The notes beneath the pieces were generated by a model, which made no database searches, was not told the origin of the DNA, and saw only the letters and a program-made list of their open reading frames with translations. Position numbers and translations under genes: made by a program. Of a stretch of 64,000 nt of DNA, positions 1-64,000 are shown in pieces. Positions within the stretch are counted from its first letter, which is position 1; each line of letters begins with the position of its first letter. The stretch lies in contig CAZSTC010000001.1 of NCBI GenBank assembly GCA_964609795.1, positions 17,518-81,517 on the forward strand, in the 5' to 3' direction. Source of the DNA: an uncultured Verrucomicrobiota bacterium. Its GTDB lineage: Bacteria > Verrucomicrobiota > Verrucomicrobiia > Limisphaerales > UBA1412.

Positions 1-2180
1 TGCTGGGTGTCAACGAGGCCGATATCCCCGGTAAAGATTTGAAGCTTCACACGTTCATGATCGACACAGCCATTGCCGGCTCTCTTCAAGGTCTTTCAGT
101 GCAGGAGTTGAAAGATGTGCAAATCCATGTCATTCACAAGTGGGATACGACTCGTGAGTGGCTTACGTCGGCAGTCCCCGCTCAGGGTGTCCTGACCGCT
201 GAGGGAACCAAGATGCAGCCCCACAATTCGATGGTTCGTGACAGCCTTTATTACCTGGAAAACAGTAAGTCGGCATTGAATGCGCCCGGGGAGTGGTTTC
301 TGGATCGGGATGGCTGGCTTTATTATCATCCGCTGGAGGGTGAAGATGTCACCACTTCGGAGTTCGTTTACCCCAGACTGGAGTCCTTGTTGGAGGTTGC
401 AGGTGAAAAGGGGAAGAATCGGGTCCGTTTCCTGGAGTTTAACGACATCCACTTCAAGTACACAGAATTTCAGACGCCTCCTGTGGGTGTGCCTCCGGGA
501 CAGGCGGCAATGAATTGCCAGAAGTCCACCGTTCTCCTTAATAGCGCTGAGTCTGTTCTTTTCAACGATTGCTCCATCGAACACACAGGCAATGTCGGTC
601 TTTGGATCAAGGCAGACTCGGTCCGTTGCTCTGTGAATTCGAGCCGCATTTTTGATATCGGAGCTACCGCAATCCGTATTGGAGAGACGCAAAATAGGCC
701 GGAGAACGAACGAACCGGCTTTATCACGATTGATAACTGCATTATCCAAAGCAGTGGACGTGTCCATCCATCAGCCACCGGAGTTTGGATTGGGCAGAGT
801 TCGGATAATCGAATCACTCACAATGAAATTTCCGACCATATGTATACCGGCGTATCAGTCGGATGGGTCTGGGGATATGCAGAGAGCGGTTCGCAACGGA
901 ACCTGATCGCCTATAACCATATTCACCACGTCGGCTACCGAATATTGAGTGATATGGGCGGGATTTACACTTTGGGCAATTCTGTCGGAACCGTGCTTAG
1001 GGGTAATCACATTCATGACATCTACTCCAGTGCATACGGCGGCTGGGGACTTTATCCCGATGAGGGTACGACCGGAATGCTGCTGGATGACAATCTGGTT
1101 TATAACACCAAGGACGGCGGATTCCATCAGCATTACGGGCGAGAAAATACGGTTCGCAACAACATCTTTGCTTTCAGCGAAGAGGGGCAGATCGCTGTTA
1201 CCCGTTCTGAAGAACATACCTCCTTCATTTTTGAGAATAACATCGTTGTTTTTGACAAAGGCAGGCTCCTGGGATATGGCGGTTGGGCAGCCGGCGCAAA
1301 AGTGAAGATGAACCGTAATCTCTATTGGAACGTCTCCAGTAACGCAATCGATTTTGCAGGGAAAACTTTTGACGAGTGGAAAGCCAGCGGACGGGATAAA
1401 GATTCTCTGATCGCGGACCCGCTTTTTGAAAATGTGCAGGAAAGAGATTTCCGCCTGAAAAAAGGCTCACCTGCAGAGAAAATCGGTTTCAAGGCCTTTG
1501 ATATTGCAATGTCCGGAGTGCAGGGGAGCCCCGAGTGGATTGCTTTGGCAAAATCTCTCCAATACCCCGGGTTTGGAAAGGTATATGAAGCCCCTCCTTT
1601 GAGCTTCAAGGAAGATTTTGAAAACCCGCAATTCAGTATTTTAAAGGGGATGACTTCTTTCCATGTAGAAGATAAAAGCGGATTGATCGACTCGACTGAC
1701 CAACAAGCCGTCAGTGGAAAGTATTCGTTACTGGTTCAGGATGATCCTGAACTCAAGAATACTTTTAATCCGCATTTATACCTGGACCCTCACTATACGC
1801 AGGGAACACTGAAGTTCTCTTATAAAATCCGCTTGGGCAAGGATGTGGTGGCTCACAACGAAATCCGTTCCGAGGGCAACCCCTATTTGGTGGGCCCCAG
1901 TCTTCTCTTTAAAAATGGAGCCTTGAATGTACAGGATCAAAAGGTCTTGGATTGCCCCTATGAACAGTGGATCGGGATCGAAATACTAGCTCCTCTGGGA
2001 GATAAGGCTCAAGGCAAGTGGAGCTTGAAGGTGAGCCTTCCCGACGGAACCCAGAAGGAATTCCAGGACCTGCCATGCAACCCGCAGTGGAATCGGGCCC
2101 GTTGGTTGGGTTTTTGTGCTTTGGAAAAAACGTCGTCGTCCTTTTATCTGGATGACGTTGTGCTGGAACTGATCCCCTAA
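1..2180 (+). CDS. Right-handed parallel beta-helix repeat protein (putative secreted glycoside hydrolase or polysaccharide lyase), 5'-truncated by the window edge
   Basis: The frame is open from nt 3, so the track start at 39 is an internal TTG. Repeated beta-helix rungs are present (NRITHNEISD, NLIAYNHIHHVG, LRGNHIHDIY, VRNNIFAF). No CAZy family can be assigned by eye. Confidence 0.6.
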   Translation, partial: LGVNEADIPGKDLKLHTFMIDTAIAGSLQGLSVQELKDVQIHVIHKWDTTREWLTSAVPAQGVLTAEGTKMQPHNSMVRDSLYYLENSKSALNAPGEWFLDRDGWLYYHPLEGEDVTTSEFVYPRLESLLEVAGEKGKNRVRFLEFNDIHFKYTEFQTPPVGVPPGQAAMNCQKSTVLLNSAESVLFNDCSIEHTGNVGLWIKADSVRCSVNSSRIFDIGATAIRIGETQNRPENERTGFITIDNCIIQSSGRVHPSATGVWIGQSSDNRITHNEISDHMYTGVSVGWVWGYAESGSQRNLIAYNHIHHVGYRILSDMGGIYTLGNSVGTVLRGNHIHDIYSSAYGGWGLYPDEGTTGMLLDDNLVYNTKDGGFHQHYGRENTVRNNIFAFSEEGQIAVTRSEEHTSFIFENNIVVFDKGRLLGYGGWAAGAKVKMNRNLYWNVSSNAIDFAGKTFDEWKASGRDKDSLIADPLFENVQERDFRLKKGSPAEKIGFKAFDIAMSGVQGSPEWIALAKSLQYPGFGKVYEAPPLSFKEDFENPQFSILKGMTSFHVEDKSGLIDSTDQQAVSGKYSLLVQDDPELKNTFNPHLYLDPHYTQGTLKFSYKIRLGKDVVAHNEIRSEGNPYLVGPSLLFKNGALNVQDQKVLDCPYEQWIGIEILAPLGDKAQGKWSLKVSLPDGTQKEFQDLPCNPQWNRARWLGFCALEKTSSSFYLDDVVLELIP

Positions 2181-2927
2181 ATGAAGCGCTTGAAACGTCG
2201 AGAATTTCTTGGAGTCTCCGGCGGGGCTTTTTTTGCGCTGATGGGGGCTATGGGTGCGTTGCCTCTGAGCGGGGAAGCTGCACCTGCACCCGCCGGTTCA
2301 TCAAGGAAGGCTTCCGTTGACCCCATGAAAGCCGCAACGCGAAAAGAGCTCATGCGGAGCATGGAGGCAGAGCGGCTTTTGACCGGGCAGAATAATACCC
2401 GGGAAAATGCGCATCTGCTCCATCTTTTAATCCGGATGAGCCGCGCTTACCGGGTTTTGGAAGTCGGTACTCACAAGGGATACAGCACTCTCTGGATGGC
2501 AACGGCCCTGGAAGCACAAGGAGGCGGAAAGCTGACCACGATTGAAATTGACCGAATGAGGGTGCTCGAGGCTAAGAGAAATATGCGCGACTGCGGTTTG
2601 GACTCCATTGTGACCTGTCTGGAAGGAGATGCGCATCAGGAAGTTAAGGCGCTAAAGAAAAATTTTGATCTGATCTTTCTCGATGCAGACCGTGACCGCA
2701 ACGAAGATTATCTCCAGACACTTTGGCCCCTTTTGCGAACTGGTGGATTTCTCTGCCTCAGTGGTGCGGTGCGCTTCCGCAGCATGATGGCGCGGTATTT
2801 CGAAGAACTTGAAAAGAAGAAAGATGCCATGACGACTATCTTGAAGACGATTCCCAATACCGAGCGGCTTCCGGCGGAAAGTGAAGGTTTGGGTGATGCG
2901 ATGGCTATTACCTGGAAACAACCTTGA
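2181..2927 (+). CDS. Class I SAM-dependent O-methyltransferase (family-3-like) with a twin-arginine signal peptide
   Basis: The N-terminus KRLKRREFLGVSGGAFFALMGAMGALP is a twin-arginine signal. The SAM fold is marked by VLEVGTHKGYSTLWMA, TIEID and IFLDADR. The ATG abuts the upstream stop (TAAATG). Confidence 0.7.
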   Translation: MKRLKRREFLGVSGGAFFALMGAMGALPLSGEAAPAPAGSSRKASVDPMKAATRKELMRSMEAERLLTGQNNTRENAHLLHLLIRMSRAYRVLEVGTHKGYSTLWMATALEAQGGGKLTTIEIDRMRVLEAKRNMRDCGLDSIVTCLEGDAHQEVKALKKNFDLIFLDADRDRNEDYLQTLWPLLRTGGFLCLSGAVRFRSMMARYFEELEKKKDAMTTILKTIPNTERLPAESEGLGDAMAITWKQP

Positions 2928-2950
2928 TTTGTGAAAGAAGAGATAATTTT

Positions 2951-3298
2951 ATGAAGCCTTATAAGCGCTATTGCAAGACACTCCAGCTCAAGAATGACCC
3001 TGAACTCATCGCCGAGTATTGCCGGCTTCACTCTTCAGGAGTGACGTGGCCCGAGATTTCCGAGGGGATGAAAGCGGTTGGAATTCTGGATATGGAGATT
3101 TACCTTCTGGGGACGACGCTTTTCATGATTATGGATACAGAACCTGATTTTGATCATGATGCCGCGATGAAGAAACTGGGCTCACTGCCGCGTCAGGCTG
3201 AGTGGGAGGCAACGGTTTCGAAATTTCAGAGGGCCTCAGCTGATGCTTCTGCAGAGGAGAAGTGGCGGCTGATGGAGAGGATCTATAAAATGGAGTAA
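2951..3298 (+). CDS. rhaM: L-rhamnose mutarotase family protein (RhaM/DUF718)
   Basis: ATG 2951 is preferred over the track TTG at 2924. The ~115-aa protein has DPELIAEY..H....WPEI..GMKAVGILDMEIYLLGTTLFMIMD, resembling RhaM-type mutarotases. Confidence 0.65.
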   Translation: MKPYKRYCKTLQLKNDPELIAEYCRLHSSGVTWPEISEGMKAVGILDMEIYLLGTTLFMIMDTEPDFDHDAAMKKLGSLPRQAEWEATVSKFQRASADASAEEKWRLMERIYKME

Positions 3299-3344
3299 TG
3301 GGGGCCGCTCAGGCCCGGTCAGAATCTTGTTATCATCTATCCCG

Positions 3345-4715
3345 CTAGGCTGATTTCTGAAGGATATTCCTCAAAGATTCTGAGTTTTGGTGTGAGCCTA
3401 CAATGGTCAGGTTGTAGCGCTCCGGTGAGAGAATCTGCTGAAGTATATTTTGTATTTCTTCGGCGGTTGTTTTGCAAATACCCCGTTTAATGGTTTCGGG
3501 TGAAGCGAATCTCCCTCCGCTCAGAAGTTGTTCTCCGAGCCAGACCATCTGGTTTTCCGTACTTTCAAGGCTGAGCTCCAATTGCCCAATAATATAATCC
3601 TGAGCGTTTTTGAGTTTTTCTTTGCTGAGAGGGCGTGATGCCAGGCGTTTGAGCTCTTTCAAAACGAGTTTAACGGTTTTTTCCACTTTGTTTTCATCCA
3701 CGCCGGCTGAGATGACCAGGTCCCCGATGTCATAGAATGCGCTGGCAGAGCTGCCGATGGAGTAGGCCAGGCCTTCATCCTCACGGATTACCTGGAAGAG
3801 GTGGGAGCTGGAGTTTTCCCCGACAAGCGTGTTGATCATTCGGATCGCATAGCGGGAGGGGTGGAAGCGGGCAAAGGTGCGAATCCCCAGCGCAAACTGA
3901 GTTTGATCCACATCTCGTTCAACACAGAGGACTTGCGACTCCTGCTGCTGAGAGACAAAAGGGATATATTGATTGAGAGGCCCCGTAGGAATGTGTTTGG
4001 AGTATTTCCCAGCCAGTCGCACCAGTTTTTCATGACTCACATTGCCGGCAGCAATAATCCAGGTGTTGTTGGCGATGTAATGTTGTTGAAAATACTGAAG
4101 GATATTTTTACGGTGGATTTTCTGGAGGCCTTCTTCAGTTCCGGTAATGGGGCGCCCCAAAGGATGATCTCTCCATTGGATGGTGTTGAGGAGCTCTTGT
4201 ACATACTGAGAGGGTTGATCGTAGATCATGTCGATCTCCTCACAGATAATTTCACGCTCTTTTCGGATTTCTTCCGGATTGAAAACTGAATGGCAGTACA
4301 TATCCATTTGGACATCCATAAGCTGTTCCAAATGAGCACCGCGCGAACGGGCAAAATAGCAGGTATTTTCTTCTGCGGTAAAGGCGTTTGAGGCACCTCC
4401 GATACCTTCAATATCTTCAGATATTTTCAGCGACGAACGGGTGGGGGTCCCTTTAAAGAGAAGATGTTCGATAAAGTGGCTGATACCGTTCTGATCCGGC
4501 AGACTTTCGTACCGGCTGCCGGTTTTTGCCCAGATGCCCAGGCAGACACTTGCCATTTGAGGCATTGAAGCACTGGCTACAGTGACTCCGTTGGGAAGAA
4601 TGCTGGTCTGATAGAGCGTTTTCACTTTCGCAGAAAGAAGTTTTGGAGAGGTTATGCTCACTTTTTTATATGACAACAGGTCTCGGAGCTGTCTCCTGAG
4701 GCCCGACTTTATCAC
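3345..4715 (-). CDS. M16 family zinc metallopeptidase (pitrilysin/insulinase-like)
   Basis: It carries the inverted zinc motif HFIEHLLFKGT (HxxEH) and a downstream NAFTAEENTCY glutamate. The ~450-aa two-lobe length fits M16. The start is GTG at 4715, with an alternative GTG at 4661. Confidence 0.8.
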   Translation of the reverse strand: MIKSGLRRQLRDLLSYKKVSITSPKLLSAKVKTLYQTSILPNGVTVASASMPQMASVCLGIWAKTGSRYESLPDQNGISHFIEHLLFKGTPTRSSLKISEDIEGIGGASNAFTAEENTCYFARSRGAHLEQLMDVQMDMYCHSVFNPEEIRKEREIICEEIDMIYDQPSQYVQELLNTIQWRDHPLGRPITGTEEGLQKIHRKNILQYFQQHYIANNTWIIAAGNVSHEKLVRLAGKYSKHIPTGPLNQYIPFVSQQQESQVLCVERDVDQTQFALGIRTFARFHPSRYAIRMINTLVGENSSSHLFQVIREDEGLAYSIGSSASAFYDIGDLVISAGVDENKVEKTVKLVLKELKRLASRPLSKEKLKNAQDYIIGQLELSLESTENQMVWLGEQLLSGGRFASPETIKRGICKTTAEEIQNILQQILSPERYNLTIVGSHQNSESLRNILQKSA

Positions 4716-4770
4716 ACTCTTCAGGCGTCACAAGATTATTGTGGAATTCGAAGGAAATACTTTGCCGCCT

Positions 4771-4803
4771 AAAAAAGATGTGCTACCCCGAAGGGTAGCA
4801 CAT
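4771..4803 (-). terminator. Rho-independent terminator ending the hemE-led gene string
   Basis: On the minus strand the hairpin ATGTGCTACCC/GGGTAGCACAT (11 bp, 4-nt loop) is followed by T6. Confidence 0.7.
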
Positions 4804-4889
4804 TCATAATACACTACTACGCAAACAAATTACTCTTCTCATCTTGCCACCTCCCTGGGAGCATCTTACCTAAAAGGCAGAAGGTAAAA

Positions 4890-5156
4890 CTACTCGTTGA
4901 TGAATCCCACAGGGCCGTAAACAGCAGCTCGACCTACCGTTTCCTTTGCTATGGATTCATTGCCTGTTTTTGCAACCAGACGTACATTTTGAGGTTGTAC
5001 AATGGGCGATAAATAGGCCTTCCAAAAGAGGAGAGTAAAAACAACTAAACAGGTGAAAGCGAGTCCGGGCAAAAATTCGCGACGGAACAAGTACCAACGC
5101 CGACGCATCGGCATGGGCACTCTCCCGCAGCAGCTCTGTTGCACTTTCGCGCTCAT
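4890..5156 (-). CDS. Small single-pass membrane protein, unknown function
   Basis: It follows the U32 gene. RRRWYLFRREF is followed by the hydrophobic helix LPGLAFTCLVVFTLLFW. The start is ambiguous (TTG 5225, ATG 5156 or ATG 5114) and no family is recognised. Confidence 0.3.
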   Translation of the reverse strand: MSAKVQQSCCGRVPMPMRRRWYLFRREFLPGLAFTCLVVFTLLFWKAYLSPIVQPQNVRLVAKTGNESIAKETVGRAAVYGPVGFINE

Positions 5157-5256
5157 CACGCTGGGGGTATAGCAGTCTTCATGCCAACCATGGAGGAGCC
5201 TGCTTTTGTTTTTTTGAACCGCCAAGGCAGCAGGGTAGGGAAAGGAAACTTTGGTG

Positions 5257-7869
5257 CTAACTTTCGTTTTCTTTTAAACTTCCTCGAGTCAGCGAAAACC
5301 CCAGAGTTTTGAGATTGCTCCAAATTTCTTCAGACGGAAGTTCTTCATTGAGAAGGTGTTGATAAAGATGAATGACCTGAAGTGTTTCCTGTCGGGTTTC
5401 GTCTAGAAACTCAATGCGGAACCTGTTGAGTCCAAGTTGCCTGAGGGTTGTAAAAGATTCGCAAGCGCTTTGAATGCGCCCGTTAAAGACGGTGTTCCGA
5501 CAGCATGCATCTGCCAGAATAGGGAGGGTCACCCCGGTCCGATCTTTTAAGGCAAGCGTCCCTTTTTCGCAGATTTTGCCGCATTGGGGATAGCCCGGTT
5601 TATTTGTCAGGTAAGCGCAGAAAAAGCAAAAGGCTGTGTGGAACATCGGCATATGCTGATGCAGAGTAAACTCAAAACGCTCCGGAGTGCTTTGAAGTAG
5701 CATAGAAGCGATTTGTATTAAATTGAGATCATAGGATAGTGTGAGCGATTGGAGCCCTTTTTGCCGTAAAAAGTAGTCGGCACTCAGATGATTGGTGATG
5801 TTGAGTGTGTAATCCCCTCTGCATGGGTATTTTTTGAAGTAGTCTAGATGGTCATAGTTGCGGACCAGATATCCATCGGCTCCCGAATTCAGGGTAAGTT
5901 TGAGAAATTCTTCTTCTTCAGGTTTGAATATTCTGGGTGGTGCGACATAGATGGAAGGGTGTTTCCCCTGAGAAAGAGGGTGAGCGGATTTGATCCTGGA
6001 AACAGCCTTCGGATGGAGCTCTAAATCCTCAAAATCACAATATAAAGTTTGGACTCCTGCTTCCAGAGCCGCTTCGAGTTGTTCCCAACTGCGTACCAAT
6101 ACGATCAACTCCGGTTGCGTATTCGGGCGGGCTGCTGTGTTATTCGTGCAGGCAATCGCGGCTGGCTCTTTTTCAATCGTCCAGTTGGGGCGCTTTCTCC
6201 TCAACTCAAGGAGCTGGACAGAAAGGTCACGCCGCATCCTGTTGAGTTCGCTCACCGGAATCATACACGAAGAAGAGAGCATGAAGTGGAGCTTTTTCAG
6301 GCAGAAAGGGGTGTCGCCCAGCCGTTCCAATTGTTTGGTCAGTTTTTCCTCTGATAAAGGCTGAGAGTGAGCCTGTTGCAACGGCATTGAGGAAAGAGTC
6401 TGCACGGTTCTCCCCAGCTCGTCGGTCATTGTCAGCTTCAGGGGCAGGCCAACGGAGCCTTCAGCCGAAATTTCAACAGGGCGTCGATAGAAAATTTTAT
6501 CCAGGGTATAGCTCTGGGCCAGTTCCCGCTCAAGCTCCGGGTCGCTTGTCTTATAAACCAGATCGCCGGGGCGAACCTGACGCGGGTCAAAGGTCTCGTT
6601 GCTGAACTCCAACCCCAGAAGTTGGTTATTGCCTGAGAATGAATGATATACTCTGCCGGCCTGGGCGGTTTGGAAAGAGGCCGGGTTGATAAAAGCGACT
6701 CCATCGCCGGGCTTGACGTGAGTATGGGTTTTAATCCAAAGGGTCTGGTTGTTATCGATATGAGAGACTTCCCCGAGTTGGAAGCCCTGATTGCCGGAAA
6801 AGCGCGCATGACAAAGCTTCTGGTTGTCCGTGCCCTGGAGCCAGCCGCTGCTCAGACCGCGGGAGAAGATAATCTCCATTTCGTAACGCTTGCGGCGTGA
6901 AAATTCATTCAGCTCGCTTTGGCAGGAGCTCAGGTCAAATCGATTTGCAGAGAGTGTCTCCCAGACTTTGTCGATCGCCTGTCGATAGATGCGGCAGATA
7001 CTGGCGACATAGGCAGGGCTTTTTAACCTTCCTTCGATCTTGAGGCAGGTGACCCCGGATTGGATGAGTTCCGGAATATGTTCCAGCCCAATCCTGTCTT
7101 TGGGGCTGGCAAGAAAGCGTCTGGGGCCCAGCGGATACTCTGCGCCATTGCGAATGAGCTGGTAGGGCAATCGACAGGGCTGGGCACATTCTCCACGGTT
7201 GGCGGATCGACCTCCCAGGGCTTCGCTGGCGAGGCATTGCCCCGAAAAACTGAGGCAGAGTGCACCATGGATAAAAATTTCAAGAGGAAGTTGTTGAGGA
7301 GCTTCTCCGAGCTTACTATTCAGCCTTTGTTGCTGAAGGATGGAGATTTCTTTTGAGGAGCATTCACGTCCCAAAGCGGTCAGGGAAGCACCCAGATGTT
7401 CAGCAAATTCAATTCCCGTGGCTGAGGTGATGCTCATTTGCGTGGAGGCATGTATCGGGAAATCGGGAGAGAGACGGCGTATCAACCGGAGAATGCCGAT
7501 ATCCTGAACGATCACTGCGTCAGCTCCTGCGGATATGATCTGCTCCAGATACTCCTGAACTGCCTCCAGCTCGTTGCTGAATACGAGAGTATTCAACGTG
7601 ATATATCCCTTGAGCCCTCGCTCATGCAGATACTCCATGAGTGAGGGTAACTGTTCCAGGGTGAAGTTATTGGCCCGAATTCGTGCATTGAAGCGGTCCA
7701 GGCCAAAATAGATTGCATCAGCTCCGTTTTCGACGGCTGCACGGGCGCAATCCCAATCCCCGGCAGGGGAGAGGAGCTCCGGTTTTGACGGACGAAGGGG
7801 CATTGGTAAATTTTCCAATTCCAAAAGTTTGATGTAAGGTGTGTCGGATAAACCTTCCGGGTTATCCAT
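5257..7869 (-). CDS. U32 family protein, long two-module form (peptidase U32 / Fe-S hydroxylase-like)
   Basis: The N-half has ELLSPAGDWDCARAAVENGADAIYFG and the U32 signature EIFIHGALCLSFSGQCLAS plus GECAQPCR. The C-half is a second U32-like barrel with CFFC..CGKIC..CC. The start overlaps the hemY stop by 8 nt, with an alternative ATG at 7803. Confidence 0.8.
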   Translation of the reverse strand: MDNPEGLSDTPYIKLLELENLPMPLRPSKPELLSPAGDWDCARAAVENGADAIYFGLDRFNARIRANNFTLEQLPSLMEYLHERGLKGYITLNTLVFSNELEAVQEYLEQIISAGADAVIVQDIGILRLIRRLSPDFPIHASTQMSITSATGIEFAEHLGASLTALGRECSSKEISILQQQRLNSKLGEAPQQLPLEIFIHGALCLSFSGQCLASEALGGRSANRGECAQPCRLPYQLIRNGAEYPLGPRRFLASPKDRIGLEHIPELIQSGVTCLKIEGRLKSPAYVASICRIYRQAIDKVWETLSANRFDLSSCQSELNEFSRRKRYEMEIIFSRGLSSGWLQGTDNQKLCHARFSGNQGFQLGEVSHIDNNQTLWIKTHTHVKPGDGVAFINPASFQTAQAGRVYHSFSGNNQLLGLEFSNETFDPRQVRPGDLVYKTSDPELERELAQSYTLDKIFYRRPVEISAEGSVGLPLKLTMTDELGRTVQTLSSMPLQQAHSQPLSEEKLTKQLERLGDTPFCLKKLHFMLSSSCMIPVSELNRMRRDLSVQLLELRRKRPNWTIEKEPAAIACTNNTAARPNTQPELIVLVRSWEQLEAALEAGVQTLYCDFEDLELHPKAVSRIKSAHPLSQGKHPSIYVAPPRIFKPEEEEFLKLTLNSGADGYLVRNYDHLDYFKKYPCRGDYTLNITNHLSADYFLRQKGLQSLTLSYDLNLIQIASMLLQSTPERFEFTLHQHMPMFHTAFCFFCAYLTNKPGYPQCGKICEKGTLALKDRTGVTLPILADACCRNTVFNGRIQSACESFTTLRQLGLNRFRIEFLDETRQETLQVIHLYQHLLNEELPSEEIWSNLKTLGFSLTRGSLKENES

Positions 7870-9256
7870 CTATAAGTCCGGCTTCTTTAACGTGCTTCTC
7901 GATTCTATCGGCAAAATCGAAACCTGAGAGGAGGTTATCGCTCAGAGCCGGACCGCGGGTGTAGTTACCTCCGATAAAGAGCCCCGGGCAGCGCTCCTGG
8001 ATTTTGGCAATGTGATCTTTGTAGAAGCCGTAGCCGACATCATATTGGGGGATAGCCCTGGGAAAGTAGTGAGCGATTTTAAAAGTCGGTTGCTCTTTAA
8101 TGTTGAGGAGGTTAGAGAGGTCGTTATGGACGAGCTCAAAGAGCTTATCCTCAGGCAATCCAGCTAGTTCCGGCTGGCGCATTCCCCCTACATAGGAAGA
8201 CAAAATGACGTGACCTTCCGGGGCGCGGTTCTTGAAAAGACTGGAGCTGAAGAGGGTTCCCAGAATGTTCAGGCGTTCGACGCCGGGGACGAGCATTCCG
8301 AAACCATTGAGTGGGTGCCCGACGGCAGAGCGTCTATAGCCCAGAGCGACAGAGGTGACCGGGGCGTAGGAGATTTGTCCCAGGGGCGCCAGAGAGAGCT
8401 TCTCGGGTGTATCCAGAGTGATGTATTGGGCCGCGTAGGCAGAACTGCAGAGGAGCACGGCCGAATGCTCTCGCTCCATCATGATGTTGCCATCCAGATA
8501 TCCGACTTTCCACCCGGTGGGAGTACGGGTGATTTTTTGAACCGGATTATTGAGATGGAGCATGTTATCCAGACTGGCCGCCATGGCGTCGGTGAGCACT
8601 TGAAGTCCCTCATCAAAGGAGAAGACTTTAGCCTCCTGTTTGGAGGTTTCACCCCGTTTTTTGCGGTCACGCGCACCGAAGAATTGGGCCCGGATCATTG
8701 AGCCATACTTCTGCTCGCCCATGTAGAGCTTGGGGAAACCGTGCATCACTGATAGCCTTTCGGGGTTACCTGCAAAAATACCTGCGACCAGCGCATCAAT
8801 GGCATAGGTGAGGAACTCCTGACCAAAACGCCTGCGCACAAAGTGTGCGACGGTTTCTTCGTATTTGTTTTTCCAGCGCGGCCGGAAAGGCTCCATGAAC
8901 AGGTTGAACTTGGCAAACCAACTGAAGAGAGGCGATGAGAGAAAACCAAATGCGGTTGAAGGCATGGGTATGACTCTTCCTCCGCGTACCAAATAGCGGG
9001 TTTGGCCGACATCCTCGGCAAAGGTGACGTGCCCAGCCAGATTCGCCATCTGGATCAGATGCTCAATTTTCTTGGAAGTATTTAAAAGAGTGTTGGGGCC
9101 AAACTCCGCCAGGTAGCCCTCCTTACGGACGCTTCGAATGACTCCACCAACACGACCGGTCGCCTCATAAATTTCAACAGGACACTTTTTCTGTTTCAGC
9201 AGGAAAGCGCTTGCCAGCCCTGTAATTCCTGAACCTATAACTGCAATGGATTTCAT
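7862..9256 (-). CDS. hemY: Protoporphyrinogen oxidase (HemY/PPOX family; CgoX-type coproporphyrinogen oxidase not excluded)
   Basis: The FAD fold is marked by IAVIGSGITGLASAFLL...RVGG. The 464-aa length and the C-terminal GGNYTRGPALSD fit the family. The ATG overlaps the hemN stop (ATGA). Confidence 0.8.
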   Translation of the reverse strand: MKSIAVIGSGITGLASAFLLKQKKCPVEIYEATGRVGGVIRSVRKEGYLAEFGPNTLLNTSKKIEHLIQMANLAGHVTFAEDVGQTRYLVRGGRVIPMPSTAFGFLSSPLFSWFAKFNLFMEPFRPRWKNKYEETVAHFVRRRFGQEFLTYAIDALVAGIFAGNPERLSVMHGFPKLYMGEQKYGSMIRAQFFGARDRKKRGETSKQEAKVFSFDEGLQVLTDAMAASLDNMLHLNNPVQKITRTPTGWKVGYLDGNIMMEREHSAVLLCSSAYAAQYITLDTPEKLSLAPLGQISYAPVTSVALGYRRSAVGHPLNGFGMLVPGVERLNILGTLFSSSLFKNRAPEGHVILSSYVGGMRQPELAGLPEDKLFELVHNDLSNLLNIKEQPTFKIAHYFPRAIPQYDVGYGFYKDHIAKIQERCPGLFIGGNYTRGPALSDNLLSGFDFADRIEKHVKEAGLIDG

Positions 9257-10626
9257 ACTGTCTGGGAAAAACGCCTTTGTGAGTCTTTCTTGAGATACAC
9301 GTCAAAGTGCATAACGATATTGCGGATGAAGAGTCGACCTGAGTCGGTTACTTTTACCCCCTCTTCATTGCAAACGAGCAAGCCATCGGATTGCATATTT
9401 TTCAAGGAATCGAGTTCCTCCGAAAAATAGCGGATAAAGTCGATAGCCAGCAGATTACTCATGGCCTTATAGTTCAACTCCAAATCACACATGAGCTTCA
9501 TGATGGTTTTCTGCCGGATTTTATCATCCTCAGAAAGGAGGTATCCCTTCCGCTGGGCAGGTTTTTTCTCATCAAGAAGCGCATAGTATTCTTTTAAATC
9601 TTTCTCATTTTGCCAGTAGACGGAATCGGTCTGGGAAATGGAAGACATACCAAAAGCATAGAGATCGCTTCCCGAATGGGTGCTGTAACCCTGGAAATTT
9701 CGACGGAGAGTTTTATTGCGTTGGGCCAGGGAAAGCTCATCGGTTTCCAGGGCGAAGTGGTCCATTCCTATGTAGGTGTAGCCGCTGTCGGTTAACTTCT
9801 CCACTGTCATCTTGAGGATATCCATTTTGACTTCCGGGGGGAGAGGCGTGAGCGCATTCTGGGCCTTTTTCAACCACGGCACGTGGGCATAATTGAAGAC
9901 GGCAAAACGATTGGGCTTCATCCTCAATATTTCGTCCAATGTTTTCTCAAAACTGGAGGCTGTTTGCAGCGGTAACCCATAGATGAGGTCTACATTGACG
10001 GATTCTATACCGGCAGAATGAACCCACTCCCACGTGCGGAGGTTGAGCTCATGGGGTTGATAGCGGTGGACTGTCTTTTGCACTTCCGGGTTTAAATCCT
10101 GGATACCGATGCTGACACGGTTGACTCCAATTTCCGCAAAAGCCTTGATCTTCGCCTCTGTCGCCGTGCGTGGGTCTACTTCTACGCTGGCTTCATAAGA
10201 TTTTTCAAAGGAGAAAAGTTTATGAATCCAACTGCCGAGCTGGAGAATTTCCGCCGGTTCCGAATATGTTGGAGAGCCTCCTCCAAAATGAAGTTGAACT
10301 ATCTTGCGCTTGGGATTGAGCAAGGGGGTAATCATATCCAGCTCTTTTCGCAGGTACTGGAAGTAGCGGGCACTGCAGGAGCTATTCAACGAAATAACGT
10401 TCGTGCATCCGCAGAACCAGCAAAGGCTTTTGCAAAAGGGTAAATGAAAATAGAGCGATACGGGTACATCGCTTTGAGATGGGGCATTGTTGGCTTCGAT
10501 ATAGGGAACCAACATATCCCACGTGACCTTCTCATCAAAATTCGGTGCTGTCGGATATGAGGTATAGCGCGGTCCCGGGACGTTGTACTTGCGAATTAAA
10601 TCCAGTTGAACTTCTATTTTTGCCAT
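9253..10626 (-). CDS. hemN: Oxygen-independent coproporphyrinogen III oxidase (radical SAM)
   Basis: It has PRYTSYPT, the radical-SAM cluster motif FCKSLCWFCGC and GGGSPT, at 457 aa. Confidence 0.9.
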   Translation of the reverse strand: MAKIEVQLDLIRKYNVPGPRYTSYPTAPNFDEKVTWDMLVPYIEANNAPSQSDVPVSLYFHLPFCKSLCWFCGCTNVISLNSSCSARYFQYLRKELDMITPLLNPKRKIVQLHFGGGSPTYSEPAEILQLGSWIHKLFSFEKSYEASVEVDPRTATEAKIKAFAEIGVNRVSIGIQDLNPEVQKTVHRYQPHELNLRTWEWVHSAGIESVNVDLIYGLPLQTASSFEKTLDEILRMKPNRFAVFNYAHVPWLKKAQNALTPLPPEVKMDILKMTVEKLTDSGYTYIGMDHFALETDELSLAQRNKTLRRNFQGYSTHSGSDLYAFGMSSISQTDSVYWQNEKDLKEYYALLDEKKPAQRKGYLLSEDDKIRQKTIMKLMCDLELNYKAMSNLLAIDFIRYFSEELDSLKNMQSDGLLVCNEEGVKVTDSGRLFIRNIVMHFDVYLKKDSQRRFSQTV

Positions 10627-10632
10627 TCTATT

Positions 10633-11679
10633 TTATAAATATTCCGGTCTTGCGGCGCTGTTATTGAGCTCACTCATTAGCGCTTCAATACATTCCACTT
10701 TGCCGCTGGGGAGCACTCCGTGGCCCAGGTTGAGGATGAAACCATCCATACCGCGCATCTCTTCTAAAAGAGATTTTGTGGCCTGACGAACCTCTTCAGG
10801 ATATTGAGTCAGCAAAACGGGGTCCAGATTTCCCTGAACACAGCGTTGGGGACCGACAGATTTTTTGACCGCTGACAAGGACTGCGTCCAATCTACAGAA
10901 AGAACATGTGCCGGAGTTTGAATGTAGGATTTCCAAGCCTCCCCTTTGGAGTAGACGATCATGGGGCGGTCTTTGCCCAGATTCTCTAAAATCCGCTTGA
11001 TATATTTGCCCGAAAGCTCCCAATAGAGGTCCTGCGGAGCAAGAGCGGAGAGACTGTCAAAAATTTGTGCCGAATCTATTCCTTCAGACCATTGCATGAG
11101 AAGATATTCTGTAACTGAATCTGCCAGAAGGTTCATGAAGGCCTCAAACTCTGCCGGTTTTTCCTGATACCATTGGATAGTCCGCAGCTCTTTGCTTGCA
11201 TCGACATGGCCGCCTTCGGTCATAAAGCAGGCCAAGGTCCAGGGAGACCCACTGAAGCCAATAAGGGCATTCTTGTCGTCAAGCTTATTCCGGACCAGGC
11301 TGAGAGCCTGACGGACATAGCTAAGGCGATCGGTAATATTTTTCCAGTTTAGTCGGGTCCGGAAATCTTCAGGATTCAGTGCAAAATCCATTTCTATTCC
11401 CCCTTGGGAACGGAAGCTGTATCCCTGGCCCAGCGCTTCAGGGATCACCAGAATATCGCTGAAGATAATGGCTACATCAAAATTGAATCGTTGCAGAGGT
11501 TGCAGAGTGACTTCTGCACAAAGCTCAGGCGTACGAACTAAATCCAGGAAGGAGTATTTTTCACGCAAAGCGCGATACTCCGGCAGAACTCTGCCGGCCT
11601 GCCTCATCAGCCATACGGGTGGGCGGTCAACCTTTTCACATCGTAAGGCAGAGAGAAAACGTCTCTTGCCGTTTAGCAT
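10633..11679 (-). CDS. hemE: Uroporphyrinogen decarboxylase
   Basis: It carries the signature PPVWLMRQAGRVLPEYR, at 348 aa. Confidence 0.9.
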   Translation of the reverse strand: MLNGKRRFLSALRCEKVDRPPVWLMRQAGRVLPEYRALREKYSFLDLVRTPELCAEVTLQPLQRFNFDVAIIFSDILVIPEALGQGYSFRSQGGIEMDFALNPEDFRTRLNWKNITDRLSYVRQALSLVRNKLDDKNALIGFSGSPWTLACFMTEGGHVDASKELRTIQWYQEKPAEFEAFMNLLADSVTEYLLMQWSEGIDSAQIFDSLSALAPQDLYWELSGKYIKRILENLGKDRPMIVYSKGEAWKSYIQTPAHVLSVDWTQSLSAVKKSVGPQRCVQGNLDPVLLTQYPEEVRQATKSLLEEMRGMDGFILNLGHGVLPSGKVECIEALMSELNNSAARPEYL

Positions 11680-11710
11680 ACACGATCAGTTTATTTCAAA
11701 ACGTCCTATA

Positions 11711-11750
11711 CGAAAAGCAAAAAGAGAGCATTGAGAGCTCTCCTTTGCTT
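11711..11750 (-). terminator. Probable terminator of the peroxiredoxin gene
   Basis: An imperfect long hairpin has a GAGAGC/GCTCTC core flanked by AAGC..GCTT. Read on the minus strand it ends in GCTTTTCGT. Confidence 0.45.
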
Positions 11751-11835
11751 GTAAAAGGCGGCTGAATTCAACTCCTTTGAGGAGTCAGCGCGCTCAGACG
11801 CCTTTTGTCGTTACTGTACTAAAAAGTAATCTGTC

Positions 11836-12423
11836 TTACTTGGCGGCCTTCCACCTGGCAGGGCAAACCTGGTCCGGGTGCGCTCCCACATAGGCATTGG
11901 CTTCGACTTTGCGAACCAATTCTTTCGCACTGCGGGCCACATTGTAGTAGGAAACCTCACTGGAAACCAATTTGCCGGCCGGGCTGATGATGAAAGTACC
12001 TCTCAAAGCCAAGCCGGTTTCTTCGTCATAAACGCCAAAGATCCTCGACACTTTGCCAGTGGGGTCAGCAGCCATGGTGAACTTGACACCTTCCAGGAGT
12101 TTTTCGGATTGCTGCCAGGAAGACTGTACAAATTTGGTGTCGGTGGAAACAGAGATCACTTCGGCTCCGAGTTTCTGCAAAGCTGCATGATTCTCAGCAA
12201 GTTCTTCAAGCTCCGTGGGGCAGACAGGAGTGTATGCCGCGGGATAGAAGAACAGAACAGTCCATTTACCGGTTTCTTTGAGTTTGCAGGAGGAAACTTT
12301 AGTAAAAGCCACCTCAGCAGGAGACCATGCATCCATCTCAAAACAGGGAACGCTATCACCCACAGTTACCGGGCCGCAGCAACAGCAGCACACTTCTTCA
12401 TCTACATTGTTATTTTTGCTCAT
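11836..12423 (-). CDS. ahpC: Typical 2-Cys peroxiredoxin (AhpC/Prx1 type) with a poly-Cys N-terminus
   Basis: The peroxidatic motif FFYPAAYTPVCPTE and the resolving-Cys motif VCPARW are present. The N-terminus reads MSKNNNVDEEVCCCCCGP. Confidence 0.85.
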   Translation of the reverse strand: MSKNNNVDEEVCCCCCGPVTVGDSVPCFEMDAWSPAEVAFTKVSSCKLKETGKWTVLFFYPAAYTPVCPTELEELAENHAALQKLGAEVISVSTDTKFVQSSWQQSEKLLEGVKFTMAADPTGKVSRIFGVYDEETGLALRGTFIISPAGKLVSSEVSYYNVARSAKELVRKVEANAYVGAHPDQVCPARWKAAK

Positions 12424-12453
12424 AATTAACTACCAGGAAGGGGTGTAATCCCC

Positions 12454-12494
12454 TATTGTAGTCGAAACAATAGCATCAAAGGAGTTTTTGTCAA
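12454..12494 (-). promoter_or_regulatory. Putative sigma70-type promoter of the peroxiredoxin gene with an overlapping inverted repeat
   Basis: On the minus strand, TTGACA (12494-12489), a 16-nt spacer and TATTGT (12472-12467) form the promoter. The inverted repeat TATTGT-N7-ACAATA (12454-12472) covers the -10. Confidence 0.5.
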
Positions 12495-12614
12495 ATGAGG
12501 GGGAGAAGAGCAGGGAGGGAGTGTTTTTGATTCTCATTCAATGGATTGAACCAGTAAGGAGGAGAGGAGAGGGATGATCGTCATGAAATATTTTCAAAAA
12601 AGTAACGAATTAAA

Positions 12615-12643
12615 TTGACCGGAGTGCTGCACCTCTGTATTCT
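12615..12643 (+). promoter_or_regulatory. Putative promoter upstream of tRNA-Thr/tuf
   Basis: TTGACC, a 17-nt spacer and TATTCT. This is a hexamer match only and would give a ~200-nt leader. Confidence 0.35.
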
Positions 12644-12692
12644 GCCCGCACTGACGCGCAGGATGCTCAGGGACATAACGAGAGGGATTCGG

Positions 12693-12713
12693 GTGTCAAA
12701 TTAATTTTGACAC
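12693..12713. promoter_or_regulatory. Perfect 8-bp inverted repeat (operator or leader hairpin)
   Basis: GTGTCAAA-N5-TTTGACAC. Confidence 0.4.
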
Positions 12714-12857
12714 GACGGGCGTTTTCGTTTGGAACGCGCCGATGGAGCTTGTGTTTGATTATTTAAGCCGCTCTTTTCAAAGCAGATGGGTGGTTTATTA
12801 GTTGTCGCTATCTATCGTTGTCCTTTAGCTCACTGAATGCAATTTTTTGGTGTTTGA

Positions 12858-12933
12858 GCCCACATAGCTCAGTTGGTAGAGCACATCCTTGGTAAGGATG
12901 AGGTCACCAGTTCAAGCCTGGTTGTGGGCTCCA
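12858..12933 (+). tRNA. tRNA-Thr (anticodon GGT)
   Basis: The cloverleaf is perfect: acceptor GCCCACA/TGTGGGC, D stem GCTC/GAGC, anticodon stem CATCC/GGATG with loop TTGGTAA, T arm ACCAG-TTCAAGC-CTGGT, and an encoded CCA. Confidence 0.95.
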
Positions 12934-13015
12934 TTTAAAGTAGATTGCACTCTGCGAGACGGGGCAACGGAGCGTTTGGTTAGTTTTATTAACAATAGCA
13001 AGAATAGGAATTGCA

Positions 13016-14206
13016 ATGGGAAAAGAGACGTTTCAACGTACTAAGCCCCACGTAAATGTGGGAACCATCGGCCATGTGGATCATGGCAAGTCAACCTTGA
13101 CGGCAGCCATCGTCATGGAACAGGCCCGCAAAGGATTGGCCAAAGAGGTCAGCTATGCGGAAATCACAAAGGGTGGCACGGTCCGTGATGAAACAAAGAC
13201 CGTCACGATCGCCATCTCTCACGTAGAGTATGAGTCAGAGAAGCGCCATTATGCGCACGTAGACTGTCCGGGTCACGCTGACTACATCAAGAACATGATC
13301 ACCGGCGCCGCTCAGATGGATGGTGCCATTCTGGTGGTGAGCGCTGCTGACGGCCCTATGCCTCAGACTCGTGAGCACATTTTGCTTGCTCGTCAGGTGG
13401 GTGTGCCTTCAATTGTGGTCTTCTTGAACAAGATCGACCTGGTGGATGATCCTGAACTTCTGGATCTGGTCGAGATGGAAATTCGCGACCTGCTCACCAA
13501 GTATGGTTTTCCTGGTGATGATGTCCCCATCGTTCGCGGTTCTTCTGCCGCAGCTCAGGCGGGTACTCCCGAAGGTGTAAAGGCCATTGATGATCTTTTG
13601 GCCGCTCTGGACAGCTACATCCCCGAGCCGATGCGCGAAGTGGATAAGCCTTTCCTGATGTCCCTGGAAGACGTTTTCAATATTGAAGGTCGTGGAACGG
13701 TCGTAACCGGTCGCGTAGAGCGCGGTGTTATGAAGCGTATGACCGATGTTGAAATCGTTGGATTGCGCCCGACTCGCAAGACAGTCGTCACTGACATTGA
13801 GATGTTCCGCAAATTGCTGGACGAGGCTCAGGCCGGTGATAACGTGGGCGTGCTTCTCCGCGGTGTGAAGAAGGATGAAGTTGAGCGTGGTATGGTTCTG
13901 GCTAAGCCGGGTTCCATTACTCCGCACACGAAGTTCAAGGCCGAGCTGTACATCCTCTCTCGTGAGGAAGGCGGCCGCCACACTCCGTTTGTGAACAACT
14001 ATCGTCCTCAGTTCTATTTCCGCACGACGGACGTGACGGGTGCCATTAAACTTCCTGAGGGAGTTGAAATGGTAATGCCTGGCGACAATGTCAGTATCAG
14101 TGTAGAACTGATCGCTGCGGTCGCGATGGAAAAAGGACAGCGTTTCGCTATCCGCGAAGGCGGCAGGACCGTTGGTGCCGGTCGTATCAGCGACGTTTTA
14201 GAATAA
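13016..14206 (+). CDS. tuf: Elongation factor Tu
   Basis: [31 protein letters not shown] and NKIDL are present, at 396 aa. Confidence 0.97.
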
Positions 14207-14241
14207 ACGTCTTGCGTAATAAAGTTTGATCATTTACAGTT

Positions 14242-14283
14242 GGAGCGAGGTCGCCTCGCGCTCTCGCTCCGATCGTTTTGTTT
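14242..14283 (+). terminator. Hairpin plus T-rich tract after tuf (terminator or attenuator)
   Basis: The 8-bp stem GGAGCGAG...CTCGCTCC is followed by GATCGTTTTGTTT. Confidence 0.5.
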
Positions 14284-14310
14284 AGGATCACCTGATCCAA
14301 GCTTAGGCAT

Positions 14311-14386
14311 AGGGCAGTAGCTCAATTGGTAGAGTAGCGGTCTCCAAAACCGTCGGTTGCGGGTTCGAGTCCCTCCTGCCCTGCCA
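14311..14386 (+). tRNA. tRNA-Trp (anticodon CCA)
   Basis: Acceptor AGGGCAG/CTGCCCT, anticodon loop CTCCAAA, T loop TTCGAGT and an encoded CCA. This is the conserved position before secE. Confidence 0.9.
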
Positions 14387-14398
14387 AAGCTCAGAGAG

Positions 14399-14487
14399 GG
14401 AGGGGTGGCAGAGTGGTCTATCGCGGCGGTCTTGAAAACCGCTAAGGCTAAACACCTTCGAGGGTTCGAATCCCTCCCCCTCCGCCA
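14399..14487 (+). tRNA. tRNA-Ser (anticodon TGA)
   Basis: Acceptor GGAGGGG/CCCCTCC, anticodon stem GCGGT/ACCGC with loop CTTGAAA, long variable arm AAGG..CCTT, T arm GAGGG-TTCGAAT-CCCTC and CCA, at 89 nt. Confidence 0.9.
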
Positions 14488-14505
14488 AGGTGTTGAGAGG
14501 ATGTT

Positions 14506-14781
14506 GTGGAAGGTAATAAAGAGTTAATTAAACTGGCTATTTGGACGGTCGTCATAGGCGGCCTTTTTGCGTTTGCATGGTGGAGAGGTTGGATCAAGAG
14601 GATTTCAACCTATGCCGAAGAAACCCGTGAGGAGTTACGCAAATGCACGTGGCCAAGTAAGAACGAGCTGAAGGGCTCCACAGTCGTTATAATAATAGCG
14701 TCACTGGTTCTGGGTTTTATGATCGTAGCTGCCGATTTTTTGATTACGCTGGCAGTTACCAGATTTATGATGATACTCTAA
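14506..14781 (+). CDS. secE: Preprotein translocase subunit SecE
   Basis: It sits immediately before nusG. EETREELRKCTWPSKNEL is followed by the TM VVIIIASLVLGFMIVAADFLI. GTG start. Confidence 0.8.
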   Translation: MEGNKELIKLAIWTVVIGGLFAFAWWRGWIKRISTYAEETREELRKCTWPSKNELKGSTVVIIIASLVLGFMIVAADFLITLAVTRFMMIL

Positions 14782-14804
14782 GGCTGAAGGGCAGGCTTTA
14801 ATAT

Positions 14805-15359
14805 ATGAAGAGATACCAATGGTATGTCATACATACACTTTCTGGACAGGAAATGAAGGTCAAGGAAGGTATAGAGCGAAGACTGACTCTCCAGGAAGGC
14901 GTTAAGGAGTACATCAAGGAAGTTCTTGTCCCGGTAGAGAAGGTAGTGGAGGTGCGCGGCGGCAAAAAGAGCGTAACCAACAGGAAGCTCTATCCCGGGT
15001 ATGTCTTCATTAACGTTGCTCTCTACGGCGAGGACAGGAGGCTCAATGAAGTTCCCTGGTATTTTGTACAGGAAACGCAGGGAGCCATTGGCTTTGTGGG
15101 CGGCGAGCGGCCCATGCCCACTTCCGATACGGAGGTGGAGGATATCAAGGCTCGCATTAGAGATTCGGAAGATACAGAGAAGCCCAGGATCAATTTTACT
15201 GTGGGCGAAACTGTTAAGATTAATGATGGTCCCTTCTTAAACTTCAGTGGATTGATTGAAGAGATAGATCCTGAAAGGGGCAAACTGAAAGTGACGGTCA
15301 GTATTTTCGGTCGGAATACGCCCGTGGAGCTTGAGTACTGGCAAGTGGAAAAGACTTAA
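14805..15359 (+). CDS. nusG: Transcription termination/antitermination factor NusG
   Basis: The N-terminal domain begins KRYQWYVIHTLSGQE. The C-terminal KOW region has GETVKINDGPF. Confidence 0.93.
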   Translation: MKRYQWYVIHTLSGQEMKVKEGIERRLTLQEGVKEYIKEVLVPVEKVVEVRGGKKSVTNRKLYPGYVFINVALYGEDRRLNEVPWYFVQETQGAIGFVGGERPMPTSDTEVEDIKARIRDSEDTEKPRINFTVGETVKINDGPFLNFSGLIEEIDPERGKLKVTVSIFGRNTPVELEYWQVEKT

Positions 15360-15422
15360 AGTGGGGGTTCTACCTCTCTTATTAATATTCCCAAATAAAA
15401 AAAGAATTTTTACTAGAAGATT

Positions 15423-15848
15423 ATGGCAAAAAAGGTTGTCGGTCAGATTAAATTACAAATACCCGGTGGTCAGGCGAATCCTGCACCCCCGGTTGGCCCA
15501 GCGTTAGGTCAGCATGGCGTAAACATCATGGGATTCTGCAAGGAGTTCAATGCTGCCACGAAAGATCAACCAGGAATGATTATTCCTGTGATCATCACCG
15601 TATTCCAGGATAAGTCTTTCAAGTTCATCCTGAAATCTCCTCCGGCTGCGGCGCTTTTAAAGAAAGCCGCTGGCGTAGCCAGTGGGTCTAAGACCCCCAG
15701 TACCGAAAAGGTGGGGAAGGTTACCCGGAAGCAGGTGTTGGAAATAGCCAAGCTCAAAGTTAAAGATTTAAATGTCAATAGTGAAGAGGCGGCTGTCCGA
15801 GTGATTTCGGGCACGGCTCGGAGCATGGGCATTGAAGTAGTGGGCTAG
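15423..15848 (+). CDS. rplK: 50S ribosomal protein L11
   Basis: [36 protein letters not shown]. Confidence 0.97.
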
Positions 15849-15908
15849 TTCACTAGCCCTAACCAAAAATGCGGGAGGATCGAATACATCCGCGGACCGC
15901 AAAATAAA

Positions 15909-16619
15909 ATGCAAAGAAAAAGTGGTAAACGTTATCTGAAGGCTATCGGGATGCTAACTCCCGAGGCGAAGTATCCTTTGAACAAAGCCGTAGAGGTGCT
16001 GCAATCGATGCCCCGGGCCAAGTTCGATGAAACTGTGGAAATATCATTCCATCTTGGAGTAGACCCCAAACAGTCCGACCAGATGGTTCGTGGTACCGTG
16101 TCCCTGCCTCATGGTAGTGGACGCAAAATCCGGGTGGCTGTCTTCACCAAAGCGGGTCCTTCTTTTGACGCCGCTGTGGCTGCCGGGGCCGAAAATGTCG
16201 GTTATGAAGATTTAATTGCAAAATGCACAGGTGGCTGGGTTGATTTTGACGTCGCTATCGCAACGCCCGAGGCTATGGCAGAGGTCCGTAAGCTCGGTAA
16301 AGTACTGGGTCCTCGCGGCCTCATGCCCAACCCCAAGACGGGTACTGTCACCGATGATACTGGAAAAGCTGTTAAGGAGTTTAAAGCCGGACGTGTTGAG
16401 TACAAAGTAGATAAAACATCCAACCTGAGTTTGCCGGTTGGAAAGGTTTCCTTTAGCGCAGAGCAGATTCTGGATAATACCAAGACTGCGATTAACGCTA
16501 TTGAGAAAGCACGTCCCTCCAGCGTAAAGGGAACTTACATACGTAGTATTACGCTTTCTGCGACGATGAGCCCTGGTGTGCATGTTGCCCTGAAGAGTGG
16601 TACTGCAGCAATTGAATAA
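15909..16619 (+). CDS. rplA: 50S ribosomal protein L1
   Basis: KRYLKA...[24 protein letters not shown], in operon position after rplK. Confidence 0.95.
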
Positions 16620-16636
16620 CCTGAATTTCTCTGGAT

Positions 16637-17182
16637 ATGAATACAATACAAAAAGGTGCAAATAAACTGAATAAAATCAAAGTTGCAATGGGGCAGGAGT
16701 ATGCTCTCCGCCTTAGCAACTCCCCGTTTTTTCTGTTGATAGATTATAAAGGGGTAACGGTTGCACAGTTTACGGATTTGCGCAAGCGCCTGATGGATGT
16801 CGGGGCAGAGGCTCATGTAGTCAAAACCTCTGTTTTTCGCACAGTTGCCGATGTCGCCGGCTTAAAAGATGTCGGCGTGGGGCTGACAGGCCAGATGGCA
16901 GTGATCACTGGACAGAAGGATGTCGCGGCAACCGCCAAGGTTGTAAAGACTTTTAATAAAGAAACCCAGAAAGGTGCTCTTTGTTACGGATATATTGATG
17001 GCGAGCGTACGGAAGCGGCTACCTTGAATCTGTTGGCTGACTTGCCGCCGCTCAACGAGTTGCGTGCGAAGTTGCTGGGAACTATTATGGCTCCTGCGAC
17101 CAAGTTGGTGGGTACACTGGCTGCACCGATGCAGCAGTTGGCCCGTGTTATTCAGGCTCACGCAGATAAGGAGTCTAACTAG
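16637..17182 (+). CDS. rplJ: 50S ribosomal protein L10
   Basis: LIDYKGVTVAQFTDLRKRL, preceding rplL. Confidence 0.9.
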   Translation: MNTIQKGANKLNKIKVAMGQEYALRLSNSPFFLLIDYKGVTVAQFTDLRKRLMDVGAEAHVVKTSVFRTVADVAGLKDVGVGLTGQMAVITGQKDVAATAKVVKTFNKETQKGALCYGYIDGERTEAATLNLLADLPPLNELRAKLLGTIMAPATKLVGTLAAPMQQLARVIQAHADKESN

Positions 17183-17296
17183 GAATTATTTTTCTGGCCC
17201 TTTTCAGCCGAAAGGGGCGGAGAGAAGCAAAGGTGTCGGACGAGGTGCGCTTGACTAATTCCCTGACGCTTCGGGGACGACGCCGGAAAGATAAAA

Positions 17297-17671
17297 ATGG
17301 CTGATATTAAAACATTAGTTGAAGAATTGGGCAAGCTGACGGTGATCGAAGCCGCCGAGCTGGTGAAGAGTCTTGAAGAAGCTTGGGGCGTTTCTGCCGC
17401 AGCTCCTGTTGCCGTAGCCGCCGTCGCTGGCGCTGCAGCTCCTGTGGAAGAAAAGACTGCGTTTGACGTAGTGATCGCTTCCATCGATGCAGCAAAGAAG
17501 ATTGCTGTGATTAAGGCTGTCCGCGAAGTGAAGGCCGGTTTGGGTTTGGCTGAAGCCAAGAAGTTGGTTGAGGAAGCTCCTAAGGCTGTTCTGGAAGGTG
17601 TGACCAAGGACGAAGCCACTGCCGCTCAGAAGAAGCTCGAAGAAGCTGGCGCTAAAGTCGAAATTAAGTAA
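17297..17671 (+). CDS. rplL: 50S ribosomal protein L7/L12
   Basis: It has an Ala-rich hinge, and the C-terminal domain has [38 protein letters not shown]. Confidence 0.97.
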
Positions 17672-17713
17672 CTTGCCCGCAAGGAACTCCTTCTGTTGGA
17701 GTTTATATGCACG

Positions 17714-17747
17714 GGGACAGGAAATATATGGTCCTGTCCCTGCTTTT
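17714..17747 (+). terminator. rplL-rpoB intergenic attenuator/terminator
   Basis: The 9-bp stem GGGACAGGA/TCCTGTCCC is followed by TGCTTTTA. It is analogous in position to the known E. coli rplL-rpoB attenuator. Confidence 0.6.
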
Positions 17748-17781
17748 ACGAAAGGATTCTTCTCCTTCTGTTAAAAAAAAC

Positions 17782-17810
17782 TTGCATTCTTTCAGAAAAG
17801 TTTGCAAAAT
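17782..17810 (+). promoter_or_regulatory. Putative internal promoter for rpoBC
   Basis: TTGCAT, a 17-nt spacer and CAAAAT, preceded by an A8 tract (UP-like). It lies ~180 nt upstream of the rpoB ATG. Confidence 0.4.
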
Positions 17811-17991
17811 CGATCGGGGTCTGGGCTCTCGGGGGTGAGTAGCCAGTAGTTGTGTGTCGTTTTATATCAGGAACATACTCCCGAAACTAGTTTGTTGGAA
17901 CGTTGGCACTCTCTTTTTTGGAGGTCTGGAGTGTCTTCGTCTTTATTTTCATTAAATAGATCTTCATAAACCTTCACAGAGAGGCTGTTAG

Positions 17992-20900
17992 ATGTCGTCA
18001 AAAATGCCGAAGAGAGTTAGTTTTGGAAAAATTGGAGAGGTTATGGCTCCTCCAATGCTCATTGAATTGCAGGTTGATTCCTACAATGAGTTTCTCCAAG
18101 CCGATGTTCCGCCCGATAAGCGTGCGGATAAAGGGTTGCAAGCTGTTTTTTCAGAAGTTTTCCCGATAGAAAGCTATGATGGCAAAATAGTACTCAATTA
18201 TAAAAGTTATGAGATTTCAAGCCCTAAGATCACCTGGTTGGAGTCTCTTCGGGAGGGTTTAACTTTCGGTGTTCCGCTGAATGTCACTTTCCTTCTAAAT
18301 AATAACAATACCGTGCAGGAGAAGGTCGTTTTCATGGGCGAAATTCCCATGATGACTCCTCAAGGCACGTTCGTTATCAATGGCGCCGAGCGGGTGATCG
18401 TCAGCCAGCTCCATCGCTCACCGGGCATTGCGTTTGAATCTACGGTTCACCCCAATGGCAAAAAACTTTTCTCCTACCGCATTATTCCGGATCGCGGTTC
18501 TTGGTTCGAAGCCAAGTTCGATACGAGTGATTTACTTTATATCTATCTTGACCGAAAGAAATTGCGGCGGAAATTCCTGATTACGACTTTTCTTCGTGTT
18601 CTGGGATATTCTTCCGACCAGGACATTCTGCAGCTTTTCTACGATATTAAAGAAGTGGACGTTAAGAAGACGATGGATTCGGAGGGGTTGGAAAACCTGA
18701 CTTTGACCGATGACGTCTTGAATCCAGAGTCCGGGTCCACAATTGGCCGCGCATTTGAACCTCTTTCCAAAGCCGTTTTGATGGCGATTTTGGATGCCGG
18801 GGTTAAGAAGGTTCGTGTTGTTGATGTATCAGTGGATGACGGTATCATGATCAAGTGTCTCAAGAAAGATCCCGTCAAGAATGAGGAGGATGCACTTAAG
18901 GAAATTTATCGCCGCTTGCGCCCGGGCGATCCGCCGACCGCCAATAATGCAAAGGCCTTGATCAAGCGTCTGTTTTTTGATCCCCGCCGCTATGATCTGG
19001 GGCGTGTGGGCCGCTACAAGCTTGTCCAGAAACTGGGTTTGAAAGAGGGCGTTGGGGATGAACGTATCATGGTTGCCGATGATGTTGTATATGCCACACG
19101 CTATCTTTTGCGTCTCTGCATGGGGCAGGGGACCGTGGATGATATTGATCACCTGGGCAGCCGTCGTGTCAGGACTGTTGGTGAGCTTCTTGCCAACCAA
19201 TGTCGTATCGGGCTGGCCCGGACTGAGCGTCTTGTGAAAGAGCGCATGACGATTTTTGACCAAACGACCGACAATATGACTCCTGACAAACTGATCAACC
19301 CCAAGGCGCTCTCTGCCGTGGTGCGTGATTTCTTCGGTCGCAGTCAGCTTTCTCAATTCATGGATCAAATCAATCCTCTGGCCGAGACCACCCATAAACG
19401 CCGTCTTTCGGCACTGGGACCCGGTGGACTTTCCCGTGATCGCGCCGGCTTTGAGGTTCGTGACGTTCACTCTTCACATTATGGCAGAATCTGCCCGATT
19501 GAAACGCCTGAAGGTCCGAACATCGGTTTGATCGCTTCCCTGGCAACGTTTGCCCGTATTAATGATTTCGGCTTTATCGAGACTCCTTATCGCAAGGTTG
19601 TGAATGGGAAAGTTTCTCGCGAATTTGAGTATTTGACGGCTGATCAGGAAGAAGGCTTCAACATTGCTCAGGCGAATACTCCCATTGATGATCAAGGAAA
19701 CTTCCTGAGCACGAAGATAGCCTGTCGCCGTTCCGGAGACTTTTATACTTTGGAGCCCGACCAGGTACAATACATGGATGTATCGCCGAAACAGGTTGTT
19801 TCGGTGGCTGCTGGTCTGATTCCCTTCCTTGAGCATGATGATGCAAACCGTGCATTGATGGGTGCGAACATGCAGCGCCAGGCGGTGCCTCTGCTCTCTT
19901 CAGAAGCGCCTTTGATTACCACAGGACTCGAGGCCAACGTGGCCCGTGACTCATGTGCGGTTATTGTTTCAGAGATTGATGGCAAAGTGGCATCGGTAAG
20001 TGCGGATCAAATCGTGATCACAAAAGATGGCATACTTCCCGAGAAGAAACTCAAGCACGATCCTGCAAATGGAATCTGTGTCTATCCCGTTCGCAAGTTC
20101 ATGCGTTCGAATGCGGCCACCTGTATTAATCAGCGGGTTTTAGTCTCCCACGGGGAAGAGATTAAAAAAGGTGAAGTGATTGCTGACGGTCCTTGCACGA
20201 GGAATGGTGAACTGGCTTTGGGCAAAAACGTCCTGGTCGCCTTCATGCCCTGGAATGGGTATAACTTCGAAGATGCCGTACTGATCAGCGAACGGATCGT
20301 GAAAGATGATGTTTTCACTTCCATTCACATTGATGAGTTTGAAATAGGCGCTCGCGATACCAAGCTGGGACCTGAGGAAATCACTCGTGATATTCCCAAC
20401 TTGGGAGAAGAGGCTCTGAAGAACCTGGGAGCGGATGGAGTTATCCGTGTTGGTGCAGAGATTAAGCCGGGTGATATTCTGGTGGGTAAGATTACCCCCA
20501 AGAGCGAAACGGAGTTGGCTCCTGAAGAGCGTCTGTTGAGGGCGATCTTCGGTGAAAAGGCGGCCGATGTCAAAGATACCTCCCTGAGAGTTCCTTCCGG
20601 TACTTATGGAATCGTGATGGATGTCAAAGTAGCCGCCAAGAAAGAGGCTGAGAAAGCTATTGAAAGGCGTAAGGAAGGTACCTCTTCCGAGGCGAAAAAA
20701 CATTCAAAGCAAATCCAGGATGATTACAAGAGCAAGATGGATGCGCTCAAAGAGGAGCTGACCGAAGCATTGAGCAACATTCTTCTAGGCGAAAAGATTC
20801 CTTTGGATGTGGTCAACAGCGAGACGGGTGAAATTATTATTCCGGCCAATCGCAAGATCACCAAGACGCTTTTGCGTAAACTGGCGGCGGTCCATGATCT

Positions 20901-21927
20901 GATTGAGATTGATCCTTCGCCTATTCGCAACAAGATTAACGAAATCGTGGGAGGTTTCCACAAGAAGTTCGAAGAAATTCGCTCTCAGTATGAAGATGAA
21001 CTTGGGCAGATTGAGTCTGGAGAGGATGTGGATCCTGGTGTCGTAAAATCTGTCAAAGTCTACATCGCCTCCAAGCGCAAGCTCTCTGTTGGGGATAAAA
21101 TGGCCGGTCGTCACGGTAATAAAGGTGTGGTGGCCAAAATCGTGCCCGAAGAGGATATGCCCTTCCTTGCCAATGGTCAGCCAGTGGATATCGTTTTGAA
21201 CCCTCTGGGCGTGCCTTCTCGAATGAATGTGGGTCAGGTATTGGAGACTCACCTGGGTTGGGCTGCCAAAGAACTGGGCTTGCATTTTGAAACTCCTGTT
21301 TTTGACGGTATCGGCGAAAAAGAAATCCATTCCTTTTTGAATAAAGCTGGTTTGCCGGAGCATGGAAAGACTCATTTGATTGATGGCCGAACCGGTGAGC
21401 AGTTTGATCAGGAAGTGGTCGTTGGTTATATCTACATGATGAAACTGGACCACCTGGTGGCTGATAAGATTCACGCTCGTGCTGTGGGGCCCTATTCGTT
21501 AGTAACTCAGCAGCCTCTGGGAGGTAAAGCTCAGTATGGTGGACAGCGCTTCGGAGAAATGGAAGTCTGGGCACTGGAAGCTTATGGCGCCGCTTACGCT
21601 CTGCAGGAAATCCTGACGGTTAAATCTGATGATGTACAGGGGCGTACACGCATCTATGAAAGCATCGTAAAGGGAGATAACTCCCTGGATGCAGGCGTGC
21701 CTGAATCCTTCAACGTGCTTGTCAAAGAAATGCAATCCCTGGGTATGGATGTTCGTGTCGGCAGCGGCGGTGAAGAAGGAGCCCTTCTGGCCAGCGCTCA
21801 ACTGCTCCAGTCAGGTGCACCCTCTCAGCCTTCTTTTGGAGAAGGCACTGACTTTAGCGAAGACGAAAAAGAAGAAAGTTCGGAAAAGGATACGTTGGCT
21901 TCTCTGTTCGCAGATGATGAAGAATAA
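17992..21927 (+). CDS. rpoB: DNA-directed RNA polymerase subunit beta
   Basis: [30 protein letters not shown] and [13 protein letters not shown]. The 1311-aa protein has an acidic C-terminal tail. Confidence 0.98.
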
Positions 21928-21955
21928 TTGAACCGGATAACTAGAAAAGAGATAA

Positions 21956-24900
21956 ATGACTACAAACACAATTCAGCAAGATGCAGCTCGCAAGCTGTTG
22001 GGCATGGGGAAAGTAAACCAGGTGGATTTTGTCTCCATTACCGTGGCGTCTCCTGAAACCATCCGGTCTTGGTCCAAGGGGGAAGTCAAGAATCCCGAAA
22101 CGATTAATTATCGTACTTTTAAGCCTGAGAAAGGCGGCTTGTTCTGTGAACGCATTTTTGGTCCGGTAAAAGATTGGGAATGCTCTTGCGGAAAATACAA
22201 GCGCATCAAGCATCGCGGAGTGGTCTGCGATCGTTGCGGTGTCGAGGTAACTTTGGCTCGCGTTCGCCGCGAGCGTATGGGCCATATCGAATTGGCCGAA
22301 CCTGTTACCCACATCTGGTATTTTAAGTGTGCTCCTTCCCGCATAGGGTTGATTCTGGACATGAGCATCAAGGAGCTCGAACGTGTAGTTTATTACGAAG
22401 ACTACATTGTCGTAGAGCCCGGTTCAACAGGTCTTACAAAGCACCAGCTTCTGAATGAAATCGAGTACATGGAAGCATGCTCGATGTACGGTGATGGCTC
22501 TTTTGTAGCTAAGATGGGCGCCGGTGCCATTCGTGAGGCTTTGGAGAAGGTGGACTTGCAAGAGGATATTGACCGCGTCTCGGAAGAGATGGCGGCAACC
22601 AAAAGCAAGCAGACAAAGAAGAAACTGGCTCGCCGGATCAAGCTTTTGCAGGGTTTCCTTTACTCGCACACTCGTCCTGAGTGGATGGTAATGACTGTGC
22701 TGCCGGTAATTCCTCCGGATTTAAGACCTTTGGTTCCTCTGGAAGGTGGAAGGTTCGCGACTTCAGATCTGAACGATCTCTATCGCCGCGTCATTAACCG
22801 CAATAACCGTTTGAAGAATCTTCTGGCGTTGAAGACTCCGGAAGTGATTGTTAGAAACGAGAAGCGCATGCTTCAGGAAGCGGTGGATGCTCTGTTGGAT
22901 AACGGACGTCATGGGCGTGCGGTTTCAGCGGTCGGCAATCGTGACCTGAAATCTTTGAGTGATATGCTCAAAGGCAAGAGCGGACGTTTCCGCCAGAACC
23001 TCCTGGGTAAGCGCGTCGATTACTCCGGCCGTTCTGTGATCGTGATTGGTCCGGAACTCAAGGTTCACCAATGCGGTTTGCCTAAGAAGATGGCTTTGGT
23101 TCTGTTTGAGCCGTTCATCATCCGCCGCCTGAAAGAGCTTGGATATGTGCATACGGTTCGTTCTGCCAAAAAGTTGATTGAGCGTCAGCCCAGAGAGGTG
23201 TGGGACGTTCTGGAAGAGGTAACTCGCGGTCACACGGTTCTTCTCAATCGTGCTCCGACTCTTCACAGGCTCTCCATTTTGGCGTTTGAACCGGTCCTGA
23301 TTGAAGGAGAGGCTATCCGTATTCACCCTCTGGTTTGTACGGCATTTAACGCGGACTTCGACGGTGACCAGATGGCTGTTCACGTGCCTCTGTCTGTGGA
23401 AGCACAGATGGAAGCCCGTTTGCTGATGCTTTCTGCACACAATATTTTCAACCCGTCCAGTGGAAAGCCGATCATGACGCCTACGCAGGATATTACGTTG
23501 GGTTGTTACTATTTGACTGCGGATCCCCGTACGCCTGAAGACAACAGAGAAAAGCCTTATCTTTTCGGTAATAAGTTCGAGGCTATTTATGCCTACATGG
23601 ATGGATCGATTCGGGTGCATGAGAAAATCCGCATTGCGAATCCTGATTTCAAGCTCAAGACGATTTTTGGTGATTCTGAAAACCGCCTGATTGAGACCAC
23701 TGTAGGACGTGTCCTTTTCAGCGAGGTCTGGCCTAAAGAACTGGGATTTTTCAACAAGGTCGCCGGCAAGTCCCAACTGGGTAATTTGATCGGTGCCTGT
23801 TACAAGCATTGCGGCCATGCACGCACTGTTGAAACTCTCGATAGACTCAAAGAGTTCGGTTTCCGTTATGCCACTCGCGCCGGTCTCTCCATCGGAATGG
23901 TCGATATGATCGTGCCGAAGGAGAAACCCCAGCAGATTGAAATTGCGCAAAAACAGGTCAACGAGACTCAGAAACAGTTTGCCCGTGGTTCGATTACCAG
24001 CGGTGAGCGTTACAATAAGATCGTTGATATTTGGACGCACTGCAGCGATGAGATCGCACGCGTGATGCTCACTACGCTTAAGGAGAACGAGGGTAGGGCT
24101 GAGTATAATCCTCTCTTTATGATGGTGGATTCGGGCGCTCGCGGTAATAAGCAGCAGGTGCGTCAGTTGGCTGGTGTGCGTGGATTGATGGCCAAGCCTT
24201 CAGGTGAAATCATTGAAGACCCGATTCTTTCCAACTTCCGCGACGGATTAACCGTTTTGGAATACTTTATTTCGACGCACGGAGCCCGAAAGGGTTTGGC
24301 TGATACTGCACTTAAGACGGCTGACTCCGGGTATATGACCCGTAAACTGGTTGACGTTTCTCAGGATGTTATCATCCGCGAAGAGGACTGCGGAACGCTC
24401 AATGGTATTTGGGTGCGCGCAATTGTTGATGGAGATGAGGAGCGTGTTAAGCTGACTGAGCGAATTGTGGGCCGCCATGCCTGCGATGATATCTATGACC
24501 CGATGGATAGCAGCAAGATTCTGGTTCCTGCGGGGGCAGAAATTGATGAAATTGTAGCGGATGCAATTGATGATGTCGGTATAGAAAGAGTGAAGATTCG
24601 TTCCGTGCTGACCTGCGAAAGCCGGTTTGGTGTTTGCGCCTGTTGTTATGGACGCAATTTAGCCACGGGCCGAAAAGTAGGTATCGGAGAATCGGTCGGG
24701 ATCATCGCGGCTCAGTCTATCGGTGAGCCCGGTACTCAGCTGACGATGCGTACATTCCACATCGGTGGTACAGCTTCCCAGACGTTTAAGCAACCTGAAA
24801 TCCGCGCTCACTATGATGGTACTTTGCGTTACACGGATTTGCGTGTCGTAGAAATTGACGGCGGTCAAATTGTGCTCAATAAGAATGGTTCCATAGCGGT

Positions 24901-26179
24901 TCTTGATAAGGACGGTGAAGTTCTTGAGGAGCATAAAATCGTAATCGGTGCCTGCATTCTGAAGCCGCATGGTGCGGAGTTGAAGAAAGGCGAACTGCTG
25001 GTTCGCTGGGATCCTTACAATGTGCCAGTTATTTCCGAGCGCGATGGTGTGGTCCAGTTCCAGGATATCATTGACGGCATTACAGTGGAGCACGCCGACA
25101 GCACATCCGGCTCTACAAACCTGATGGTGGTTGAGCACAGGGATGATATGCACCCGCAGATCAACATCCTCGACGATAAGGGGAATATTCTGGGGGCTTA
25201 CCCCATTCCTTCTGGAGCTCACATCGTAGTTGAAAACGGTGCTAAAATTTTTGCGGGATCACAATTGGCCAAGACGCCTCGCCGCCAGTCCAGAACCAGA
25301 GATATTACGGGCGGTTTGCCTCGGGTGGCAGAACTTTTCGAAGCTCGTCATCCCAAAGATGCGGCTGAAATTGCCCGCTTTGACGGGTTTGTGGATATCG
25401 GACCGACCGTCAAAGGTAAAAGGACTGTCATCGTTACGGACCCGAAAACAGGGGAGAGTGAGGAGCATCAGATTCCGTTGAGCAAACACGTGATCGTCTT
25501 CAAGGGCGACCATGTGAGAAAAGGTCAGCAATTGACTGAAGGCTCGGTGGTACCTCATGAAATTCTGGACGTTTGCGGTCCTCAAGAGTTGCAGGAGCAT
25601 CTTTTGAACGAGGTGCAGGAAGTTTATCGGACGCAGGGTGTCTCGATCAATGATAAGCATATCGAGATTATTATTCGTCAGATGTTGCGCAAGGTCCGCA
25701 TTACTGAGCCCGGGGATTCTCTCTTCCTTTGGGGAGAGCAGGTGGACCGTATCGCCTTTGAAGAGGAAAATAAACGCATTGAGCAAATGGGCGGACGCCC
25801 CGCGGAAGGTCAGCCGGTTTTGCTGGGTATTACCAAAGCATCTCTGCAGACTGATTCATTCCTGAGTGCAGCCTCTTTCCAGGATACGACTCAAGTGTTG
25901 ACCGAAGCGGCGACCACCGGAAGAGTGGATGTTCTGCGCGGCTTCAAGGAAAACGTGATTATGGGTCACTTGATTCCGGCCGGCAGTGGTTTCGCGACCT
26001 TCAACTCTGTCAAACTCAAACCGTTGGTGAAACCGGTTGAAGAAGAGGTTGTCGTAGAGGAAGAAGAGCCGGAGGGTAACCCGGATCGCGTTTCAGAGCT
26101 CAAGAAAATACTTGGAACACACGACGTGTTCGAAGAAGAGAGCTTTGAAAAGGAAGCTGACGAGGATATTGAATCCTAA
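21956..26179 (+). CDS. rpoC: DNA-directed RNA polymerase subunit beta'
   Basis: The Zn finger is [23 protein letters not shown] and the catalytic motif is [12 protein letters not shown], at 1407 aa. Confidence 0.98.
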
Positions 26180-26191
26180 ATTTTATCCTGA

Positions 26192-26223
26192 CCGGGAGAG
26201 TTTTTTCGAAAAGACTCTCCCGG
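26192..26223 (+). terminator. Very stable hairpin just after rpoC (terminator-like, no U tract)
   Basis: CCGGGAGAGTTTTT-TCGA-AAAGACTCTCCCGG forms 14 bp including one G-U pair. It is followed by AAAGGAG rather than a T run. Confidence 0.45.
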
Positions 26224-26291
26224 AAAGGAGTGTTTAAAGTAAGAAAACGGAGAGAAAGTAGCTCTCTGAATAAAAAAGTTAAGAGAAGTGA

Positions 26292-26320
26292 TTGCCAAAC
26301 TGGCGTCTCACTGCTAGGAT
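26292..26320 (+). promoter_or_regulatory. Putative promoter of rpsL-rpsG
   Basis: TTGCCA, a 17-nt spacer and TAGGAT, ~50 nt upstream of the rpsL ATG. Confidence 0.45.
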
Positions 26321-26369
26321 AACGCGCTCTGTCTGCGTAAGGCAGATGATCGCAGAAACGATATAAAGA

Positions 26370-26759
26370 ATGCCAACTATTAACCAACTCGTCCGTAAGG
26401 GACGTAACAAGTTGAATTATAAGTCCAAAGCTCCGGCTCTGGACAACTGTCCTTTCCGTCGCGGGGTATGTTTGCAGGTAATGACCCGTACCCCCAAGAA
26501 GCCGAACTCTGCCATGCGTAAAGTGGCAAAGATTCGTCTTTCCAATGGATTTGAAGTGATCGCATACATCCCTGATGAAGGGCATAACCTCCAGGAACAC
26601 TCGATTGTTTTGGTGCGTGGCGGTCGTGTAAAAGATTTGCCAGGTGTCCGCTATCACATTGTCCGTGGTACACTGGATACGGCTGGTGTTGAAAAACGCC
26701 GTGTAAGCCGTTCAAAGTATGGAGTAAAGAAACCCAAGGCACCCGCCAAGAAGAGTTAA
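26370..26759 (+). CDS. rpsL: 30S ribosomal protein S12
   Basis: [12 protein letters not shown] and [13 protein letters not shown]. Confidence 0.98.
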
Positions 26760-26769
26760 TTTTAAGAAT

Positions 26770-27243
26770 ATGTCTCGTCGTCGTCGTGCTGTTCGTAGGG
26801 CTGTTGCAGAAGACGCTAAATATCATAGCGTCCTGGTTGCCCGTTTAATTAATAAAGTGATGAAGTGGGGTCAGAAATCTAAAGCCCAGAAGATTGTTCA
26901 CAGGGCTTTTGATGTTCTGGCTGAGAAGAACCCCGGTGTGGAGCCAATGGCGATCGTTCAACGTGCCATTGATAACGTGAAGCCGCGCTTGGAGGTTAAA
27001 GCCCGCCGTGTTGGTGGTGCCACATACCAAGTTCCTTTGGAAGTGCCTGTTGATCGCCAAATTTCTCTGGCTATTCGCTGGATTGTGGCGTTGGCAGATG
27101 CTCGCAAGGGGATGCCCATGGAAAACGCATTGGCAAATGAAATTTCAGAGGCTGCTCAAGGACAGGGCAGCGCTATTCGCAAACGGGATGATATGCACAG
27201 AATGGCCCAGGCCAATAAAGCATTCGCCCACTTCCGCTGGTAA
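26770..27243 (+). CDS. rpsG: 30S ribosomal protein S7
   Basis: MSRRRRAVRR and VKPRLEVKARRVGGATYQVP. Confidence 0.97.
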   Translation: MSRRRRAVRRAVAEDAKYHSVLVARLINKVMKWGQKSKAQKIVHRAFDVLAEKNPGVEPMAIVQRAIDNVKPRLEVKARRVGGATYQVPLEVPVDRQISLAIRWIVALADARKGMPMENALANEISEAAQGQGSAIRKRDDMHRMAQANKAFAHFRW

Positions 27244-27264
27244 AAACCATTTATTCCAAAAGAT

Positions 27265-27297
27265 ACGCCCCGATTTATTTTGGCGGGGCGTTTTTAT
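27265..27297 (+). terminator. Canonical intrinsic terminator between rpsG and fusA
   Basis: The 8-bp GC-rich stem ACGCCCCG/CGGGGCGT is followed by TTTTTATT. It ends 22 nt before the fusA GTG. Confidence 0.65.
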
Positions 27298-27318
27298 TAA
27301 ATTCATTTTTTCTGTTAG

Positions 27319-29511
27319 GTGCAAGAAACACAAGACATACATAATAAGGTCATTGACCCCAATGCCGCTGATCGTGCTTATCCGCTTGAGAGAACTCGTA
27401 ATATCGGCATAGCTGCGCATATTGATGCAGGCAAAACGACAACCACTGAGCGTATCCTCTTTTACACGGGGCTCATCCATAAGGCGGGCGACGTGCATGA
27501 CGGCAATACGGTCACTGATTGGATGGAGCAGGAGCGTGAGCGTGGGATTACGATCACCTCGGCTGCCATCGTCTGCTACTGGACTCAGAAGGAGGAAGCA
27601 GGGATTACAAAGTCCTATGCAGGCATTCCTCACCGCATTAATATTATTGACACTCCGGGTCACGTAGACTTCACCGCAGAGGTGGAGCGTTCCATGCGTG
27701 TTCTGGACGGAGCTGTTTCTGTTTTTTGTGCCGTGGGCGGCGTTCAACCCCAATCAGAAACTGTTTGGCGTCAGGCTACCAAGTATAAAGTCCCCCGTGT
27801 CGCTTTTATCAATAAGATGGACCGCACCGGAGCCGACTTCCATTCGGTGATCGCTGAGATGCGCCGGAAACTGGGTGCCTATGCTTATCCTGTTGTTCTG
27901 CCTATTGGCAGTGAGGATAAATTCCAGGGAGTAATCGATGTCATCAACCAAAAGGCGATTATATATGATGAAACCGATGCGGATGGTATGCGTTATTTCA
28001 TCCGTGAGATTCCCTCTGAAATGAGAGAAGAGGCCGCTCTTGAGTTGGAGCGTCTCATCAGTGCAGTTGCCAATAAGGATGATGAAATAGCAGAGCTGGT
28101 CATCATGGAAAAGCCTGTGAAGACGGAGCTGCTAAAGAAAGCTATCCGCCGCCTGACCATCGCTTTGGAGTTTGTTCCTGTTCTCTGCGGTACGGCTTTC
28201 CGGAAGAAGGCTGTGCAACCCCTTGTGGATGCGGTTGTGGATTACCTGCCTTCTCCGCTGGATATTCCCGCGGCAGTGGGAACGGATCCCGATGACTTGA
28301 CCCAGAACGTTCCCGTTGAGACGAGCGATCAGGGTAAATTTACAGCTCTGGCTTTCAAGCTTTGGAGCGATCCTTTCGTAGGTAAATTAGTTTTTATCAG
28401 AGTTTATCGCGGTACTCTTCAGAAGGGCGATATGGTGTATAATCCTCGTATCGGCAAGAGAGAGAGAATTAACCGCTTGATGCTGATCCAGGCCGATGAA
28501 CGCCGGGAAGTGGATAAGGTGTTCTCCGGCGATATTGCTGCCGTAGTGGGACTTAAAAATGTGACCACTGGCGATACCCTCTGTCTGGAGCGCTATCCGG
28601 TTCTTTTGGAACCTCCGACTTTTCCCGAGCCGGTTATCAGCATGGCCGTGGAGCCAAAAACGAAAGCGGACCGTGAAAAGCTTTCTATCGCCTTACAGAG
28701 ACTTTCCGATGAAGATCCGACCTTCCGTTGTTTTACAAATGAGGAAACGGGTCAGTTGATCATTGCTGGCATGGGAGAGCTCCACCTGGATATTATTCGC
28801 GACCGTCTGCTGCGTGAGTTCAAGGTAGAGGCGTTTGTGGGTGAACCTCAGATTGCTTACCGTGAAACCATTACTTCGACCGCCAAGGGCGAGGGCAAGT
28901 TTGTCCGCCAATCCGGTGGTCGTGGACAGTATGGTCATGCAATTATCAGCGTGGAACCGAATACCCGCGGTGCGGGCGTTGAGGTTGTAAGCAAGGTAGT
29001 AGGCGGAACGATTCCTAAAGAATACATTGCGCCGACGATGGCGGGTATTCGAGAAGCGATCGATACAGGTGTTTTGGCGGGTTATACCATGGTGGATTTG
29101 AAGGTTACCATACTGGAAGGATCCTACCATGAAGTGGACTCGAGCGAGCTTGCATTTAAAATGGCTGGAATATTTGCCTTGAAAGATGCGGTCAAAAATG
29201 CTAATCCTATCGTCCTCGAGCCTGTAATGAAGGTCGAAGTCAGTACACCCGATGAATATCAGGGTGATCTTCTGGGAGATTTATCTCGCAGGCGTGGTAA
29301 GATAGTGTCCATCGAGTCGAAAGCCGATGCGATATTACTCAATGCCGAAGTTCCGCTTGCACAGATGTTTGGATATGCTACGGCTATACGGTCCCTGTCC
29401 AAGGGCCGTGCGTCGTATTCTATGGAGCCATCGCATTTTGAACAGGTGCCGGCTTCTGTACTTGAAGTTATACTTGAAAGATCCGTGCCGAAAGCGTCAC
29501 GGACTGTGTAA
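27319..29511 (+). CDS. fusA: Elongation factor G
   Basis: [25 protein letters not shown] and NKMDR, at 730 aa. GTG is the only in-frame start. Confidence 0.96.
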
Positions 29512-29567
29512 ACCGATTGGCGGGCAGGTTTGCCTGCCGTCGGAATAAATGTTAGTTAAATAAAAAT

Positions 29568-29876
29568 ATGGCTGGACAAAGAATTAGAATCAGGCTCAAA
29601 GCTTATGATCATCGTGTCATTGATCAGTCCGCGAGTGAAATCGTGGATACTGTCAAGCGCACCGGTGCTCGCGTAGCTGGCCCGATCCCTCTGCCGATGC
29701 GCGTAGAACGCTATACCGTGCAGAGGTCTCCTCACGCGGACAAGAAATCCCAAGAAACTTTTGAGCAAAGAACTCATAAGCGCCTTTTGGACATTCTTGA
29801 TCCGACTGCAAAAACCGTGGACGAATTGAAAAAGCTCAATCTTCCTGCGGGTGTTCATATCACCGTTAAGGTATAA
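29568..29876 (+). CDS. rpsJ: 30S ribosomal protein S10
   Basis: [18 protein letters not shown]. Confidence 0.97.
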
Positions 29877-29888
29877 AGTAGAAGGAAT

Positions 29889-30533
29889 ATGGTAGGTTTA
29901 ATAGGTAAGAAGCTTGGCCACACCCGCATTTACGATACCGAGGGAAATGCTGTTCCTGTAACAGTAGTCCTTGCAGGTCCTAATCGAGTGGTACAATGTA
30001 AGACTGTTGAGAAAGATGGTTACAGCGCAGTCCAGCTTGGGTTTGATGATCAAAAGGAAATTCGGATCAATAAGCCGATGGCTGGGCACTTTCGCAAGCA
30101 CAATGCAGCGCCCGTTAAGAGATTGCGTGAATTTCGCGATTTTTCTCTCAAGGTCAAGCAAGGTGATGTCTTGAGTGTGGATGTGTTTGCCCAGGGCGAT
30201 TATGTTGATTGCATTGGGATGACGAAGGGTCGCGGTTTTGAAGGTGTCGTGAAGCGCCATGGTTTCCACGGAGCTCCTGCAACACACGGTAGCAAAGGAT
30301 GGAAGCGCAGATCAGGCGCTCTTGGTTGGCGCCGGCCCGGTACAATTGACAAGGGCAAGAGAATGCCTGGCCACATGGGCTGTGTCCGCCGTACGGTGCA
30401 GAATTTAAAAATTGTGGGGATTCTCCCCGAAGACAATGTCATCCTTGTGAGCGGCTGCATGCCTGGTGCTGAGGGCGACTATGTAATTATTCGTGAATCC
30501 AAAAAGAACCCCAAGACCACTGTTCAGAAGTAG
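29889..30533 (+). CDS. rplC: 50S ribosomal protein L3
   Basis: GLIGKKLGHTRIYD and TKGRGFEGVVKRHGF. Confidence 0.96.
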   Translation: MVGLIGKKLGHTRIYDTEGNAVPVTVVLAGPNRVVQCKTVEKDGYSAVQLGFDDQKEIRINKPMAGHFRKHNAAPVKRLREFRDFSLKVKQGDVLSVDVFAQGDYVDCIGMTKGRGFEGVVKRHGFHGAPATHGSKGWKRRSGALGWRRPGTIDKGKRMPGHMGCVRRTVQNLKIVGILPEDNVILVSGCMPGAEGDYVIIRESKKNPKTTVQK

Positions 30534-30543
30534 GAGTTAAAGC

Positions 30544-31200
30544 ATGAAGATTACAGTTAAAGATTTACAGGGTAAAGATCAGGGTCAGCTCGAAATCAGT
30601 GCTCAGCTGGAGCGTTTCGAAGAGCTCGGCAATAAGATGATTGGAACCCAGGCTGCTCACGAGGTTGTTACAGCGATTCGCGCTGCCAGACGCTCGGGGA
30701 CGGCTTGTACCAAGACTATGGGCGATGTTGCCGGAACCGGCAAGAAGCCCTGGAGACAAAAAGGAACCGGGCGCGCTCGTTCGGGTTCATTTGCTTCACC
30801 GATATGGGTGGGCGGCGGTGTCGTTTTCGGCCCCAAGCCTCGCGATTATTCCAAAAAGGTGAATCGCAAGGTTTCACAGTTGGCTCTTCAGAAAATTTTG
30901 AGCAATCGAGTTGCCACTGGCGACGTGGTTGCGGTAGAAGAACTGAAAATGCAATCGCCCAAAACGGGCCAGTTTGTTCAGATGCTTAAAGATATGAATC
31001 TGAATGAAGGTAAAGTTCTCTTTCTAGCTTCTATGGAGGATGATATCAACACGAACTTTCGCCTTGCTTCTCGCAATGTGCAGGGAGTCAAGATTATGAA
31101 TAGCGCCACGGTCAATACCTTTGACCTGGTTGCTCATCCTAAAATTGTGGTAACCAGGAAAGCCTGGGAAAACATTGAAAAACGCATTATCACCCAATAG
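30544..31200 (+). CDS. rplD: 50S ribosomal protein L4
   Basis: GTGKKPWRQKGTGRARSGS. Confidence 0.95.
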   Translation: MKITVKDLQGKDQGQLEISAQLERFEELGNKMIGTQAAHEVVTAIRAARRSGTACTKTMGDVAGTGKKPWRQKGTGRARSGSFASPIWVGGGVVFGPKPRDYSKKVNRKVSQLALQKILSNRVATGDVVAVEELKMQSPKTGQFVQMLKDMNLNEGKVLFLASMEDDINTNFRLASRNVQGVKIMNSATVNTFDLVAHPKIVVTRKAWENIEKRIITQ

Positions 31201-31203
31201 AGC

Positions 31204-31482
31204 ATGAATTCTTTTGATATTATTAAAACGGTGCGTGTCACCGAGAAGGGGACTGCTCAATCCGAATTGAACAAGTACACTTTGGTTGCCGACAAACGGG
31301 CCACCAAGATTCAAATCCGCCAAGCCGTGGAAGAGCTGTTCAAGGTGAAAGTGGTTAAGGTCAATACGATGAATGTTCGCGGTAAGACTCGCCGTCAGAG
31401 AACGGCCAGCGCCGGAAAGACATCGGATTGGAAGAAAGCTATCGTAACGTTGAAACAAGGCGATAAAATCAGCCTGACTTAA
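31204..31482 (+). CDS. rplW: 50S ribosomal protein L23
   Basis: [12 protein letters not shown] and [13 protein letters not shown]. Confidence 0.95.
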
Positions 31483-31486
31483 TACT

Positions 31487-32332
31487 ATGTCTGTAAAAAC
31501 TTTTAGACCTTTGACTCCTTCACTGCGCTATTTGACGGTAGCGTCTTTCGAGGAGATTACCAAAACAAAACCAGAGAAGAATCTGGTTAAAATCCGTAAA
31601 AAAACGGGTGGTCGCAATAACATGGGCCGTGTTACAGCACGCGGCATCGGTGGTGGACACAAGCAGAAAGTTCGTCAGGTGGATTTCCGCCGGAATAAAT
31701 ACGGCGTAGAGGCTCGTGTTGCCGCGATTGAATATGATCCTTTGCGTACAGCCTATCTGGCGCTTTTGGAATACACTGATGGCGAGAAACGTTACATTAT
31801 TGCCCCCATTGGCTTAAAGGTGGGTGCTCGCGTCGTCAGCGGTCCTGAGGCTCCGGCTGATCTGGGTAACAGTCTGCCTTTAAAGAATATTCCGATGGGT
31901 TCCTCGATTCACAATATCGAGTTTACTCCCGGTAGAGGCGGTCAGCTGGTGCGTGCGGCAGGTGGAATGGCTACACTGATGTCCCGTTCTGAGGGGTATG
32001 CGCAGATTCGTCTTCCTTCGGGAGAAATTCGCAAAGTGAAAGAAGACTGCTATGCGACACTCGGACAAGTCGGAAACACGGATCATGAGAATGTGGTTAT
32101 CGGCAAGGCGGGTCGCTCTCGCTGGTTGGGCCGCAGACCGTTGAGTCGTGCAGTTGCAAAGAACCCTGTGGATCACCCCATGGGTGGTGGTGCAGGTAAA
32201 ACTTCCGGTGGTGGTCACCCCGTAACTCCTTGGGGTGTTATAACCAGAGGCTTTAAGACTCGTAAGAAAGTGAAATATTCAAATCGTTACATCGTGACTC
32301 GCCGGGATGGACGTGCGATGAAAATGAGATAA
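31487..32332 (+). CDS. rplB: 50S ribosomal protein L2
   Basis: [18 protein letters not shown] and [13 protein letters not shown]. Confidence 0.97.
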
Positions 32333-32339
32333 GTGAGTT

Positions 32340-32621
32340 ATGGGACGTTCAATTAAAAAGGGTCCTTTTGTAGACCCGTCCTTGATGGACAAAGTACAAA
32401 AAATGAATGCCAGTGCTGCAAAAAAGCCGATTAAAACCTGGTCACGTCGTTCAATGATCACTCCAGATTTTGTGGGCTTAACCTTGAATGTGCATAACGG
32501 AAAGCTCTTTTTGCCGGTATTTGTCACGGAAAATATGGTGGGGCATCGCTTGGGCGAGTTCGTTCTGACTCGTACCTTTAAGAAGCACGGTGCGCATACT
32601 GCAAAAGCGGAGTCTAAATAA
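32340..32621 (+). CDS. rpsS: 30S ribosomal protein S19
   Basis: [12 protein letters not shown] and [24 protein letters not shown]. Confidence 0.97.
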
Positions 32622-32629
32622 GGAGAAAC

Positions 32630-32965
32630 ATGAGAGTTTTAGCAATAACAAAAAATATTCGTATGTCTCCGCAAAAGATGCGCGAGGTCACCAGGCAGAT
32701 TCATGGAATGAAAGCTCTGGATGCCCAAGCCGCTTTAGCCTACGTGCCGCGTAAATCTGCCCGTGCTGTACTTAAGACGTTACAGTCGGCTGTTGCCAAT
32801 GCGGTAAATAATTTTGGTCTGGAAGAGGGTTCTCTCCGGATTGTGGAGTCTGTGACGGGTGCTGCTCGCACATATAAACGTTTTACACCCAAGGCTCGCG
32901 GTTCGGCGGGACGTATCCTCAAGAGAGGATGCCACGTTCGTATCGTGTTATCTGACATGAACTAA
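32630..32965 (+). CDS. rplV: 50S ribosomal protein L22
   Basis: [19 protein letters not shown], in S10-operon position. Confidence 0.95.
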
Positions 32966-32975
32966 TTTACTAGAC

Positions 32976-33632
32976 ATGGGACAAAAAACTAATCCAATTG
33001 GCCTGAGACTTTCTTTGAACAAAGACTGGCGTTCTCGCTGGTATGCTCCAAAGAGTGAGTTCAGCAAACTTCTTGCTGAAGATGCTAAGATCAGGCAGCT
33101 TCTCAAAACAAAACTGGAATCAGCCTCCGTGCCGCGCATTAATATTGAGCGAGCCGGGAGCCGCTGTCGCGTGACTATTTTTACAGCCCGTCCTGGGTTG
33201 GTCATCGGCCGTAAAGGCGCAGAAATTGATAAGATGAAAGAAGAATTATCAAAGATGACCGGTAAGGAAGTGTATGTAGAAATTCAAGAGGTCAAACGTC
33301 CAGAAATGGACGCGCAGCTGGTTGCTGAGAATATCGCCCTGCAGCTTGAGCGCCGTGTGTCTTTCCGCCGCGCTATGAAAAGATCCATCCAAGTGGTGAT
33401 GGATGCTGGTGCTCAGGGAGTAAAGATTCGCTGTTCGGGACGTTTAGGAGGTGCGGAGCTTTCCCGCTCTGAGAATTATCATCAGGGAAGGGTACCGCTG
33501 CACACTCTGCGTGCGAACATAGATTATGGTTTCGCTGAAGCGCAAACCTTGTACGGAAAAATCGGTGTCAAGTGTTGGGTTTGCACTGGTGAAATGGAGA
33601 AAAAGCAAATATCCCAGCAGACCTCCCGATAG
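32976..33632 (+). CDS. rpsC: 30S ribosomal protein S3
   Basis: [12 protein letters not shown] and the KH motif [13 protein letters not shown]. Confidence 0.97.
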
Positions 33633-33650
33633 GAGGCAGGAAGGACAAAT

Positions 33651-34076
33651 ATGGCTTTAATTCCTTCAAGAGTTAAATATCGTAAACAACAACGAGGTAA
33701 TCGTGCTGGTATAGCTTCGCGGGGAAACTATCTCGCGTTCGGCACTTATGGTTTGATGGCAATGGAACGCTGCTGGATGGATACCCGCCAGTTGGAAGCT
33801 GCTCGTGTAGCAGTCACGCGTGCTATGAAACGGCATGGAAGGGTATGGCTGAGAGTGTTTCCGGATAAACCGGTTACCAAGAAGCCGCTGGAAGTTCGTC
33901 AAGGAACGGGTAAGGGTGCTGTTGATACCTGGGTGGCTGTGATTCGTCCGGCCAATATTTTGATGGAAGTGGAAGGTATCACAGAGACGCAGGCGCGCGA
34001 AGCATTTCGTCTGGCTGCCTGCAAACTCCCGATTCGTACTAAGTTTATCGGGCGTCATCGCGCTGCGAATGCATAA
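33651..34076 (+). CDS. rplP: 50S ribosomal protein L16
   Basis: [10 protein letters not shown] and [21 protein letters not shown]. Confidence 0.96.
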
Positions 34077-34085
34077 GGAAAAAGT

Positions 34086-34283
34086 ATGAAAATATCTGAA
34101 ATTCAAGATCTTACTACCCAAGAACTTCTTGCGAAAGGTCGTGATCTCCGTGTTGAGCTCTTTAATCTTCGCTTGTTGAAGGTTAGCAGCCAGCTGGAAA
34201 AGTCACATCGGATTCGTTCCATTCGTCGGGATATTGCACGTATTGAGACGCAGATCTCCAAACAGCGCAAAAAATCAGCCTAA
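34086..34283 (+). CDS. rpmC: 50S ribosomal protein L29
   Basis: A 65-aa protein with LRVELFNLRL, in operon position. Confidence 0.93.
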   Translation: MKISEIQDLTTQELLAKGRDLRVELFNLRLLKVSSQLEKSHRIRSIRRDIARIETQISKQRKKSA

Positions 34284-34294
34284 ATTAAAGAGAT

Positions 34295-34567
34295 ATGGAA
34301 AATATTGAAACAAAAAAACCTGTCCGCAAGGAAAGAGTCGGGAAGGTCGTCTCCAACAAGATGAATAAAACTATCGTAGTGGAGGTTTCCCGTCGCCACG
34401 CACATCCTGAATTTAGGAAGATTGTTACGACCAAGAAGAAATTCTATGCTCATGATGAGAAGCAGGAGGCAAAGATTGGTGATACGGTTTGTATCGAAGA
34501 AACCAGGCCTCTTTCCAAGCTCAAGCGCTGGAATTTGGTAAAAGTAGTCAAACAGGCCAACATCTAA
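34295..34567 (+). CDS. rpsQ: 30S ribosomal protein S17
   Basis: [27 protein letters not shown]. Confidence 0.95.
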
Positions 34568-34583
34568 GAGGAGAAACTGAAAA

Positions 34584-34949
34584 ATGTTACTAGTTCGTAG
34601 TATTTTAAATGTCGCCGACAACACAGGTGCCCGCAAGGCAGCTGCTATCGGCGTGTTGGGCAAAAATCAGGAGTATGCCCGCGTGGGTGATGTTATTAAA
34701 GCCCATGTCAAGGAAGCGAGTCCGGATGGCACTGTAAAGAAGGGCGATGTCGTTAACGCTGTCGTGGTTCGCACAAAGAGAGCAATCTATCGCAGTGATG
34801 GATCCTCTGTGCGTTTTGACAGCAACGCTATCGTTATTGTTGATAAAGATAACAACCCCAGGGGAACGCGTATTTTCGGTCCTGTTGCTCGTGAATTGCG
34901 CGATAAGAAGTTTTTGAAGATTATTTCGCTCGCACCGGAGGTTGTCTAA
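34584..34949 (+). CDS. rplN: 50S ribosomal protein L14
   Basis: [11 protein letters not shown] and [26 protein letters not shown]. Confidence 0.97.
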
Positions 34950-34953
34950 GGTT

Positions 34954-35274
34954 ATGGAAAAGTTTGCAAAAGATAAGAAAAGCGCTCTCAAAGCTATCCG
35001 GAAAGGTGACACGGTTGTGGTCATCTCCGGCAGCAGAAAAGAGAAGCACGGAAAACCGGCATTGCGTGGTCAGCGCGGCAAGGTTCTGTTTGTATTGCGC
35101 GATAAACAACGCGCAGTTGTTGAGGGTCTGAACTTGATCAAGCGGCACACTCGCCGCTCTCAGCTCAATCCTAATGGTGCCATTATTGAAAGAGAGGGTA
35201 CTATTCATATTTCAAACCTCATGAGAGTGGAGCTCTATGATGCCCGCCAGAAGAATAAAGAGGCTGCAAAGTAA
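34954..35274 (+). CDS. rplX: 50S ribosomal protein L24
   Basis: The KOW motif is IRKGDTVVVISGSRKEKHGK. ATG 34954 is preferred over the track TTG 34942, which overlaps rplN. Confidence 0.9.
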   Translation: MEKFAKDKKSALKAIRKGDTVVVISGSRKEKHGKPALRGQRGKVLFVLRDKQRAVVEGLNLIKRHTRRSQLNPNGAIIEREGTIHISNLMRVELYDARQKNKEAAK

Positions 35275-35282
35275 GGATATAA

Positions 35283-35831
35283 ATGAAAGCTAACAGACTC
35301 TATCAAAAATATGTGGATACGGTTCGTCCTTCCCTGGTTGAAACCTGGAAGTATGAAAACGTTCATCAGATTCCTCAGCTGCAAAAAGTAGTCATCCGCA
35401 TGGGGTGGAACACCTCAACCGAAAAGGGAGCAGTTGATGATGCCATTAAAGAACTGACGGCAATCACCGGCCGCAAACCTGTGGCCGACCGAGCACGCAA
35501 AAGCGTTGCTAATTTTAAACTGCGCAAAGGACAGCAAATTGGTTGCCATGTAACCCTGCGCCGTGAAGTGATGTTCGAATTCCTGGATCGCCTGATCTCA
35601 ACAGCGTTGCCTCGCATTCGCGACTTCCGTGGTATTTCACCCAAAGCCTTTGATGGCCGTGGTAACTACTCCATTGGAGTGGACCAGCAGGTGATCTTCC
35701 CGGAAATTGACGCTGATAAGGTTAAAAGAAACCAGGGGATGGATATCACAATAGTGACTTCCGCAAATACAGATGCGGAAGCTCTTGATCTACTGAAAAA
35801 GCTCGGTATGCCTTTTACCGGGAAACAATAA
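35283..35831 (+). CDS. rplE: 50S ribosomal protein L5
   Basis: [16 protein letters not shown] and [21 protein letters not shown]. Confidence 0.96.
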
Positions 35832-35836
35832 TTACT

Positions 35837-36106
35837 ATGGCTAAAAAGTCTTGGATCGAACGTGAAAAGAAAAAGCGCGAACTGGTGGCGAAGTATGCTG
35901 CTAAGCGCGCGGAGTTGAAGGCCAATCATGATTACGTTGCACTCTCTAAGTTGCCCCGCAACTCCAGCACTGTGCGTCTCGTAAACCGCTGTACGCTCAG
36001 TGGTCGTCGTCATGGATTCCTTCGTAAATTTGGTCTCTCCCGTCTCGCTTTCCGCGAGATGGCCCGGAATGGTCTTATTCCTGGAGTAACAAAAGCAAGC
36101 TGGTAA
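35837..36106 (+). CDS. rpsN: 30S ribosomal protein S14 (long, zinc-free type)
   Basis: [39 protein letters not shown], at 89 aa, with no CxxC pairs. Confidence 0.95.
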
Positions 36107-36120
36107 AACCGATATAGATA

Positions 36121-36504
36121 ATGGATACTATTGCTGATTTTTTGACTGTGATTCGCAATGCGGGTTCCGCTTTGCACAAAACAGTGACTGCTCCTCACTC
36201 CAAAATGAAAGAGGCCATAGCCCGCATCCTTAAGGACGAGGGCTACATCCTGGATTACTCAGTAGAGGGAGAGAAAATTAAAAAGCTGACCCTGACTCTG
36301 AAATATCAGAACCGCAAGCCTGTCATTCAGACGTTGCGGCGCGTGAGCAAGCCTGGGATTCGCTGCTATGTGGGTACCAAAAGTATTCCCCGGGTTCTGG
36401 GTGGATTAGGCATTGTCATTCTTTCCACACCTCAAGGGGTTATGACTGGTGTTGAAGCTCGTAAAAACAACTGCGGAGGCGAAGTCCTCTGTTACATCTG
36501 GTAG
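36121..36504 (+). CDS. rpsH: 30S ribosomal protein S8
   Basis: [13 protein letters not shown] and the C-terminal GGEVLCYIW. Confidence 0.96.
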
Positions 36505-36521
36505 AAAGGAGAATTAAAGAT

Positions 36522-37061
36522 ATGTCTAGAGTAGGAAAAACTCCCATCCAAATCCCTTCTGCCGTAAAGGTGACAGTAAAAGGTCAGGATGTTTTTGTGG
36601 AAGGCCCCAAAGGTAAGCTCTCTTTCAAGACTTTGCCTTATACTTCGGCTAAAGTCGAAGGTAGCATCATAACGATCGACCGTGAAGGTAATAACGCTGA
36701 GGCTCGCATGATGCACGGTACTTGCCGGGCTCGTATCGCCAATATGGTTGAAGGCGTTACCGCAGGATATTCAAAGAAACTTGAGATTCAGGGTGTCGGC
36801 TTCAAAGCAAGCGTTGCCGGCAATGTCGTGACGATGAATTTAGGTTACGCTCATCCCTGTGTGTATCCTTTGCCGGAGGGCGTGAAGGTGACAGTAGATG
36901 CTACGGGGACCAAACTTGCAATTGACGGTATTGATAAGAACGACGTGGGTCGCGTGGCTGCTGAGCTCAGAGCTTATTATCCGCCAGAGCCTTATAAAGG
37001 TAAAGGTGTTCGTTATGAAGGCGAACATGTTGTACGTAAGGAAGGTAAGACTGTTCAATAA
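36522..37061 (+). CDS. rplF: 50S ribosomal protein L6
   Basis: MSRVGKTPIQIPSAVKVTV and YKGKGVRYEGE. Confidence 0.96.
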   Translation: MSRVGKTPIQIPSAVKVTVKGQDVFVEGPKGKLSFKTLPYTSAKVEGSIITIDREGNNAEARMMHGTCRARIANMVEGVTAGYSKKLEIQGVGFKASVAGNVVTMNLGYAHPCVYPLPEGVKVTVDATGTKLAIDGIDKNDVGRVAAELRAYYPPEPYKGKGVRYEGEHVVRKEGKTVQ

Positions 37062-37109
37062 TTGATTTGATTACAACCCGGAGACGGTTTATGCCGTGTC
37101 CACTATAAA

Positions 37110-37472
37110 ATGAATAATATTCAGAAAAACAGGTTGTTGAGAGTTCGCCGCTGGCGGATTCGCAAGAAAGTAAAAGGCACCCAGATGCGCCCCCGTATGA
37201 GCGTTAAATTTACTGGCCAACACATTTATGTCCAGTTTATTGACGATGAAGCGGCCAAGACGCTTGTGTGGGTCTCCACTAACAACAAGGAGGGCAAGAG
37301 CTCGAAGCTAGCTGCTAATGTAAAGTCGGCGATCACTGTCGGCAAAATGGCGGGTGAGGCTGCTAAAGCGGCCGGTATCACTCAGGTCGTTTTTGACAGA
37401 AACGGGGCTCTCTATCACGGAAAAGTGAAAGCTCTGGCCGAAGCAGCGAGAGAAACGGGACTGGTGTTCTAA
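37110..37472 (+). CDS. rplR: 50S ribosomal protein L18
   Basis: RPRMSVKFTGQHIYVQFIDD and FDRNGALYHGKVKALAEAARETGLVF. Confidence 0.95.
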   Translation: MNNIQKNRLLRVRRWRIRKKVKGTQMRPRMSVKFTGQHIYVQFIDDEAAKTLVWVSTNNKEGKSSKLAANVKSAITVGKMAGEAAKAAGITQVVFDRNGALYHGKVKALAEAARETGLVF

Positions 37473-37494
37473 TTTAAAATCAGGAGAATTTACT

Positions 37495-38094
37495 GTGTCA
37501 GAAGCAAAAAATATTAATCCCCGCGGAGGGGGCAGACAGGGTCGCTCTCAGCGTCGCTCTTATGATCAGAAGAGGTCCGAGTTCGAACAGGATAAGGGGC
37601 CGGAGTTGCACGAGAAGGTTGTGTTTATCAACCGTTCCTCGAAAGTGGTGAAAGGTGGACGTCGCTTTAATTTCAGCGCGTTAGTGATCGTGGGAGACCG
37701 TGAAGGCAAGTATGGTCTTGCTTTGGGTAAAGCCAATGAGGTTGCCGATGCGATTCGCCGCGGCAATGAATTAGCCCGGATGCGCATGGAGAAGATTTCC
37801 TATAAGGGCCACACTATTCCCCATGAAGTAAGTGCTGCTTACGATGGCGCCAGAGTCCTTCTTCGTCCTGCATCAGAGGGTACGGGCGTGATTGCTGGCA
37901 AAACTGTTCGCGCGGTCTTGGATGCCGTAGGTGTCAAGGACGTTCTCAGCAAGAGTATGGGTTCCAACAACCCGGCCAACGTGGTCAAAGCCACGATCGC
38001 CGCGTTGAAGAAATTGCGTACCCGCGAGGAAGTCCAAAGTGTCCGCGGTATAAACCGTAAGCAAAAAGAAGAAGTAACGAATACTGAAGTTTAA
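37495..38094 (+). CDS. rpsE: 30S ribosomal protein S5
   Basis: VVFINRSSKVVKGGRRFNFSALVIVGD and GTGVIAGKTVRAVL, with a basic N-terminal extension. GTG start. Confidence 0.93.
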   Translation: MSEAKNINPRGGGRQGRSQRRSYDQKRSEFEQDKGPELHEKVVFINRSSKVVKGGRRFNFSALVIVGDREGKYGLALGKANEVADAIRRGNELARMRMEKISYKGHTIPHEVSAAYDGARVLLRPASEGTGVIAGKTVRAVLDAVGVKDVLSKSMGSNNPANVVKATIAALKKLRTREEVQSVRGINRKQKEEVTNTEV

Positions 38095-38099
38095 TTTCT

Positions 38100-38606
38100 A
38101 TGCAATTGCATTCACTGAAATCCCGTGCTGGTTCACGCCATCGGGTCAAGCGCCTTGGAAAAGGTGAGTCTAGTGGTTTGGGTAAAACATCCGGTCGCGG
38201 AGGCAAGGGCCAGACGGCTCGTTCTGGTTCCTCCATTCGCCCGGGGTTTGAAGGCGGTCAGATGCCGCTTATCCGCCGCATTCCAAAACGTGGATTTAAC
38301 AATATCCGCTTTGCAACGATTTACTCTGTTGTGAATCTGTGTGATCTCAATCAGTTTGATGAGGGAACTCGCGTGGATGAAACCTTACTGCGTGCTCACG
38401 GGTTGGTTCGCGGCACTAATGATGGTGTCAAGGTTCTTGCCACGGGTGAATTAACCAAAAAAATAACCGTCGTAGCTGATAAATTCAGCGCTGCGGCTCA
38501 ACAAAAAATCGAAGCTGCCGGTGGTGTCTGCGAGGTTGCCCCGGCCAGGAGAAAAGAATCGAAGGCGAAGGCCTGTTGCGGTTCTTGCTCCTGTGAGAAT
38601 CAATAA
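38100..38606 (+). CDS. rplO: 50S ribosomal protein L15 with a Cys-rich C-terminal tail
   Basis: RHRVKRLGKGESSGLGKTSGRGGKGQ marks L15. About 22 aa extend past the usual end and finish KACCGSCSCENQ. It follows rpsE after 5 nt, so no rpmD is present. Confidence 0.93.
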   Translation: MQLHSLKSRAGSRHRVKRLGKGESSGLGKTSGRGGKGQTARSGSSIRPGFEGGQMPLIRRIPKRGFNNIRFATIYSVVNLCDLNQFDEGTRVDETLLRAHGLVRGTNDGVKVLATGELTKKITVVADKFSAAAQQKIEAAGGVCEVAPARRKESKAKACCGSCSCENQ

Positions 38607-38620
38607 CCGACGCAGATCAC

Positions 38621-39991
38621 ATGATTAAGAACATTGTCAATACATTCGTAAACTGCTTTAAAATTCCGGAGCTCCGCTCCAGAATTCTATTTACCTTGAT
38701 TGTACTGGGTATTTGCAGGCTTGTTGCTATCATTCCTATACCCGGACTGGATAGCAGCGCCCTGAGGCAGTACTTTGATTCACATGCCGGATCCGGAGGT
38801 GGTCTGTTGGGTATGTACAGTATGTTCACGGGTGGTGCTCTTGAGCGCTGCGCTGTGGGCACACTAGGTATCATGCCTTACATTAGCGCCACCATTATTC
38901 TGCAACTGCTGACGGCCGTTGTGGGTAAACTGAGCCGACTGGCTCGGGAAGAAGGTGGTAGGGTCAAGATCATTCAGTATGGTCGTGTGTTGACGGTTCT
39001 GCTTTGTCTTGGACAAGGCTTTGTGATGGCATTGGCTTTTGAGCATCCCGGAAAGCTCTTCAGTGGCTTTGAAGGGAATCTCATCTTAGTCGACAATCTA
39101 TGGTGGTACCGGATTCAGACAGCAATTTTGCTGACTACCGGTACCGTCATGTTGATGTGGCTGGGAGAACAGATTACTGAGCGCGGAATTGGTAACGGTA
39201 TATCCCTGATCATTACGGTCGGTATTCTGTCTCGAATTCCACAAGCGGCTCAGGGCGTGAAGGATATGTTCTTTACGAGCGTCGATAGCCAGTTCAATAT
39301 GGGGCACTTGATCCTCATGATTGTGCTTCTAGTAATCGTGGTGGCTTCTGTGATCGCAATCACTCAGGCCCAGCGCAAAATTCCTGTTCAGTATGCGCAG
39401 CGTACAGTTGGAAGAAAATCCTATGCGGGAACGACTTCCTTTTTGCCCTTGCGTGTGAACTATGCGGGTGTTATGCCCATCATTTTTGCTCAGGCCTTGT
39501 TGATGTTCCCCGAGAGCATCTTCACCTATCTGCACGGAGCCTTCGATGTGAAGCTTTTCGGCGAAATTGCCCGTCAGCTTCATGCCGGCAAACTTCTTTA
39601 TCTAGGCCTTTACGGCGGCATGATCATTTTCTTCACCTACTTCTGGGTGGCGACTCAGTTTAACGAACTGCAAATTTCTGATGATCTGAAGAAACATGGC
39701 GGTTATATTCCGGGTGTCAGACCTGGCCAGGTGACCTGTGACTTTTTGCATCACGCGATGAGTCGCTTGACCTTGGCCGGTGCCATCTTCCTGACGATCA
39801 TTGCTGTGATTCCCATGATGATGTATGGTTATTTTGGAATTGATTTCCAGGTGGCCAGCTTTTTCGGCGGAACCAGTATTCTGATTCTTGTCGGTGTTGT
39901 CCTAGATACGATGCGGCAGATTGAGTCACACCTGATGATGAGGCACTATGACGGCTTCCTCAAGAAGGGACGCATTCGCGGACGATTCTAA
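38621..39991 (+). CDS. secY: Preprotein translocase subunit SecY
   Basis: The 456-aa protein has a 10-TM pattern, with GIMPYISATIILQLL and GEQITERGIGNGISLII. Confidence 0.97.
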   Translation: MIKNIVNTFVNCFKIPELRSRILFTLIVLGICRLVAIIPIPGLDSSALRQYFDSHAGSGGGLLGMYSMFTGGALERCAVGTLGIMPYISATIILQLLTAVVGKLSRLAREEGGRVKIIQYGRVLTVLLCLGQGFVMALAFEHPGKLFSGFEGNLILVDNLWWYRIQTAILLTTGTVMLMWLGEQITERGIGNGISLIITVGILSRIPQAAQGVKDMFFTSVDSQFNMGHLILMIVLLVIVVASVIAITQAQRKIPVQYAQRTVGRKSYAGTTSFLPLRVNYAGVMPIIFAQALLMFPESIFTYLHGAFDVKLFGEIARQLHAGKLLYLGLYGGMIIFFTYFWVATQFNELQISDDLKKHGGYIPGVRPGQVTCDFLHHAMSRLTLAGAIFLTIIAVIPMMMYGYFGIDFQVASFFGGTSILILVGVVLDTMRQIESHLMMRHYDGFLKKGRIRGRF

Positions 39992-40059
39992 ACCGGAAGC
40001 GAAGTTTGTTTTGATCTTTGATTTTAACGATTACTGTTTAAGCCGATAAAGAGCGCTCT

Positions 40060-40812
40060 GTGAAAATTCCGATTAAAGACGAAAAAGGAATCCAAGGGAT
40101 GCGCGAGGCTGGACAGGTAGCGGCAAGGGTGCTCCGCGATATGGCCCAAAAGGTCCAGCCCGGAGTCAGTACTTTGGAGCTTGACCAATATGCCAAGGAA
40201 AGGATAGCCTTCTACGGAGGCAAGAGTGCCTTTTTGGGATATTGCGGATACCCTGCGCAGACCTGCATTTCGGTAAACGAAGTGGTGATTCACGGCATTG
40301 CCGATTCACGGCGTCTTGTTCTGGGAGATATTGTCAGTCTGGATGTCGGAGTTCTCTATAATGGCTACATCGGCGACAACGCCAAAACGGTTGTTGCCGG
40401 TGGGTGCTCTGCGGAGGCTCAAAAACTGCTGACCGTGACTGAAACGTCCCTTTGCAAGGGAATTGAACAGGCTAGGGCGGGAAATAAGGTTTCGGATATT
40501 TCCCGTGCAGTTCAGAAATGGGTTGAATCCAACGACTGCAGTGTCGTCAGGGAATTTGTTGGGCACGGAGTGGGGCGCAAACTCCATGAAGAGCCGCAGG
40601 TGCCTAATTTTTGGGAGGGTGGAAAATCCCCCACACTGCTTCCCGGGATGACATTGGCGATTGAGCCAATGGTCAATCTGGGAGGAGCAGCAGTAAAAAT
40701 TTTGAAAGATGGCTGGACAACGGTTACCAAAGATGGTAGTTTGTCTGCCCATTTTGAACATACGGTTCTAATAACGAATGGAGAGCCGGAAGTCCTTACA
40801 TGGCCAGATTAG
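40060..40812 (+). CDS. map: Type I methionine aminopeptidase
   Basis: VIHGI, DVGVLYNGYIGDNAKT, VGHGVG, LAIEP and FEHTVLIT. GTG start. Confidence 0.93.
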   Translation: MKIPIKDEKGIQGMREAGQVAARVLRDMAQKVQPGVSTLELDQYAKERIAFYGGKSAFLGYCGYPAQTCISVNEVVIHGIADSRRLVLGDIVSLDVGVLYNGYIGDNAKTVVAGGCSAEAQKLLTVTETSLCKGIEQARAGNKVSDISRAVQKWVESNDCSVVREFVGHGVGRKLHEEPQVPNFWEGGKSPTLLPGMTLAIEPMVNLGGAAVKILKDGWTTVTKDGSLSAHFEHTVLITNGEPEVLTWPD

Positions 40813-41039
40813 GGGCAGTACATATTGCAGCGCAACTTTCTTTAAAGAGGAGTGATGCGTTGTGGAATGCGTGTTTTTCTAATGGTCATCAGGTAAATGC
40901 CTTTTTTTGTCCGGAGTTGAAAAGGGACCCCGTGCAACTTCGGCAGGGCGATTGGGTCCTATTGGAAGTATCACCTTTTGATTTATCAGAGGGTTGTATT
41001 TTGAGAAAGTTAAGTAAAAGCGATAACGATGAAAGTTAG
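40800..41039 (+). CDS. infA: Highly diverged translation initiation factor IF-1-like S1-fold protein
   Basis: It occupies the canonical map-infA-rpmJ position. It shares NGH..A, GD.V..E..P.DLS.G.I with IF-1 at the same offsets, with only about a quarter of positions identical to E. coli IF-1 by eye. It overlaps map by 13 nt and rpmJ by 11 nt. Confidence 0.55.
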
Positions 41040-41142
41040 AGCGTCAGTAAAAAGAATGTGCGAGCACTGTAAAGTGGTGCGTCGCAAAGGGATTATTCGT
41101 GTAATATGCACGAATCCCCGTCACAAACAGCGTCAAGGCTAA
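41029..41142 (+). CDS. rpmJ: 50S ribosomal protein L36 (zinc-binding form)
   Basis: It is absent from the ORF track because it is under 60 aa. Manual translation gives [37 protein letters not shown], with C-x2-C..C-x4-H. Confidence 0.93.
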
Positions 41143-41152
41143 CAAATAAACT

Positions 41153-41548
41153 ATGGCTAGAATTCTAGGTGTAGATATTCCCAACGAAAAGCGCATTGAT
41201 ATTGCGTTGAGGTATATCTATGGTATCGGCCCTTCCATAGCGAAGGAAATACTTGCAAAGGCTAAAATTGACCCGAGTGTTCGGGCCAAAAACCTGACAG
41301 ATCAGGATCTGTCTCAGATAGTCGGCATTATCCAAAGTGATGGTTATCTGATTGAGGGCGATTTAAGACGCGAAGTCGGTATGAATCTGAAAAGACTACA
41401 GGGCATTAAATGCTATCGTGGCATAAGGCACCAGCGTGGTCTTCCGGTTCGTGGTCAAAGAACATCAACTAACGCACGTACCCGTAAAGGTCCTCGCAGG
41501 ACTGTCGGTGTGCAGCGCAACCCTAACGCCAAAGCTGGTATCCACTAA
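41153..41548 (+). CDS. rpsM: 30S ribosomal protein S13
   Basis: [26 protein letters not shown]. Confidence 0.97.
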
Positions 41549-41554
41549 ACGATT

Positions 41555-42217
41555 ATGGCTGAAGAGACGAATAAGAAAAAAAACACGACTCCGGAAGCGG
41601 AGACTAAAGAAGAAGCTACGGCTGTACCCGCTGCGGCGCAGGCTGAAGCAAAAACTGAGGAAGCAAAAAAAGAAGCTGCTCCCAAAGCATCAAAGGGAAA
41701 GGCCGCTTCCAAGGCTAAGACTAAGGTAGAAGGAGCTCCTGCAGAAAACGCAGAGGCTGGGACTGAGGCAGGAACGGAATTTGGTGTCGTATCGGCACCC
41801 TCCGTCAGTGAACTGCTCGGTGAGGATATCTCTGCTGCTCGTAAGATCATCAAGATCAAGGGAGCCAAGAATATTTCCAATGGTATAGCTCACATTGAGG
41901 CGAGCTTTAACAACACTATCGTTACCATTACCGATATGCATGGCAATGTTATCTCATGGACGACCGCTGGTCGTGTCGGCTTTAAAGGTTCTCGCAAGAG
42001 CACAGCCTTTGCCGCTCAACAGGTAGCCCAGGATGCAGCACGTCAGGCAATGTCCCATGGTATGCGTGAGGTGGAAGTTCGCGTGAGTGGACCTGGGGCC
42101 GGTCGTGAATCTGCAATTCGTGCCTTACAGGCTATCGGATTGGACATTCATACCATCAAAGATGTGACGCCAATACCTCATAACGGTTGCCGTCCGCGCA
42201 AGCGTCGCCGCGTCTAA
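41555..42217 (+). CDS. rpsK: 30S ribosomal protein S11 with a ~90-aa low-complexity N-terminal extension
   Basis: The core [19 protein letters not shown]...[11 protein letters not shown] is preceded by an Ala/Glu/Lys-rich segment, at 220 aa total. Confidence 0.9.
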
Positions 42218-42252
42218 CCCTATTAATAAAAGAGAGGAGAATTTAGTAAATT

Positions 42253-42861
42253 ATGGCACGTTATAAAGGTCCGAGAGTTCGGATTAGCCGTCGTTTTGGC
42301 ATTGCAATTTTTGGGAGCTCAAAATATCTCGAGCGCAGACAGTACCCGCCCGGAGTACATGGTCCCAAGATGCGTCGCAAGAGTAGTGAGTATGCGCAGG
42401 GTCTCATGGAAAAACAGAAAATGCGCTACTTCTACGGACTGCTCGAGAAACAGTTTCGTAATGTTTACGAGGCAGCAACCCGCCGCCGTGGTGTAACTGG
42501 TACGATCATGCTGGAAATGTTGGAAACCCGTTTGGATAATGTCGTTTATCTGTTGGGTTTCGGCCAAACTCGTGCTCAGGCACGCCAGATGGTGGTTCAT
42601 GGTCACATTCTGGTCAATGGGAAGAAGGTCACGATTCCTTCTTACGTGATCAAGGTGGGCGATACAGTAGACGTCAAGGATAAGGTTGTCTCCCGTCAGC
42701 TCGCTTCCCATAACATGGAGTTAAGCACTAATCGCGTCGTCCCCGCATGGTTGGGTCTCAATAAAGACTCTTTCCGTGGTACGATTATGCGTATGCCTAC
42801 GCGCGAAGATATTCAGCCTATTGCTAACGATCAGGCTGTTGTTGAGTTTTATTCTCGTTAA
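42253..42861 (+). CDS. rpsD: 30S ribosomal protein S4
   Basis: MARYKGPRVRISRRFG and the S4 domain RLDNVVYLLGF..ARQMVVHGHILVNGKKV. Confidence 0.97.
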   Translation: MARYKGPRVRISRRFGIAIFGSSKYLERRQYPPGVHGPKMRRKSSEYAQGLMEKQKMRYFYGLLEKQFRNVYEAATRRRGVTGTIMLEMLETRLDNVVYLLGFGQTRAQARQMVVHGHILVNGKKVTIPSYVIKVGDTVDVKDKVVSRQLASHNMELSTNRVVPAWLGLNKDSFRGTIMRMPTREDIQPIANDQAVVEFYSR

Positions 42862-42896
42862 TGTTTTGTTTCATTCAATAGAAGCAGGTATATGGG

Positions 42897-42922
42897 GTTT
42901 GCCTTTACGAGAGAAGGCAAAC
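42897..42922 (+). promoter_or_regulatory. Stable hairpin in the rpsD-rpoA spacer
   Basis: GTTTGCCTT-N8-AAGGCAAAC (9 bp), with no following T run. Confidence 0.4.
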
Positions 42923-42959
42923 TCAGATTAAAACTGTTTCAAGAATATAATTATTTAAT

Positions 42960-43973
42960 ATGGCAGTAAGATTAGGCCGTTTTGAAATGCCCAAGCGGTT
43001 GTGGAAAGATGAAGCGACCGCTACCCCGACTTATGCAAAGTTTGTAGCCGAAGCCTTTGAAACCGGTTATGGTTACACCTTGGGCAATGCTTTGCGCAGA
43101 GTGTTACTTTCCTCATTGGAAGGTGCAGCCATCACCAGTTTTAAAATGGATGGTGCGATGCACGAATTTTCCACGGTTGAAGGTGTTGTGGAGGATGTGA
43201 CCGAAATTGTTTTGAATCTGAAGAAAATTCTCTTCAAAGCATATACGCGTGATCCCCAGACACTGACTCTCTCTGTCAATAAGGATGGAGCCGTAACGGC
43301 AGCAGATATTCAAACCAATCAAAATGTGGAGTGTATAAATCCGGAGCAGATTATCTGCACGCTGGATAAGAAGCGCAAACTTGAGATGGAGTTTGACGTT
43401 CGTATCGGGCGCGGATATTTCCCCGGTGAAGAGAACAAAAAGCTGGATCAGCCTATTGGCGTGATCGCGATTGATTCTCTATTTTCTCCGGTGACTCGTG
43501 TTCGGTACAATGTTGAAAATGCCCGTGTGGGTCAACGCACTGATTACGATCGGCTGATTCTGGAGATTTGGACTGATGGTCGTATTACGCCCGACGATGC
43601 ACTTACTCAAGGTGCAGCTATTCTTCATCATCACTTTGATGTCTTTGTAAATTATGACAGAAATGCGATTGAGTTTGAAGAAGAGGTCGCTCAAAGAGAT
43701 GATCAGCGTTCTCAGTTAAAGAAACTCCTGAGCATGAGCGTTAATGAGGTTGAGTTGAGTGTTCGGGCCGCTAACTGCTTGAACAACGCTAATATTACCA
43801 CGGTCGGTCAGCTGGCCATGAAGTCAGAGCAAGAGATGCTCAAGTACCGCAATTTTGGCAAAAAATCGCTCAATGAAATTAAAGAAAAGCTCGTTGCGCT
43901 GGGGCTGTCCCTGGGCATGAAGTTCGATAACGAGCTTGTTGAAAGTATTAAAGAAGTTAAACCGAATTCGTAA
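42960..43973 (+). CDS. rpoA: DNA-directed RNA polymerase subunit alpha
   Basis: The NTD has LGNALRRVLLSSLEGAA. The CTD has VNEVELSVRAANCLNNANITTVGQL. Confidence 0.97.
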   Translation: MAVRLGRFEMPKRLWKDEATATPTYAKFVAEAFETGYGYTLGNALRRVLLSSLEGAAITSFKMDGAMHEFSTVEGVVEDVTEIVLNLKKILFKAYTRDPQTLTLSVNKDGAVTAADIQTNQNVECINPEQIICTLDKKRKLEMEFDVRIGRGYFPGEENKKLDQPIGVIAIDSLFSPVTRVRYNVENARVGQRTDYDRLILEIWTDGRITPDDALTQGAAILHHHFDVFVNYDRNAIEFEEEVAQRDDQRSQLKKLLSMSVNEVELSVRAANCLNNANITTVGQLAMKSEQEMLKYRNFGKKSLNEIKEKLVALGLSLGMKFDNELVESIKEVKPNS

Positions 43974-43989
43974 TTATATAATCTAATAT

Positions 43990-44559
43990 ATGCGTCATTT
44001 AAAACGTACAGCCAAGCTTGGGCGTACTGGAGCACATCGCAATGCGATGCTCGCGAACATGGTATGCAGTCTCATTAAGCACAAGCGCATTACAACTACT
44101 TTGGCCAAAGCCAAGGCTGTTCGCCCCGTGGCAGAAAAAGTGATGACACTTGCTCGGAAGTCTTTGGTTCGTGAAGCATTGATTCGCGAGGCTCTCTCTA
44201 AAGAGGGAATCACCGATGAAAAGGCAATCCGCAGAGAGATGGGCAGGCGCGGAGGCTTGCATTATCGGCGCCTTGCGGTAGCTGATATTAAACAGGAAGA
44301 CGCCGTTGCTATCCTTTTCAAAGAATTGGCTCCGGCACAGAAAGATCGTCCGGGCGGTTATACCCGCATTATCCACGCGGCCGTGCAGCGTAAAGGCGAT
44401 GCAGCTCGCGTAGCTCTTATCGAGTGGGTGGATGGCGAAGTGACTACTTCTACTGCTCCCGTTGTGGATGTGGGCGCACCGGCCACCGTCTCTGAGGTAA
44501 AAGCCGAAGAAGCCAAAGCTGAAGCTAAGGCAAACGAGGGCGAAAAGCCTCAGGCATAA
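43990..44559 (+). CDS. rplQ: 50S ribosomal protein L17 (extended)
   Basis: [25 protein letters not shown] marks L17. The 189-aa protein has an internal insertion and an Ala/Glu/Lys C-terminal tail. Confidence 0.93.
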
Positions 44560-44582
44560 GCGAATTTTCTGCAATTAGTTCG

Positions 44583-44617
44583 AAAGCTCCCTCTGTGCGA
44601 GGGAGCTTTTCTGCTTT
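44583..44617 (+). terminator. Rho-independent terminator of the alpha operon
   Basis: The 11-bp stem AAAGCTCCCTC/GAGGGAGCTTT with a 5-nt loop is followed by TCTGCTTT. Confidence 0.7.
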
Positions 44618-44663
44618 ACAGGGAAGAGGTAATACTTTATAAACGAGGCTGGTATTGTTTCCT

Positions 44664-45464
44664 ATGAATAAAGAACGCGTCTCATTGCCAATTGCTCTTA
44701 CCATTGCGGGTACCGATAGTGGTGGAGGTGCGGGTGTACAGGCTGATCTTAAAACCTTTGCCGCGCTGGGGGTGCACGGTTGCGCAGCTATAACCTGTTT
44801 GACGGCGCAAAATCCCAAGGGCGTCCGTGCGATTCTCTCTTCACCTGCTGAATTTCTTCGCCAACAGTTAATTGCCGTTTTTTCTGAATTGCCACCTGTT
44901 GCCGCAAAGACGGGGATGCTTTACAGCGCGGAGTTGATCCATGTTCTGGCGAGTTTTTTGAAAGAGCATCCGGTGAAACTGGTTTTAGACCCAGTAATGA
45001 TCAGTACCAGCGGCTCTGAGCTTCTCCAGGTGGATGCGGTGCAGACGATGTGCGAGGAGCTTTTCCCTTTGGCGGACTTGCTGACGCCCAACCTGGATGA
45101 ATCTGTTCGCCTTTTGGGGCATGCCATTGAAAACCAGAAAGAACTTCAATCGGCCGCGCGCGAGCTTTATGACAAATTCGGCCGACCGATCTTGGCCAAA
45201 GGAGGCCATCTTCGCGACTCGGAAGAAGCCATTGATATTCTCTGGGATGGAAAAGCGGAATATATCTTCAGAAAACCTTTTGTGCTGGGTGTCTCTCCTC
45301 ATGGAACCGGCTGCACCTTTTCCTCCGCCATTACAGCAGCTCTGGCCCAGGAGCATCCGCTGCCGGCAGCGGTGGAAATCGGGAAAAACTATGTGTTCCA
45401 GGCGATAAAAGATTCTGTGAAAATTGCAGATCATTATGCTCTGAACTGGTTCGGAAACCAATAG
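44664..45464 (+). CDS. thiD: Hydroxymethylpyrimidine/phosphomethylpyrimidine kinase
   Basis: [29 protein letters not shown] and [13 protein letters not shown] 44664 is preferred over the track TTG 44655. Confidence 0.9.
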
Positions 45465-45484
45465 ATTGCCCTTTAGACCTCTTC

Positions 45485-47752
45485 GTGATCGCCCGGATTG
45501 CAACCGAAATATCTCTGAATAAACTCTTTGACTATGAAGTCCCCCCTGAAATGGAAGCTTCTATCAGCGTGGGGAGCCGCGTCAAGGTTCCCTTCAATAA
45601 TCGGGAAATTCTGGGATATGTGACCGAGTTGATTGAGCAGTCTCCTGAAACGGCTGCCGAGAGTCCCGATCTATTGCCGCAGGCGGAAAGTCGCCACAAA
45701 CTCAAACCGATTCTGGAGATTATCGGCGATCAAAGCCTGATCACTCCCAAGGTAAAAGACTTGGCACTCTGGATGGCTGCCTATTACTGCTGCACCATCG
45801 AAGTGGCGCTGAGGAGTCTGCTCCCGGAGGTTGTTCGCAGGGAACAGGAGGGATGGAAAAAGCAGCTCTTTGTCAGGTATAACCCCGATGCGCCCGAGCC
45901 TGAAAAGCTGACCCAGCGTCAACAGGAGGTTTTGGCTTTTATTCAACAGCAGGGGGAACTGCCGCTGACGGATTTGATCGAGCAGCTTTCCTGCACCGCG
46001 GAAGTAGTGAGAAGAATAGAGCGGACGGGAAAAATCTCAATAGCATCGCTCAAAGTCCTTCGTGATCCGTACTCCAATGTCCGCATTCTTCCCACAACGG
46101 CTTTAAATCTGAATGAGGAGCAGTCGCCCTGCCTGAGGCAAATTACTCAAGCGATGGATAGTGAAGATCACTCCGGGACGAAGCCTTTTCTCTTATTCGG
46201 GGTGACGGGCAGCGGGAAGACTGAAATATATTTACAGGCCATAGCACACGCGCTGGAGAAAGGGCAGGGAGCTATTGTTCTGGTGCCGGAGATATCATTA
46301 ACCCCACAGACGGTTGAACGCTTTAAATCACGTTTTGCTGAAGGACCGTTGCGCTCTCAGGTTGCCGTTTTACATAGCCACCTTTCAGCCGGGGAGCGTC
46401 ACGATGAATGGCATAAGATTCGCAGGGGAGATGCTCGGATTGTGATCGGGGCCCGTTCTGCCATATTCGCCCCGGTGGACCCCCTGGGAGTCATTATTGT
46501 GGATGAGGAGCATGAACATTCTTACAAACAGGAGGAATCCCCGAGGTACAATGCGCGAGACGTTGCCGTAGTCCGAGCTCAAATGGAGAAAACTGTAGTC
46601 GTCCTGGGGAGCGCTACTCCCAGCATGGAGAGCTACTACAACGCAATCCAGGGTAAATACACACTTTTAAAGCTTTCCAAACGAGTGGATGACATCCAGA
46701 TGCCGCAGGTCGCCATTGTGGATATGTGCTCGGAGATTCGAGTAGATCGAGGCATACCTCTCTTTTCAACCCGACTGAAGGAAGCAATCCGCTGTCAACT
46801 GGAGGAATCCCATCAGGTGATCCTCTTTTTGAACCGGAGAGGATATGCCAGCCAGCTACAATGTCCGGATTGTGGTTACGTTGCCGAGTGTCCCAATTGC
46901 AGCGTTTCTATGGTTTATCATCGGCGCGCTCAGCTTTTGAAATGCCATATCTGCGGGCATCACGTTCAGGCCCCTTATTGCTGTCCAGATTGTAAGAAAC
47001 TTGATATCCGCTACTCGGGAGCGGGTACAGAACGAGTGGAAGATACTTTGAAGAAGCTTTTTCCAAAGGCCAGAATTCGCAGGATGGATAGTGATACTCT
47101 TAAGAAAAAGGAAGACTATCGCGATATTCTGAATGCTTTTGGGTTAGGGGAAATAGATATTCTGCTGGGAACGCAGATGATTACCAAAGGGCTTCATTTT
47201 CCCCGGGTGACCCTGGTGGGAATCCTCAATGCTGACATTTCGCTCCATCGTCCTGATTTCAGAGCCAGCGAACGGACTTTTCAGTTGATAACTCAAGTTG
47301 CTGGGCGTGCCGGCAGAGGGGATGACGAAGGGGAGGTGATTGTTCAGACTTTTACCCCATGGGCTCCGGCGATCCTGTATGCGAAGAATCATGACTATGA
47401 AAACTTCTATGCAGATGAGATCGTTTCGAGAAAAGAGCTTCATTATCCGCCAGCAAGCCGCCTGGCTCTTTTGACCATTAAGAGCATGGATGAAGAAAAA
47501 CTCCAACTGACAGCTCAGCATATCCGGCAGATGCTCGATGGAGAATCATTTCAGTCTATCCGTCCTCTGGTTATCAATGGACCGGTTCCGGCCCTTCTGG
47601 AGCGCTCCCAAGGCTATTATCGTTACCATATTCTCTTGAGGACGGTCAAAATGATGGCACTGAGTCGAAAGCTTTTTGAATTGTATCAATCAGTCAAATG
47701 TCCCAAGGGCGTCAGTTTTACGGTCGATATTGACCCGATGGACCTGACTTGA
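45485..47752 (+). CDS. priA: Primosomal replication-restart helicase PriA
   Basis: Walker A is GVTGSGKTEIY and the DEEH box is VDEEHE. The Cys-rich zinc region is CPDCGYVAECPNCSVSMVYH..CHICGH..CPDC. GTG start. Confidence 0.93.
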   Translation: MIARIATEISLNKLFDYEVPPEMEASISVGSRVKVPFNNREILGYVTELIEQSPETAAESPDLLPQAESRHKLKPILEIIGDQSLITPKVKDLALWMAAYYCCTIEVALRSLLPEVVRREQEGWKKQLFVRYNPDAPEPEKLTQRQQEVLAFIQQQGELPLTDLIEQLSCTAEVVRRIERTGKISIASLKVLRDPYSNVRILPTTALNLNEEQSPCLRQITQAMDSEDHSGTKPFLLFGVTGSGKTEIYLQAIAHALEKGQGAIVLVPEISLTPQTVERFKSRFAEGPLRSQVAVLHSHLSAGERHDEWHKIRRGDARIVIGARSAIFAPVDPLGVIIVDEEHEHSYKQEESPRYNARDVAVVRAQMEKTVVVLGSATPSMESYYNAIQGKYTLLKLSKRVDDIQMPQVAIVDMCSEIRVDRGIPLFSTRLKEAIRCQLEESHQVILFLNRRGYASQLQCPDCGYVAECPNCSVSMVYHRRAQLLKCHICGHHVQAPYCCPDCKKLDIRYSGAGTERVEDTLKKLFPKARIRRMDSDTLKKKEDYRDILNAFGLGEIDILLGTQMITKGLHFPRVTLVGILNADISLHRPDFRASERTFQLITQVAGRAGRGDDEGEVIVQTFTPWAPAILYAKNHDYENFYADEIVSRKELHYPPASRLALLTIKSMDEEKLQLTAQHIRQMLDGESFQSIRPLVINGPVPALLERSQGYYRYHILLRTVKMMALSRKLFELYQSVKCPKGVSFTVDIDPMDLT

Positions 47753-47903
47753 CCAGCATTGGATAGAATCATTAAAAGTCATTGATTCATGGGATGTGTT
47801 ATTGGTTCAGATGCGGAATATGAAATTAGGCGTCTTTTGGGTGTATGTTTTTACTGAAAGCCATTTTTGCTGATTCTTATTGAACTTGGATACTCTTTTC
47901 CCG

Positions 47904-47932
47904 TTGAATGAAAATGCCCCCAATGCTACTCT
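47904..47932 (+). promoter_or_regulatory. Putative promoter of a short leader upstream of the ZIP transporter
   Basis: TTGAAT, a 17-nt spacer and TACTCT. Hexamer match only. Confidence 0.35.
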
Positions 47933-47990
47933 CCCTCTGGATGAAAGGCAGGGTGGTGCAACCCTCAAAAAGCTACGGACAAGGGAAAAC

Positions 47991-48038
47991 GGAATGCGCT
48001 TACTGACGAACAGGGCGGATTCCAATTTTTTGTTGTTT
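47991..48038 (+). terminator. Intrinsic terminator inside the 5' region of the ZIP transporter gene
   Basis: The 9-bp stem GGAATGCGC/GCGGATTCC has one mismatch and a 15-nt loop, followed by AATTTTTTGTTGTTT. It ends 63 nt before the ATG. Confidence 0.5.
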
Positions 48039-48101
48039 AAAGATGCTGTTGTGGATCAAGAACCTGCTCTCTTCTGAAATGCGATTTGTTGACTAAACAT
48101 T

Positions 48102-48902
48102 ATGAGTGCCTTTGATTTAGTTATATTGGCGTTGAGCAGCACGGCGATTCCTTTCCTGTGTACGACAGCGGGAGCAGGCACCGTGTTCTTTTTTAGGAAA
48201 GAAATACCGCAGGGAGTCCAACGCGTTTTTCTGGGGTTCGCTGCCGGAGTCATGATAGCAGCCAGTGTTTGGAGTCTGCTCATTCCCGCCATTGAAATGG
48301 CAAAAGAGCAGGGCGGTAATGGGTTGATTCCAGCAACGGGTGGTTTCATTCTGGGAGCCGGATTTCTCTGGTTACTGGATGCCTTTATGCCTCACTTACA
48401 TCCGGGGTCGGACCTGCCTGAAGGTGTTCATAGTCGACTCCGAAGAACTACGCTCCTGGTGCTTGCCGTAACCTTGCATAATATTCCGGAAGGGATGGCT
48501 GTCGGGTTAGCGGCCAGTATTGCTCAATATGGCGAGACTGTTGTTATTACTACAGCTTCAGCAGCAGCGCTTTCTATTGGGATTGGATTGCAGAATCTTC
48601 CTGAGGGAGCGGCCGTTGCTTTGCCCTTGAGGCGGGAAGGAGTCAGTCGAGGCAAAGCTTTTTCACTGGGTGTTCTCTCCGCTGTAGTGGAGCCGATTGG
48701 AGCCGTAGTAGCGGTTTTGCTTTCCGGTGGGATTGTCGTGCTTATGCCTTGGATGCTGGCTTTTGCCGCCGGGGCGATGCTTTACGTGGTAGTGGAGGAG
48801 CTGATACCGGAAGCTCACCTTGGAGAACACTCCAACATTGGTACGATAGGAGTTCTTTCGGGCTTTTTAGTAATGATGGTTTTGGATGTGGCTTTGAGTT
48901 AA
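48102..48902 (+). CDS. zupT: ZIP family divalent-metal transporter (ZupT-like)
   Basis: HNIPEGMAVG and LQNLPEGAAVA, in a ~8-TM 266-aa protein. Confidence 0.85.
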   Translation: MSAFDLVILALSSTAIPFLCTTAGAGTVFFFRKEIPQGVQRVFLGFAAGVMIAASVWSLLIPAIEMAKEQGGNGLIPATGGFILGAGFLWLLDAFMPHLHPGSDLPEGVHSRLRRTTLLVLAVTLHNIPEGMAVGLAASIAQYGETVVITTASAAALSIGIGLQNLPEGAAVALPLRREGVSRGKAFSLGVLSAVVEPIGAVVAVLLSGGIVVLMPWMLAFAAGAMLYVVVEELIPEAHLGEHSNIGTIGVLSGFLVMMVLDVALS

Positions 48903-49007
48903 GATATGAGCGAAGAGAGGGTTTTTCTGCTGGATAGAAGCAAAGCACTCGAGTAACTTGATGTGGGCATCCCACCCGGTACGGGGAGAGATTTTTAGAA
49001 AATAATT

Positions 49008-50798
49008 ATGAACGAAGAGAATTTGCGGGCAACGGATTTTATACGGGAAATAGTAGAAGAAGATTTAAAAAACGGACGTTATCAAAAAATTATTACCCGT
49101 TTTCCCCCTGAGCCCAACGGGTATTTGCATATTGGACATGCTAAGGCGATCTGTCTAAATTTCGGAATAGCCCGGGAATATGACGGCGTGTGTCACATTC
49201 GCATGGATGACACCAATCCGGTGAAGGAGGATACCGAATATGTTGATAGCATTCAGGAGGATATTAAGTGGCTCATTTCCGGCTGGGCGCAAGAATACCT
49301 CGGATTGAAAGAGGCCGACCGTGAGCCGACAGCGGTTGAAGTGGGTGGTAAGCTTGATTTCCATGCTCAGGTTTGCAGAGAGCCCGGAGTCAAAACAGAA
49401 CCTTTTTATGCCTCCGATTATTTTGAGGCCTTTTACCAGTTTGCCTTGAAATTGATCCGAATCGGCAAGGCCTACGTGTGCGACCTGACGGCCGAAGAGG
49501 TGGACCAGATGAGAGGAGCCCCCGACAAGCCCGGAGTTGAAAGCCCCTACCGAAATCGAAGCGTAGAGGAGAATCTGGATTTATTTCAGAGAATGAAGGC
49601 TGGAGAGTTCCCTGATGGTGCCCGTACTTTGCGTGCCAAGGTGGATATGAAGAGCCCCAACGTCTGGATGCGTGATCCGTTGATCTACCGCATTCGCCAC
49701 GTGTCTCATCATCAAACTGGCGACAAGTGGTGTATCTATCCTCTCTACGATTTTGCTCACTGCGTCAGCGATTATATTGAAGGCATTACTCATTCCATCT
49801 GTACGTTGGAGTTCGTTGTGCACCGTCCGATCTATGATTGGTTTCTGGAGATGCTTGATTTGCCAAGACCGCTGCCACATCAGTATGAGTTTGCCCGTTT
49901 AAACCTGACCTATACGGTTATGAGCAAGAGGAAGCTCCTGGCGTTAGTGCAGCAGGGCAAAGTGGCCGGCTGGAACGATCCTCGAATGCCTACTATTGCA
50001 GGGATGCGCCGTAGAGGATATCCGGCGGCGGCACTGAGACTCTTTTGTGAAAAAATCGGGATTGCGAAGCGTGAGAACACGATTGATGTTTCGCTTCTGG
50101 AGTTCTGCGTTCGCGAGGAATTGAATAAATGCGCAATGCGGGTAATGGGGGTGTTGAAGCCCATCAAGCTTGTTATTGAGAACTATCCCGAAGGTGTAGT
50201 CGAAGAACTTGAGGCGGTCAATAACCCTGAGGATCCTCAAGCCGGAACTCGAAAAGTCCCTTTCAGCCGCGAGCTTTACATCGAGGAGGATGATTTCCGG
50301 GAAATTCCTCCCCCCAAGTATCACAGATTGGTTCCCGGTGGAGAAGTGCGCTTGCGCTATGCCTATATCATCAAGTGCGTGGGTCTGGAGAAAGACAGCG
50401 AAGGCCGGGTTCACACTATCCGTTGCACTTATGACCCGGATTCCAAGGCCGGCGGAGCCACAAGCGGACGGAAGATAAAGGGGACTATTCACTGGGTTTC
50501 CGCTCCTCATGCGTTGAAGCGCGAAGTCAGACTTTATGATCGCCTCTTTAATGTAGAGGATCCGGCTGATGAAAGTGATGGGCAGGACTGGATGACTCAC
50601 TTGAATCCGGGGTCGTTGGAAGTGGTTTCCAATTGCTTCATTGAGCCATTTGTGAAGGATGCGCAGGTGGGTCAGGTCTATCAGTTTGAGCGACTGGGTT
50701 ACTTCTGTGTCGATGAAGAAATAGCGCAAGACGGTTCAAACGTGTTTAATCGCACTGTGACGCTTCGGGATTCCTGGGCGAAAACGCAGAACAAGTAA
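49008..50798 (+). CDS. glnS: Glutamine--tRNA ligase
   Basis: The class I HIGH motif is PEPNGYLHIGHAKA and the KMSKS-like motif is VMSKRKL. A GlnRS-type C-terminal beta-barrel region is present, at 596 aa. Confidence 0.92.
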   Translation: MNEENLRATDFIREIVEEDLKNGRYQKIITRFPPEPNGYLHIGHAKAICLNFGIAREYDGVCHIRMDDTNPVKEDTEYVDSIQEDIKWLISGWAQEYLGLKEADREPTAVEVGGKLDFHAQVCREPGVKTEPFYASDYFEAFYQFALKLIRIGKAYVCDLTAEEVDQMRGAPDKPGVESPYRNRSVEENLDLFQRMKAGEFPDGARTLRAKVDMKSPNVWMRDPLIYRIRHVSHHQTGDKWCIYPLYDFAHCVSDYIEGITHSICTLEFVVHRPIYDWFLEMLDLPRPLPHQYEFARLNLTYTVMSKRKLLALVQQGKVAGWNDPRMPTIAGMRRRGYPAAALRLFCEKIGIAKRENTIDVSLLEFCVREELNKCAMRVMGVLKPIKLVIENYPEGVVEELEAVNNPEDPQAGTRKVPFSRELYIEEDDFREIPPPKYHRLVPGGEVRLRYAYIIKCVGLEKDSEGRVHTIRCTYDPDSKAGGATSGRKIKGTIHWVSAPHALKREVRLYDRLFNVEDPADESDGQDWMTHLNPGSLEVVSNCFIEPFVKDAQVGQVYQFERLGYFCVDEEIAQDGSNVFNRTVTLRDSWAKTQNK

Positions 50799-50875
50799 GG
50801 TGAGAAAACAGGTTTTCGTTTTTTTATACACCCCATCTATGGTCTGCTGATCATATTTTAATAACTATATAACTC

Positions 50876-50907
50876 TAAAAAACCAGGGATGAGTTCTCTG
50901 GTTTTTT
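50876..50907. terminator. Bidirectional-type terminator after glnS
   Basis: The 7-bp stem ACCAGGGA..TTCTCTGGT includes one G-U pair and is flanked by A7 and T6. Confidence 0.55.
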
Positions 50908-50981
50908 GCTTTCAGCCCGTCATTATAAAACTTGCCAGGGTAGAGGAAGGTGTATAGGATGTCCCTGACTTAGTTTTTGAT

Positions 50982-53351
50982 ATGAACATAAAATACCACT
51001 GCATAACGAGGCTGGCAGCTTTTCTTCTGCTGGGAGGTACTTGCGCGGCATTTGCGGATACTACCGATAATGACCGCTTTCAGCCGGCTCTGACTCCTCA
51101 AGCTCCGCCAAAAGCACGGCCCTTCAGCTTGCGGGACGTGAAGCTGCTGGATGGCTTCTTCCTGGATGGGCAGAAAGTTTCAGCTGAGTATCTTCTCTCT
51201 TTGGAGCCGGATCGGTTTTTGGCTCAGTTCCGCAGCAATGCAGGCTTGGAGCCCAAGGCCAAGCGTTATGAAGGATGGGAGTCGATGTCGATAGCCGGAC
51301 ACTCTTGCGGTCATTATTTGAGTGCTTGCGCTCTGGCTTACGCCTCGACCGGGAATCCTGAGTTTCTGAAGCGGGTAAATTATATTGTTTCGGAGTTTGC
51401 CGAGTGTCAGAAAGCCAAAAACTCTGGTTTAATCAGCGCTATTCCCGGAGGCGAAAAGTGCATGGACGAGCTGCGCTCCGGAGTGGTTCGCTCGGAAGGG
51501 TTCAATCTGAACGGTATCTGGGTTCCATTCTATACGTACCACAAACAGCTTGCAGGCCTGCGGGATGCTTATCGGATTTGTGGAAACCGGGAGGCTCTTG
51601 AGGTGGCCCAAAAATTTGCGGACTATCTTTGGGATGTAGTGAAAGGTCTTGACGAAGAAAAGATGCAGCAGGTTCTCTTCTGCGAGCATGGAGGAATGAA
51701 TGAAGTTCTGGCCGATCTTTATGCGGATACGGGAGAAGAACGTTACCTCACGGCCGCACGGCGTTTTCATCATCGGTTAATTCTGGATCCATTGATTGAA
51801 GGCAGAGATATTTTGCCCGGTAAACACGCCAATACGCAGGTTCCGAAACTGGTGGGTTTGGCCACCCTCTATGAAATTACGGGTAATCCTGCTGATCGGG
51901 ATGGTGCAGAATTTTTCTGGGAGAGGGTAGTGCATCATCACTCCTATGTTACGGGCGGACACTGTGACCGCGAATATTTCTCTCAACCTGATAAACTTAA
52001 CGATAGATTGAGTCAGGATACCACTGAGACTTGCAACGTGAACAACATGTTGAAGCTCACGCGCCACGTGTTTGGCTGGAGACCCGAGGCGGAAGTGGGC
52101 GATTTCTTTGAGAGAGCATTGTATAATCACATTCTTTCCAGCCATAGCCCAGAGGGGAGGGTCATTTACAATCTTTCGTTGAAGCAAGGTGGACACAAAG
52201 TATATCAAAGTCCGTATGACGATTTTACTTGTTGCGTGGGCACAGGCTTTGAAAATCATGTGAAGTATTGCGACGGAATCTATTTTCACAATGAATCCAA
52301 TTTATGGGTGAACCTGTTTATTGCCTCAGAATTGAACTGGGAGGCCAAGGGAATTCGGTTGACTCAGGAGACTCGCTATCCCGATGAAAGTACGAGCAAG
52401 ATCACATTGAGTTGCAAAAAGCCTGAGACTTTTACTTTGCAGCTACGGCACCCGGGCTGGGCTTCGGATGGAGCCTTTGTAAAGGTGAATGGAGTCGTAG
52501 AAAAGGCATCCTGGCAGCCGTCCTCTTTCATAAAACTGGATCGGCAGTGGAAAGATGGAGACGTGATTCAGATTGAGATTCCAATGAGACTGCGCAAAGA
52601 ATCCATGCCGGATAATCCAAACCGGATTGCTGTTTTCTACGGCCCTATCCTGCTGGCAGCGCAATTGGGTGAAGTAGGGGATCCTTCTCAAATCCAGGAG
52701 GGTTTTGTGCCGATTCTGAAGATGAATGAAAAGGAGCCGCTCTGCAAATGGGTCAAACCCATTGAAGGTAAGTCACTGACTTTCCGAACGGAGGGCGTCG
52801 GTTATCCTCGAGATGTAGAGTTGGTCCCATTCTTCCGCCTGCATGGAAGCGAAAAACATTACACTGTTTATTTGGATGTCTATACGGAAGAGCAATACCG
52901 TGAGCTTAAGGAACGAATTGAAGCGGAAGAGGCGGCAAAAGCGCTCCTGGAAAAGAGAACGGTGGATTTGTTTTTCATCGGGCAGATGCAACCCGAACGT
53001 GATCATAACCTCACGGGAGAAAAAACGAGCGTCGGAGAGCATCAGGGCCGCAAGTGGCGTCACGCGGCAAGCGATGGTTGGTTTGCTTTTGACATGAAAG
53101 TGGACCCGGAAGTGGAGAATATCCTGACTTGCACCTATTGGGGTGGAGATCACCGTACTTTCGAGATTCAGGTCGACGGAGAGCTCCTGGCACGGCAGGA
53201 ACTCACGGGGCAGCCGGCCCGGTTTATCGACGTTGAGTATAAATTGCCCCCCAAGTTCACGCAGAATAAAAATCAGGTGAATATAAAGTTTTTGCCTGTC
53301 GGTAATAGTTTTGCCGGCGGTCTTTTCGGGGTTCGGATGTTGAGGGAATAG
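50982..53351 (+). CDS. Glycoside hydrolase family 127-like (beta-L-arabinofuranosidase/DUF1680) with signal peptide
   Basis: The N-terminal signal is LAAFLLLGGTCAAFA. HSCGHYLSACALAY is present. TETCNVNN and FTCCVGTGFENH match the Glu/Cys zinc-site and Cys-nucleophile arrangement known from HypBA1. Confidence 0.8.
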   Translation: MNIKYHCITRLAAFLLLGGTCAAFADTTDNDRFQPALTPQAPPKARPFSLRDVKLLDGFFLDGQKVSAEYLLSLEPDRFLAQFRSNAGLEPKAKRYEGWESMSIAGHSCGHYLSACALAYASTGNPEFLKRVNYIVSEFAECQKAKNSGLISAIPGGEKCMDELRSGVVRSEGFNLNGIWVPFYTYHKQLAGLRDAYRICGNREALEVAQKFADYLWDVVKGLDEEKMQQVLFCEHGGMNEVLADLYADTGEERYLTAARRFHHRLILDPLIEGRDILPGKHANTQVPKLVGLATLYEITGNPADRDGAEFFWERVVHHHSYVTGGHCDREYFSQPDKLNDRLSQDTTETCNVNNMLKLTRHVFGWRPEAEVGDFFERALYNHILSSHSPEGRVIYNLSLKQGGHKVYQSPYDDFTCCVGTGFENHVKYCDGIYFHNESNLWVNLFIASELNWEAKGIRLTQETRYPDESTSKITLSCKKPETFTLQLRHPGWASDGAFVKVNGVVEKASWQPSSFIKLDRQWKDGDVIQIEIPMRLRKESMPDNPNRIAVFYGPILLAAQLGEVGDPSQIQEGFVPILKMNEKEPLCKWVKPIEGKSLTFRTEGVGYPRDVELVPFFRLHGSEKHYTVYLDVYTEEQYRELKERIEAEEAAKALLEKRTVDLFFIGQMQPERDHNLTGEKTSVGEHQGRKWRHAASDGWFAFDMKVDPEVENILTCTYWGGDHRTFEIQVDGELLARQELTGQPARFIDVEYKLPPKFTQNKNQVNIKFLPVGNSFAGGLFGVRMLRE

Positions 53352-53570
53352 AGCGCTTATTTCGCAAATTATTTTATTGCCCGTGGCTCTTCTAATCGCC
53401 GGCGGAAGGTGTTTCGATTGGCTGATTTAGTTCAATGAGAGCTGGAGGATTGGGGCTGGACAAAAAGCTCTTTGGATATATAATAATTCTGCTGCGGCGG
53501 TTTATTTCGCTAATACATGCTGTTTAAGCGGTGGTGGTAGGAAACGGGTGCATTGGTCTCGCCTTGGCAG

Positions 53571-53578
53571 TGTATAAT
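53571..53578 (+). promoter_or_regulatory. Putative extended -10 promoter element for tatA
   Basis: TGTATAAT lies ~45 nt upstream of the tatA ATG. No good -35 is present. Confidence 0.4.
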
Positions 53579-53620
53579 GTATCTAAATAATTAACTTAAA
53601 AACAGATAGTAATAGTAAAT

Positions 53621-53896
53621 ATGAACAGTTTATTAGCGTTTGGGATGCCCGGTGGAACCGAACTGATAATCATTCTGGTAGTGGTCTTGCTTCTCTTCGG
53701 AGCAAAGAAAATACCTGAATTGGCAAAAGGTTTGGGAACCGGAATCAAAGAGTTCAAGAAGGCCACCACCAACATCAATGATGAGATTCAGCATGCGATA
53801 GATGAGCCTGTGAAGACGAACTCTGGTTCAAAGGCATCAACTCAAAAGACGGCTTCGACGGACGAGTCGAAAGACGACGCCTCACCCAAGGCTTAA
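53621..53896 (+). CDS. tatA: Twin-arginine translocase subunit TatA/E
   Basis: The TM and hinge are [35 protein letters not shown]. Confidence 0.92.
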
Positions 53897-53929
53897 CATT
53901 TCTTCCCAATATTTTTTTTGTAGAAGAAT

Positions 53930-55402
53930 ATGGCTACCGAGCCTGAAGATCCGATATTGGATTCGGAGGACGAGGGTGGGCCGATAAAAGGTTTTCTGGA
54001 GCACCTGGAGGATTTACGCTGGGTGCTCTTGAAGAGCATAACGGCTCTGTTCGTCGCACTTCTGGTGTGCCTATTCGGCGCACCTTTCCTGATAGGTATC
54101 CTAAAATATCCCTTGGAGCAATCGGCCAAGCTGAGTTCGCTCTACGGGGGTAAAGATATCTCTATTGCAGTAAAGATTGGTACTAACTCCGTCGGGTTGT
54201 TCAAGCCGGGAGGGGAGTATCTTAAGGGTCTGGAGACGGCGCTCAACGTCAATTCCAATCAAAGTTTCGTCATAGATTTAAAGCCCATTATACATGGTAC
54301 TAATAATTATCTGGGCTTTACTGTCAGTACCAATGAAGCGGATTTTCCAGAAAAAGCCCCTGTCGAGCTGCTCAACTTAAGCCCGGTATCGGGTTTTATG
54401 GTGGCGCTGCAAGTGGCATTTTATGGAGGGCTGGTTTTTTCAGCTCCGTTCATTCTCTTTTTTATCGCACAGTTCATCTTGCCTGCTTTGAAGGTCAATG
54501 AACTGCGCTATGTAAGGAAGGCCTTTATTTTCAGTATCGGGTTGTTCGCTCTGGGCGTTAGTCTTTGCTACTTCATGATGCTCCCCATCGCGCTGAGGGC
54601 GGCTGTCTGGTTTTCTAATCAGATGGGTTTTGGCGCGTTTCAATGGACAGCGGATACCTATATCGGTTTTGTGACCAAATTCATGCTGGCCATGGGGATT
54701 GGTTTCGAATTGCCAGTCTTTCTGCTTCTCTTTGTAAAGCTGGGATTCATCAGTTATAGCACGCTGGCTAAGAACCGGAAGATTGTCTTCGTTGTAATTT
54801 TGTTGATTGCAACTGTGCTGACTCCTCCGGATGCAGTGACGCAGATTGCGATGACGATTCCGCTTTATGCACTTTTTGAACTGACGGCTCTAATAGCCTG
54901 GTGGTGGGAGCGCAAAGATAAGAAGCTGGCTGCGGCTCAGGAAGCTGCTGAGGAAGCGGAACGGGAAGTTCAGCGCAAGCGCAGGAATGAGCAGGTAGCG
55001 GCTGAAGCGGCCGAAGCAGAGAAGCGTAAAGCCGAAGGGGCTGCAGTGACTGCGACGGAAGTTCTCCAAACAGAGTCTGGCAAAACTGAGACCTCTGATG
55101 AGGGACAGGGTGAAACAGCCTCACAGGATGGGGAATCTGCGAAGGGGGCCAATACGCCTCAAGTGGAGCAGGAAGAGTTTGTCATTGAAGGGGAGCCTGA
55201 GCCGCCTTATGTTCCTCCTCTGCCCGACGCCGGCTATCAACCTTATCTGGAAGCATTGGAAAACTCCAAGTCTTCGGCGGATTCTGAAACGGAGACCTCT
55301 GAAGCAGAATCACCGGAAGAGGAGAAAACAGATAAAGAAACTCGGCAGAAAAAATTCGATCAGGTTGCTGATTCGGATAGAAACCCTGACATTCCCTTGT
55401 AA
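53930..55402 (+). CDS. tatC: Twin-arginine translocase subunit TatC, unusually long (490 aa)
   Basis: FLEHLEDLRWVLLKSI and LTPPDAVTQIAMTIPLYALFE mark the TatC core. It has a ~90-aa insertion after TM1 and a ~165-aa acidic C-terminal tail. Confidence 0.88.
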   Translation: MATEPEDPILDSEDEGGPIKGFLEHLEDLRWVLLKSITALFVALLVCLFGAPFLIGILKYPLEQSAKLSSLYGGKDISIAVKIGTNSVGLFKPGGEYLKGLETALNVNSNQSFVIDLKPIIHGTNNYLGFTVSTNEADFPEKAPVELLNLSPVSGFMVALQVAFYGGLVFSAPFILFFIAQFILPALKVNELRYVRKAFIFSIGLFALGVSLCYFMMLPIALRAAVWFSNQMGFGAFQWTADTYIGFVTKFMLAMGIGFELPVFLLLFVKLGFISYSTLAKNRKIVFVVILLIATVLTPPDAVTQIAMTIPLYALFELTALIAWWWERKDKKLAAAQEAAEEAEREVQRKRRNEQVAAEAAEAEKRKAEGAAVTATEVLQTESGKTETSDEGQGETASQDGESAKGANTPQVEQEEFVIEGEPEPPYVPPLPDAGYQPYLEALENSKSSADSETETSEAESPEEEKTDKETRQKKFDQVADSDRNPDIPL

Positions 55403-55403
55403 A

Positions 55404-56705
55404 ATGAAAGTCTTAAAATATACCGATGCGGACTTCGACGCGAAGTTCAGCGCCGTGCTGGCAACGTCGAGTTTATTCGATGCAGAAATTGAGAAGCGAG
55501 TTCTCAATATCGTAGAGCAAGTGCGGCTCCATGGTGATCAGGCGCTGGTCGACTTCGCTGCTCAATTCGATAAGGTCCAACTGGATGTCTCTCGTCTTAA
55601 GGTTACCGTAGAAGAGGAGGTCGCTGCTGCATTAAAGACAGTGATTCAACCGGGAGTGGACGGTGCCCTCAAAGAGGCTCTGAAAAACATCACCTCTTTT
55701 GCGAAGAAATCTCTTCGGAAGAACTGGCAGTCGAAAAATTCGCACGGCGCCCTGGTGGGAGAGAAGTTTGATCCTTTCAAGCGGGTCGGAATTTACGTTC
55801 CCGCTGGGAAGGCTCCATTGGCCAGCTCTGCCCTGATGACCATTAGTTTGGCGAAGGTAGCCGGATGCAAAGAGATCGTCGTTTGCACGCCTTGCGGCAA
55901 AGACGGCGCTCTACAACCTGAGCTGCTTTATGCGGCTGTTCTTGCCGGTGCCACGGAGATTTACCGGGTGGGCGGTGCTCAGGCAATTGCGGCCATGGCC
56001 TATGGCACCTCCACAATCGGCAAAGTGCAGAAAATATTCGGGCCCGGCAATGCCTATGTGGTTGCCGCGAAACGGATGCTTTTTGGGCATGTTGCCGTGG
56101 ATTTGCTCCCGGGCCCCAGCGAGGTGTTGGTGATTGCCGATTCAAGCGCCAAACCGGCTTATATCGCTGCAGATATATTGGCTCAAGCCGAGCATGGTTC
56201 GGGCAAAGAGAGGGTCTGGCTGGTGAGCACTTCGGAAAAAATATTGGAAAGGGTGGAGAAGGAAATCACTCGACAACTGGAGCGGGCTGAGCGTAAGGAG
56301 CTTCTTTCTGAAGTCCTGGAAAAAGGGACAGCTTTAATCTTGGCGAAAAACATTCAGCACGCTGTTGAACTGGCGAACCTCTTGGCCCCGGAACATTGTG
56401 AAGTGATGACAAAAGATCCCCGGAGCGTAGCCGAAGGAATACATACGGCGGGAGCTTTGATGCTGGGGAGTTATTCTCCGGCAGTCCTGGGCGATTATGT
56501 TGCCGGTCCGAGTCATGAGTTGCCTACGGGCGGAGCGGGCGTATCGTTTGCCGGGCTCACAGTGGATCAATTCCAGCGTAGAACAAGTTTGGTGGAATAT
56601 ACGAAAGAGAATTTGAAAAAGGCGCTGCCTGCTGTGAAAAAGTTCGCCGGTATGGAAGGCCTTACTGCCCACGGCCGTTCTGCAGAGCTGAGGCTGGAGG
56701 ATTAA
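55404..56705 (+). CDS. hisD: Histidinol dehydrogenase
   Basis: ATG 55404 (MKVLKYTDADFDAKF) is preferred. The track ORF from 55098 reads through the tatC 3' end in another frame. AQAEHGSG and GDYVAGPSHELPTGG are present. Confidence 0.9.
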   Translation: MKVLKYTDADFDAKFSAVLATSSLFDAEIEKRVLNIVEQVRLHGDQALVDFAAQFDKVQLDVSRLKVTVEEEVAAALKTVIQPGVDGALKEALKNITSFAKKSLRKNWQSKNSHGALVGEKFDPFKRVGIYVPAGKAPLASSALMTISLAKVAGCKEIVVCTPCGKDGALQPELLYAAVLAGATEIYRVGGAQAIAAMAYGTSTIGKVQKIFGPGNAYVVAAKRMLFGHVAVDLLPGPSEVLVIADSSAKPAYIAADILAQAEHGSGKERVWLVSTSEKILERVEKEITRQLERAERKELLSEVLEKGTALILAKNIQHAVELANLLAPEHCEVMTKDPRSVAEGIHTAGALMLGSYSPAVLGDYVAGPSHELPTGGAGVSFAGLTVDQFQRRTSLVEYTKENLKKALPAVKKFAGMEGLTAHGRSAELRLED

Positions 56706-56713
56706 TCCTTTTT

Positions 56714-57649
56714 ATGGACAGAAGAGGTTTTCTGAAAAACCTGAGTTTCGGTGCTGCGGGGCTGCTCCTGCCGGGCTGCATCAGCACTCTGCCTGATAAG
56801 GGAAGGCTAGTGGGTGAAGAGCTCATTAGAGACTCACGTTTTAAAAAAGGTTTTCGCCTAGTAGACCCTGAGTTGAGGGTTCAGGATTATGGGCTCTGGC
56901 AGCCTTTTTCGGAAGAGAAGCCGGTTTGGGCAATCGCGCAATGGGGGACCCGCGAAAAAGTAATTCCTCTCAATCAGAGCTCAACTCTTTCTAATTCCTG
57001 CAAGTCGATTTCGGTAGTCCGCACTGGATCAAAGGCCGATTTAATTCTGGCAGTGAACGGCAACCAGGAATATAAAGGAGTACCAAGAAACGGTGATGAA
57101 ATGTGGGCTCATCTGCTCGTAGAGCAGGAAATAGAGTCCTTGCCGCGCCTGGTGGATTTGAAGTCTTTAAAATTCCATCTGGAAGCCAAACTCCTTCATT
57201 CTATCCTTCACAAGCCGGAACTTTTTGACGATGGAAAACATGCCGCTCAGTATCAAGTTTTCTTTTATCTTCAGGATCGGAATAAACAATCTGAAGGTTA
57301 TGGAGAGATGATCTGGTTTGGAATTCCGGTTTATGACAATCGGAAGCCTAAGACTGAGCGCTATGAGGCTCTGGATTTTGCCGGTTCAGGCATGTTTATT
57401 TGTACTTTAGCGCATGAGGACCTCTGTGCAGATTCTGCGCATGAGGGCAAATGGATTAGGCTGGAAGCGGATTTGCTCCCGGAAATGGTCAAGGCTTACT
57501 CCATTGCCCGGAAAAAAGGGTTTATGAAGAAGACCAAAAGCCTGGAAGACATGCATCTCACGGGGATGAACATGGGGTGGGAGGTACCCGGGCTTCTGGA
57601 TGTCAGTTTACAGGTTCGGCACCTGAGCCTTATTGCGGAGAGAATCTAA
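56714..57649 (+). CDS. Hypothetical Tat-signal lipoprotein
   Basis: MDRRGFLKNLSFGAAGLLLPGCIS combines an RR motif with a lipobox Cys. The mature ~285 aa have no motif I recognise. Confidence 0.6.
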   Translation: MDRRGFLKNLSFGAAGLLLPGCISTLPDKGRLVGEELIRDSRFKKGFRLVDPELRVQDYGLWQPFSEEKPVWAIAQWGTREKVIPLNQSSTLSNSCKSISVVRTGSKADLILAVNGNQEYKGVPRNGDEMWAHLLVEQEIESLPRLVDLKSLKFHLEAKLLHSILHKPELFDDGKHAAQYQVFFYLQDRNKQSEGYGEMIWFGIPVYDNRKPKTERYEALDFAGSGMFICTLAHEDLCADSAHEGKWIRLEADLLPEMVKAYSIARKKGFMKKTKSLEDMHLTGMNMGWEVPGLLDVSLQVRHLSLIAERI

Positions 57650-57653
57650 CGCA

Positions 57654-57698
57654 CAAAGTGCAGGTATCTGCTTGTTTTTTGCAGAAGCCTGCACTTTG
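57654..57698. terminator. Convergent (bidirectional) terminator hairpin
   Basis: The 11-bp stem CAAAGTGCAGG/CCTGCACTTTG encloses an inner TCTGC..GCAGA hairpin with T6. It lies between two convergent genes. Confidence 0.6.
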
Positions 57699-57739
57699 AG
57701 TGAGCCCGTTTTGGGTTGGGCGGAAGAATGGTTTTGATG

Positions 57740-59017
57740 CTATCTCCTCATGCCTCCCATAAAGCTACTGAGTCCACCCATTCCGTCTCTGCCTCCTCCG
57801 TTCCCCGTAAAAAGACTGATCATGATATCCTGAGCTATCTTGGTTTGGTCCACACTAGGACGTTCCGCATAGGCACCGGGATTCAAGGAGTATTCCAATT
57901 GTTCCCGCGTTGTGCTGAATGCACTGCCCATGCCTCGTGTTTGCCCATATTCCTGTTCCAGGGAATTGAGGAGAGTGAGTCTGCTCTGAGCTACGTCCGG
58001 GGGAAGATCAGGAGGAGGACCGCCTCTCTCGTTCATTCCCGTAAGACCCAGGACCAATATCGCGCGGATAGGGGTGCCTACCTCTTCTGAATGAATGGAC
58101 CTGGAAAAAAGATCCGTTGCCTGTTCATTGGAGCCGACATAGTTCATGGCTACCCGGATGAGGTCCGCCCGGTCGGCCATCGTCAGTTCAGGATTCCCAA
58201 AAATACTGTGGATTAGCGGCATGGCATCTTCACCCATTGTTTTGTGGAGGAAATCCAGGATATCGCGATCCAGCTTGCCATCTGCCATCAGCTGACCAGC
58301 CAGAACCTGTGCCATTTCAGTATCGTGCAATTCAATGAGGAGGCTCAAGAGTTCCCGCTTGTCATCCCGTGCCAGGGAAGTATCGTTCAACATGTTCCGA
58401 GCCGTGGTGATTGAGATATTTCGAAAAAGCTCCGGATCCAGACTCAAAAGTATTCTTGCAATATAGGTGGCTTCTGAAGCACTGAGGGCAGTCGGGAGTA
58501 TCTGGCTCAAAAGACCTATTGACTCTGAAGTGCCGATATCGCGCAGGACATCAGCCAGCCCCAATCGCGTTGAAGGCGGTACGGGAACCCCTTCACTGAT
58601 GTTAATGGAGGCAGAGCGGATTTTGCCGGATGCGGACAGAATTACATTATGCCCGCTGGTATAGTAATCGCGAATGCTTGCAATGGGGCTTTTCTTTGAT
58701 TCTGTCAAAGCCTGGAAGCAAAAAATGGCTCTCCGGAGTTTTTTGCGTTCACTTTCGTTATCCAGTGTGTAAAGCATCTCGATGAGTTCTTCGGGATCAT
58801 CCTGAAGATAACCGGCGGTGGCGGAAGAAGAGCTCAAGGCCAGTTGATCGCGCAATTGAGCCATTTCTGCTTCCCAACGGGCACGTTCTTCACTTAAGAA
58901 TTTTTCTTGAGCCAGAAGTGATGCTTCCGCAGAGTTGCGGGCATAAAAATGCTGTGCCACTGCGACAACCACCAAAAGCGCCAAGGCTGAACAGAGAGCT
59001 ATATTGATTCGATTCAT
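57740..59017 (-). CDS. Hypothetical membrane-anchored alpha-helical repeat protein with a Gly/Met-rich C-terminus
   Basis: ATG 59017 (MNRINIALCSALALLVVVAVA, a TM anchor) is preferred over the track TTG 59032. A coiled-coil segment is followed by HEAT-like helical repeats, and the protein ends GNGGGRDGMGGLSSFMGGMRR. Confidence 0.6.
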   Translation of the reverse strand: MNRINIALCSALALLVVVAVAQHFYARNSAEASLLAQEKFLSEERARWEAEMAQLRDQLALSSSSATAGYLQDDPEELIEMLYTLDNESERKKLRRAIFCFQALTESKKSPIASIRDYYTSGHNVILSASGKIRSASINISEGVPVPPSTRLGLADVLRDIGTSESIGLLSQILPTALSASEATYIARILLSLDPELFRNISITTARNMLNDTSLARDDKRELLSLLIELHDTEMAQVLAGQLMADGKLDRDILDFLHKTMGEDAMPLIHSIFGNPELTMADRADLIRVAMNYVGSNEQATDLFSRSIHSEEVGTPIRAILVLGLTGMNERGGPPPDLPPDVAQSRLTLLNSLEQEYGQTRGMGSAFSTTREQLEYSLNPGAYAERPSVDQTKIAQDIMISLFTGNGGGRDGMGGLSSFMGGMRR

Positions 59018-59130
59018 CTTCGTTCCTTCCAAAACATCTCAGATGTTTATCATATCCATAAGATACGCCAAAAGCAATTTTTGTGTCTCCAAAAAGTTCT
59101 TCGGGATACAGGGAGCTCACAGCCGAAGAA

Positions 59131-59172
59131 GAAGTGAGGAAAGTGGGGGAGAGTGTGGAAAAAAGTGAGGGT
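59131..59172 (+). repeat. Distal array of four phased AGTGRGG boxes
   Basis: AAGTGAGG, AAGTGGGG, GAGTGTGG and AAGTGAGG have GT positions at 59134, 59143, 59153 and 59165 (spacing 9, 10 and 12 nt). All are on the mraZ-coding strand. Confidence 0.6.
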
Positions 59173-59229
59173 AAAAATTTTCCCTTTTTTTTGAGCAAAA
59201 AAAATCCTGAAAAGCGCGAGAAAAATCGT

Positions 59230-59275
59230 TGTGAATGATTTGTGAAAAGAGGGTTCATGAGGAGGTGTTTTAAGC
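59230..59275 (+). repeat. Module A of a ~45-bp imperfect direct repeat (TGTGAA-N5-TGTGAA-AGAGG...TTTTAAG)
   Basis: TGTGAATGATTTGTGAAAAGAGGGTTCATGAGGAGGTGTTTTAAG. 19 of the first 23 nt are identical to module B, 119 bp downstream. Confidence 0.6.
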
Positions 59276-59348
59276 AGGAACATTAGTTAATATAACAAGC
59301 TTTTAATGAAGAAGTTATATTGAAGTTATCAGGTTATTTTCAGGGTTC

Positions 59349-59393
59349 TGTGAATAACTTGTGAATAGAGGTATTGAAAGAGGTTTTAAGAAT
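59349..59393 (+). repeat. Module B of the ~45-bp imperfect direct repeat
   Basis: TGTGAATAACTTGTGAATAGAGGTATTGAAAGAGGTTTTAAG. The internal TGTGAA boxes have an 11-bp period. Confidence 0.6.
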
Positions 59394-59414
59394 TTTTAAG
59401 AAAAAAGGGGGGCG

Positions 59415-59478
59415 AAGTGTAAAAAAATGTAGAAAAAGTTTCTCGAAGTGTTGACAAAGTGGGGCAAGATGTTAGAAT
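59415..59478 (+). promoter_or_regulatory. Putative Pmra promoter overlapped by phased AAGTG boxes (candidate MraZ operator)
   Basis: The promoter is TTGACA (59451-56), a 16-nt spacer and TAGAAT (59473-78). The boxes AAGTGT, AATGTA, AAGTTT, AAGTGT, AAGTGG and GATGTT are spaced 9-12 nt apart. Confidence 0.55.
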
Positions 59479-59497
59479 GGATTCCGATTTTGAGGCC

Positions 59498-60019
59498 ATG
59501 AGTGATCAGCAGACCAAACCGATGCGTTTTTATGCAACCTATCCATTCGAGATAGATTCCAAGAGACGTGTCCAGATGCCAGCCAAGTGGAGGCCCCCGG
59601 TTGTTCAGGAAGGGGGACGGCGCATGGCTGTTTTCGAAGTTGAGTTCATGCTGACACTGACCCGAGTTCGGGGTGACTCCTGTGCTTGTATTACCGCGAT
59701 GCCGGCTGAAGTATTCGAAGCTTATGCACAAAAAGTGGATGGGTTGCCCTTGCTTGATCCGGCCGCTGAGCGTTTGCGCCGCTTTCTGGGTTCTCGCTCC
59801 GAGCCGGTGACGATGGATTCCGCGGGTCGAATCACTCTTCCCAAATGGATGGCTGATAAGGTCGGAATTGAACAAAAAACGGGCGCAGACCAAAATTCTA
59901 CGACGGTTGTTCTTCGAGGTGAGGTAGATCGTTTCAGCATTTGGAGCAAACAGAAATTCGATGCCGATGAAATTGAGAACCAAAAGGAAGATGATCAAGA
60001 GCTAGAGAATCAGATTTAA
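59498..60019 (+). CDS. mraZ: Transcriptional regulator MraZ
   Basis: Two DxxxR repeats are present (EIDSKRRVQMPAKWR and MDSAGRITLPKWM). The track GTG 59459 lies upstream of the predicted -10, so ATG 59498 or ATG 59522 (MRFYATYPF) is more likely. Confidence 0.85.
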   Translation: MSDQQTKPMRFYATYPFEIDSKRRVQMPAKWRPPVVQEGGRRMAVFEVEFMLTLTRVRGDSCACITAMPAEVFEAYAQKVDGLPLLDPAAERLRRFLGSRSEPVTMDSAGRITLPKWMADKVGIEQKTGADQNSTTVVLRGEVDRFSIWSKQKFDADEIENQKEDDQELENQI

Positions 60020-60039
60020 AACTGTTGAAAGGGCAAGGA

Positions 60040-60489
60040 ATGGAGAGTCTAGAATTACGAAAAGAAGTTGTGCATCCAGTAAATGGATCCAACAGGGCCG
60101 CTACAATGCAGCTTTTTGTACCCGCTTCACAGGCAAGTCAGGTTGTTGAGCCTGTGCGAACTGCGGTCGGTTCAGCACCCCAGGTAGGGGTTGCCGTGAG
60201 AATCGCCAACCCACAAACCGGGACTCCGATAGGACAAGTTCGATTCCTGGACTATCTTCTGAATCCCTGGAGAGCGATCAGTCTCCAACGGGATTTACGA
60301 GAGCAAAAAAGGATGGAGCGACTCTCGAGGGTGCAGGTTCTCCGGAATGATTTAACCTATCAGGATGTGGAAATTCGTTTAAGAGGAAAACTGATTTCCA
60401 GCCGAAAAGTTCAGAAACTTCTGAGTGAGGAGCTTGCAACCGAAAATTCTTTTTTCCGCTCCTTGTTTAACAAAGTACTCCGCGCATGA
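60040..60489 (+). CDS. Hypothetical protein inserted between mraZ and rsmH
   Basis: ATG 60040 follows AAGGA. The 149-aa protein has no TM segment, a charged central helix (LQRDLREQKRMERLSRVQVLRNDL) and a C-terminal amphipathic FFRSLFNKVLRA. I recognise no family. Confidence 0.55.
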   Translation: MESLELRKEVVHPVNGSNRAATMQLFVPASQASQVVEPVRTAVGSAPQVGVAVRIANPQTGTPIGQVRFLDYLLNPWRAISLQRDLREQKRMERLSRVQVLRNDLTYQDVEIRLRGKLISSRKVQKLLSEELATENSFFRSLFNKVLRA

Positions 60490-60492
60490 AAA

Positions 60493-61425
60493 GTGGAAGA
60501 ACGTGCTCACAGCCCTGTTTTGTTGAAGGAGACGCTTCAACTGCTCTGCCCGAAGGTCGATGGGGTCTACTGCGACGGAACTGTCGGTGGGGGTGGACAC
60601 GCCTCCGCCATTCTCCAAATGAGTTCTCCGTCCGGAGTCTTATACGGCTGCGATCGAGATGGAGATGAACTTGAGAGTACCGCCCGGCGGTTGGGTGAAG
60701 AGTTCAAAGAGCGTTGTCATTTTCAGCATGGAAATTATTCTCAGATAGAGATACTGTTTCCAGGGGTTCGCTTTGACGGAGTTCTCCTGGACTTGGGATG
60801 CAGCTCTATGCAGTTAGACCAATCCCATCGCGGTTTCAGTTTTCTGGGTGACGGCCCCCTGGATATGAGGATGGATTCGAGCGATCCCGTAAAGGCTGAA
60901 TCTGTGATAAATGAATATTCGGCCGAACAACTTGCAGATATTTTTTACTACTACGGCGGAGAGAGAGAATCCAGAAGGTTAGCCAGAGCGATTGTGGAAG
61001 AGCGGATGCTCAGGCGGTTTGTAAGCACTCGGCAATTAGCGGATTTTATCGAGGCAAAAATGCCCAGAAGAGGGCAGAAGATTCACCCGGCAACACGAAT
61101 ATTCCAAGCTTTGAGGATAGAGACGAACCGTGAGTTTGAGCATTTGCAGGAGGCTCTGGAAAAGCTGCCGCCTTTGATCAAATCCGGAGGAAGACTGGCG
61201 GTTATTACATTTCATTCTGGAGAGGATCGAATTGTAAAAGAATTTGGAAGAGCCTGCGCAAGAGATTATGTTTTTGAAGGAAATGTCGATATCCCGGAGC
61301 TTCGTAAAGAAAGAGCGCCCATCCTCAAGATTATCACCCGCAGGCCCGTAGAGGCGACTCTGGATGAAGTGAAAGTAAACCCTCGAGCCAGAAGTGCCCG
61401 GCTCAGGGTCTATGAAAAAATTTAA
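60493..61425 (+). CDS. rsmH: 16S rRNA (cytosine1402-N4)-methyltransferase RsmH/MraW
   Basis: HSPVLLKETL, DGTVGGGGHA, DLGCSSMQLD and ITFHSGEDRIVK. GTG start. Confidence 0.93.
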   Translation: MEERAHSPVLLKETLQLLCPKVDGVYCDGTVGGGGHASAILQMSSPSGVLYGCDRDGDELESTARRLGEEFKERCHFQHGNYSQIEILFPGVRFDGVLLDLGCSSMQLDQSHRGFSFLGDGPLDMRMDSSDPVKAESVINEYSAEQLADIFYYYGGERESRRLARAIVEERMLRRFVSTRQLADFIEAKMPRRGQKIHPATRIFQALRIETNREFEHLQEALEKLPPLIKSGGRLAVITFHSGEDRIVKEFGRACARDYVFEGNVDIPELRKERAPILKIITRRPVEATLDEVKVNPRARSARLRVYEKI

Positions 61426-61436
61426 CTCAACAAGCG

Positions 61437-61796
61437 ATGAATACCAGAACCAACAGATCTCAACCCGGATGGAAGTTCTTGCCCTTCAAGTTCGTCCTGG
61501 GCTCAGTCGGTCTGGTCCTTTTAATTTTGATTTTGGGTGTGGTGCATTTGCGGCTGCAGCAGCAAAACCATGATTTGGGAGAGAAGCTCAGAGCTTGCGA
61601 ATTTGAGCTGAGGAATATCCGGGAAACCAACTCAGTGCTTTCCAAGGAACTGGGTAGGCTGAAAACTCCTGAAAATATCTTGAAGCGAGCCGAAAACATG
61701 GGTTTAGAGCTCAGTCCCGTTATTGTGACTCAAATTGTCAGACTTCCGGAAGTTGAGATTCCGACTCCCGGAGAAGCTCTGGAAAAAGAAAAGTAA
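61437..61796 (+). CDS. ftsL: Cell division protein FtsL-like
   Basis: It sits between rsmH and ftsI. A single TM (VLGSVGLVLLILILGVVHL) is followed by a coiled coil and ILKRAENMGL. Confidence 0.75.
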   Translation: MNTRTNRSQPGWKFLPFKFVLGSVGLVLLILILGVVHLRLQQQNHDLGEKLRACEFELRNIRETNSVLSKELGRLKTPENILKRAENMGLELSPVIVTQIVRLPEVEIPTPGEALEKEK

Positions 61797-61799
61797 GCC

Positions 61800-63887
61800 A
61801 TGTTGAGAAGTAATCAGATTCAGTGGATGCGAGCAGTGATCTGCTTCCTTATTGGCGGCTTTCTTATTCTGTCTGGTCGGCTGACTTATATACAGGCTTA
61901 CCGTCATGATAAGTACAAAGGCATTTCCGAAGGACGCGTGAATCGCACCGAGTTTTTTTCTCCCAGACGAGGTGAAATACGGGATGTCAACGGCAATCAG
62001 TTGGCGGTTACGCGCGACGTGCGAACCGTCGTTTTAGACCCCGGTCTTTTAGCAAGTGTGGACCCGATCACCCGCCGTGAGTATTTAGATTTGGTTTCTT
62101 CTTTGTTGCATCTGGATAGAGGATTTTTAAACGAGAAGAGCCGTTTTTTTAGGTCTCAATCAGGGGATAACTGGGTTTTGCTCATGGACACCGCCGGGAT
62201 GCCGGTGGTAACGGCTGCCGGAATTCCGATTTACTCACCTCTGGATACGAATGGCGTTCCCAATTCTGACGTGATGGGTATCGCAGTGGTGGATCAAAAT
62301 AATCTGCAACTGACAGACCGGCAGGGGAAACCTCTTTATGCACTCCTGAATAAAAATCGCGAGGTAATCACGAATCGTTATGAGCGGCTTTTGAAAGAAT
62401 TACCGGTTGAAGAATGGGAACAGGTCAGGAGGCGGATCAGCGAGTTCCCCATCGATAAAAACCGGGAAGGATACAACCGGAAGACGGCCCTTAACTATGA
62501 AGCGTTGAGGAAGATTGTGCTCTACTCGGAGCGCGACTTTAAACGAGAATACCCGAACGGCAGATTCATGGCTCATCTATTGGGGTATACTCAAAGTGGT
62601 GAAAAAGTGTTGGAGGGTAAAAGCGGCTCTATAACAGTCATGAAAGGGCTGGAAGGAGTTGAAAGGGCATTTGACGATCAACTGACAGGAACAGTCGGCT
62701 GGCGCGATAAAGTGGTCAGGAGCGATGGAAGCGAAATTCTTTCCAGTCGTGGGCATAGCTTTGAAGCCGGAGATGGCCTAACTGCGGTTCTAACTCTGGA
62801 TTCAATCATACAGGGAATTGTCGAAGATGAGCTCAAGAGCGTCATGGAACGGCATGACCCGAAATCGGCCTCCTGTGTGGTGGTCGAGGTAAAAACAGGG
62901 CGGGTTCTCGCCTATGCAATCGCTCCGGATTATGATCCCAATTTGCCATCGGCCTCTGATCCTGAGAATTGGAGAAACCGGATTATCATGGATTTGATCG
63001 AGCCGGGCTCCACCTTCAAGATTGTCGCATTTTGCGCAGCTCTCAATGAAGGCCGTTATGGTGTGAAGTCTCCGATTGATTGTTCCTCCTGGAATTCGGA
63101 ATGGGGCAGGAGACCCAAAGAATCCAGTGGCGGTAATTATGGAACTCTCACGATGGAAGAAATGCTGGCAAAATCCTCAAATGTCGGTTTTGCAAAAATG
63201 GGTTGGATGCTCTCGCCCTCGGTAGTTAATCAATATATACGCGACTTCGGATACCGCTCTTTAACCGGGATTATGCTGCCGGGTGAGCGGACACACACGA
63301 ATAACGCGATTCTGCCTGATAAGGATAAGCTCAGCATCAGTCGTGTCCCCATAGGGCAGGGAATCGCCGTGAGCCAATTGCAGTCTACGATGGCTATGGG
63401 GGCTGTGGCTAATGGAGGCATTCTGATGCGTCCGCAGATATTGGATCATCTGGAAGATGATCTCGGGCGCTATGCTTATGAACAGATACCTCAACCCGTA
63501 AGAAGGGTCATGAGCGAAAAAGTGGCAAAAGAGGCTGTTCATGCTCTGAGAACGGTCACTCAAAAGACTCGTACACATACCGGAACCGCCTGGCGTGCGG
63601 ATATGAAATATCATACAGTGGGAGGTAAAACCGGAACCGCACAAAAAGCAGCACCCGGCGGAGGCGGCTACCACCCCGATAAATACTATGCCTCTTTTGT
63701 GGGCTTCTTCCCTACGAGCGACCCGGTAATCGTGATGAGCGTCGTAGTCGATGAACCCAAGAGAATAAGCGGCTATTATGGTGGAACCGTTGCTGCGCCT
63801 GCGTATAAAAATATTGCAGAGGGAATCGCCCTTTACTGGGCTATACCCCCTGATAAAGATTTGGAAACCAATACGGTTAGAAGATGA
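61800..63887 (+). CDS. ftsI: Class B penicillin-binding protein / peptidoglycan D,D-transpeptidase FtsI
   Basis: The transpeptidase motifs are SxxK (GSTFKI), SxN (KSSNVG) and KTGTA. It has an N-terminal TM anchor, at 695 aa. Confidence 0.92.
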   Translation: MLRSNQIQWMRAVICFLIGGFLILSGRLTYIQAYRHDKYKGISEGRVNRTEFFSPRRGEIRDVNGNQLAVTRDVRTVVLDPGLLASVDPITRREYLDLVSSLLHLDRGFLNEKSRFFRSQSGDNWVLLMDTAGMPVVTAAGIPIYSPLDTNGVPNSDVMGIAVVDQNNLQLTDRQGKPLYALLNKNREVITNRYERLLKELPVEEWEQVRRRISEFPIDKNREGYNRKTALNYEALRKIVLYSERDFKREYPNGRFMAHLLGYTQSGEKVLEGKSGSITVMKGLEGVERAFDDQLTGTVGWRDKVVRSDGSEILSSRGHSFEAGDGLTAVLTLDSIIQGIVEDELKSVMERHDPKSASCVVVEVKTGRVLAYAIAPDYDPNLPSASDPENWRNRIIMDLIEPGSTFKIVAFCAALNEGRYGVKSPIDCSSWNSEWGRRPKESSGGNYGTLTMEEMLAKSSNVGFAKMGWMLSPSVVNQYIRDFGYRSLTGIMLPGERTHTNNAILPDKDKLSISRVPIGQGIAVSQLQSTMAMGAVANGGILMRPQILDHLEDDLGRYAYEQIPQPVRRVMSEKVAKEAVHALRTVTQKTRTHTGTAWRADMKYHTVGGKTGTAQKAAPGGGGYHPDKYYASFVGFFPTSDPVIVMSVVVDEPKRISGYYGGTVAAPAYKNIAEGIALYWAIPPDKDLETNTVRR

Positions 63888-64000
63888 AGTTAGCTCAATT
63901 AATAGCGGGTTTAGGCAAGGTGGAAACAGTGGGTTCTCTGGACCGGGAGGTAACGGGAATAGCCTATGACTCGCGCTGCGTGACACCCGGAAAATTATTT
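63883..64000 (+). CDS. murE: UDP-N-acetylmuramoyl-tripeptide synthetase MurE, 5' fragment (runs off the window)
   Basis: The ATG overlaps the ftsI stop (ATGA). MKLAQLIAGLGKVETVGSLDREVTGIAYDSRCVTPGKLF matches MurE N-termini, and the dcw order fits. Confidence 0.8.

Follow-up and report, generated by a model that had tools for sequence, protein, structure and literature searches.

A two-module U32 protein encoded beside verrucomicrobial heme genes is probably an RlhA-like RNA hydroxylase

Introduction

E. coli RlhA (YdcP), the 23S rRNA 5-hydroxycytidine C2501 synthase, is a 653-residue protein in which a Peptidase_U32 domain is followed by DUF3656 and then by a C-terminal tail of ~135 residues, with no second U32 domain detectable by Pfam. 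Residues C169, C176, C580, and C611 of this enzyme are essential. The co-occurrence of U32 and DUF3656 domains is confined to the subfamily of RlhA (Kimura 2017, PMC5727448), in which a longer architecture with two U32 domains, RlhA1+RlhA2, has already been described (Kimura 2017, PMC5727448; Pelosi 2019, PMC6747719). In the literature consulted, direct biochemical data come from the short E. coli enzyme and from no long-form protein.

Other U32 systems share features with the 870-residue verrucomicrobial protein analyzed here. TrhP (YegQ), the prephenate-dependent tRNA U34 hydroxylase, is a U32 Fe-S enzyme that acts on C5 of an RNA pyrimidine, but it has neither DUF3656 nor a second U32 domain. 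The UbiU-UbiV pair, which serves O2-independent ubiquinone hydroxylation by prephenate-dependent chemistry, likewise joins two U32 units that act together and have a four-Cys [4Fe-4S] site apiece; UbiU and UbiV are, however, separate polypeptides that lack DUF3656 and need UbiT and a lipid substrate, whereas the units of the 870-residue protein are fused. The genes are also differently placed: E. coli rlhA stands alone, whereas the U32 gene described here overlaps hemY.

Gene order and junctions

The window, i.e., the whole 64-kb stretch of DNA analyzed, carries on its minus strand a head-to-tail string of hemE, hemN, hemY, the U32 gene, and a small membrane ORF. The first-pass annotation had reported this string, which is confirmed, and the three heme identities score above curated cut-offs. 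Thus, hemE (10633-11679) encodes uroporphyrinogen decarboxylase (TIGR01464, 323.6 bits, cut-off 303; Pfam URO-D, E 5.6e-100), hemN (9253-10626) the O2-independent radical-SAM coproporphyrinogen III oxidase (TIGR00538, 537.8 bits, cut-off 325), and hemY (7862-9256) the FAD-dependent protoporphyrinogen/coproporphyrinogen oxidase (TIGR00562, 286 bits, cut-off 98). The U32 gene lies at 5257-7869, and the small ORF at 4890-5225 in its longest form.

The genes are tightly packed. A gap of 6 nt separates hemE from hemN, hemN and hemY overlap by 4 nt (...cagtATGAaa), and hemY and the U32 gene overlap by 8 nt (ATGGATAA); both overlaps had been claimed earlier and were read directly in the sequence. The U32 start inside the end of hemY is supported because the N-terminal extension that it adds is kept in relatives at 89% and 73% identity and the internal Met23 is not. 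Met23 was considered as the true start, which would abolish the overlap, and was rejected, being Ile in the 89% relative and absent from the 73% relative.

The string is closed by an intrinsic terminator-like hairpin and T run (4771-4803, minus strand; an 11-bp stem, then CTTTTTT). The hairpin itself, at 4803-4778, with six G-C pairs and a 4-nt TTCG loop, is the best minus-strand site of its kind and is intergenic, 3' of the small ORF, where a strong terminator had been noticed before. Terminator-like sites overall number 12 against a shuffle expectation of 11.9, so that the terminator claim depends on how good this single hairpin is and where it lies, and not on enrichment. No sigma-70-like site was found on the minus strand within hemY or ahead of the U32 gene, in a scan that was weak (4 sites against 8.2 expected) and modeled on sigma-70, from which verrucomicrobial promoters may differ. 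Rfam matched three tRNAs only; neither a leader nor a riboswitch was detected at the operon.

Upstream of hemE on the same strand is a gene for an AhpC-type peroxiredoxin (11836-12423; Pfam AhpC-TSA, E 2.4e-33), whose product has an N-terminal CCCC tract that is conserved in relatives. A promoter-like site (12494-12467) and a terminator-like hairpin (11746-11720) lie around this gene, which is probably transcribed separately from the hemE operon. The U32 gene is positioned for co-transcription with hemE-hemN-hemY, and it is probably translationally coupled to them.

Modules and cysteines of the U32 protein

Pfam matched Peptidase_U32 (PF01136) to the full protein in two stretches (264.6 bits), the N-terminal one covering residues 101-347 within a TIM-barrel module at residues 28-350 (nt 6820-7788). 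DUF3656 (PF12392, E 1.3e-26) occupies residues 438-557 (nt 6199-6558) and scored 93.9 bits in the full protein and 98.8 bits when scanned separately; it lies within a middle region that is basic (median pI 8.8) and mostly beta. The C-half scanned separately matched Peptidase_U32 at 35.6 bits (cut-off 22.4) over residues 656-844 (nt 5338-5904), and this module aligns to the N-module of RlhA with an E value of 5e-5. An HMM parse had been proposed as a check, and both of the families it named were matched, plus the second, C-terminal U32 domain. The protein is thus a fused pair of U32 modules, as had been suspected, but the arrangement matches the long form already published for the RlhA subfamily (RlhA1+RlhA2) and is not a new architecture. 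Precomputed annotation gives relatives the order U32-DUF3656-U32 as well.

The N-module carries the U32 signature noticed earlier, EIFIHGALCLSFSGQCLAS..GECAQPCR, at residues 197-233. Its four cysteines, Cys205, Cys212, Cys228, and Cys232, are spaced CX6CX15CX3C, are invariant in 86/86 family members, and align with C169, C176, C192, and C196 of E. coli RlhA. The tested RlhA residues E161, H165, C169, Q175, and C176 correspond to E197, H201, C205, Q211, and C212 (the whole motif spans nt 7174-7281), again without exception among the 86. In the C-module, Cys748, Cys751, Cys763, Cys767, and Cys790 (nt 5500-5628) are likewise invariant in all 86. The second barrel and a Cys set reading CFFC..CGKIC..CC had been described before; the barrel and five of the cysteines hold up, but in the final CC pair the second Cys (C790) alone is conserved, C789 being Gly in 79 of the 86. 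RlhA C611 and C614 align with C763 and C767; RlhA C580 falls opposite A643 in a badly aligned stretch, and its equivalence to C748 or C751 is presumed. With E161, H165, Q175, the four-Cys site, and C611/C614 all matched, every alignable essential residue of RlhA is conserved. The full second barrel with its five invariant cysteines is, by contrast, present here where the E. coli enzyme has its short C-terminal tail.

An AF2 model of the N-module has alternating strand and helix elements. The PDB entries matched by Foldseek were generic TIM barrels, plus Mk0906, a U32 protein (5d88, rank 8), no RlhA structure being available for comparison; a sequence search of solved structures with the 870-residue protein gave no match at E ≤ 0.001. 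The U32 gene is under purifying selection (dN/dS 0.11-0.13), and dN/dS values of 0.09-0.13 rule against a pseudogene or a decaying gene.

The family name invites a different reading, namely that the protein is a collagenase-type peptidase. 'U32 family peptidase' and 'putative protease' are the terms found in source annotations, the legacy name is Peptidase U32 or 'Collagenase', and PrtC and HP0169 have been reported to be collagenolytic. We regard this as highly improbable. PrtC and HP0169 belong to U32 subfamilies distinct from RlhA1/2, the nine invariant cysteines in two cluster-type motifs point to an Fe-S hydroxylase, as do all genetically characterized U32 members, and the N-terminus, read from the sequence by eye, is a short acidic extension unlike a secretion signal.

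Placement in the RlhA subfamily

Among the four E. coli U32 paralogs, BLASTP ranked RlhA first (206 bits), ahead of TrhP (154), UbiU (131), and UbiV (26). The match to RlhA has 29% identity over about 600 residues (E 7e-61), and the N-module taken alone is 39% identical. NCBIfam equivalog models scored below their cut-offs for TrhP (203.5 vs 534, the top NCBIfam match on the N-module), UbiU (148.2 vs 440), and UbiV (54.5 vs 275), a comparison that covers these three since NCBIfam apparently has no RlhA model. Long-form proteins of Pedosphaera parvula Ellin514 (P0019) and of Nostoc and Calothrix have the same three-part architecture in about 830-890 residues, with ~50% identity over 96% of the length and all nine key cysteines in common; their genes, unlike the one described here, are not beside heme genes and have no small membrane ORF 3'. 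By these comparisons, the 870-residue gene product belongs, as a long form, to the RlhA subfamily of iron-sulfur U32 proteins. The first-pass annotation had listed RlhA among the characterized U32 proteins but had failed to place this protein in its subfamily.

Conservation within the family bears on the substrate. In the other 78 long-form proteins, 303 alignment columns reach at least 97% conservation; every heme-linked member keeps 219 of these (72%), and the bona fide RlhA of E. coli keeps 121. Charge profiles are equal in the heme-linked clade and the other long-form proteins, including the basic middle region. Identity across phyla is 50% over 850 residues, as would suit a universal substrate such as rRNA. 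On the other hand, just 7 of 93 conserved long-form columns in the C-region are common to E. coli RlhA. An RlhA-like hydroxylase with another substrate, whether a different rRNA or tRNA position or a small aromatic metabolite, would leave the operon position incidental and could apply to the whole long-form family or just to the diverged clade described below. We consider this unlikely. Consistent with it are the strong difference of the C-module from that of E. coli RlhA, the divergence of the heme-linked branch, the fact that only the short E. coli enzyme is characterized, and the uncharacterized state of most U32 subfamilies (PMC10990095); the specificity of DUF3656 to the RlhA subfamily and the high conservation across phyla argue against it, as does D. 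radiodurans, which has an RlhA1-subfamily protein and carries ho5C2501.

Heme linkage across relatives

At 80 loci of other Verrucomicrobia and Cyanobacteria encoding U32 proteins of 46-50% identity, neither hemE nor hemY was beside the U32 gene in the available flanks (0/80), and hemN was in one; at least 1.5 kb of upstream sequence was available in 70 of these loci and at least 4.5 kb in 57. The upstream gene is on the opposite strand in 45 of 76 of these loci, from which it follows that genes of the wider family mostly stand alone, like E. coli rlhA. No universally conserved neighbor of these unlinked members was found. Their commonest neighbor is a LysR regulator, in 15 mostly Opitutae loci and sometimes with an MFS transporter that resembles the myxochelin exporter MxcK, below cut-off. 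Identifying the regulator specifically as OxyR was not upheld, because the CynR, GltC, and OxyR models all score under their cut-offs.

Among the best 120 matches listed in the protein search, linkage to heme genes is seen only in a rare clade, which comprises three sublineages and 10 protein clusters. Within it, the order hemE-hemN-hemY-U32 is kept by all recovered members with at least 57% U32 identity, where the contig reaches, even though the sublineages have different outer flanks and U32 proteins only 55-59% identical. The hemY/U32 start/stop overlap is 8 or 11 nt in two of the three. The synteny test that had been suggested therefore gave a divided answer: the association fails in the wider family and holds within this clade.

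In hemE-hemN-hemY operons of relatives, the ferrochelatase gene hemH overlaps the end of hemY, and this slot is here taken by the U32 gene. For example, a convergent DUF179 gene follows hemH at locus L098 and follows the U32 gene at locus L086. hemH was not found within the 64-kb window or at any locus of the clade.

Divergence of the heme-linked clade

The heme-linked U32 proteins formed a separate clade in neighbor-joining analysis with 100% bootstrap support, although a long-branch artefact is possible, and the other Verrucomicrobia were monophyletic without them (97%). Identity between them and the remaining verrucomicrobial copies is 48%, and the latter are 63% identical to cyanobacterial long-form copies; the main long-form group is tight (63-66% identity across two phyla) and the heme-linked clade lies outside it. 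Search scores show the same break, with clade members at 1590-1707 bits and the next match at 1130. Several clade-specific substitutions adjoin the Cys ligands of both modules. Judged from these comparisons, the heme-linked proteins appear not to be ordinary orthologs of the other verrucomicrobial copies but a separate, fast-diverged branch.

The small ORF 3' of the U32 gene encodes a single-pass membrane protein, of 88 residues if started at the ATG at 5156 (4890-5156). This start is probably the correct one, to judge from conservation, which in sublineages A and B (43-86% identity) begins at MSAKVQQ. The protein has no Pfam match, and a database of 5.8 billion proteins held only six clusters of it, all from the heme-linked clade, with no homologs outside. 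The ORF is a real gene, and its dN/dS is about 0.38; what had been noted simply as a small membrane ORF is clade-specific.

These features bear on the proposal, made in the first-pass annotation, that the U32 protein supplies an O2-independent tetrapyrrole step. In its revised form, a diverged RlhA-like double-cluster enzyme would work in late heme synthesis in this clade only, by neofunctionalization. As an O2-independent electron sink or oxidant, it could support the oxidation of protoporphyrinogen or coproporphyrinogen, either as a backup for the O2-dependent HemY or in the service of HemN; alternatively, it could be a tetrapyrrole hydroxylase. The 88-residue membrane protein would anchor it. 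The gene block that persists in three sublineages despite different outer flanks, the occupation of the hemH slot and the failure to find hemH in the window or at the clade loci, the sharp separation of the clade, the substitutions around both Cys motifs, and the clade-restricted membrane partner all point this way, as does the lack of an internal promoter-like site. Against it, the linkage reflects a single evolutionary event, confined to one small clade (10 clusters), the wider family shows no such linkage, and DUF3656 and 72% of near-invariant family positions are kept. Known U32 reactions, moreover, hydroxylate aromatic C-H positions of pyrimidines and quinone rings; they neither dehydrogenate porphyrinogens nor insert metals. 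Pfam and NCBIfam matches were to U32 and DUF3656 only, with no homology to HemG, HemJ, HemH, HemQ, AhbD, or other known heme enzymes, and a literature search found no paper tying U32 proteins to heme synthesis, in agreement with the earlier statement that none had been assigned there. As a general claim for this type of protein the tetrapyrrole proposal is not supported by the synteny test, and for the clade itself we rate it quite unlikely. The more specific scenario, in which the U32 gene took the ferrochelatase slot and, with the 88-residue membrane protein, gained an O2-independent late-heme role, seems very unlikely.

Proposed function

The best explanation, to which we give a probability of about 0.6, is that the protein is an RlhA-like, O2-independent RNA hydroxylase co-transcribed with heme genes. 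Like RlhA, TrhP, and UbiU/V, it would catalyze a hydroxylation that needs prephenate but no O2. [4Fe-4S] clusters at the two Cys sites would carry electrons off the substrate, and the two modules may work together within one polypeptide as UbiU and UbiV do between two. C2501 of 23S rRNA in a pre-50S particle would most likely be the substrate.

The position in the heme operon would then be a lineage-specific gene arrangement in one small verrucomicrobial clade, and may give co-expression with other iron- and oxygen-sensitive functions (HemN is also an Fe-S enzyme, and AhpC is encoded upstream) rather than membership of a shared pathway. In the E. coli hemA-prfA-prmC operon, prmC, which encodes a translation-related modification enzyme, lies with a heme gene; owing to this linkage it was formerly taken for a heme gene itself, under the name hemK. 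The families are unrelated, so that this operon is a precedent in logic only. The ho5C2501 modification is iron- and Fe-S-dependent, increases in anaerobiosis, and is protective against H2O2 (PMC5727448, PMC8754641, PMC13602947), a physiology that fits co-expression with heme and peroxide genes. A putative role of the U32 protein in heme synthesis is less likely than RNA hydroxylation; it keeps some weight from the diverged clade, the hemH slot, and the clade-specific 88-residue membrane protein.

Implications

If the RNA hydroxylase reading is correct, proteins annotated as 'U32 family peptidase' or 'collagenase' that combine DUF3656 with a second U32 domain would be RlhA-type Fe-S hydroxylases, and adjoining heme genes should not be taken as a sign of pathway membership. 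The locus would also provide a natural counterpart of UbiU-UbiV in fused form, with nine invariant cysteines mapped that may be useful for reconstituting a U32 hydroxylase in vitro. If instead the protein does act on heme precursors, late heme synthesis would gain a new O2-independent activity, and U32 proteins would have their first assignment to tetrapyrrole metabolism, to which prephenate/Fe-S U32 chemistry would thereby extend. Such an activity would bear on how heme is made without oxygen in organisms with HemY alone.

Organization of the heme/U32 block

On the minus strand, ORFs for hemE, hemN, hemY, the U32 gene and a small membrane protein follow one another in that order, as the first-pass annotation had described. 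All three heme genes exceed the curated equivalog cut-offs on which their identities rest: hemE (10633-11679; TIGR01464, 323.6 bits, cut-off 303), hemN (9253-10626; TIGR00538, 537.8 bits, cut-off 325) and hemY (7862-9256; TIGR00562, protoporphyrinogen oxidase, 286 bits, cut-off 98). The 870-codon U32 gene (5257-7869) encodes Pfam Peptidase_U32 and DUF3656 domains, and the small ORF was called at 4890-5225, its 88-aa form, a single-pass membrane protein, spanning 4890-5156. Read from the sequence, the junctions are a 6-nt gap between hemE and hemN, an ATGA overlap of hemN with hemY, and an overlap of hemY with the U32 gene, ATGGATAA; both overlaps had been recorded at first pass. The overlapping U32 start is taken as correct because the N-terminal extension that it adds is kept in the relatives with 89% and 73% identity; Met23 is not kept in them and was rejected as the start.

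The top minus-strand terminator-like hairpin (4803-4778; 11-bp stem, TTCG loop, T run) lies in the intergenic region that follows the small ORF, where a terminator had been proposed; such matches total 12 against 11.9 by chance, so that this one counts by its quality and position only. Another hairpin of this type (11746-11720) sits between the upstream ahpC gene and hemE. A weak promoter scan showed no promoter-like site ahead of the U32 gene on the minus strand.

The gene just upstream of hemE (11836-12423, minus strand) encodes an AhpC-type peroxiredoxin that scored below the cut-offs of both the AhpC and PrxU equivalog models. Its N-terminal extension carries four consecutive invariant cysteines (C13-C16, within EEV[S/C]CCCCGPV; five in the window), a tract kept in the relatives at loci L082, L090 and L094. 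Back to back with the heme/U32 block lies a large translation gene cluster (12858-44000, plus strand), the annotated part of which comprises tRNAs, tuf, secE, nusG and rplK (three tRNAs, and Pfam matches on the syntenic relative L082); further downstream, three ORFs (1311, 1407 and 730 aa) match rpoB, rpoC and fusA in size, and are putatively assigned to them by size and position only. This adjacency was given no weight because it is absent from sublineages B and C of the heme-linked clade. Elsewhere in the window, ORFs of 311 aa (56714-57649, plus strand) and 430 aa (57740-59032, minus strand) had no Pfam match at E ≤ 1e-5.

Domain architecture and family assignment

The U32 protein matches Peptidase_U32 in two stretches (264.6 bits) and DUF3656 at residues 438-557 (93.9 bits). 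Scanned by themselves, the C-terminal 310 residues score over the threshold for Peptidase_U32 (35.6 bits, residues 656-844), so the second barrel that had been proposed is real. In an alignment of 86 non-redundant full-length relatives, Cys205, 212, 228 and 232, the counterparts of E. coli RlhA C169, C176, C192 and C196, are invariant, as is Cys41. The cysteine set proposed for the second module holds for Cys748, 751, 763, 767 and 790, all invariant, but not for C789, the first residue of its 'CC', which is Gly in 79 of the 86. An AlphaFold2 model (pLDDT 78, pTM 0.81) has two alpha/beta barrel-like halves flanking a beta-rich middle; the two Cys loops are modelled with low confidence, which is expected when cofactors are missing. 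A PDB fold search returned TIM barrels and the U32 protein Mk0906.

Among the E. coli U32 paralogs, RlhA scored highest against the window protein (206 bits, versus 154 for TrhP, 131 for UbiU and 26 for UbiV), aligning over ~600 residues at 29% identity (E 7e-61). RlhA (YdcP) is required for 5-hydroxycytidine at C2501 of 23S rRNA; about half of RlhA1 homologs have a second, C-terminal U32 motif (RlhA2a/b), RlhA homologs occur in 17% of cyanobacteria, among other groups, and the pairing of a U32 domain with DUF3656 is described as peculiar to the RlhA subfamily (Kimura et al. 2017, PMC5727448). RlhA1 and RlhA2 have been treated as two domains of a single protein, and four-Cys [4Fe-4S] motifs have been shown to be general across the U32 family (Pelosi et al. 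2019, PMC6747719). The RlhA residues mutated by Kimura et al., E161, H165, C169, Q175, C176 and C611, correspond to E197, H201, C205, Q211, C212 and C763 of the window protein, all invariant; RlhA C580 has no reliable alignment to it. No RlhA model appeared in an NCBIfam scan, and the protein fell far below the cut-offs of the TrhP, UbiU and UbiV models. These RlhA features identify the double 4-Cys protein with its two modules as the known RlhA long form: the first-pass annotation saw the two U32 modules correctly, but U32-DUF3656-U32 is a published architecture and not a new fusion.

Distribution of the heme linkage

Full-length relatives number in the thousands. Among those with a name, the closest belong to Verrucomicrobia (89% and 73% identity), followed at ~50% by Pedosphaera, Opitutae and many Nostocales. 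The conservation of linkage, put forward at first pass as a check, differs between close and distant relatives. The window's neighbour genes were searched for in 80 genome loci encoding proteins of 46-50% identity (upstream sequence of at least 1.5 kb in 70 and at least 4.5 kb in 57): hemE or hemY occurred in none, and hemN in one, 3 kb from the U32 gene. In most of these loci the upstream gene is on the opposite strand, and no other neighbour is generally conserved across them. The most frequent neighbour is a LysR regulator, which precedes the U32 gene on the same strand in 15 loci, most of them from Opitutae (e.g., L045 7015-7923, L051 6840-7781, L054 5635-6555, L069 1493-2413, L024 5703-7975). 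Several of these 15 have an MFS transporter between the two genes, closest to the myxochelin exporter MxcK (296 bits, cut-off 525). Identification of the regulator as OxyR specifically was not borne out by model scoring.

All close relatives, by comparison, keep hemE-hemN-hemY-U32, in three sublineages with differing outer flanks: A (the window and relatives P0002 and P0003), B (P0004-P0009) and C (P0010). Searching with a profile of the clade gave only ten 90%-identity clusters at 1590-1707 bits, the next match being at 1130 bits; the linkage is therefore real but limited to a small, sharply bounded clade, and represents one evolutionary event.

Functional interpretation

Three features complicate a simple RlhA reading: the separate clade, the ferrochelatase slot and the clade-specific membrane protein. 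The heme-linked proteins do not branch within the other verrucomicrobial copies but form their own clade (bootstrap 100%), the other copies being monophyletic without them (bootstrap 97%); their identity to the verrucomicrobial and cyanobacterial groups is 48-49%, against 63% between those groups. The explanation for this position is either accelerated divergence, a paralogous or transferred origin, or long-branch attraction. As a separate observation, the long-form proteins of Verrucomicrobia and Cyanobacteria show an unusually high mutual identity (median 63%, N-module 75%, in the alignment from loci L002-L081), and identity within Verrucomicrobia, 66%, is barely higher, which suggests very strong constraint or an old transfer between the phyla.

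At hemY loci outside the clade, which are related hemE-hemN-hemY operons, the gene overlapping the hemY end is the ferrochelatase gene hemH (PF00762, E 3.6e-98; L098 7407-8465, L100 7407-8480, L102 7422-8483, L099 4142-5197). Within the clade the U32 gene occupies that slot (e.g., L086 8001-10523), a convergent DUF179 gene lying downstream of hemH in L098 and of U32 in L086, and hemH was found neither in the 64-kb window nor in any clade locus. In sublineages A and B, the gene after U32 encodes the 88-aa protein, an orphan with only six clusters in a 5.8-billion-protein database, all from the U32 clade; it carries an invariant RRW..FRR motif ahead of its transmembrane helix.

These features, with the gene order kept in three sublineages, speak for a new heme-related function, such as the O2-independent tetrapyrrole step first suggested. 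Against it stand the single origin of the linkage in a small clade, the unlinked wider family, and known U32 chemistry, in which no characterised enzyme performs porphyrinogen dehydrogenation or metal insertion. We consider such a function improbable; support for the heme interpretation is weak in the one clade, and the family as a whole contradicts it.

We favour an RlhA-type RNA hydroxylase acting on C2501, at a probability of about 0.6, for several reasons. The basic middle region, DUF3656 and the Cys sets of both modules are all retained in the clade, as are 219 of the 303 alignment columns showing at least 97% conservation among the other long-form proteins (E. coli RlhA keeps 121). Purifying selection on the U32 gene is of similar strength to that on its neighbours (dN/dS 0.09-0.13, versus 0.05-0.10 for the heme genes). 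There is a precedent for being misled by a heme operon: prmC was called hemK because it lies downstream of hemA-prfA. The characterised U32 enzymes all hydroxylate a pyrimidine or quinone ring C-H, with prephenate as oxygen donor (PMC10990095); the same chemistry on another substrate is a less likely alternative, and a peptidase is very improbable.

As an RlhA-type enzyme, the protein would hold one [4Fe-4S] cluster per module, in keeping with its architecture and conserved ligands. The N-module, with the RlhA catalytic motif, would oxidise C5 of the target cytidine and take up hydroxide released from prephenate, and the C-module may relay electrons, by analogy with the proposal for UbiV with UbiU. 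Docking on an early pre-50S particle might fall to DUF3656 together with the basic middle region. The C2501 modification is iron- and Fe-S-dependent, increases under anaerobiosis and protects against peroxide (PMC5727448, PMC8754641, PMC13602947), which also counts towards the RlhA assignment; co-expression with the Fe-S enzyme HemN, beside a peroxiredoxin gene, would be physiologically sensible without a common pathway.
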